IMG/VR virus record: IMGVR_UViG_3300033076_000817
Coordinates: 1 to 29,323 of that record
DNA length: 29,323 nt
Strand: one strand, 5' to 3'
From: a virus
Taxonomy: Duplodnaviria; Caudoviricetes
Part shown: positions 1 to 29,323 of the stretch, piece by piece
Numbering within the stretch: position 1 is the stretch's first letter
Layout of the letters: every line of letters starts with the position of its first letter
The notes under the pieces: generated by a model
What the model saw: the letters and a program-made list of their open reading frames with translations, nothing else
Databases searched by the model: none
Told to the model about the DNA's origin: nothing
Translations under genes and position numbers: made by a program

Positions 1-1
1 C

Positions 2-289
2 CAATACCTCGTCGCCGACCCCCGCGGTCTCGGCCACGGGCTCAACCTCCAAGCCGGCGGGCGGAACACCGTCTGGTATTCGCCGACCTATTCCCGCGAA
101 CTCTACGACCAGTTCAACGGGCGGTTGGCGCGCAAGGGCCAGGCGCTTGTTCCGCGCGTGTTCCGGCTGACGTGCCCCGGCACGATGGATGACGTGGCGA
201 TCGAGACCCTGCGCACGCGCGGGGACGAGCAAGGCGCGATGCTTATCATGTTGACGAACTTTAGGCTTTCGGGCGCGATGTTCGCGTGA
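2..289 (+). CDS. SNF2-family helicase, C-terminal fragment (truncated at window start)
   Basis: My translation of frame +2 is QYLVADPRGLGHGLNLQAGGRNTVWYSPTYSRELYDQFNGRLARKGQ.... GHGLNLQ (motif V) and QxxGRLxRxGQ (motif VI) are typical of phage SNF2 helicases. The TGA at 287-289 overlaps the GTG start of the next gene. Confidence 0.85.
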   Translation, partial: QYLVADPRGLGHGLNLQAGGRNTVWYSPTYSRELYDQFNGRLARKGQALVPRVFRLTCPGTMDDVAIETLRTRGDEQGAMLIMLTNFRLSGAMFA

Positions 290-783
290 GCAATCTATAC
301 CAAAAATCTGCTGAATACGGGCGGATAAAACGCAAAGCCGCAGAGCTACTTTTGGGAGCTATAAAGACTGATTCAGGGTGCTTAGAAGCCACTTGCGGGA
401 AGTTCTCTAGTGGCTACGGAAGCGCGAGAGTAAACGGCAAAGTCCGCCCCGCCCACCGGATTGTCTGGATGGCAGTCAACGGCCACATCCCGCATGGCAA
501 GTGGGTGCTGCATCAATGCGATAATCGGGCGTGCATAAACCCCGAGCATTTGAAACTCGGCACTCCCGCAGAAAACACTATTGATGCGGTGCTGAAGGGG
601 CGTGCCAAACCCGGAAGGCACCCCCGGCTTATTTTGGACACATACGCGGTCGTAGAATTGCGCCAACTGTGGCGCACCGGATGGTGGGACCAACGCACTT
701 TGGCAGACGCTTTTGGTGCAAGCCAATCGGGGATTAGCCGGGCCATAACCGGAGATAATTGGTCTCACATACCCCAAGATTGA
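286..783 (+). CDS. Free-standing HNH homing endonuclease with C-terminal HTH-like DNA-binding domain
   Basis: AHRIVW...VLHQCDNRACINPEHLKLGTPAENTIDAVLKGR is a classic HNH_3 motif. C-terminal QRTLADAFGASQSGISRAI is HTH-like. The gene is visibly more AT-rich than its neighbours. Confidence 0.9.
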   Translation: MSNLYQKSAEYGRIKRKAAELLLGAIKTDSGCLEATCGKFSSGYGSARVNGKVRPAHRIVWMAVNGHIPHGKWVLHQCDNRACINPEHLKLGTPAENTIDAVLKGRAKPGRHPRLILDTYAVVELRQLWRTGWWDQRTLADAFGASQSGISRAITGDNWSHIPQD

Positions 784-794
784 GCGACTTTTAG

Positions 795-832
795 TTGACT
801 TGGAGGACACAATCTGTCCTCGTGTCGGGCGT
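795..832 (+). promoter_or_regulatory. Putative promoter with palindromic operator (TTGACT-N2-GAGGACA-caatc-TGTCCTC)
   Basis: -35-like TTGACT at 795-800 and a perfect 7-bp inverted repeat at 803-821. The same motif recurs at 26421-26444 (-) and 25272-25296 (+). Confidence 0.6.
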
Positions 833-1549
833 ATGACCACCGCAGTAATCTACTCCGGCCAAGCCCGGACATTCGCGCAGACGTTCCCGAACCAGTGGTT
901 CCACGTCCTCCGCAAACTGGAGAACCCCGTGTTCTTCGTCAGCGTCGCCGACGACCCGCAAGCAGACGACATGCTCCGATTGCTGGAGCGATTCCCCGAG
1001 AACCGAGTATTCTTCGAGAAGGTCAAGCAACCCAAGTTGCCCGAGCCGCCGCCCGACCCTCAGTGGCTCGCGATGTATCCTCCGTCCGCTACGCCGCAGG
1101 CGATTCTTCGCCAGTTGTGGGCGCTGGAACGGGCGTGGAAATTCTCCTGCCTCGTTTCCGACGAGAAGAAGCTGACGACGCCGGACATGGTAATCCGCAT
1201 CCGCCCCGACTTGGCGTTTGCGCGTTTCGAGATGCCCCGACAGGTGGACCCGTGGAGGTGCTACACTCCTTGGTGGGCTCGTTGGGGTGGCATCAATGAT
1301 CGACTAGCGGTGATGGGGTTAAGTGCTGCCCACCTTTATTTCAGAACTTTTTCTTCGGTTGACGCCCTGATGCATTTGGGGAGTCCCCTTCACCCAGAGA
1401 CGATGATCCACACTCGGCTTGAATACTGGGGCAGCGCCATTCACCACACCCTCGCCACCGAGTTCTCCACGATCCGCCTGGACGGCACCGTCGTCCCGCC
1501 AAGCATCACCACGATCGACTCCATCGAATACGCCCGCACCCGGCCATGA
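833..1549 (+). CDS. Putative glycosyltransferase-like protein
   Basis: N-terminal TAVIYSGQARTF, central DMVIRIRPDL, GINDRLAV and HPET motifs match a phage/giant-virus putative glycosyltransferase family (A.C.SGQ.R ... D.VIR.R.D). I prefer ATG 833 over TTG 800 because 800-821 is the regulatory motif. Confidence 0.6.
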   Translation: MTTAVIYSGQARTFAQTFPNQWFHVLRKLENPVFFVSVADDPQADDMLRLLERFPENRVFFEKVKQPKLPEPPPDPQWLAMYPPSATPQAILRQLWALERAWKFSCLVSDEKKLTTPDMVIRIRPDLAFARFEMPRQVDPWRCYTPWWARWGGINDRLAVMGLSAAHLYFRTFSSVDALMHLGSPLHPETMIHTRLEYWGSAIHHTLATEFSTIRLDGTVVPPSITTIDSIEYARTRP

Positions 1550-1896
1550 CCCACTCACTCCGTCGGGAAATGCGCAATCGGCTGTTTGAGCGGGCGCGCT
1601 CGGGGCTGCTGACGGTCGCACAGCTTCAGGAGGAATTTCCGCTCTGGACCTACCGCACGATCGAAACTTTCCTGAAGGCCGAAGGCATCAAACCCCGCTC
1701 CAAAACCGACGACGCGAAGCGGTTGAAAGCGGCGATGCTGAAAGACGCTCCCAACTACACCTTGGAACAACTCCACAAGCGATACCCGTATTGGTCCCCA
1801 GATACCGTCCGAGTCTACGTCTACCTCGCCGGACTAAAGTGCATCCGCAAAAACGCCCCATGTCTCAAATCCCCGCCATCCTCATCGCCGCGTTGA
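1546..1896 (+). CDS. Basic hypothetical protein with two tandem HTH-like repeats (possible DNA-binding regulator)
   Basis: ATGA overlap with the upstream gene. Internal repeat LTVAQLQEEFPLWTYRTIETFLKAEGIK / YTLEQLHKRYPYWSPDTVRVYVYLAGLK. Confidence 0.55.
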   Translation: MTHSLRREMRNRLFERARSGLLTVAQLQEEFPLWTYRTIETFLKAEGIKPRSKTDDAKRLKAAMLKDAPNYTLEQLHKRYPYWSPDTVRVYVYLAGLKCIRKNAPCLKSPPSSSPR

Positions 1897-2435
1897 TCCA
1901 AGTCGAAAGCGGCGGCAACGACCGCGCCATTGGCGACGGTGGCCGGTCCCTCGGCTGTCTGCAAATCTCCGACGTCGTGGTGGCGGATGTCCGCCGCATA
2001 ACCGGACGTTGGGTGTCACGCACCGACGCTTGGAGCCGGCAAAAGTCCATCCGCATTTGCGTGGACTATCTGAGCCACTACGCCACCCGCGAACGACTCG
2101 GCTACGAACCCCGCATGGAGGACATGGCGCGAATCTGGAACGGAGGACCGAACGGTTGGCGGAAAGACTCCACCCGCGACTATTGGCGCAAGGTCCAGTC
2201 AGTCCTGACGGCCGGGAGACGTGTCCAGACGGGACTTGATGACCGCGGTCCGCTCGTCGATCCGCGCCGTCATCACGTTCAGGTTGCGCAGTTCTCGGGC
2301 GATCGCCTTGTTCTCGGCTTCGAGGGCTTTGGTCCTCTCCTCAACCGCATTCATGCGGTGCGGCAGAAGGACGAACGCGCCGAACATGCCGCCGAGACCC
2401 GTGCAAATAGCGACGATGGCCCCCAGTCTGCCTAG
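1860..2435 (+). CDS. Endolysin, lysozyme-like fold (i-type lysozyme/destabilase- or transglycosylase-like)
   Basis: ALIQVESGG (candidate catalytic Glu), GCLQIS and ARIWNGGPNGWRKDSTRDYWRKV match the i-type lysozyme C-terminal signature. ATG 1860 is the likely start. The last ~78 codons overlap the convergent minus-strand gene. Confidence 0.8.
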   Translation: MSQIPAILIAALIQVESGGNDRAIGDGGRSLGCLQISDVVVADVRRITGRWVSRTDAWSRQKSIRICVDYLSHYATRERLGYEPRMEDMARIWNGGPNGWRKDSTRDYWRKVQSVLTAGRRVQTGLDDRGPLVDPRRHHVQVAQFSGDRLVLGFEGFGPLLNRIHAVRQKDERAEHAAETRANSDDGPQSA

Positions 2436-2462
2436 GTGAACGCGAAAGTCTTCTCGGCTCAT
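2199..2462 (-). CDS. Single-TM plus coiled-coil membrane protein (holin/i-spanin-like lysis protein)
   Basis: MSREDFRVHLGRLGAIVAICTGLGGMFGAFVLL followed by coiled coil RMNAVEERTKALEAENKAIARELRNL. ATGA coupling at 2459-2462. Last gene of the late operon. Confidence 0.6.
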   Translation of the reverse strand: MSREDFRVHLGRLGAIVAICTGLGGMFGAFVLLPHRMNAVEERTKALEAENKAIARELRNLNVMTARIDERTAVIKSRLDTSPGRQD

Positions 2463-2710
2463 GGCTGGTCCTTCGGTTTGGACAGCACCAAGTCTTTGAC
2501 GTTCTGCTCGTGGTGGAACCCAGGAAAGGCCAGCACGAATTTTCCCGAGTCGGCTTTCAGCGTTCGCTCGGTGGACTTGATGCCGTAGAGGTCGGTGCTG
2601 GAGCTGACTCCGAGAACGGTGGTCGTGCGTTTGTATTCGCTGACGCTGCCGAGCGGAATTTGCTGGCAACCCGTCAGAGCAAGGAGGGCGCAGAGGTAGA
2701 TGCGTTTCAC
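2459..2710 (-). CDS. Small lipoprotein (possible o-spanin or other envelope lipoprotein)
   Basis: GTG start at 2710 (GTGA overlap) gives MKRIYLCALLALTG|C, a type II signal peptide with lipobox. Lies within the lysis cluster. Confidence 0.65.
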   Translation of the reverse strand: MKRIYLCALLALTGCQQIPLGSVSEYKRTTTVLGVSSSTDLYGIKSTERTLKADSGKFVLAFPGFHHEQNVKDLVLSKPKDQP

Positions 2711-3048
2711 TTGGGTTCGGTGGTGATTGAGTTGACTGGGAAGGGCGCTTGGGTGTCGCCGGTTGGGCGAGGCCAAGGGTTCGGGAACGGGTTGTCGTTG
2801 TGCCAAACGATGACACGTTTGACGCCGTTCCCGATCGCGGTCAACCCGATCCCGCCCGCAGCAACTCCCGCGTGCGTGAACCAGTCAACGCCCGATGTTG
2901 CGCCGGTCTGAGACGCCGCGATGGCGGTGCCGCCACCGACGAACGTGCCGCCGCCGATCCCAGAGATGAATCCATTGACGAATTGCGTGATAGCTTCGGC
3001 GAACCAGTAATCAACGACGCCGGCTTTGTAGCGAGGTAGGAAGTTCAT
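2707..3048 (-). CDS. Putative holin / small membrane protein
   Basis: 113 aa with two Gly/Ala-rich hydrophobic segments, directly downstream of the tailspike and translationally coupled on both sides. Confidence 0.5.
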   Translation of the reverse strand: MNFLPRYKAGVVDYWFAEAITQFVNGFISGIGGGTFVGGGTAIAASQTGATSGVDWFTHAGVAAGGIGLTAIGNGVKRVIVWHNDNPFPNPWPRPTGDTQAPFPVNSITTEPK

Positions 3049-5690
3049 GGAGTTCCGATTGTGACAGTAGTGCCAGTGCTGGCCTTGGCCTTGATCTTGT
3101 TTCCGTCGCCGCTGTCGGTGTAGATCACCCAGCCGGCCGCTGGGTTGCTCGGGGCTGTTTGCGGAGGGTAATAGTGGCCGGAAGAAGCGGTCAGCGTTCC
3201 CGTGACGTTCAATCCGGTCGACGAAAACCGAGCCACCTCTGTTCCGCCCGTGCTAGACCCGCCGACCAAATTGGCCCTGCTGTCGTGCGAAACGTTGATG
3301 AATCCGGTCGAATCAAACAACAACGCCCCGCCGGATGAGCCGGCTAGCAACGCAACGGCCTTTCCGCCGTCGCTGCCTAAAACGATGTTTGGCGTGACCA
3401 GCGATGCTCCGGGATTGATAGACCAAACATTGTTTGTATTGAGCGTGCCGGTGATGCGGCCGGAGCCGCGCGTGGTAAAGGTGTGGCCGCCATTCGAGCC
3501 CGAGGCCAAGCTTAACGCCGCTCCGGCCGATGCTCCGGCTAGCGCCAGCGAGGGCGAGCCCGTGACAGTCGCAAAAACCGGATCGGTCACGGTCACATTG
3601 CTTGCCGCTGTGATGAGGCCCTTGCCGTTGACCGTAAACGTGGGCACCGTCGTCGCGCTGCCAAACGTGCCGACGTTGCTGTTGACAGTGGCTAGAGTTG
3701 TGGCGACCGCACCCGAAGAAGTCGTTACATCCCCAGTGAGGGCCGGCATACGCGCCGCTGGAACGGTCCCCGCCGCAAGGTTGTTGGCGTTCAGATTTGT
3801 CAAGCCCGACCCGTCGTTGGTGTTGTTGGTGCCGATGTTGTAGAACCCAAGCCCTTTGGAGTTTACAACGGTGTTTTGGACAAAATTGCATAGCGAACTT
3901 CCTGAGTTGGCGAACACCCCGATGTCCAAACCTCGACTGGCGCCCGAACGGGTGTCCCTCAGAAGGTTGTTTTGGATTTGTCCATAAGTGCCGTTTACAA
4001 CGATCCCGATAGCGGACGCGCCATCAGCGCCGATGTCTACCAATTGATTGTTTGTGATGAGGACGTATCCGCCGAAGTTCTGATAAAATCCTCCGTTTCC
4101 ACCTTGGACGTAGTTGGAAGAAACCTCCGTATAGTTGCCATCGTTCAAAGTGACGGCGTAGGAACCTTGAAGCGATGGGCGGTCTACGCTGATGAACGAA
4201 TTCCCGACGACTTTAGTCGCATCACCATTCAGGTAGATAGGGACTCCGCCTGGAGTTGTAATGCCACAGTCCTGAAAATAGTTCCCTTCGATGATGTTTC
4301 CGAACGACAAGAGCCCGGCATTCACTTCGCCGTTGGTTACGAAAACGCCGTGGGTAGCAACTCGACGGAAGACATTGTTGGCGACGATCACGCCGTAAGC
4401 CCCATACATATTCACGCCCGAGCCGCCAAGCTCACTGAACACGCTATTGACCACGCGGATTCCGACAATCCTATTGCCGTTGTTCTGGTAGATTTCGACT
4501 CCGTTGACGCCGCCGTAAAAAGTGGATTGGTCAACCAGTCCGTAGTCGCTGTCGTTGAATTCGACGTGGTTGGAGGCATGCACGCCGGGGCCGGTGCCGG
4601 GCGAGGTGCAGCGGATGACGCGGCCGTAGTCGCTGCCCGCCGTGAAAATGACGAGGCGCGCGAGCGTGGTGGAGCCGATGCAGTCGATGAGCGAGACGCG
4701 GGGCGCCGCGGCGACGTTGACCGCAAAGGTGCCGATGGCCGAGGCGCGGCCGGCGAAGGTGGCGCCGCGGATCGTCACGTCCGAGCTGTCCACGTCAATC
4801 AGACCGGAACCGTTGTAAGTGCCGGTAGGCGCCATGCGAAGTGTAGCACCCGGAGAGAAATCCAAAGTCTGACCCTGAAGTGGGTCAAGAGCGGTGAGGG
4901 TGGCGTAGTCTCCCGGAGGAAATCTGACCGTGCCGTTCGCACCTGCCGCCGCGATAGCCGTCGTGATGGCCGCGTAATCGTTGGTGGTGCCGTCGCCAGT
5001 GGCGCCATACCAACGCACATCAATGGAAAAGCTGGGACTTTTTAGTGGGCTGCTGACGGTGGCAACTCCATTAGCGCCTTGCCCCAACGTGAGCAGCGCA
5101 CCTGACGAGGCTCCTTGTGCCGTCAAGTTGCCGGAACCGATAAGGCCAGGGACCACGATGTTTCCCGAGAACGTGGAGCCCGTGCCTCCGCCAGCGCCGA
5201 CAGTAAGGACCGCGGTGCCGCCAGAGTTCTGCAACGCGAAGCCGGCGCTGCCCGCCGCTTTGACGGCGTTAGCGGTGATGATGTTGGCCGAGAACGAGAC
5301 TGTCGGCCCAAGCCCCGCTTGCTTGGAATTGAACGTCGTCCAGTCCGCGCTCGTCAGGTAGCCGTTCGCGCTGCTGGTTGCCGCGGGCATCGCGAGGGTG
5401 AGGTTGCCCGAGAGCAAGCCGCCGCCCGTGATAGGCGCCGTGGTGGACAAGGTGTTGGTCACACCATAGCCCGACAGAGTCGTGGGCTTGCCGGTGATGT
5501 TCGCCCATGCGACCGACGTGGCGGTGCCGCCCGTCGCGATGATGGACCCGTTGCCCGTCGCGGTGAGCGTCGTGTTGTTGCCGATGACGATGTTGCCGTT
5601 CGTGATGACGTTCGACGTGTTCTTTTGGACCGCGATCTGGGCCAGCGCGGCGGGGAGAAGGAGCGGGAGGAGGGTCAGGTATTTCTTCAT
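3045..5690 (-). CDS. Tailspike / polysaccharide depolymerase with right-handed beta-helix and N-terminal signal peptide
   Basis: IDVRWYGATGDGTTNDYAAITTAIAA...TVRFPPGDY is the pectate-lyase-3-type beta-helix cap, followed by N-rich parallel beta-helix repeats. Fibre motifs VAWANITGKPTTLSGYG and VNGKGLITAA are present. N-terminus MKKYLTLLPLLLPAALA|Q. Confidence 0.85.
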   Translation of the reverse strand: MKKYLTLLPLLLPAALAQIAVQKNTSNVITNGNIVIGNNTTLTATGNGSIIATGGTATSVAWANITGKPTTLSGYGVTNTLSTTAPITGGGLLSGNLTLAMPAATSSANGYLTSADWTTFNSKQAGLGPTVSFSANIITANAVKAAGSAGFALQNSGGTAVLTVGAGGGTGSTFSGNIVVPGLIGSGNLTAQGASSGALLTLGQGANGVATVSSPLKSPSFSIDVRWYGATGDGTTNDYAAITTAIAAAGANGTVRFPPGDYATLTALDPLQGQTLDFSPGATLRMAPTGTYNGSGLIDVDSSDVTIRGATFAGRASAIGTFAVNVAAAPRVSLIDCIGSTTLARLVIFTAGSDYGRVIRCTSPGTGPGVHASNHVEFNDSDYGLVDQSTFYGGVNGVEIYQNNGNRIVGIRVVNSVFSELGGSGVNMYGAYGVIVANNVFRRVATHGVFVTNGEVNAGLLSFGNIIEGNYFQDCGITTPGGVPIYLNGDATKVVGNSFISVDRPSLQGSYAVTLNDGNYTEVSSNYVQGGNGGFYQNFGGYVLITNNQLVDIGADGASAIGIVVNGTYGQIQNNLLRDTRSGASRGLDIGVFANSGSSLCNFVQNTVVNSKGLGFYNIGTNNTNDGSGLTNLNANNLAAGTVPAARMPALTGDVTTSSGAVATTLATVNSNVGTFGSATTVPTFTVNGKGLITAASNVTVTDPVFATVTGSPSLALAGASAGAALSLASGSNGGHTFTTRGSGRITGTLNTNNVWSINPGASLVTPNIVLGSDGGKAVALLAGSSGGALLFDSTGFINVSHDSRANLVGGSSTGGTEVARFSSTGLNVTGTLTASSGHYYPPQTAPSNPAAGWVIYTDSGDGNKIKAKASTGTTVTIGTP

Positions 5691-6514
5691 GTCTGGAGGC
5701 CGAAAGCCGGTTGAAGGAGGAAGTCGCGTTTCAGGTTGGCGCCGTCAAACCAAAGCTCGACACGGGAGGTCGGGAGGAACCCGTCGCCGGTTGTCGTGAT
5801 CGTCGTGAGGAGGTCGCCCGCCGTGGACTGGTCGAAGATGCGCAGGTTGATGCCGGCGGTCGCGGGCAGAATGAACCGGAGGGACACTCGCGCTCCGGCG
5901 ATGAGGCCGGAAGCATGGACGACCACGTCGCGCGTCTCCGCGGGACCCGTGATCGTGCATTCTGCAATGTGGACCTGCGACTCAGGCGTGACCTCAAAAT
6001 TGCCTCCGCCATTGGCAATCTCCTCCGCCGAGACAAACGCGATAGGCGGTTGAGGCGGTAGACCGGGGTTGTAGATCGTGACCGGACCGGCGGCGTAGAC
6101 GATGTTCCCGCCGCCCGAGGTGCGGCCCAACAGCCGCAACCAGTAGGTCGCCTCGGTGCTGCCGCCGAGACTGAAGTCGGTTTGCGCGGGCGTGAGGTTG
6201 AACGTAGCCTGTGCCGCGATCCCCGCCTGCCAGTTGGCGACGGTGATTGTCGGGATGATGGCGCCGGCCAGCACGTTCACCGTCAAGGCAGGCACAAGCG
6301 AGGTCTGCGCCTCCTGGAGCACGAGTTGGAGGTATTCGAGGTTCGACAGGTCCACCGCTTCACCGGAACTGTCGAAGATGCCGACTTGAATCGAAACGGA
6401 CTGCGCCCGCCAGAACTTGATCGACAGTCCTGTGTTGGCGTCGATCGGCACGACCGGCGGCGCCGAGATGAGGTCGGCCTGAAGCCGAATCGGCATTTGC
6501 TGATAGATAGGCAT
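5687..6514 (-). CDS. Putative tail fibre adaptor (BppU-like Ig fold) structural protein
   Basis: True start is probably ATG 6514 (MPIYQQMPIRLQ). Beta-rich sequence with AVDLSN and ATFNLTPAQT motifs, lying between fibre genes. Confidence 0.45.
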   Translation of the reverse strand: MPIYQQMPIRLQADLISAPPVVPIDANTGLSIKFWRAQSVSIQVGIFDSSGEAVDLSNLEYLQLVLQEAQTSLVPALTVNVLAGAIIPTITVANWQAGIAAQATFNLTPAQTDFSLGGSTEATYWLRLLGRTSGGGNIVYAAGPVTIYNPGLPPQPPIAFVSAEEIANGGGNFEVTPESQVHIAECTITGPAETRDVVVHASGLIAGARVSLRFILPATAGINLRIFDQSTAGDLLTTITTTGDGFLPTSRVELWFDGANLKRDFLLQPAFGLQT

Positions 6515-6516
6515 GG

Positions 6517-7275
6517 TCAGGCGGAGAAGAACGTGGCCGACACACAGCCGGAGGAGACCAGCGATTTGTCGGTCGGGTTGATGGTGAAAAGGCGGCAAGC
6601 GGTGGCGCTGCGCACCGCGTTCCCCTGACCCGTGACGTTGCCCACCACCACGCCGTCGTCGCCCGCGCCGTAGGGCTGACCGTCCTCCGAACCGCACGAT
6701 CCTTGGAGCGTGTAGTTCGCACTCGGCAGCGCGTTCGCGAAGTTGACGGTGTAGCTGCCCGCCGCGTTCTTGGTGACGGACGACACGTTGTAGCTGGCGA
6801 TGATGCGGGCGTTGCCGGCGGAGGCGTTGATGCCGTCAAACACCACCCACGCCGCCGCCAGCGTCGGGCCAGTGGCGACGTTGAACAGCGGTTGCCAGTT
6901 GTTCGTGTCGCTCGTGGGGTCGTTGCCGAGGTTGTCGTCGGATTGACTGACGTAGGTAACCACGCCTACCCGGCAAAAGTTGTTCGTGAAATAGTTGGTG
7001 TCCGCGCTCCACTCGGGGATGCCCGACTGGAGCGTGTAGGCAATCTGACGGGTGATGAGATACATCAACCCGTTCAGGTCTTCCATCGCGGGGCTGCGGT
7101 TGCCGACCACCGCTCCGTTGAACCCGTCGTCGAACGCGGACAACGACTGGATCGTGTCGGGATTGTCGGAGTAGGCCGGAGAGCCCGCCGCAAGCGAACC
7201 CCACACGGCGACGTTGCCCGTGGGGGTGAGCCCCGAGCCGAAGATTTTTTGGTGCTTGCGGATGATTTCAGGCAT
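6517..7275 (-). CDS. Baseplate-attached short tail fibre / fibre anchor protein
   Basis: PAMEDLNGLMYLITRQIAYTLQSGIPEWSADTNY resembles the N-terminal anchor of fibres downstream of DUF2612. C-terminal AAAWVVFDG...SYNVSSVTKNAAGSYTVNF is a common fibre domain. No signal peptide. Confidence 0.7.
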   Translation of the reverse strand: MPEIIRKHQKIFGSGLTPTGNVAVWGSLAAGSPAYSDNPDTIQSLSAFDDGFNGAVVGNRSPAMEDLNGLMYLITRQIAYTLQSGIPEWSADTNYFTNNFCRVGVVTYVSQSDDNLGNDPTSDTNNWQPLFNVATGPTLAAAWVVFDGINASAGNARIIASYNVSSVTKNAAGSYTVNFANALPSANYTLQGSCGSEDGQPYGAGDDGVVVGNVTGQGNAVRSATACRLFTINPTDKSLVSSGCVSATFFSA

Positions 7276-7280
7276 GGGAG

Positions 7281-9062
7281 TTACAGGTCGTAGAAGGGCA
7301 CTTTGACGTTGCGTCCGTTGACGCGGATGAGGAGATACCCGAGTTGTGATCCGGCGGTGCCGTTTTCGCCCGCCGAGATGTTGATGACGTTCGAGTTGTC
7401 ACCGTTGAAGTTGATCGTGCCGGTGCCTGCGCTGCCAGCTTGAAGGACGTGTCCGCCGGAGAGGGTGCTTGCGGCGGCGGTGATCGTCAACGTGGCCCCC
7501 GAGCTGGTGTTGGTCGCTTGCAAAAACGGACCTGAGACGCCGCCGTTGTTGCCGTTGATTTCGATGCGCTGGTTATCGTAGGGGCTATCACCCGTGACGC
7601 GCATCCGTGGGTTGACGCCATCACCGATGAAGCTGATGCGCGTCCCAACCGTCATGCCTGACGACGAGATGCTGACGGCGTTTGCGCTGGTCCCGACCGA
7701 CACCGAGGAGCTGGCCGTCAGCGACCCCGCCGTCACGGTGCCGAGGTTCGCGGTGATCGCCGAGAGTTGAGACACCGCCATCTTGTCGGCAGTAATCGTG
7801 CCCGCTTGAATCTTGGCGGCGGTGACGGCGTTGGCGGCGAGGGCATTGGTGTCCACCGCGCCGGCAAACAGTTTCGCCGTGGTGACAGCGCCCGCAGCCA
7901 ACTCCGTCGTGCTGACGGCGCCTGCCGCAATCGTGCCCGCGGTTACGGCGCTGGCGGCGATGTCGCCTGCCTCAACCGCGCCCGCCGCGATCTTGCCCGC
8001 AACGACCGAGTTGGCGGCGAGCTTGGGCGTGGAGATGGCGCCGTCCGTGATCTGTGTGGACGTGATCTGACCCGTCAGGTCCGACGAGGAAATGGTGGCG
8101 ATAAACGAAGACCCATCGTAACGGTAGAGCTTGCTGTTGCTCGTCAGGAAGACGGTCCGGCCAGCGAAATTGCCGGAGGTGGGTAGCGTGCCGACGATTT
8201 CAACCGGCGTGATGCCAGCCGCGAATTTGGCGGTGTTGATCGCGGCGTCTTGGATTTGGGCTGCGACAATCTGACCCAAAATGTTCGACGCCTGAATCTG
8301 CGTCACCTGCGAAAACAGATTCCACACGATCGGAGACGTGCCGATGGTGATGGTGCCGGTCGTGACCATCGTGTAGGCGGCGTTGGCGTTGACGGTGCCG
8401 CCCGCAATGAAGACGTAGGAGCCGGTGACAAGCTCAGCGCCCGTGTCGGCATCCGTCGTGCGCGCCCAAGTGCCGTTCGAGCCCGTGCCGAGCGTCTGCA
8501 CGAAGTAGATGCCGTTTTCAGTCGGGTCGGTCTGATTCTTGACCAGGATGCGGTCGTTGGCCACCAGCGACACGCCGTCAAGGGTGTTGGGTGCTCCGCC
8601 GGACAGTGTGATGTTCGTGCCGATCGTGCCGGCCACCGCAGGACTTTTGATGACGAGACCCGCCGCAGCAGCGTCCACGTAGCCTTTGTTCGCCGCGTCG
8701 GTCGAATCAACCGGACTGGAGAGGCCCGTGACTTTGGTTGCCGTGATGTTGCCCGCCGCGAAGTTGCCGCTGCTGTCACGAAGGACGAGCGTGCTGACCG
8801 TGTTTGACGCCGTGGAGGCATCCAGCTTGGCTTTGTCTGCCGCCGGCATGATGCCGCGACCGCTGCCGGTGGCGTCGGGCAGACCGCCGAGAAGCTGAAC
8901 CGCGGTGGCCTTCTTGGTGGTCGGGGTGCCGGACACGTCCACGACGGGGAGGACGGTGGACGAGGTGACGTTCCCGATAGCCGGGAGCGCCGTGATTGAA
9001 GTCTGGGCGCGAGCGACGCCGGCCAAGGCGACGAGTGAGACGAGGATGCGGAGGGTCTTCAT
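7281..9062 (-). CDS. Long tail fibre protein with N-terminal signal peptide
   Basis: Fibre motifs GIMPAADKAKLD, DAANKGYVD, DRILVKNQTDPTENGIY, 10-aa AVTxxKIAAG repeats and C-terminal GYLLIRVNGRNVKVPFY. N-terminus MKTLRILVSLVALAGVARA|Q. Confidence 0.8.
   Translation of the reverse strand: MKTLRILVSLVALAGVARAQTSITALPAIGNVTSSTVLPVVDVSGTPTTKKATAVQLLGGLPDATGSGRGIMPAADKAKLDASTASNTVSTLVLRDSSGNFAAGNITATKVTGLSSPVDSTDAANKGYVDAAAAGLVIKSPAVAGTIGTNITLSGGAPNTLDGVSLVANDRILVKNQTDPTENGIYFVQTLGTGSNGTWARTTDADTGAELVTGSYVFIAGGTVNANAAYTMVTTGTITIGTSPIVWNLFSQVTQIQASNILGQIVAAQIQDAAINTAKFAAGITPVEIVGTLPTSGNFAGRTVFLTSNSKLYRYDGSSFIATISSSDLTGQITSTQITDGAISTPKLAANSVVAGKIAAGAVEAGDIAASAVTAGTIAAGAVSTTELAAGAVTTAKLFAGAVDTNALAANAVTAAKIQAGTITADKMAVSQLSAITANLGTVTAGSLTASSSVSVGTSANAVSISSSGMTVGTRISFIGDGVNPRMRVTGDSPYDNQRIEINGNNGGVSGPFLQATNTSSGATLTITAAASTLSGGHVLQAGSAGTGTINFNGDNSNVINISAGENGTAGSQLGYLLIRVNGRNVKVPFYDL
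7778..8040 (-). repeat. About nine degenerate 30-bp (10-aa) coding repeats, AVTAAKIAAG type
   Basis: AISTPKLAAN SVVAGKIAAG AVEAGDIAAS AVTAGTIAAG AVSTTELAAG AVTTAKLFAG AVDTNALAAN AVTAAKIQAG TITADKM. Confidence 0.85.
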
Positions 9063-9955
9063 GTGGGTTCTGTGGTGAGAGGAGTGCCGTCTTCAGTGGT
9101 GAGCGTGATGCCGTCCTCGGTGGTCAGCTCCTCGCCGCCTCCGGGGGTCGGGTTGACGATGGTGACGGTGATGCCCACGCCCATCGGGCGAGGCAAATAA
9201 ATTTCCAGAAGCTCCTTCGACAACGCGACCGTGGACAGGACGTAATAGCTCAACGTCATGTCCTTGTTGTCCACGAGACTGATCTGCCCGTTCGGGAAGA
9301 ACTCCACGAGGTAGTCCATGATGCTCGCCAGAGTCCCGTTGCTGGCGTTCAGGACGATTTTCAGCTTCAGCACAACGCGATACTGCGCGTCCGACAAGTC
9401 GGAGTTCTGCCCCGAGAAGAAGGCGTAGGAGTAGAACACGCCCTCGGCGTTGGAAGCGGTGTTCGCGTAAGTGGTCAGACCGTTGCCGTTGTCGGTGGTG
9501 TTCTTCGCCCAAACCGAGCCGTTGGAGAAGATGATGTCGCCGGCTTTCCACGTTTCGGTGATCGGGGAGGTCGAAGCCTCCGAAGCACTCACGACATACC
9601 AGTGTCCCGCGACCCCGCTTGCCGCCGGCAGGGTCGGGGTGTCGCTGGCCGGCTCCCACGTCCCCTGGTAGTCGGCGGGATCAAGGGTGCTGCCGTAGGT
9701 CCAAAGCGAGAAGTAGGGGCGGACGATGACGACGCCGATGTTGCGCGCGACCCCGACGTATTTCCCGATCGTGTCCAGTTGCGGGCCGACGGCGAGGTCC
9801 AGGTCGTAGCAAGTGAACAGCGACGACGCGAGGTTGTCCGCGACGAACTGTTTCGCGTAGAGCTGCATCTCCCGCGTCGCGTTCGGGAGCCCCCGGTATT
9901 GGTAGGCCAACAGCGCGGTGTAGTAGTCCGTGAGTTCGCGCAGCGTGACGGCCAT
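9059..9955 (-). CDS. Baseplate wedge protein (DUF2612-like)
   Basis: YDLDLAVGPQLDTIGKYVGVAR and LSDAQYRVVLKLKI...LPRPMGV motifs. Follows baseplate J. Confidence 0.85.
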   Translation of the reverse strand: MAVTLRELTDYYTALLAYQYRGLPNATREMQLYAKQFVADNLASSLFTCYDLDLAVGPQLDTIGKYVGVARNIGVVIVRPYFSLWTYGSTLDPADYQGTWEPASDTPTLPAASGVAGHWYVVSASEASTSPITETWKAGDIIFSNGSVWAKNTTDNGNGLTTYANTASNAEGVFYSYAFFSGQNSDLSDAQYRVVLKLKIVLNASNGTLASIMDYLVEFFPNGQISLVDNKDMTLSYYVLSTVALSKELLEIYLPRPMGVGITVTIVNPTPGGGEELTTEDGITLTTEDGTPLTTEPT

Positions 9956-9956
9956 G

Positions 9957-11153
9957 TTAGACTCCCGGCGACCCGTTGATGATGACGCGAACCGAAGCGG
10001 TGGCGAATTGGTAGTTCACGCCGGTCGGGGCCAACAGCGTGTCGTAGGTCACGTTGTCGTTGGAGACGCCCGCATCGGACACCGAGGCGTTGGGAGCAAT
10101 CTCCTTCACCAAGGCGACAATCGCCGAGGCGTCGGCGCTCTGCCCGATGGAGTAACTGAGCGACGTGAGGAGCTGGGTGCGGATGTAGTCGTCATCCACC
10201 GTCCCGGTGATTGCCACCACGTCGAAAGAAATCCACAGGTTCTCGCTCGTGGGTCGGTCAAACTGGACCTCGAAAATGGAGCCGTCAACCTGCGTGATGT
10301 TGACCGTCGTGCTGCCCTTCATGCCGCACCCTGCGTTCCGTTTCTGGTAGATCGCTCGTGCCACCGCTTCGTTGGTGCCTCCGGCGACAATCGCCCAAAT
10401 CGAATGGCCGGGGATGCCGTTCACGTCGGTCGTGTTGGTGACGTTCTCCAGCAGGTTGACCGACGTGACGCCTTCAATGTCGATCAGCGCGCCGTAGAGA
10501 CCGTCGAAGAACCCTTGGCTCGGCAGCGCGACCGACCGCTGCCGGCGGATGCGCAGCGCGTAGTCGCTCTCTTCGTTCGTGCCGATGCTGGTCGCGCCAG
10601 AGGGGTTGTTCACCGACGACACCCCGAGGGTGATCGTCACGATGGTCGTGATCGTGTTGGCGATCGGAGTGACTGCGCCGATTTGCGCCGCACGGAACGC
10701 GAGCGACGTGGACGCCGCCGCACCGAACACATACGTCTCCAAAAGCTGATACTGGTTGCCGGTGGAGTCCGAAACCGTGAACGGGTTGACGGGATCGTCG
10801 TCCACGCCGGTCAGCGTCACCGCTTGGGTGGTCGTGACCGTGACGTTGGTGATCGTCCGTGTGCCAGGATTGCGGACCACGCCGTTGATGGCGCAACGCT
10901 GGTCAAGCACCGTCCCAACCGCCTGATCCGGGTCGAAACTCGTGAACGCCTGCTGAATCAACTCCAGCATGTCCCGCTTCGCCTGCGCCACGATGTTGAG
11001 CATCTGCCCGTCCGGCGAGTTGGGCGAGACGTTGATCGTCGGCCCGTAAATCTCGAACATGCCGGGGTAGTCGGCGGTGCCCAACTTCAACTCGTCCAGA
11101 ATCTCGGCGGTGGTCTGGATTTGGATTCCGTCGGCGTCGATTGCGTTGGGCAT
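9957..11153 (-). CDS. Baseplate J-like wedge protein
   Basis: FDPDQAVGTVLDQRCAINGVVR, GTNEESDYALRIRR, GIPGHSIWAIVAGG motifs. 398 aa. Confidence 0.9.
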   Translation of the reverse strand: MPNAIDADGIQIQTTAEILDELKLGTADYPGMFEIYGPTINVSPNSPDGQMLNIVAQAKRDMLELIQQAFTSFDPDQAVGTVLDQRCAINGVVRNPGTRTITNVTVTTTQAVTLTGVDDDPVNPFTVSDSTGNQYQLLETYVFGAAASTSLAFRAAQIGAVTPIANTITTIVTITLGVSSVNNPSGATSIGTNEESDYALRIRRQRSVALPSQGFFDGLYGALIDIEGVTSVNLLENVTNTTDVNGIPGHSIWAIVAGGTNEAVARAIYQKRNAGCGMKGSTTVNITQVDGSIFEVQFDRPTSENLWISFDVVAITGTVDDDYIRTQLLTSLSYSIGQSADASAIVALVKEIAPNASVSDAGVSNDNVTYDTLLAPTGVNYQFATASVRVIINGSPGV

Positions 11154-11156
11154 GGC

Positions 11157-11519
11157 TCAGGGTGTGGTCACTTGCCCGACGATGTTTCGGGAGTAGATGG
11201 AGTCCACATTGTAGTTGATCGTGATGTTCCGGGCTTCGGCATCAATCTCCACTTCAACGGAGTTGATGCGAACCACGCCCTCACAGGACGCCAGCATTTT
11301 GCGCGTCTCCAAGACGATGTTGTTGGCCGCGGCCGGGTTTTTGGCACCGAGGAGGTTCCACCAGTCGATACCGAAGTTCATCGCGAAAAAGCAATCGTTC
11401 AGGTAGAACAACAGCGAAGTGCGGATGTTGGCGGCGATCGCTTTCTGCTTGGTGAAGTAGCTCCCTCGGCCTTCGCCGAAAGTCCAGTCGCCGGATGCGG
11501 TGATGCCTCGAAAGATCAT
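11157..11519 (-). CDS. Baseplate wedge / sheath initiator (gp25/W-like)
   Basis: RGITASGDWTFG...IRTSLLFYLNDCFF..FGIDW pattern. Sits between spike and baseplate J. Confidence 0.75.
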   Translation of the reverse strand: MIFRGITASGDWTFGEGRGSYFTKQKAIAANIRTSLLFYLNDCFFAMNFGIDWWNLLGAKNPAAANNIVLETRKMLASCEGVVRINSVEVEIDAEARNITINYNVDSIYSRNIVGQVTTP

Positions 11520-12208
11520 GTTGCGGTCAACAATTCACTGAACCGGGTTTTGATTCCGTTCAACGCTGTAACCGTTGCGGCGTTGGGCGTGGAGCCGCCG
11601 GTGTTCACCCAAGCAGTCAGGACCGTCAGGAAATCCTGCATGAGCGCACCCCAGTTCTGGTCGGCGTTGAGAAGCCGGACTTTGTTGCTCAGTTGAAGCA
11701 CGGCGCCGTCTTCGGAGTAGACCGAGATGACCCCAGACGGGGCGATGGTAACATAACTGCCTCCGTTTCTCAGCGCCACAGCAGTAGCGTCCGGCACCGG
11801 CACTTGGTTGGCCTTCGTCCTCCACCCGACCAGCACCATGCCGTCGCTCAAGCTGTGCGTGCGCTCGGTGTTGGGCACAACGACATTCCCTGTCGTGAAC
11901 CAGTTGTCGATGTCCTGGTCATTGAAAAGCACCAAGCAATGGTCGCCGACTGCTATCGGGAACGTCATGTAGGCGCCTCCGCCTGCGGGGAAATACACGG
12001 GGCAATCTGTAAGGAGGGGGTAAGGGATTTGCCCTTGGTTGGTCTGCGCCAGAGTCGCGATGCGCACCGAAGCCGTCTGCAACGTGGGGTTGAAGGACTC
12101 GATGATGCCGACCTTGTGGGCGTTCGTAGCCTGCATCACTTCGGACTTGAAGTTGTCCAGAAGCGCGCGGAGGTCCGGCGGCGTGGGTGATGCAACATAC
12201 TCGCTCAT
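11516..12208 (-). CDS. Baseplate central spike (Gp138/gpV-like)
   Basis: VGIIESFNP...PVYFPAGGG..MTFPIAVGDHCLVLFNDQDIDNW...RTHSLSDG. Start ATG 12208 by ATGA overlap. Confidence 0.85.
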   Translation of the reverse strand: MSEYVASPTPPDLRALLDNFKSEVMQATNAHKVGIIESFNPTLQTASVRIATLAQTNQGQIPYPLLTDCPVYFPAGGGAYMTFPIAVGDHCLVLFNDQDIDNWFTTGNVVVPNTERTHSLSDGMVLVGWRTKANQVPVPDATAVALRNGGSYVTIAPSGVISVYSEDGAVLQLSNKVRLLNADQNWGALMQDFLTVLTAWVNTGGSTPNAATVTALNGIKTRFSELLTAT

Positions 12209-13128
12209 TGAACGGGCGTCCCCTGAATGATACGCAAATCCTCCGGTGTAAACCACAGACGCACACTGGTCAGGCAGTCCCCCGCGACAGCCGGCGAGAT
12301 AGTGCCGTGGTGCGTAAACCCGAGAACCTTCCAAGGCCGATTGAACTGCGGATTGGCGACGCTCTTGACCTCGACCAGTTGTCCGACGGTCAGGCGGGGC
12401 TCGAAAATCATGTCGAACTCCAACGAGGAGGTGGTGCGCTTGGGGCTCCCCAGCAGTCCGGTTTCGGCGGAGATAACCGGGATCGGCCCCTTGAACACCT
12501 CGTTGTAGTTGAGGGCTTTGACTTGGCCGTTGTCGATGAACGCGAGCCCGTTCGACTTTTGCACGATCAGCGTCCAGGCGTTGCCGAACAACGCTTCGCC
12601 GCGGAGGTTGGTTGTGGGGAAACTGCCGACGATCGGCGTGCCAGACAAGTTGGCGATCTGTCTCGCAAGTTGCGTGATTGTCGAAGCCGCCGAGGTGCCC
12701 GCCGCGACCGACTGCGAAATGCTGTTAGCGTTGGCCATCTGCCAGCCGCCGTCGAACGCCTCGATTTCGGTGATCCAGTCCTTGTCCTTGCGGTAGCTGT
12801 AACACGTCAGGACCGAACCGTTGAACACGAGCGGACGAAACCACCCCTCGGGGGATTGGTAGCCGGCACGAAACTGGATGGCCCGAAAGTCGGTGTAGTC
12901 GAACACGTCCTTCTGGATCGCCGCCCGCACGTCCGCCCCGAGGTTGTAGACGCGGAACGTGCCGCGTTGCGCCGAGGTAAGCGTGCGTCGCTCAATCTCA
13001 AACTCCACCGTGTAGGGCAGCGTGATTTCAACGTTGCGCGCCGACGACGGGTTGCGCCGGTTCTCCGACGTCACGACGCCTTGTCCCACTTCGACCGAGA
13101 GGGAGTAAACTCGGTTGAACTTGCGCAT
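12205..13128 (-). CDS. Baseplate hub protein
   Basis: FRVYNL, FRAGY...VFNG, ISAETGLLGSP and HHGTIS motifs. 307 aa, upstream of the spike. Confidence 0.8.
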   Translation of the reverse strand: MRKFNRVYSLSVEVGQGVVTSENRRNPSSARNVEITLPYTVEFEIERRTLTSAQRGTFRVYNLGADVRAAIQKDVFDYTDFRAIQFRAGYQSPEGWFRPLVFNGSVLTCYSYRKDKDWITEIEAFDGGWQMANANSISQSVAAGTSAASTITQLARQIANLSGTPIVGSFPTTNLRGEALFGNAWTLIVQKSNGLAFIDNGQVKALNYNEVFKGPIPVISAETGLLGSPKRTTSSLEFDMIFEPRLTVGQLVEVKSVANPQFNRPWKVLGFTHHGTISPAVAGDCLTSVRLWFTPEDLRIIQGTPVQ

Positions 13129-13472
13129 TAGAATCCGATGAACGCCGTGTCGTTCACCGTCTGCACGTCGGCCTCGTCAAGCAGCCACATGACCGCGGTG
13201 CCGTCCGCGAAATCGTCTGGGTTCAGCGGCTCGACTTGGTTCTTGGTGATGAGGGCCAACCCGAAGGGGATGACGCGATCCCACTTGACCAGCAGGTTCG
13301 GGGAAGCGGTCAGCCGGAGCCCGTTGACCGTCCAGTCCTGCCACGATAGGTTCGCGAACCACCCGAGTTGCTGCGGCGTGTATTCAATAAACAATGACAC
13401 CGTGGAGCCGTCCGCCAGAACGAACGACATGTCCTGCTTCGGTTGGTTGGTCAGTCCGGTAAGGATTTTCAC
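13128..13472 (-). CDS. Baseplate plug-like small protein
   Basis: 114 aa with PKQDMSFVL...GWFANL pattern. Conserved position between the Dit-like gene and the hub. Confidence 0.6.
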   Translation of the reverse strand: MKILTGLTNQPKQDMSFVLADGSTVSLFIEYTPQQLGWFANLSWQDWTVNGLRLTASPNLLVKWDRVIPFGLALITKNQVEPLNPDDFADGTAVMWLLDEADVQTVNDTAFIGF

Positions 13473-14272
13473 GGTGCGGCGAACGGGGTGATGTTGCGGA
13501 GGAATTGGCTTTCCTGCGCGGTGGTGGGCGTAACTTGGCCGATGACTCCGTTCTGGTTCGTCGGCGCCTGCTGGAAAACCGCGCGACCGGCGAGGAGTCC
13601 GGGCACGACATCAATCGCCCGCACCGTGCGAATCTTTTGGAACGTCACCGTGAAGTCCGACACCATTCGGGTTACGCCACCTTGGTTGGCCGAAATCGAA
13701 AGGATGGCCATGTTGGTGAAAAATCCCCAAGGCGTCTCGATGGAAAACGTCTGCCGCCCCTTCCAAAGTTGGTAGAGATACCCGAACGCAACCTGCTGCT
13801 TCGTCTGGTTGGGCTGCTGCGGCAATCTCGCTTGGTAGTAACCGTAGAGGCTCTGGGTGTTGGTGACGGCGTTGAGGTCGCTCTCGGCGGCTTCGACCAA
13901 AGCCGCTTGCTGCGCTTCCGCTGCGGGCGCCAGCGGGGGCGTGAAATTCGGGATGATCGGCAGCGGGTTGGGTGCCTCGGTGATGCGTTTGGCGACCGGG
14001 TTGGCGAGCACCAGCTCGGCCACCGCTCCAGTCGTGGTGACTTGTTCGGGTTGGAGCGCGATGTGGTCCTGGACCGGGGAATTTTCCTCGGTGTAGTGGT
14101 TCGTGATGTCGCTTTGCAGTTCCACCCTGTCGTCGTCCACTACCGACAGCAGGAAGCCCGCAATGCCTGGCGGGGGGTTGTCGGGTCGGACAATCGCGAT
14201 TTGCGCACGGTTGTAGACCAGCGTGTTGAGCGCGTCGTAGATGCTCGGTTGGTCTGTGGGGACGATGTTCAT
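13469..14272 (-). CDS. Tail tube initiator / Dit-like protein
   Basis: SDITNHYTEENSPVQDHIALQP and FTNMAILSI...FTVTFQKIR motifs. Directly after the tape measure gene. Confidence 0.75.
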   Translation of the reverse strand: MNIVPTDQPSIYDALNTLVYNRAQIAIVRPDNPPPGIAGFLLSVVDDDRVELQSDITNHYTEENSPVQDHIALQPEQVTTTGAVAELVLANPVAKRITEAPNPLPIIPNFTPPLAPAAEAQQAALVEAAESDLNAVTNTQSLYGYYQARLPQQPNQTKQQVAFGYLYQLWKGRQTFSIETPWGFFTNMAILSISANQGGVTRMVSDFTVTFQKIRTVRAIDVVPGLLAGRAVFQQAPTNQNGVIGQVTPTTAQESQFLRNITPFAAP

Positions 14273-15414
14273 TACTGAGGCACCGGAGCCAAGTTGGCAG
14301 GGGCTCGACCGTAGTAGGCGCGCTGCACTTCCCGACGCAAGGCTTCAACCACTGCTTCGCCCGTCGCGGCGGGGCTTGCCGCACCGTTGACCTCCACGGT
14401 GATCGTCGGGGAGTTGGTGACGGTCGTGCTGGCGGCGTAGGGGGCGAACGACGTGGGCCGAAAATTCCGAGTGCCCAACGGGTCAAGCTCCCGAGCCTTC
14501 GGCCCAATGCCGATAAGCCCGTTCAGGATTCCGACGATCTTGGTCAGCGCCGGAGCCAAGTCGCCGAGAATTTTCTCGGCCAACTGCTCAATGTTGAACT
14601 TCAACTCCTGCCACGCGGCGTTCAGTTTGACGATCGCCGCCTGCTGTTCATCGGTGGAGAGCCGGCCGGCGAGCGAGTCAATTTCGTCCCGGCGCGTGTG
14701 GAGGAACGCGGCGAAGTCCGCAGTGAACCCCAACATCTCGCCCCACATGACCGCTTGCTCCTTGGTCATGTAGCGCGTGCGTTCGCGGAATTGTTCAAAC
14801 AATTCCTCATCGTTGCGCGGAATGCCCCCGAACAGTTGGAGGAACGGCGTTGCCCCTTCTCCAGTGAGGAACGCGCGTTCGCGCTTCTGCGCCATCGTCT
14901 TGAACGCATTGGCCGCTTCCTCGCGGTTCAGTCCGGCCTTCATCACCGCCAACTCCCACTCCTTCAGGGTGCGGCGTCCGACACTCGTTTGGCGCGTGAA
15001 CAACTCGGTGTTCACCGCAGCGGTGAAGGCGTTCTTGGCGAGACTACTCAGGACGCCGATCAGCTTCTTGACCGCCAAAACCAGCGTTCCGATGCCGAGG
15101 ACTCGGGCGATGAACTGCCCCCAAGCCGCAGGGGGAGACCCGCCCCCTCCCGGCGGTTGACTTGGCTGCTGGGGGAACGCCGAAGGACCGGCGGGCGGCG
15201 TGCCGCCTCCGCCCCCTCCCGGCTGGTTCTGCGTTTGCGGCGTGAGAGCGCGGCGGAGGTTTTTCGGAATCTTGGCTGCTGCCAACTGCGCCAGAGCTTT
15301 GACGACATCCCGAGCTGCCGCGGCGATGTTGACCAACGACGTTTCGACAGCCTTCAGGTCGTCCTTACCCTCGATCTTGAATCCCAACTCGACGAATAGT
15401 TCTGCGATCTTCAT
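14272..15414 (-). CDS. Tape measure protein (short, 380 aa)
   Basis: Begins MKIAELFVELGFKI (typical TMP start), is largely helical and ends NSPTITVEVNGA. Follows the tail chaperones. Confidence 0.75.
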   Translation of the reverse strand: MKIAELFVELGFKIEGKDDLKAVETSLVNIAAAARDVVKALAQLAAAKIPKNLRRALTPQTQNQPGGGGGGTPPAGPSAFPQQPSQPPGGGGSPPAAWGQFIARVLGIGTLVLAVKKLIGVLSSLAKNAFTAAVNTELFTRQTSVGRRTLKEWELAVMKAGLNREEAANAFKTMAQKRERAFLTGEGATPFLQLFGGIPRNDEELFEQFRERTRYMTKEQAVMWGEMLGFTADFAAFLHTRRDEIDSLAGRLSTDEQQAAIVKLNAAWQELKFNIEQLAEKILGDLAPALTKIVGILNGLIGIGPKARELDPLGTRNFRPTSFAPYAASTTVTNSPTITVEVNGAASPAATGEAVVEALRREVQRAYYGRAPANLAPVPQ

Positions 15415-15659
15415 GCGTCAGGTCGGTTCAATGCGTAGGCGGTTTCCTCGTAGTCGTCGCGGAATTTAATGAACTCCCACGCTATCAGCACTTCGTCCGT
15501 GGGCATCTCCAGAATCTCGCGGGGTGTGCCGAGTCCTTCTTTCCAGAGACGGAGGCTGATGAGCGTTTGTTGGTCGGCGGTTACTTGGACCTCGGGCCGT
15601 TTGACGTCTCCGGCTGACTTTTTGCCGACAACGACAAACCGAGGCTTTTCAAAAAAGGG
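15411..15659 (-). CDS. Tail assembly chaperone frameshift extension (GT-like, -1 frame)
   Basis: The -1 frame is open from the slippery site (PFFEKPRF...GTPREILEMPTDEVLIAWEF) to a TGA overlapping the TMP ATG. Confidence 0.7.
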   Translation of the reverse strand, partial: PFFEKPRFVVVGKKSAGDVKRPEVQVTADQQTLISLRLWKEGLGTPREILEMPTDEVLIAWEFIKFRDDYEETAYALNRPDA

Positions 15660-16003
15660 ACGAGGTTTGCTTTCATCACCTCCCACGCCACGGGCAGATA
15701 GTCCTGCCGAGCGTCTTCAGCTTCCCAAGTGGCGTCGGTAATGCGCTGACCGTTGTAGAGGCAGCGAGCCATGCACTCCTTCAGCACGGCTTCAACGGCG
15801 TCAGACTGGATGATCTGGAACGCTGCGTTCTTGACCGAATCCAAATCCCGGTTGGTCGGGCTGGACAGGTTCGACAGGTCGAAGTCCACGCGCACGGACG
15901 CCAACTCCCGCGCGATGACTTTCAACAGCTTGTTTCCGGTCGCGAAGGGGGCGACGCCAATCGCCAACTGCGAGCCGCTTTTTAACGTGATGGGGTCTTG
16001 CAT
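15581..16003 (-). CDS. Tail assembly chaperone (G-like)
   Basis: 140 aa between tube and TMP, ending ...EVMKANLVPFL at the slippery site. Confidence 0.75.
   Translation of the reverse strand: MQDPITLKSGSQLAIGVAPFATGNKLLKVIARELASVRVDFDLSNLSSPTNRDLDSVKNAAFQIIQSDAVEAVLKECMARCLYNGQRITDATWEAEDARQDYLPVAWEVMKANLVPFLKSLGLSLSAKSQPETSNGPRSK
15650..15659 (-). other. Programmed -1 ribosomal frameshift site CCCTTTTTTG
   Basis: Zero frame reads GTC CCT TTT TTG, containing overlapping X XXY YYZ heptamers C CCT TTT and T TTT TTG. The -1 frame is the downstream ORF. Confidence 0.8.
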
Positions 16004-16022
16004 AAGGTGGTTGGGTCACAAA

Positions 16023-16098
16023 GCGCCGAGCGGGACCACCATTGGCGAGATGGGGATGATGCCTATGACCCCGCAGCACCCTCCTTCCCGCTCGGCGC
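16023..16098. other. Intergenic 13-bp perfect inverted repeat enclosing 50 nt (structured RNA element or attenuator)
   Basis: GCGCCGAGCGGGA (16023-16035) pairs with TCCCGCTCGGCGC (16086-16098), filling most of the tube-chaperone intergenic gap. Confidence 0.65.
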
Positions 16099-16104
16099 CA
16101 GGTG

Positions 16105-16560
16105 TTACGAGAGCACCCGTTGAACGTTCGCGAACTTAAAGCGATAGACCGAGACGCTTTGCTCGGTGTCGCCTTCGGCGTTCGCCTTTGCGTCAACGTT
16201 GTGCGTGAAAATGCCTCCGTTCGCGATGTATTGGTCCGGCGAGACGCTGCCGGCGCCGTCGCCGATCCGCTTCACAAACTGGCCGACCAGAAGCTCGAAC
16301 GACGCAAAATCCTGAAGCTGCTGCTGAAGGATGGCGTCCATCGCCTTGTCGTCTGCCGAGCCGCGGATCAGACGCAGAGTCGCCTCGGCTTGCAAGCCGG
16401 TAGCGTTCGAGGCGAAGAGGCTGTTGCCGTTTTTGCCGGTCTTCACCTCCGCGAGCATGTTCGGGTAGGTGAGCGTGAACCAATCCCCGTCGGCGACATC
16501 GACGAGGTTGATGCCCGCAAGGACCGCCGTGTCGGCGCCCGTGAGTGAGAAGGAAGGCAT
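16105..16560 (-). CDS. Tail tube protein
   Basis: 151 aa directly after the sheath gene. DGDWFTLTYPN, TGKNGNS and ATLRLIRGSADD pattern. Confidence 0.8.
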   Translation of the reverse strand: MPSFSLTGADTAVLAGINLVDVADGDWFTLTYPNMLAEVKTGKNGNSLFASNATGLQAEATLRLIRGSADDKAMDAILQQQLQDFASFELLVGQFVKRIGDGAGSVSPDQYIANGGIFTHNVDAKANAEGDTEQSVSVYRFKFANVQRVLS

Positions 16561-16579
16561 GGATGGATTCTCCGGTGAG

Positions 16580-17737
16580 TTACTGGTTCACGCTGACCAC
16601 GACGTCGGAGCTTTGGATGGCGCCGGCATACTTGATCGCGATTTGGACAAGGGGGGCTTCGCGCGCTTCGCGGCTGGCCTGCGTCTGCTGGTTCACCGGC
16701 TGCGAATACATGTAGTAGCCGACGTTCAGCACATTGCGGCGCAGGTCGGACGGGTTGCCGAACAGCTCGGCGGAGTTCCAGACACCGGGGGCGACGAAGC
16801 CGTTGGCGACCGCTTGCTGGAGCACGTCAAGGTAGGCGCCCTTCAGCGTCGCCATGCCCGGCTCAGTCTGCGGGAGCTTGGTGCCGGTCGTGGTCAAGGC
16901 GTTAAAGCCCGCCACTTGCAACGCCGACACGATCCAGTCGAGGTTGTAGACGTTGTCGAAGTAGTCGTTGCCGGCGGTGCAAAACACCTTGCCGACATAC
17001 TGCGCACCGCCGCCGACGGACGGGTAGACGTCCACACCGACCGTTTTGCAGGTATTCAGGATCGTCTGGGTGATGCTCGTGTCCGAATCGACGCCGATGA
17101 GCGTCTTGCCGTGCATCGTCGCAGTCGTGTTGACGCCGTCGAAATTGGTCGAGAGCGCACGGCCGGCGTAAGCCGCCATCGCGAGGCGGGCGTTGAGCGC
17201 CGAGCCGCCGACCACATAGAGGAAGCAGCGGGTGTGACGCTCTTCGGCATCGGTGATCTTCCAGAAGAGGCCGGTCGTGGTGGTGAGGGACGATGTGAGG
17301 TGCGAGCTGGCGAACAGCTTGACCCCCTGGATTGACTGGACCGCCGTGGACGCCGCCAGCACTTCGGAGTCGTTCGGGGTGTAGCCCGCCCACATGGCGC
17401 CGCCGAAGAAGACGACGAGAATGCCGGCTTGGATGACGTCGGTGAGCGTGTCCCCGGACTGCATCGGGAAGATGATGAGCGAACCGCCGCCGTCGAGGAT
17501 GTTGGGCTCTTGGGAGAAAACCGCCACAGCCTGCGAATAGACTTCGCTGCCGGTGCCCCAGTCCGCAGCGACGTCCGCCGGGCTGACGTAGACGCCGGGG
17601 TTGCTCGCTGTGATCGCCACGTTGACGGGCGCCTCTTTGGTGAAAATGGCGAGGTTGTTGACGGCGTAGGAACGAAGCCCGACCGGAGGAGTCGAGACAG
17701 AGACATCGACGAAATTCGTGACGCTGATAAAGCTCAT
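16580..17737 (-). CDS. Tail sheath protein (DUF3383-like)
   Basis: YVSPADVAADWGTGSEVY, YFDNVYNLDW, KLPQTEPG, AVANGFVAPGVW, QASREAREAP...YAGAIQS motifs. Confidence 0.9.
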   Translation of the reverse strand: MSFISVTNFVDVSVSTPPVGLRSYAVNNLAIFTKEAPVNVAITASNPGVYVSPADVAADWGTGSEVYSQAVAVFSQEPNILDGGGSLIIFPMQSGDTLTDVIQAGILVVFFGGAMWAGYTPNDSEVLAASTAVQSIQGVKLFASSHLTSSLTTTTGLFWKITDAEERHTRCFLYVVGGSALNARLAMAAYAGRALSTNFDGVNTTATMHGKTLIGVDSDTSITQTILNTCKTVGVDVYPSVGGGAQYVGKVFCTAGNDYFDNVYNLDWIVSALQVAGFNALTTTGTKLPQTEPGMATLKGAYLDVLQQAVANGFVAPGVWNSAELFGNPSDLRRNVLNVGYYMYSQPVNQQTQASREAREAPLVQIAIKYAGAIQSSDVVVSVNQ

Positions 17738-17742
17738 GGCGG

Positions 17743-18249
17743 TTACTGGTTGGTGATGATCTCCGGGCCTCCGAAGGAGTCGAAGAACTGGGTGGGCTTG
17801 ACGTAGCTGTAAGCAGCGAGAAGCAGGAACGTCAAAGAGTATTTGTTCAGTCGAGCGGTGCCTTCGACGTCCGACACGTCGTTCATCGACACCGGGACTT
17901 GGCCGATCTTGATGGAGTTGGCTTCCTGCTGCTGTTGCGAGTAGGTGCTGACGAGCGCCGCCGGCACGCGCCAGTTGTTCACGCGCGCTTCCGATGACCG
18001 CGACATGAGCGTGGCCGAAATCATCTGCTGTTGATTCACCCGCTGCGTCTCCCGAAGCTCGTCGCTGACCGGGTTGTTCTCGTAGCGAGTGGATGCGCCG
18101 AACGTGCGGGAGCCGAGGAGCGACAACGTGACGTAGAGCCGGTCGTCCGGCGGGATGTCGAATTTCTGGTTGTAGAGCATCACTTGGTCCTCCTTCAGAC
18201 CAAGCTCCGATTGCAGGATGCCCGCGACGACTTTAATCGGTTCGTCCAT
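17743..18249 (-). CDS. Tail terminator / neck protein
   Basis: 168 aa immediately upstream of the sheath. Call rests mainly on synteny. Confidence 0.65.
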   Translation of the reverse strand: MDEPIKVVAGILQSELGLKEDQVMLYNQKFDIPPDDRLYVTLSLLGSRTFGASTRYENNPVSDELRETQRVNQQQMISATLMSRSSEARVNNWRVPAALVSTYSQQQQEANSIKIGQVPVSMNDVSDVEGTARLNKYSLTFLLLAAYSYVKPTQFFDSFGGPEIITNQ

Positions 18250-18637
18250 TGTAGTCCTGCACCAGTTCGTAGGAAATGTATCCGTAAGACGAATACTTGC
18301 GTTGACTCATCACGCGATAGCGGGTGCCGTTGACGTAGAACTCCTCGTCGTTCTTCAGCGCCACGTCGGGCGTCGTGTGGAGGAGTTGCCAGTCCCAGCT
18401 TCGTTGGCCTTCCGGTTTGATGCGCAGTTCGCGCGGACCGAACGGCTGGATCGTGCCACGGCAAGACAACTCCGACCGGGCTTCGATGATTTCGTGATCC
18501 ACGACCTGCTTCTGGACGCGCACGAGCACCAGGGGGCGGAAATACCCTTGCACGGTGCCGCTCATGTCAGGCAACTGCGAAGCCGACACCGACACCGGGA
18601 GCTTGTTCGCCGAGGGGATGCCGAGTTGCGGGATCAT
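18233..18637 (-). CDS. Head closure / head-tail adaptor protein
   Basis: GTIQP...LRIKPEGQR...VNGTRYRVMS...YSSYGY pattern. Located in the neck module. Confidence 0.7.
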   Translation of the reverse strand: MIPQLGIPSANKLPVSVSASQLPDMSGTVQGYFRPLVLVRVQKQVVDHEIIEARSELSCRGTIQPFGPRELRIKPEGQRSWDWQLLHTTPDVALKNDEEFYVNGTRYRVMSQRKYSSYGYISYELVQDYNGRTD

Positions 18638-19092
18638 ACGACGCGCGAACTAACTGCCTTCCGCAGTTGACCCGATTCGATGAGGATGGCCGAAGACTTC
18701 TTGCGCCGCTTGGTCTCGGGCTTGATGTCCGGCCACGCGCCCCAGCCTCGGGTCGCGAAGGACTCTTGCACGACGTCCTCGGCCACGGCGCCCACGATGC
18801 CGAGCGTCCGCTTCGCGCCGATCTTGCGCAGCGGTTCAACCCAGTTTTTCTGCCCAAGCGTGGGCGCGAGGTGGAGGGTAAGCGGCATTCGCAAGAACGA
18901 ACGTTCCGGGATAGTGCCTTGACCGAACTCGTGGACCTTGCCGAGCGTCGGATTGTCCGCGATCCGGCCCTTGTCCGCCGACCGTCCGGCGGTTTCTTGG
19001 AAGAGTCCTACCTGAACACGCCCCACCTCGAACTCCCCAAGCTGCTCTTGGAGTTTCTGGAGCGGCTGGAGGTTGAGAGTGACCTTGCTCAC
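18634..19092 (-). CDS. Neck / virion morphogenesis (tail completion) protein
   Basis: VQVG, VHEFG...IPERSFLR, TKRRKKSSAILIESGQLRKAV motifs. GTG start 19092 by GTGA overlap. Confidence 0.8.
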   Translation of the reverse strand: MSKVTLNLQPLQKLQEQLGEFEVGRVQVGLFQETAGRSADKGRIADNPTLGKVHEFGQGTIPERSFLRMPLTLHLAPTLGQKNWVEPLRKIGAKRTLGIVGAVAEDVVQESFATRGWGAWPDIKPETKRRKKSSAILIESGQLRKAVSSRVV

Positions 19093-19787
19093 GGGAGGGT
19101 GTAACGGTGGAACGGCGCCATGTTGGCGATGAGCTGCGGAGAAACCAGCTCCAAGAATTGCGCGCCGTAGGTGGTCTTGGAGAGCTTGGCGAGAAACGGG
19201 CTGTTGAGGACGCGCTTCGGGATGTCGAACGTCTGCGAGACGTCGCCGACAGACTTCGCCCGCGTCAGCCAATCGTCCTTGCCGAACAAACCTGTGCCGC
19301 CGGCAATCACCGTCTCGCAAAGGTAGTGCGCGGCGAGGAGATTGTAGGCGTAGGTGAACGCGGCTTGGGACGAGAACAAGCCCGCGTTGAGGTTGAACTG
19401 GGTTGCCGTGGTGATCCCGCGCGCGATGTCCCAGTCCGTCACCTTCTCGGTGTTGGTGTTGTCGCCCACCGCAAGATAGACGTAGGGCGCCGTCTGGTAG
19501 CCGTAGCCTGCGTTTGTGACGGCGATCGTGGAGACCGCGCCTGCGGTCAAAGAAGCGGTGGCAGTAGCCCCGAGGCCACCTCCACCGTAGATGACGACTC
19601 CGGGAGCCGTGGTCCCGTAGCCGGAACCGGCAGTGTCAACCGCGATGGCGGTGACACTGCCGGCGTCGTTGATGGACGCTGAAGCCGAGGCGTTCGTCAC
19701 CCCAGACGGGTTCAGAGGCGTAGCGTAGGGAAAATCCCTGACAAACTGCGCCTTGAACCCGCCAATGGTGGGGAGAACGTAGGCCAC
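19089..19787 (-). CDS. Head-tail connector (DUF4054-like) with inserted beta-repeat domain
   Basis: FKAQFVRDFP...YNLLAAHYL...KSVGDVSQTF...TTYGAQFLEL motifs, with an inserted AGSGY/AGYGY repeat. Confidence 0.8.
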   Translation of the reverse strand: MAYVLPTIGGFKAQFVRDFPYATPLNPSGVTNASASASINDAGSVTAIAVDTAGSGYGTTAPGVVIYGGGGLGATATASLTAGAVSTIAVTNAGYGYQTAPYVYLAVGDNTNTEKVTDWDIARGITTATQFNLNAGLFSSQAAFTYAYNLLAAHYLCETVIAGGTGLFGKDDWLTRAKSVGDVSQTFDIPKRVLNSPFLAKLSKTTYGAQFLELVSPQLIANMAPFHRYTLP

Positions 19788-19790
19788 GGA

Positions 19791-20096
19791 TCAGACGTCG
19801 TCGGTCGCGGGCTTGCCGCCCTTGGTCTTGCCGGCTTTCGCCGCAGCCAACTCGGCCTTCAGCTTCTCGATTTCGGCGTTCTTCTCCGCCACTACGGCGC
19901 TGAGACCGCCAAGCTCTTTCTGAGCCACAGCAGCCTCCACGACGTCGAGGGGATAGCTTTTGACGAGAAGTTCCGCCACGTCCGCGGGGATTTCCGAGAA
20001 CGTGGCCGGAGCGACCGTCCATTGGTTGTGGATGAACGACCGACGGCTACGATTGTAGACGCGGACCAGTTTCGGTTCAGGGGTCTTGTCAGCCAT
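19791..20096 (-). CDS. Hypothetical head-associated protein with C-terminal coiled coil
   Basis: 101 aa directly downstream of the capsid gene, with strong codon bias. Confidence 0.6.
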   Translation of the reverse strand: MADKTPEPKLVRVYNRSRRSFIHNQWTVAPATFSEIPADVAELLVKSYPLDVVEAAVAQKELGGLSAVVAEKNAEIEKLKAELAAAKAGKTKGGKPATDDV

Positions 20097-20109
20097 AGGA
20101 GGAGGAGGA

Positions 20110-21237
20110 TCAGGCGTTGTATTGGAACAGGAGCGTTTCGAGCGGCTTGTAGAAGCCGACGCCGGTCAACTGGCAGTAGGCGACGTCCTGGAAGTTGAAG
20201 TTGTCCATGCTGTTCGGCTGGGTGACGGTGAAGTCAACCGGCAGGTCGGCGCGGAGGGCCTTCGCGTCATACTTGTAGAGCGCGTAGGTGTATTTGTTGA
20301 TGCCGCGAAGCGAGTTCGAGGTGTCGGCGTCGCAGTAGGCATTGCCGACGATCTGGAAGTTCGGGTTGCCCGTCGCCGCCTTGAAGGCGTTCTCCAGGTA
20401 GGTGAGCATCGGCACCGGGAACGTGCCTGCGGAGCCCGGCGTGAGCACCTGAAGCCCGAGGTAGTCGGACATCGGAATGACGAAATGCGTGGGCATCGTC
20501 GTCTTGTTGGTGTTCACCCAGTAGGCGTTGATGAGGCCGGCGACGAACGTCTTGAAGTCCGCGGCGCTGAGACCATTGATCGGGGCCGTGATGAGCGACG
20601 TGTTGATGTTGGTCTGGGTGTTAACCAGCAGACCTTCCATGTTGCCGCTCTTGGTGCCCATGAACCAGATGAGCTGGAGACCGAGCTGGAACTTCTTGTG
20701 CCGGGCTTCGTGCTTGGCGGCGATGATGTCCCAGTTGGAGGCGACGAGGGCCTGCTCGATTTCGGCGAGGTTGTATTGGACCATGTCGTCCCAGATGAAG
20801 GTCGGGACGGAGATGGAATCCATCGACACCGTGGAGCCGGTGAGGCGGGCGTTGTGGGAGCCCTGACGGACGAGGCCAGCCTCGAAGTCGCCGGCATTCT
20901 GATAGACGCGGCGGGTGAGGATGTTGCCGGCCCACGCGCCATCGCCCACGGCGACGGGGATGAAGTCGGAGGGCTTGCGACCACCAAGCTCGTAGTAAGT
21001 CTGGGTAGACTCCTGCTGCTTGATGTAGGTCATCGTGTCGATGAGGATTTGGTAGCCCGTGGCGTTCTCGGGGCCGGTCGCCGCCGCGTTGAGGCGGAGG
21101 TCCAGACCGTGGGCGGGGTCGCCGTTCACGAACAGGGACTTGCCCGCCGTGTGGCGATTGGACAGGAAGATCGGCTCGCGCTCCTCGACGCCGGCACTGT
21201 TGAGACGGCCGGTGTTGCGGAAAAGGACGGATTTCAT
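20110..21237 (-). CDS. Major capsid protein (DUF2184-like, HK97 fold)
   Basis: 375 aa with FIPVAVGDGAW, QYNLAEIEQA, WFMG...GLL, PTHFVIP and TGVGFYKP motifs. Strongest codon bias in the window. Confidence 0.9.
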   Translation of the reverse strand: MKSVLFRNTGRLNSAGVEEREPIFLSNRHTAGKSLFVNGDPAHGLDLRLNAAATGPENATGYQILIDTMTYIKQQESTQTYYELGGRKPSDFIPVAVGDGAWAGNILTRRVYQNAGDFEAGLVRQGSHNARLTGSTVSMDSISVPTFIWDDMVQYNLAEIEQALVASNWDIIAAKHEARHKKFQLGLQLIWFMGTKSGNMEGLLVNTQTNINTSLITAPINGLSAADFKTFVAGLINAYWVNTNKTTMPTHFVIPMSDYLGLQVLTPGSAGTFPVPMLTYLENAFKAATGNPNFQIVGNAYCDADTSNSLRGINKYTYALYKYDAKALRADLPVDFTVTQPNSMDNFNFQDVAYCQLTGVGFYKPLETLLFQYNA

Positions 21238-21262
21238 GGTGTGGTGATCTGGGTGTTGAGGG

Positions 21263-21757
21263 TTAGACGCCCGAGTTGAACGACGGGGAAATCTGGACCC
21301 GGATGAGTTGGTTCGCGCCGGTCGCGGTGTCCACCGAGACGCCAGTCACGTATTGGGTGCTCGGGACGGAGACCGTGGTGACGAGCGGGTCGGCGGTGGT
21401 GGTCGAGGCAGTCGTCGTGACCTTGGCGCCGCGGGCGACAGCCGCCGAGGACTTGAGGTAGACGTAGCTGTTGACCTGCGCGACTTCGACGATGTCGCCG
21501 GCCGAGTAGATGTTCTTGCGCTCGTTGTAGGGGATCACGCCGAGGACGGGGCCGTCGGTGGGACCGGAGCAAACGTCCACGAGGATCGTGGAACTCGTGC
21601 CCGCGATCAACTTCACCACGTCGCCGACCTGGATGGTGGTGGCAGACGAGCTGGGATTGATCTGAGCGGTGATGACGTTGGGGGTGGGAACCACGTCCAC
21701 CTGGCCCAAAATAGGGGCCTGAGTGAACTGGTTCATAGCTTGACCGAGGAAGGGCAT
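21263..21757 (-). CDS. Capsid decoration / cement protein
   Basis: 164-aa beta-rich protein between protease and capsid genes, with an AGGAG RBS upstream. Confidence 0.7.
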   Translation of the reverse strand: MPFLGQAMNQFTQAPILGQVDVVPTPNVITAQINPSSSATTIQVGDVVKLIAGTSSTILVDVCSGPTDGPVLGVIPYNERKNIYSAGDIVEVAQVNSYVYLKSSAAVARGAKVTTTASTTTADPLVTTVSVPSTQYVTGVSVDTATGANQLIRVQISPSFNSGV

Positions 21758-21784
21758 GTTCGTGTTCTCCTTTTGGGCTGATGG

Positions 21785-22774
21785 TTAGTATTTCTTACGT
21801 CCGCGTTCGAGGCGATCAGCCATCGAATCGGAAGAGGGGGCGGTGGGCGTCGAGGTGCCGGCTTTCTGCGCGGCATTGAGGCGGGCGAACGCCTCGTCAT
21901 CGGCCTTCTTTTTCGCGGCGGCGTCGGCCTTGGCTTTCTCGTCCTCCGCAGCCGCGTTCTTGCGCGTGGAGCGGTAGGCTTCGATCAGCTCGTTCAGCTT
22001 CACCTTGCCGCAGCCTTCACCGCAGTCGATGAGTTCGTCACCCTTGAAGCCGGGCGTGGGGGCCTCGACCGCAGCCTTGGTCTGGTCCATCCAGAGCTTG
22101 CCGAGGTCGTTGAGGCGGGCAGTGAGCTTCTTGCCGTCCACTTCGGTCTCGATCAGGGTGTCCCCCGTGAGGTGGATGGTTTCGGTCTCGACCGACTCGA
22201 CGTGCTTGCCGTCCGCTCCGTTTTGGCGGAGGACGAAATTGCGGATGAATTTGAACAGGTTCATGGGTGAAGAATTGAAACGGAAAACCGCTTCCTCGTA
22301 TCGGGGTTTGTCCACGATCGCGAGGTGGTTGAACTTGATGCCGGTGATCTCACGGTCGTAGCGAATGCCGTGGTGTGTGCCACCAGGGCCCCACGATGTC
22401 ACGACGTATCCGCAGGACGGGCGCTTGAGCGCAATCATGCGCTTTGCCCGGTCGGTGTCGGCAACGCCCTTGACGTGATACCAGCCGGTCTCGGCGTTGA
22501 AGTAGTATTCGTGGACGATGCCCTCTTCGACGTCGGTCCGGTTCTCGGCGTTGACCATGACGTGCCCGACCGTGAGAGGGTTGCCCACTGCGGTCGCCAT
22601 GCAGCGGTCCAGAGTCTCTTTCTTGAGGAGTTCGAGACCGCCGCCTTGGTCGCGATAGTTGACGAGGCCCGGCTCGATGAACTTGCAATCGAATCGCTTC
22701 CCGTCGGATGCGATGTTGAACCGCTCAAGCGTCGCTTGGCGGAGAACAGTTTCGACTTCGATGGCGGTGCTCAC
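21785..22774 (-). CDS. Prohead protease-scaffold fusion (DUF2213-like)
   Basis: PLTVGH, SCGY, YD..ITGIKFNHLAIVDKPR motifs and a charged Ala/Lys-rich C-terminal scaffold. GTG start 22774 by GTGA overlap. Confidence 0.85.
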   Translation of the reverse strand: MSTAIEVETVLRQATLERFNIASDGKRFDCKFIEPGLVNYRDQGGGLELLKKETLDRCMATAVGNPLTVGHVMVNAENRTDVEEGIVHEYYFNAETGWYHVKGVADTDRAKRMIALKRPSCGYVVTSWGPGGTHHGIRYDREITGIKFNHLAIVDKPRYEEAVFRFNSSPMNLFKFIRNFVLRQNGADGKHVESVETETIHLTGDTLIETEVDGKKLTARLNDLGKLWMDQTKAAVEAPTPGFKGDELIDCGEGCGKVKLNELIEAYRSTRKNAAAEDEKAKADAAAKKKADDEAFARLNAAQKAGTSTPTAPSSDSMADRLERGRKKY

Positions 22775-23772
22775 TCGGAGAAGGTGAAGATGGGGCGTGC
22801 TACGCAACGGCAAGGCCCATAGTCCTCGCCGGGATGCCGGCGCCGGCCGGTCGCGGAGTCAACCACCGGAGGCTCGTTCCACGAAAACGTGCGGCCATCA
22901 AGGGAACGGTGGTCGTTGCTTTCTCCGTGAGTGGGTCGGACTTTTTCGTCTCCGGCAGTTTGCCAGACGTAGCGGGTGCTGCCGAGTTCCTGATAGCGAC
23001 GTTGGCGAAACCGGGAGACGAGGATCGACGTTTCGGCGTCGGCGATGATGCGGGCTTTGCGCTGGGCAACGCCGAATTCGACCTCGATGATCTTGGCGAG
23101 GCGATCGGTGCGGGCACCACCTGAAAGGTTTTCCTGGACTCGGGCACGTAGCTTGCGGGCGGTTTCTTCGGTGAAGTTCTTGATCGCGAAGTCCGTTTGC
23201 GCGGCGACTTCCTGAACCAACTCCGTCTTCAATCCCTCGGGGACTGGCGTCGGTTTGGGTAGTTCAGGGACCGCCGCAACGGTCTTCACGAACTGTGCCT
23301 GCGCGTCTTTGATGATTATGTCAACAGCCTTCGCGTAAGGGATGCCCGGCGACGCTTTCGGGGCGTTGCCGATCAGCGCGGCAAGGAATGCCAGCACCTC
23401 CTCATGAGTCTCCTTGCCGCGACGCAACGACGTTGCAATAGCGCCGCGAATCTGGATCGGGATGTCGCCTTGCGCGATGGCGAATCCGTCTCCACGCCGA
23501 GTGGCGCCGATGGCCCGAAGCGCCTTGCTGATCGCGGCGTTGAACTTCCCCGAGAACACGCCGTCCGCATACCAGATGGTGCCGGCCATGAGCGCGGCCC
23601 AAAGCACAGAATAGTCGTCGTCGTCCGTCGGAGCGGCGTTTTCCCGCTGAATGCGCGACGTAATTTCGCGGAGCGGATCAAACAGCACCTCGCGAAAATA
23701 CGACATCACCTCGTTTTCGAGGACTGCCGTGTAGCCGTCTTTGTGGACGACCGGCTCAACCGTGATCTTCAC
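22771..23772 (-). CDS. Head morphogenesis protein (Mu gpF / SPP1 gp7 family)
   Basis: KARIIADAET, YVWQTAGDEKVRPTH, LDGRTFSW, HPGEDYGPCRCVARP motifs. GTG start 23772 by GTGA overlap. Confidence 0.9.
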   Translation of the reverse strand: MKITVEPVVHKDGYTAVLENEVMSYFREVLFDPLREITSRIQRENAAPTDDDDYSVLWAALMAGTIWYADGVFSGKFNAAISKALRAIGATRRGDGFAIAQGDIPIQIRGAIATSLRRGKETHEEVLAFLAALIGNAPKASPGIPYAKAVDIIIKDAQAQFVKTVAAVPELPKPTPVPEGLKTELVQEVAAQTDFAIKNFTEETARKLRARVQENLSGGARTDRLAKIIEVEFGVAQRKARIIADAETSILVSRFRQRRYQELGSTRYVWQTAGDEKVRPTHGESNDHRSLDGRTFSWNEPPVVDSATGRRRHPGEDYGPCRCVARPIFTFSE

Positions 23773-25223
23773 TTCTCCGCCTTGGCCGGTTTCTCTTTGG
23801 CCTTCGCCTCGGCCTGTTCCTTTTGCGCGGCGAGAGCCTTGTCCGACGGATCGCCTTGGTTCGGCAGCGTGGGCTCCACGTCGCGGAGACCTTGCGAAAC
23901 CTCGGTGTCGATAGGCAACAACCCTTCGGTGCGAAGGAGAGTGCTTGCCTCGCGGCCGGTGACGAGGCGATCGCGGAACATTTCGAGGATACGAGCCTGC
24001 TTCGACGTCAGGACTTTCTCCTGCTCCACGCCGTCCAACACGCGAAGCGGTTGCCAGACGATTTCGTAGTCGGGGATGAAGCCGAACAACTGCTGGCACC
24101 GCAGGTCCACCACCTCGGTCACGAGCGGCTCGGCGTCCGTGCGGACCCCCTCAACAATGGAGTTGTAGTTCTCCAGTGCGTCCTCGCCGCCGCCGAAACC
24201 TGTGGCGCTCTCTCCGAACAGCTTGTTCATCGGAATCTTCAATGCCGACGAGAGGTTGAGCCGGAGCTGCTGCCAAATCTCGGCAAGGCCGGACCAAGTG
24301 ATCTGCTTCTGGTCGTATTCGTCCTCCTTGTCCATCGCGAGGGCATTCTGGAAGTTCTTCAACTGGTTCGACAGTTGGATGCGCCGCTGGGTGTTCGCGG
24401 TGCCGTCCTCGGTAAGCAACGAGTCGTTGAACCCTTGGATGCGGTAGACGTCGATCTTGGCCTCGTCCAGAAGCTCGAAGATCAAAGACTCGAATTTGAC
24501 GAAGGCGTTGATCGGCCGGATGCACCGCTCGATTTCGCTCATGCCCCAACCCTGGAGACGAAGGCGGATGTAGGACGGCGCCTCAACCCCCGAGACCTTC
24601 ACGACGCGGGAGTAGTGGATGGGCAGACCGTAGAAGTTGTAGGGAACCGGATTGCTCGTGTTGTAGACGTTGGTCTGCGACAGGATCAGTTCCCAGCGGT
24701 CGGCGGCGATGAACTCCAGCGGCGACTCGGGGGTGATGGCGTCCACGTCCAGCTCCGACGAATAGTTCTGGTTCGTGTTGATGATGAGGCCGGCGCCGCC
24801 GTAGAGCCGCGACCAATTCAGCGTGTCCATGATGACTCGCAGGTCGGAGTTGCCGAGGTTGATCGCCGCGTTCGGGTTCACCTTGCGGGCGAGCTTGCGC
24901 GTCGCAGCGTCCCGCTTGCGCGACCGGCGGAGGGTGTTGAGGAGGAGCGTCAGGTCCGCGTCGTCGAGTTCGGACGACTTGATCTGGATGCCGCCGCGGA
25001 AAGCGTCGTTCACCGGCTGGGTGATGACCGTCTGGATCAACCCCTGCGTCATGTAGGCGTAGGAGAGGAGAATCCGGTTCAGCGACAACGGCGTGTAGCT
25101 GTTGTTCAGCGACAGCGGGAAAGGCGACGACAGGGTGGTGGACCAGCCGGGGCCGACCGGCGCGACTTGGTTCACGAGGTCGATCAGGCTGTTCATACGG
25201 GCTGTGTCGGGGGCGGCTACCAT
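23769..25223 (-). CDS. Portal protein (DUF1073-like)
   Basis: WSRLYGGAG, IHYSRV, GWGMS, IPMNKLFGES..G..G motifs. ATG 25223 is preferred because TTG 25259 coincides with a -35 box. Confidence 0.9.
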   Translation of the reverse strand: MVAAPDTARMNSLIDLVNQVAPVGPGWSTTLSSPFPLSLNNSYTPLSLNRILLSYAYMTQGLIQTVITQPVNDAFRGGIQIKSSELDDADLTLLLNTLRRSRKRDAATRKLARKVNPNAAINLGNSDLRVIMDTLNWSRLYGGAGLIINTNQNYSSELDVDAITPESPLEFIAADRWELILSQTNVYNTSNPVPYNFYGLPIHYSRVVKVSGVEAPSYIRLRLQGWGMSEIERCIRPINAFVKFESLIFELLDEAKIDVYRIQGFNDSLLTEDGTANTQRRIQLSNQLKNFQNALAMDKEDEYDQKQITWSGLAEIWQQLRLNLSSALKIPMNKLFGESATGFGGGEDALENYNSIVEGVRTDAEPLVTEVVDLRCQQLFGFIPDYEIVWQPLRVLDGVEQEKVLTSKQARILEMFRDRLVTGREASTLLRTEGLLPIDTEVSQGLRDVEPTLPNQGDPSDKALAAQKEQAEAKAKEKPAKAEK

Positions 25224-25259
25224 GCCGCCGCTTGTGCCAACGTCGAACGGGAGGTGCAA
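25224..25259 (-). promoter_or_regulatory. Putative leaderless sigma70-type promoter for the portal/head operon
   Basis: TTGCAC-17 nt-(TGn)CACAAG-7 nt-ATG, the same geometry as the promoter at 29235-29270. Confidence 0.5.
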
Positions 25260-25271
25260 GGCGAAAGAGAC

Positions 25272-25309
25272 TTGCGCCCCGAGGACAAATCGCGTCTTTC
25301 GCCGCTGCT
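25272..25309 (+). promoter_or_regulatory. Degenerate third copy of the TTG-GAGGACA promoter/operator motif
   Basis: TTGCGC-ccc-GAGGACAAATCGCGTCTTT, with ATG 38 nt from the first T as for the copy at 795. Flanked by a 9-bp inverted repeat (25260-25268 / 25295-25303). Confidence 0.5.
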
Positions 25310-26005
25310 ATGACCCGTGATCCCAAGAAAGTGTTCATCGGCGTGTGCCTGCGCTCGGGCGACGTCCGGTGGGAAACGTTCATGTCGCTGTTCCAGGAGG
25401 CGTTGACCGCTCTTCCCGGATACAGCTTTGTCATCAAACCCGGCGGCGGCTGCGATGTCGCCCATGCCCGGAACCTCCTCCTCCACGACTGGCGCACCCG
25501 CACCGACTGCGGGCGGCTGGTCTGGATCGACTCCGACGTGGTGTGGGGCGACCAGTTGAAGCGGTTGCTGGCGTGGGACGTGCCCTACGTCGGCGGTCTC
25601 TACCCGCTGAAGGGGGTGCAATGCCGCTGGAGCTGGAACGGCTGGGCCAAGCCGTCCGCACAGACGCCCGGCCTGTGGTCCGTGGAAGAGCTTTGCACCG
25701 GCTTTACCTCCATGCGCTACGATCTGCTGGAGGAGCTGATCCGCGCCTACGGCGGGCACACGAAATACGCGATCGAAGACAACGCCTATCGGGGCGAGCA
25801 AGGGTTCGAGCTGTGCTCGATGGGGCCAATGCGCGGCACCGACCGGCGCCTACCGGAAGACTTCATGCTGACGCGGCGCATCCGCGCCCTCGGCTACGAG
25901 GCCAACGTGGACCCCACGATCCTCGTCGGCCATGTGGGTTCGGTGGACCTGCTGGAGATGCACCGAGCGCACAGCACGTTCGCACCTCCGGCGCTGACGC
26001 CGTAA
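25310..26005 (+). CDS. GT-A fold (GT2-like) glycosyltransferase
   Basis: VAHARN, LVWIDSD (DxD), VGGLYPLK, TGF, EDFMLTRR...GHVG motifs. ATG 25310 is the likely start. Antisense to the flanking packaging genes. Confidence 0.8.
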   Translation: MTRDPKKVFIGVCLRSGDVRWETFMSLFQEALTALPGYSFVIKPGGGCDVAHARNLLLHDWRTRTDCGRLVWIDSDVVWGDQLKRLLAWDVPYVGGLYPLKGVQCRWSWNGWAKPSAQTPGLWSVEELCTGFTSMRYDLLEELIRAYGGHTKYAIEDNAYRGEQGFELCSMGPMRGTDRRLPEDFMLTRRIRALGYEANVDPTILVGHVGSVDLLEMHRAHSTFAPPALTP

Positions 26006-26010
26006 ATGGC

Positions 26011-26046
26011 AAAGCCCCGTCACCGAAACAAGATGACGGGGCTTTT
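26011..26046. terminator. Bidirectional intrinsic terminator
   Basis: AAAGCCCCGTCA-N11-TGACGGGGCTTTT, with A/T tracts on both sides, between the convergent glycosyltransferase gene and the RNA array. Confidence 0.85.
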
Positions 26047-26086
26047 AGTTTAGCGACGTTGCGGTCGTGGGCGTAATCGCCGCAGT

Positions 26087-26163
26087 TGGCGGAACCTCCA
26101 CAGCTAGACGGGTTAGGTCAGTTCTGTTTCTATACGGTGCGGGTAAGGCACCGTGGAGGCTCC
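26087..26163 (-). ncRNA. tRNA-mimic hairpin RNA unit 4 (77 nt, ends G-CCA)
   Basis: 5' GGAGCCUCCACGG pairs with CUGUGGAGGUUCC, followed by GCCA. An internal 7-bp hairpin ACGGUGC/GCACCGU competes with the inner end of that helix. Confidence 0.6.
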
Positions 26164-26166
26164 AAA

Positions 26167-26231
26167 TGGTTCAATGCCCGGTTGGTTTTGTGTTGTTGGT
26201 TGCTTCATCCAAAGAACACGCCGGGCATTGA
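26167..26231 (-). ncRNA. tRNA-mimic hairpin RNA unit 3 (65 nt, ends A-CCA)
   Basis: UCAAUGCCCGG/CCGGGCAUUGA perfect helix followed by ACCA. Inner helices GUGUU/AACAC and UUGG/CCAA. Confidence 0.6.
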
Positions 26232-26234
26232 AAG

Positions 26235-26316
26235 TGGCGGGAGCGTCGGCCTTTCATCCGACATCACGGAGGCGACGACCTCTTGCGACGTATCCTAGTT
26301 CTTAGACGAACTCCCG
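26235..26316 (-). ncRNA. Cloverleaf-like tRNA-mimic unit 2 (about 81 nt, ends G-CCA; non-canonical anticodon and T arms)
   Basis: Acceptor (C)GGGAGU/GCUCCC(G)-CCA, D-like arm GUCU-AAGAACUA-GGAU, T-like stem GUCGG/CCGAC with loop AUGAAAGG. No UUCRA and no regular anticodon loop. Confidence 0.6.
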
Positions 26317-26321
26317 AAAAT

Positions 26322-26390
26322 TTGCGCCGCCGCCTCGTTTCTCCTCATCGCGTAACCCTAGTCTTCAGCACTTTTCCCCGAGGCGGCGGC
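26322..26390 (-). ncRNA. Hairpin RNA unit 1 (69 nt, ends G-CAA)
   Basis: Perfect 12-bp helix GCCGCCGCCUCG/CGAGGCGGCGGC followed by GCAA and a U tract. Confidence 0.5.
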
Positions 26391-26409
26391 TAGGCAAAGA
26401 ACGACTGCG

Positions 26410-26444
26410 ACGCGGACAAAGACAGATTGTGTCCTCGCTGTCAA
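26410..26444 (-). promoter_or_regulatory. Putative promoter of the RNA array
   Basis: Consensus TTGACA (26444-26439, overlapping the terL stop codon), then GC and GAGGACACAATCTGTC, 16/16 identical to 803-818. Confidence 0.65.
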
Positions 26445-27877
26445 GCCCCCATCGCGGCTTTGCGCTGCATCGCCTGCGCGATCTTCACTTTCGCCCGCGG
26501 CCCCTTGTCCTCCGCACCGATGACGTTGAGGATGCTGGTGCCCTTGCCCAGAAGCAGCGTCACGCCGTCCGCAAAGCAGTCGGTCTGGTCGTCCTGCTTG
26601 CTCTTGCCGTCCTTGCGGAACTGCGCGACCTCGGCCTCGAACGTCTGAAGCCACGGCGCTCCGCGGGGCAACCAGACCATGCCGGTCGCCTGATACGGCA
26701 ACGCCTCCATGACGCGCGTGACCTTGTCCTTGGTGCGCACGATGCCGCGGGCGGGGATGCCTTTCTTGCGCATCTCCGCGATCAGGGTCGTGCCGGCGGA
26801 CGCCTCCTCCACCGCCACGTAGCCGACCGGCGACGCGGATTTGTGGTGCTTATCGTAGAACTGCTTCGCGTTCTTGATGAGCTGCGCCGGCTCCCACTTG
26901 CCGCGAATCTGGTCCAGGAGGAACGCCCGCTTGAGACTGCGGCCCCAGCACTGGAGGACCGAGTGGTCGTTCGCCGTCTTGGCCTTCATGGCGGTGTCGC
27001 ACACGATGATCTTGTGCTCGATCTTCGGCGGCTGTCCGTGGGGGTAATACTGGAAGTCGGCGAGCTTGATGAGATTGCCGCCGAGCACGACCGGCTCCTG
27101 CTGATACTGCGCCGCGAACGCGAACGGGTTCACGCGCTCGGTGTCCAGCAGCGACTTCGTGGTGACGGTCTCGGGGATCGTGCTCTCGCCGTTCTCCATC
27201 GCGGCGAACTTGATGTGCTCCACGTCGTCGCCGTATTCGGACAGCAGGAAGCCCGACAGGTCGTCTGTATCCAGCCGTTGCATACAGACCACGATCGGCG
27301 TCCACTGCGAACTGTTGCGACGGCTCTTGAGCGTGTTCTCGAACCAGAACCGGAGCTTGTCCGACTCCACGCGCGAGAGGGCTTCGTCGGGCTTGCTCGG
27401 GTCGTCGATGACGATGCAGCCGCCGGCACGGCGTTTGAGCCCCGCGCCCACGCCCGTCAGCGACCCGCCGACGCCGTCGCCGTAGACCTTGCCGCCTTGG
27501 AGCGTGGTAAAGTGGTCCGCCTGCCGGATGGCGCCCAAGCGGGAGCCGAACAGCTTCACATACCACTCCGACCCCTCGACCTCCTGGATGTAGCGCACCG
27601 ACGACTTGGCGAGGTCGTTCGAGTAGCTGGTGTAGATGAACTGCGCGTCGGGGAAGAAGGCGTGCATCCAACTGATGCTCGCCTCCATGATCTTCGTCTT
27701 CCCCACGCGCGGCGGGATGTTGATGACAACGAAGCTCTTCTTCAGGTCGCCGAGGAGCGCCTTCTGCATGACGTCGCACGCTCCCTTGTGCAGCGGCTTG
27801 ACCGGTAACTGGAGCCGCTGGAACGGCACGAAGCAGTCGCGGAAGTAGTCGAACAGCGGGAGGACTTCGGCGCTCAT
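26441..27877 (-). CDS. terL: Terminase large subunit
   Basis: Walker A INIPPRVGKT, Walker B IVIDDP, MQRL..DDL, AQYQQEP and nuclease residues CDTA...DDQTD. ATG 27877 by ATGA overlap. Confidence 0.95.
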   Translation of the reverse strand: MSAEVLPLFDYFRDCFVPFQRLQLPVKPLHKGACDVMQKALLGDLKKSFVVINIPPRVGKTKIMEASISWMHAFFPDAQFIYTSYSNDLAKSSVRYIQEVEGSEWYVKLFGSRLGAIRQADHFTTLQGGKVYGDGVGGSLTGVGAGLKRRAGGCIVIDDPSKPDEALSRVESDKLRFWFENTLKSRRNSSQWTPIVVCMQRLDTDDLSGFLLSEYGDDVEHIKFAAMENGESTIPETVTTKSLLDTERVNPFAFAAQYQQEPVVLGGNLIKLADFQYYPHGQPPKIEHKIIVCDTAMKAKTANDHSVLQCWGRSLKRAFLLDQIRGKWEPAQLIKNAKQFYDKHHKSASPVGYVAVEEASAGTTLIAEMRKKGIPARGIVRTKDKVTRVMEALPYQATGMVWLPRGAPWLQTFEAEVAQFRKDGKSKQDDQTDCFADGVTLLLGKGTSILNVIGAEDKGPRAKVKIAQAMQRKAAMGA

Positions 27878-28317
27878 GGCTGGGGGACAGCTCGGCAGCG
27901 GAGTTTGGACGCCCGGTGCTTCTCGCTGCATTCGGAGCAGCGTGTCGTCTCCGCATCGTTCACCCGGCGACATTGGACACAACGCCCGGCTTCTATCAGC
28001 CGCAGACGGGCTTCCTTGGCTTGGGCTTTCGCATCCTCGCGACACGAATGACAAAGCGTCTTGGTCTCAAGCGGGTTCTTCCCGCACGTTCCACACCGAC
28101 CCGCTTCCAGGTTCGCGATGTATCGTTCCCGAAGTCGTGCGCTGTGCTTGGCGCTACATTCGGCGCATTGCCATGTGGGGGCTCCTTCGTTGTGCCAGAA
28201 ACGCGAAAGTTTCGCCTGAGACGATTTCCCGCAGTGGGCGCAAAACCCTGCCGCGTGGTTTCGGTCCTTCAACTCCCGCGCACGCAACACCGAAAGCGAT
28301 TTGTCCGCGTAAGGCAT
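27874..28317 (-). CDS. Cys-rich protein with three tandem zinc-finger-like repeats
   Basis: Three GxCxxC...CxxC units, each followed by a basic helix. Sits between terS and terL. Confidence 0.7.
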   Translation of the reverse strand: MPYADKSLSVLRARELKDRNHAAGFCAHCGKSSQAKLSRFWHNEGAPTWQCAECSAKHSARLRERYIANLEAGRCGTCGKNPLETKTLCHSCREDAKAQAKEARLRLIEAGRCVQCRRVNDAETTRCSECSEKHRASKLRCRAVPQP

Positions 28318-28319
28318 CG

Positions 28320-28886
28320 TCAGACCAGCTCCGCGGCGGACGGCGTCGGCTGGGGCGACGGCGTCACGTTCTTCTCCTCACGCGGGGGCGACATCACCGC
28401 CGCGAGCGCCACGGCTGTCGCCGACGGCTGCGCATCGTCCACCTCACTGACCTCGCTTGCCTCCAGGTCGGTCGTCTGACCCTGCTTCTCGGTCTCCGCG
28501 CGGAGGGCGGCGATGCGCTCCTTGATCGTCAACGCCAGCGCCCCCTCGACGGGCGGTCCATCGCCGCCCACGTCGATGCGGATGGCCTGCGGCGCCGTGC
28601 CGTAGCCGCGATTGAGGAGCAGTTCGAGCGCCTTCAACTGCGTCGCCGCCGGCACCTCCAAGTCAATCTCCACCACCCGACCGCCGGGGTCGAGGACTTT
28701 GACCTTCTCCAGCGGCTTGTCGCTGATGCCCGCCAGTTGCGCGATGCGCTCCAGTGCGCGCAGGGTGTAGCGCCGGGCATACTCCGCCAGTTGGACCGGA
28801 TGCGTCCCTCCGCGCTGCGCCATGTATTTCCGCGTGTGCCCGTGGCCGGGTGCGGGGGTGTAGGGTCGGACGGCTCCTTTGGGCAT
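28320..28886 (-). CDS. Putative terminase small subunit
   Basis: LAEYARRYTLRALERI...LKALELLLNRGYGTAPQ pattern typical of TerS-like proteins. Upstream of terL. Confidence 0.7.
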   Translation of the reverse strand: MPKGAVRPYTPAPGHGHTRKYMAQRGGTHPVQLAEYARRYTLRALERIAQLAGISDKPLEKVKVLDPGGRVVEIDLEVPAATQLKALELLLNRGYGTAPQAIRIDVGGDGPPVEGALALTIKERIAALRAETEKQGQTTDLEASEVSEVDDAQPSATAVALAAVMSPPREEKNVTPSPQPTPSAAELV

Positions 28887-28899
28887 GAGTGTTGGTGGG

Positions 28900-29136
28900 T
28901 CAGACCAGGTCTTCGGCGCGGAGCGCGGTTGCGGGGGTGGCCGGAGCGGCTTTGCGGGCGGTGTTCAGCCGGCTCATGTGCTCCTGCTGCTTCGACCAGT
29001 GCTCGGGGCAGTAATGCTGCCCTGGGGCTACGTCGGCGCGGCAGAGGCGGCAGCGACCATCGCGCTCGCAGCGGAGTTGATACTTCCGCTGGCGGGAGAT
29101 GGGCAAGTGCGTGAACTCGTCAACGATACGTCTCAC
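28900..29136 (-). CDS. Small zinc-finger-like protein
   Basis: GTG start 29136 (GTGA overlap). GRCRLC...HYCPEH followed by a basic helix. Confidence 0.6.
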   Translation of the reverse strand: MRRIVDEFTHLPISRQRKYQLRCERDGRCRLCRADVAPGQHYCPEHWSKQQEHMSRLNTARKAAPATPATALRAEDLV

Positions 29137-29234
29137 GGGAAAGTTCTGAACGCCATGACGATCGCCGCGCACCAGAGGAGGGCGAGCACGACCCACGAGG
29201 CGACGTAGGTGTAGTCGGTCTTAGGCTGTTTCAT
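29133..29234 (-). CDS. 33-aa single-TM peptide (not in the ORF track)
   Basis: MKQPKTDYTYVASWVVLALLWCAAIVMAFRTFP*. The ATG sits 7 nt after a -10 box and the stop overlaps the next start. Confidence 0.6.
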   Translation of the reverse strand: MKQPKTDYTYVASWVVLALLWCAAIVMAFRTFP

Positions 29235-29270
29235 GGGGGGCACTGTCGCATACCGGCGATTAGTTGACAA
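29235..29270 (-). promoter_or_regulatory. Putative leaderless promoter of the packaging operon
   Basis: TTGTCA-17 nt-(TGn)GACAGT-7 nt-ATG with an A/T-rich UP-like region upstream. An overlapping TTGACA on + (29264-29269) points outward. Confidence 0.6.
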
Positions 29271-29323
29271 GTTATTTTCTGAGTTGGCAAAATTTTTGGG
29301 GGGGGGGGGGGGGGGGGGGGGGG

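Follow-up and report, generated by a model that had tools for sequence, protein, structure and literature searches.

What might an uncultured phage transcribe from the minus strand just downstream of its terminase gene, and what would the resulting RNAs be for? The window analyzed here is a whole virus record of 29,323 bases and carries the head and contractile-tail module of the phage; in 50,697 named phage records, its terminase (terL) finds no relative above 37%. On the sequence comparisons described below, we read the locus as a phage operon of non-coding RNAs that is real, conserved, and modular, contains new RNA families, and belongs to a known but unexplained kind.

Architecture and Setting of the Array

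The array comprises four units (Table 1) separated by the spacers AUUUUC (units 1–2), CUU (units 2–3), and UUU (units 3–4). All four had been proposed in a first-pass annotation, and their coordinates, helices, tails, and spacers were found again; of the lengths of 65–82 nt given there, the lower end holds and the upper does not, the actual range being 65–81 nt. The 9-bp pairing proposed between the two flanks is also present, with one G-U pair. The two hairpins of unit 4 carry 7-nt loops, CUUACCC and CUAACCC. Folding z-scores are −2.6, −1.6, −4.3, and −5.3 for units 1 to 4, respectively, and −5.6 for the whole region. A detector for a helix followed by NCCA finds three units within the 340-nt array; among 1000 dinucleotide shuffles it finds none in 990, one in 10, and more than one in 0, and the remaining contig has 7 scattered matches over both strands.

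Table 1. Positions of the Array, Its Leader, and the Neighboring Genes in the Window
Feature	Position	Strand	Description or basis
−35 hexamer TTGACA, putative promoter, overlaps terL stop	26439..26444	−	sequence
Leader arm, can pair (9 bp) with 26078-26086	26404..26412	−	pairing only
boxA-type antitermination element GTTCTTT	26396..26402	−	5 nt before unit 1
Unit 1 (family A)	26322..26390	−	12-bp closing helix; GGGG in a purine-rich loop; tail GCAA
Unit 2	26235..26315	−	6-bp acceptor and 5-bp T-like stem, tail GCCA; remodeled tRNA; exchangeable slot
Unit 3 (family C)	26167..26231	−	11-bp helix, A/C-rich loop, tail ACCA
Unit 4	26087..26163	−	77 nt; 11-bp helix (extendable to 14), two hairpins, tail GCCA
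14-bp hairpin, likely bidirectional terminator common to array and convergent gene	26011..26045	both	fold
Terminase large subunit (terL)	26441..27886	−	phrog_38 E 9e-85, PF17289; start codon uncertain
Convergent glycosyltransferase-like gene	25310..26005	+	phrog_1574; weak 2c0n match E 0.05; leads from an atlas
Portal protein	23769..25259	−	phrog_146, PF06381

The array had been placed between the terminase and the portal. It does follow terL, but the convergent glycosyltransferase-like gene intervenes before the portal and has a hairpin in common with the array. This gene occurs beside intervals with and without arrays, as a neighbor and not as a fixed partner. No Cas family was found among the 36 window ORFs scanned. 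Elsewhere in the window, positions 16022–16099, between the tail tube and tail chaperone genes, can form two hairpins enclosed by a 14-bp closing helix, with an NCCA end on the plus strand. The starts of structural genes (for example at 21237, 20022, and 16003) are mostly C/A-rich, lack a Shine-Dalgarno motif, and look like the A/C-rich loop of unit 3.

The first-pass annotation also reported a TTGACA promoter and an intrinsic terminator. The hexamer and the hairpin are there, the latter with a U tail that is clear on the plus strand and weak on the minus strand, but neither the array promoter, which lacks a consensus −10, nor the terminator on the minus strand is called by a sigma-70 scan, so that we treat both as putative. 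What that annotation had missed is the GTTCTTT of the leader (26402-26396), a second copy of which lies inside unit 3 (26217-26211). The leader copy stands 4–5 nt upstream of the unit-1 helix in 7/7 arrays (the window and six relatives). Among relatives of an Opitutae metagenome-assembled genome (MAG), GTTCTTT occurs no more than 420 nt upstream of 16S in 12/12 genes, right behind the proximal promoter in 11 of these leaders; from its position and the boxA consensus, we take it to be the boxA of these genomes. Several rRNA promoters of the Opitutae relatives have TTGAC followed 21–22 nt on by GTCCGC, a spacing that the window reproduces within 1 nt. With a boxA soon after the putative promoter of an untranslated RNA, the leader is, as judged from its sequence, of the rrn antitermination type. 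boxA is described as nucleating Nus antitermination on rRNA and as preceding CRISPR arrays (PMC8632103; 10.1101/2020.06.17.157628). Leader patterns were also scanned for in viral contigs, where all 16 matches were attributable to chance.

An Opitutae bacterium is the likely host, as weakly indicated by sequence. One close relative of the phage lies in an Opitutae MAG and two lie in Fimbriimonas and Gammaproteobacteria MAGs; a transfer-messenger RNA (tmRNA) from a homologous array (locus L008, below) scores 161–174 against four Opitutae-related tmRNAs and 158 and 134 against two others. The Fimbriimonas MAG has closely spaced clusters of lower-scoring tRNAs (L274 and L275; G002:C385 and G002:C36), perhaps phage tRNA arrays.

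How far do the units resemble tRNAs? ARAGORN finds no tRNA in the window, and Rfam, run with both gathering and E-value thresholds, returns nothing below E 0.67; these were among the checks proposed in the first-pass annotation, and neither an ordinary tRNA nor an Rfam family was matched. The contig and the array-bearing loci contain no tRNA gene and a single tmRNA, that of L008. A canonical anticodon arm and a canonical T loop are missing from every window unit. Units 2–4 do combine a helix of acceptor/T length with a discriminator base and CCA; unit 1 ends in GCAA. Whole-unit similarity to a set of 58 tRNAs falls inside the shuffle range, with no tRNA similarity for units 1, 3, and 4. Unit 2, on the evidence of its sequence, is a remodeled Glu/Gln-type tRNA: its D arm best matches tRNA-Glu and tRNA-Gln among the 58 (1/1000 shuffles, for a stretch picked after viewing), it has a closed anticodon arm and an altered T loop, and ARAGORN calls exactly 26315-26235 only at a relaxed threshold (-ps80).

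Homologous Arrays and Whole-Unit Exchange

Homologs were sought with terL, the portal, and the neighbor protein, which gave 57 dereplicated terL-portal intervals. By eye, five of these (L007, L008, L035, L133, and L148) have the same array layout, and a model built from the window and these five, applied to 98 sources, recovered one further member that had been held out (L009/L022, E 3e-4). A blastn search against the 50,697 phage records gave no match. A terL profile search over 401 genomes matched G001 alone, and model R1, run without a positive control, had no match in the family of G001 (137 genomes). Arrays do not cluster significantly on a quick portal tree (97/500 shuffles). Pattern scans of viral contigs gave no match for the unit-3 stem and six for family C, of which five were chance and the sixth was the known L008 contig.

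The closing helix of family A, which comprises the homologs of unit 1, has changed on both sides in 9 of its 11 pairs, a number reached in 0/500 shuffles and compared with 2–5 in slid controls. The helix thus covaries across these terL-portal intervals, the kind of region in which the first-pass annotation had suggested looking for covariation; a repeat with the held-out member used an alignment fitted to the model and is biased toward it. GGGG occurs in 6/7 family A loops (reached in 51/5000 shuffles), and the seven tails read GCAA, GAAA, GAAA, ACCA, GACA, GAAC, and GAUC. In L133 and L008, the homologs of unit 3 keep the A/C-rich loop and have no CCA. The L008 array has about eight units, with a true tmRNA in slot 2 (96 bits), the one genuine Rfam hit. 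Together with the covariation, this tmRNA supports the earlier description of a polycistronic non-coding unit of tRNA-ended structured RNAs that match no Rfam family. Among 19 hand-delimited units, a 10–14-bp helix is present in 15, a purine follows in 18, and NCCA is encoded in 5, so that the helix and the purine, together with U-rich spacers, are conserved and CCA is not; the count omits the mis-delimited L008 tmRNA and four units of family D (below), and boundaries outside the window were drawn by hand.

Several further observations were made at these loci. The L008 array spans L008:4627-5480, and its tmRNA escapes ARAGORN. Family D is a second small-RNA family in the same interval (L001:4635-4706, L006:2437-2508, L009:1611-1666, and L010:5600-5664); it is cloverleaf-like, has the ends GAGGG...CCCUC, lacks CCA and an Rfam match, and differs between L001 and L006 by paired changes. 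A hairpin of 12 bp, standing alone and capped by a GGGGAA loop, separates the portal start from a site resembling a promoter at L041:3903-3934, and also in L043 and L135; GGGGAA is likewise present in families A and D. Two larger units (L148:495-659, 169 nt, and L008:4997-5106, 114 nt) have the word GTTTGCGGAGCC in common and no Rfam match. At L036:509-1060, a terL stretch on the strand opposite the portal suggests an inversion or a misassembly.

The closest relatives come from public runs, of which 6 of the 19 listed were compared, all as contigs. Unit 4 of run X4 differs from that of the window at 13 positions and keeps GCCA. The changes amount to four compensatory pairs, one G-U to G-C exchange, one broken pair, and two unpaired positions, with pair 1 inverted and pair 4 changed; four such pairs arise in only 2/200000 random placements. 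This result comes from one contig at depth 3, and X5 repeats one of the pairs. X3 omits 26236-26315 and with it all of unit 2 up to and including the CC of its tail. X3, X7, and X17 diverge from the window just past the CCA of unit 3, and unit 4 is absent there. Slot 2 is occupied by other sequences in X4, X17, and X7; in X7, 30 letters are visible, in which a hairpin of 5 bp is followed by a strand resembling an acceptor and then by U and CCA. Units are lost or replaced whole in X3, X4, X7, and X17, and therefore come and go as wholes. Unit 3 is nearly invariant in five runs, although the genes around it diverge by several percent. One of the runs, X17, is an RNA library of depth about 2; since its unit-3 contig is accompanied by contigs of neighboring genes, it may be DNA and is left out as evidence of expression.

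Possible Roles of the Units

Considered together, these data lead us to lean toward a model in which an antiterminated operon would supply stable accessory RNAs cut out by the tRNA-processing enzymes of the host; the tRNA-like end would be a handle, and the payload would lie in the loops. Host RNA polymerase would start at the rRNA-like promoter, and Nus factors recruited to boxA would block the action of Rho on the untranslated array RNA. RNase P would cut 5′ of each 11–12-bp helix, and cleavage within the U-rich spacers, together with trimming at the 3′ side, would complete the unit ends. RNase P is described as opening polycistronic tRNA precursors and also substrates that are not tRNAs, C4 among them (PMC2190699, PMC4919922, PMC5320573). 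Since RCCA aids the bacterial enzyme (PMC4919922), the processing route of the 14/19 units that lack it is uncertain. The tRNA-like end may act as a generic handle for release and stability, so that a newly acquired RNA with such an end could join the row. We assign the end to the handle and the loops to the payload because helix length, the purine, and loop features persist, and CCA and the acceptor pairs do not: the GGGG of family A, the A/C-rich loop of family C, and both hairpins of unit 4 are retained where CCA is not. By analogy with P1 C4 RNA, the loops would probably bind RNA or protein of the host or of rival phages, and the fast turnover of units would reflect conflict with either.

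Searches for such targets were made at several levels. In the 29-kb contig, no unit has an antisense match longer than 11 nt, and the best, at 10–11 nt, are at chance level. Unit 4 has no C4-type target pair in this incomplete contig, where a lone minus-strand 7-mer lies at 15370. Against RNase P, tmRNA, 6S, and 16S RNA of the host, the best identity of a unit loop is 12 nt, about chance for the comparisons made. Within the window array there is no significant loop-loop match, and kissing between units 1 and 4 is no better than in shuffles (p 0.49). Two other candidates were set aside: a CsrB/RsmZ-type sponge (GGA is not enriched, 1829/5000 shuffles; CsrA occurs in 1/61 and Hfq in 0/61 genomes searched), and a hammerhead in unit 1, which by eye and against the hammerhead consensus has CUGAnGA and GAAA and lacks the UH cleavage site.

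The chief rival, a tentative reading that we consider possible but hardly probable, places the function in the ends: abundant acceptor/T-helix plus NCCA decoys would titrate immune effectors of the host directed at tRNA ends, and a missing CCA would be added after trimming. The helix of the units has the length of the acceptor-T stack. RCCA is encoded by three of the four window units and is retained in the closest relatives (unit 4 in X4, unit 3, and the different slot-2 unit of X7), which fits a CCA-dependent role and weighs against loops as payload. Rapid cassette turnover would suit an arms race. Cas12a3 is described as cutting the 3′ CCA of tRNA and as accepting minimal stem-plus-CCA substrates, although with 62-fold weaker binding of the minimal substrate (PMC12851939). 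However, CCA is encoded in just 1/7 members of family A, 1/3 of family C, and 2/15 units outside the window, which also leaves NCCA unsupported as the defining feature that the first-pass annotation had made of it, and a decoy would not need large loops with kept motifs or compensated inner hairpins. A mixed reading, to which we give the same limited credence, is a counter-defense island of unrelated RNA cassettes with a tRNA-like release handle, in which some units would be tRNA-end decoys and others would act through binding loops. If the units do counter host immunity, phage counter-defense would extend beyond proteins to RNA cassettes that can be exchanged. Because single units are deleted or swapped in nature, the helix, the CCA, and the loop are separately testable.

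It is unlikely that the array is the remnant of a phage tRNA/tmRNA operon, decaying or now neutral. The origin of unit 2 in a Glu/Gln-type tRNA, the tmRNA of L008, and the many relatives without an array would agree with this, but units 1, 3, and 4 combine compensatory change with a lack of tRNA likeness, which disfavors it for these units, and unit 3 has stayed almost constant over five runs despite the divergence of its neighbors.

Charging by host synthetases, which would make the RNAs aminoacyl donors outside the ribosome, appears very unlikely. Three units end in RCCA, the end of unit 4 resembles those of tRNA-Ser in the 58-tRNA set, and unit 1 of L035 has G3-U70, the alanine signal, with ACCA. 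The altered acceptor of unit 4 in X4 nevertheless argues against specific aminoacylation, the acceptor pairs of family A vary freely, and no transferase gene is linked to the array. An Asp identity for unit 4, whose ends had been likened earlier to those of E. coli tRNA-Asp, is likewise unsupported, given the inverted pair 1 and the tRNA set itself, in which 0/3 tRNA-Asp start with GGAGC.

The remaining proposal of the first-pass annotation, packaging-associated RNAs, here taken as an RNA working with terminase and portal in the style of phi29 pRNA, is the least credible: the array lies directly behind terL in 7/7 cases and units 1 and 7 of L008 have a perfect 11-nt complement (0/200 shuffles), but array content varies unit by unit, the window array has no significant loop-loop match, and close relatives without an array argue against it. 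Of the 15 relatives, after dereplication, whose terL is 60% or more identical, 6 have family A and 9 lack it, L026, L100, and L150 having no array at all from terL to portal.

Relation to Known Systems

A literature search, in which most subscription papers lay outside coverage, turned up no account of an array of this kind. The locus yields at least three RNA families without an Rfam match, and its order of promoter, boxA, closed helix, and U-rich spacer offers a search signature for further arrays. Phage tRNA/tmRNA operons are the same kind of polycistron, given the tmRNA in a homologous array and the tRNA-derived unit 2, but no unit in the window has the canonical anticodon arm or T loop of their tRNAs. 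The leaders of bacterial rrn operons and CRISPR arrays, as described, likewise set boxA ahead of a long untranslated RNA (PMC8632103; 10.1101/2020.06.17.157628); here, in contrast, boxA leads unrelated structured phage RNAs without repeats.

Unit 4 resembles the C4 antisense RNA of P1/P7, which is described as an RNA of about 77 nt with a closing helix and two loops that RNase P frees from a precursor (PMC5320573); in both, the closing helix encloses two loop-bearing hairpins. The two have no sequence match, and no Rfam C4 is among four hits at E up to 5. The targets of C4 flank it within the same transcript, ahead of icd-ant, whereas unit 4 has neither a target pair in the contig nor a gene behind it in the presumed transcript. 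Closest in kind are the species 1 and 2 stable RNAs of T4 (rnaC/rnaD), which are also phage encoded, back to back, and non-tRNA with tRNA-like 3′ parts, and to which the sources, as far as they describe them, assign no known function (PMC9697503; PMC12685909). Their sequences are not similar to those of the window units (local scores p 0.12–0.99, within the shuffle range), and they trail eight real tRNAs, whereas the window operon has no tRNA, a boxA leader of its own, and swapped units. For the T4 stable non-tRNA RNAs, still without a known function, the locus thus provides the same design in a tRNA-free, boxA-led, and modular form.
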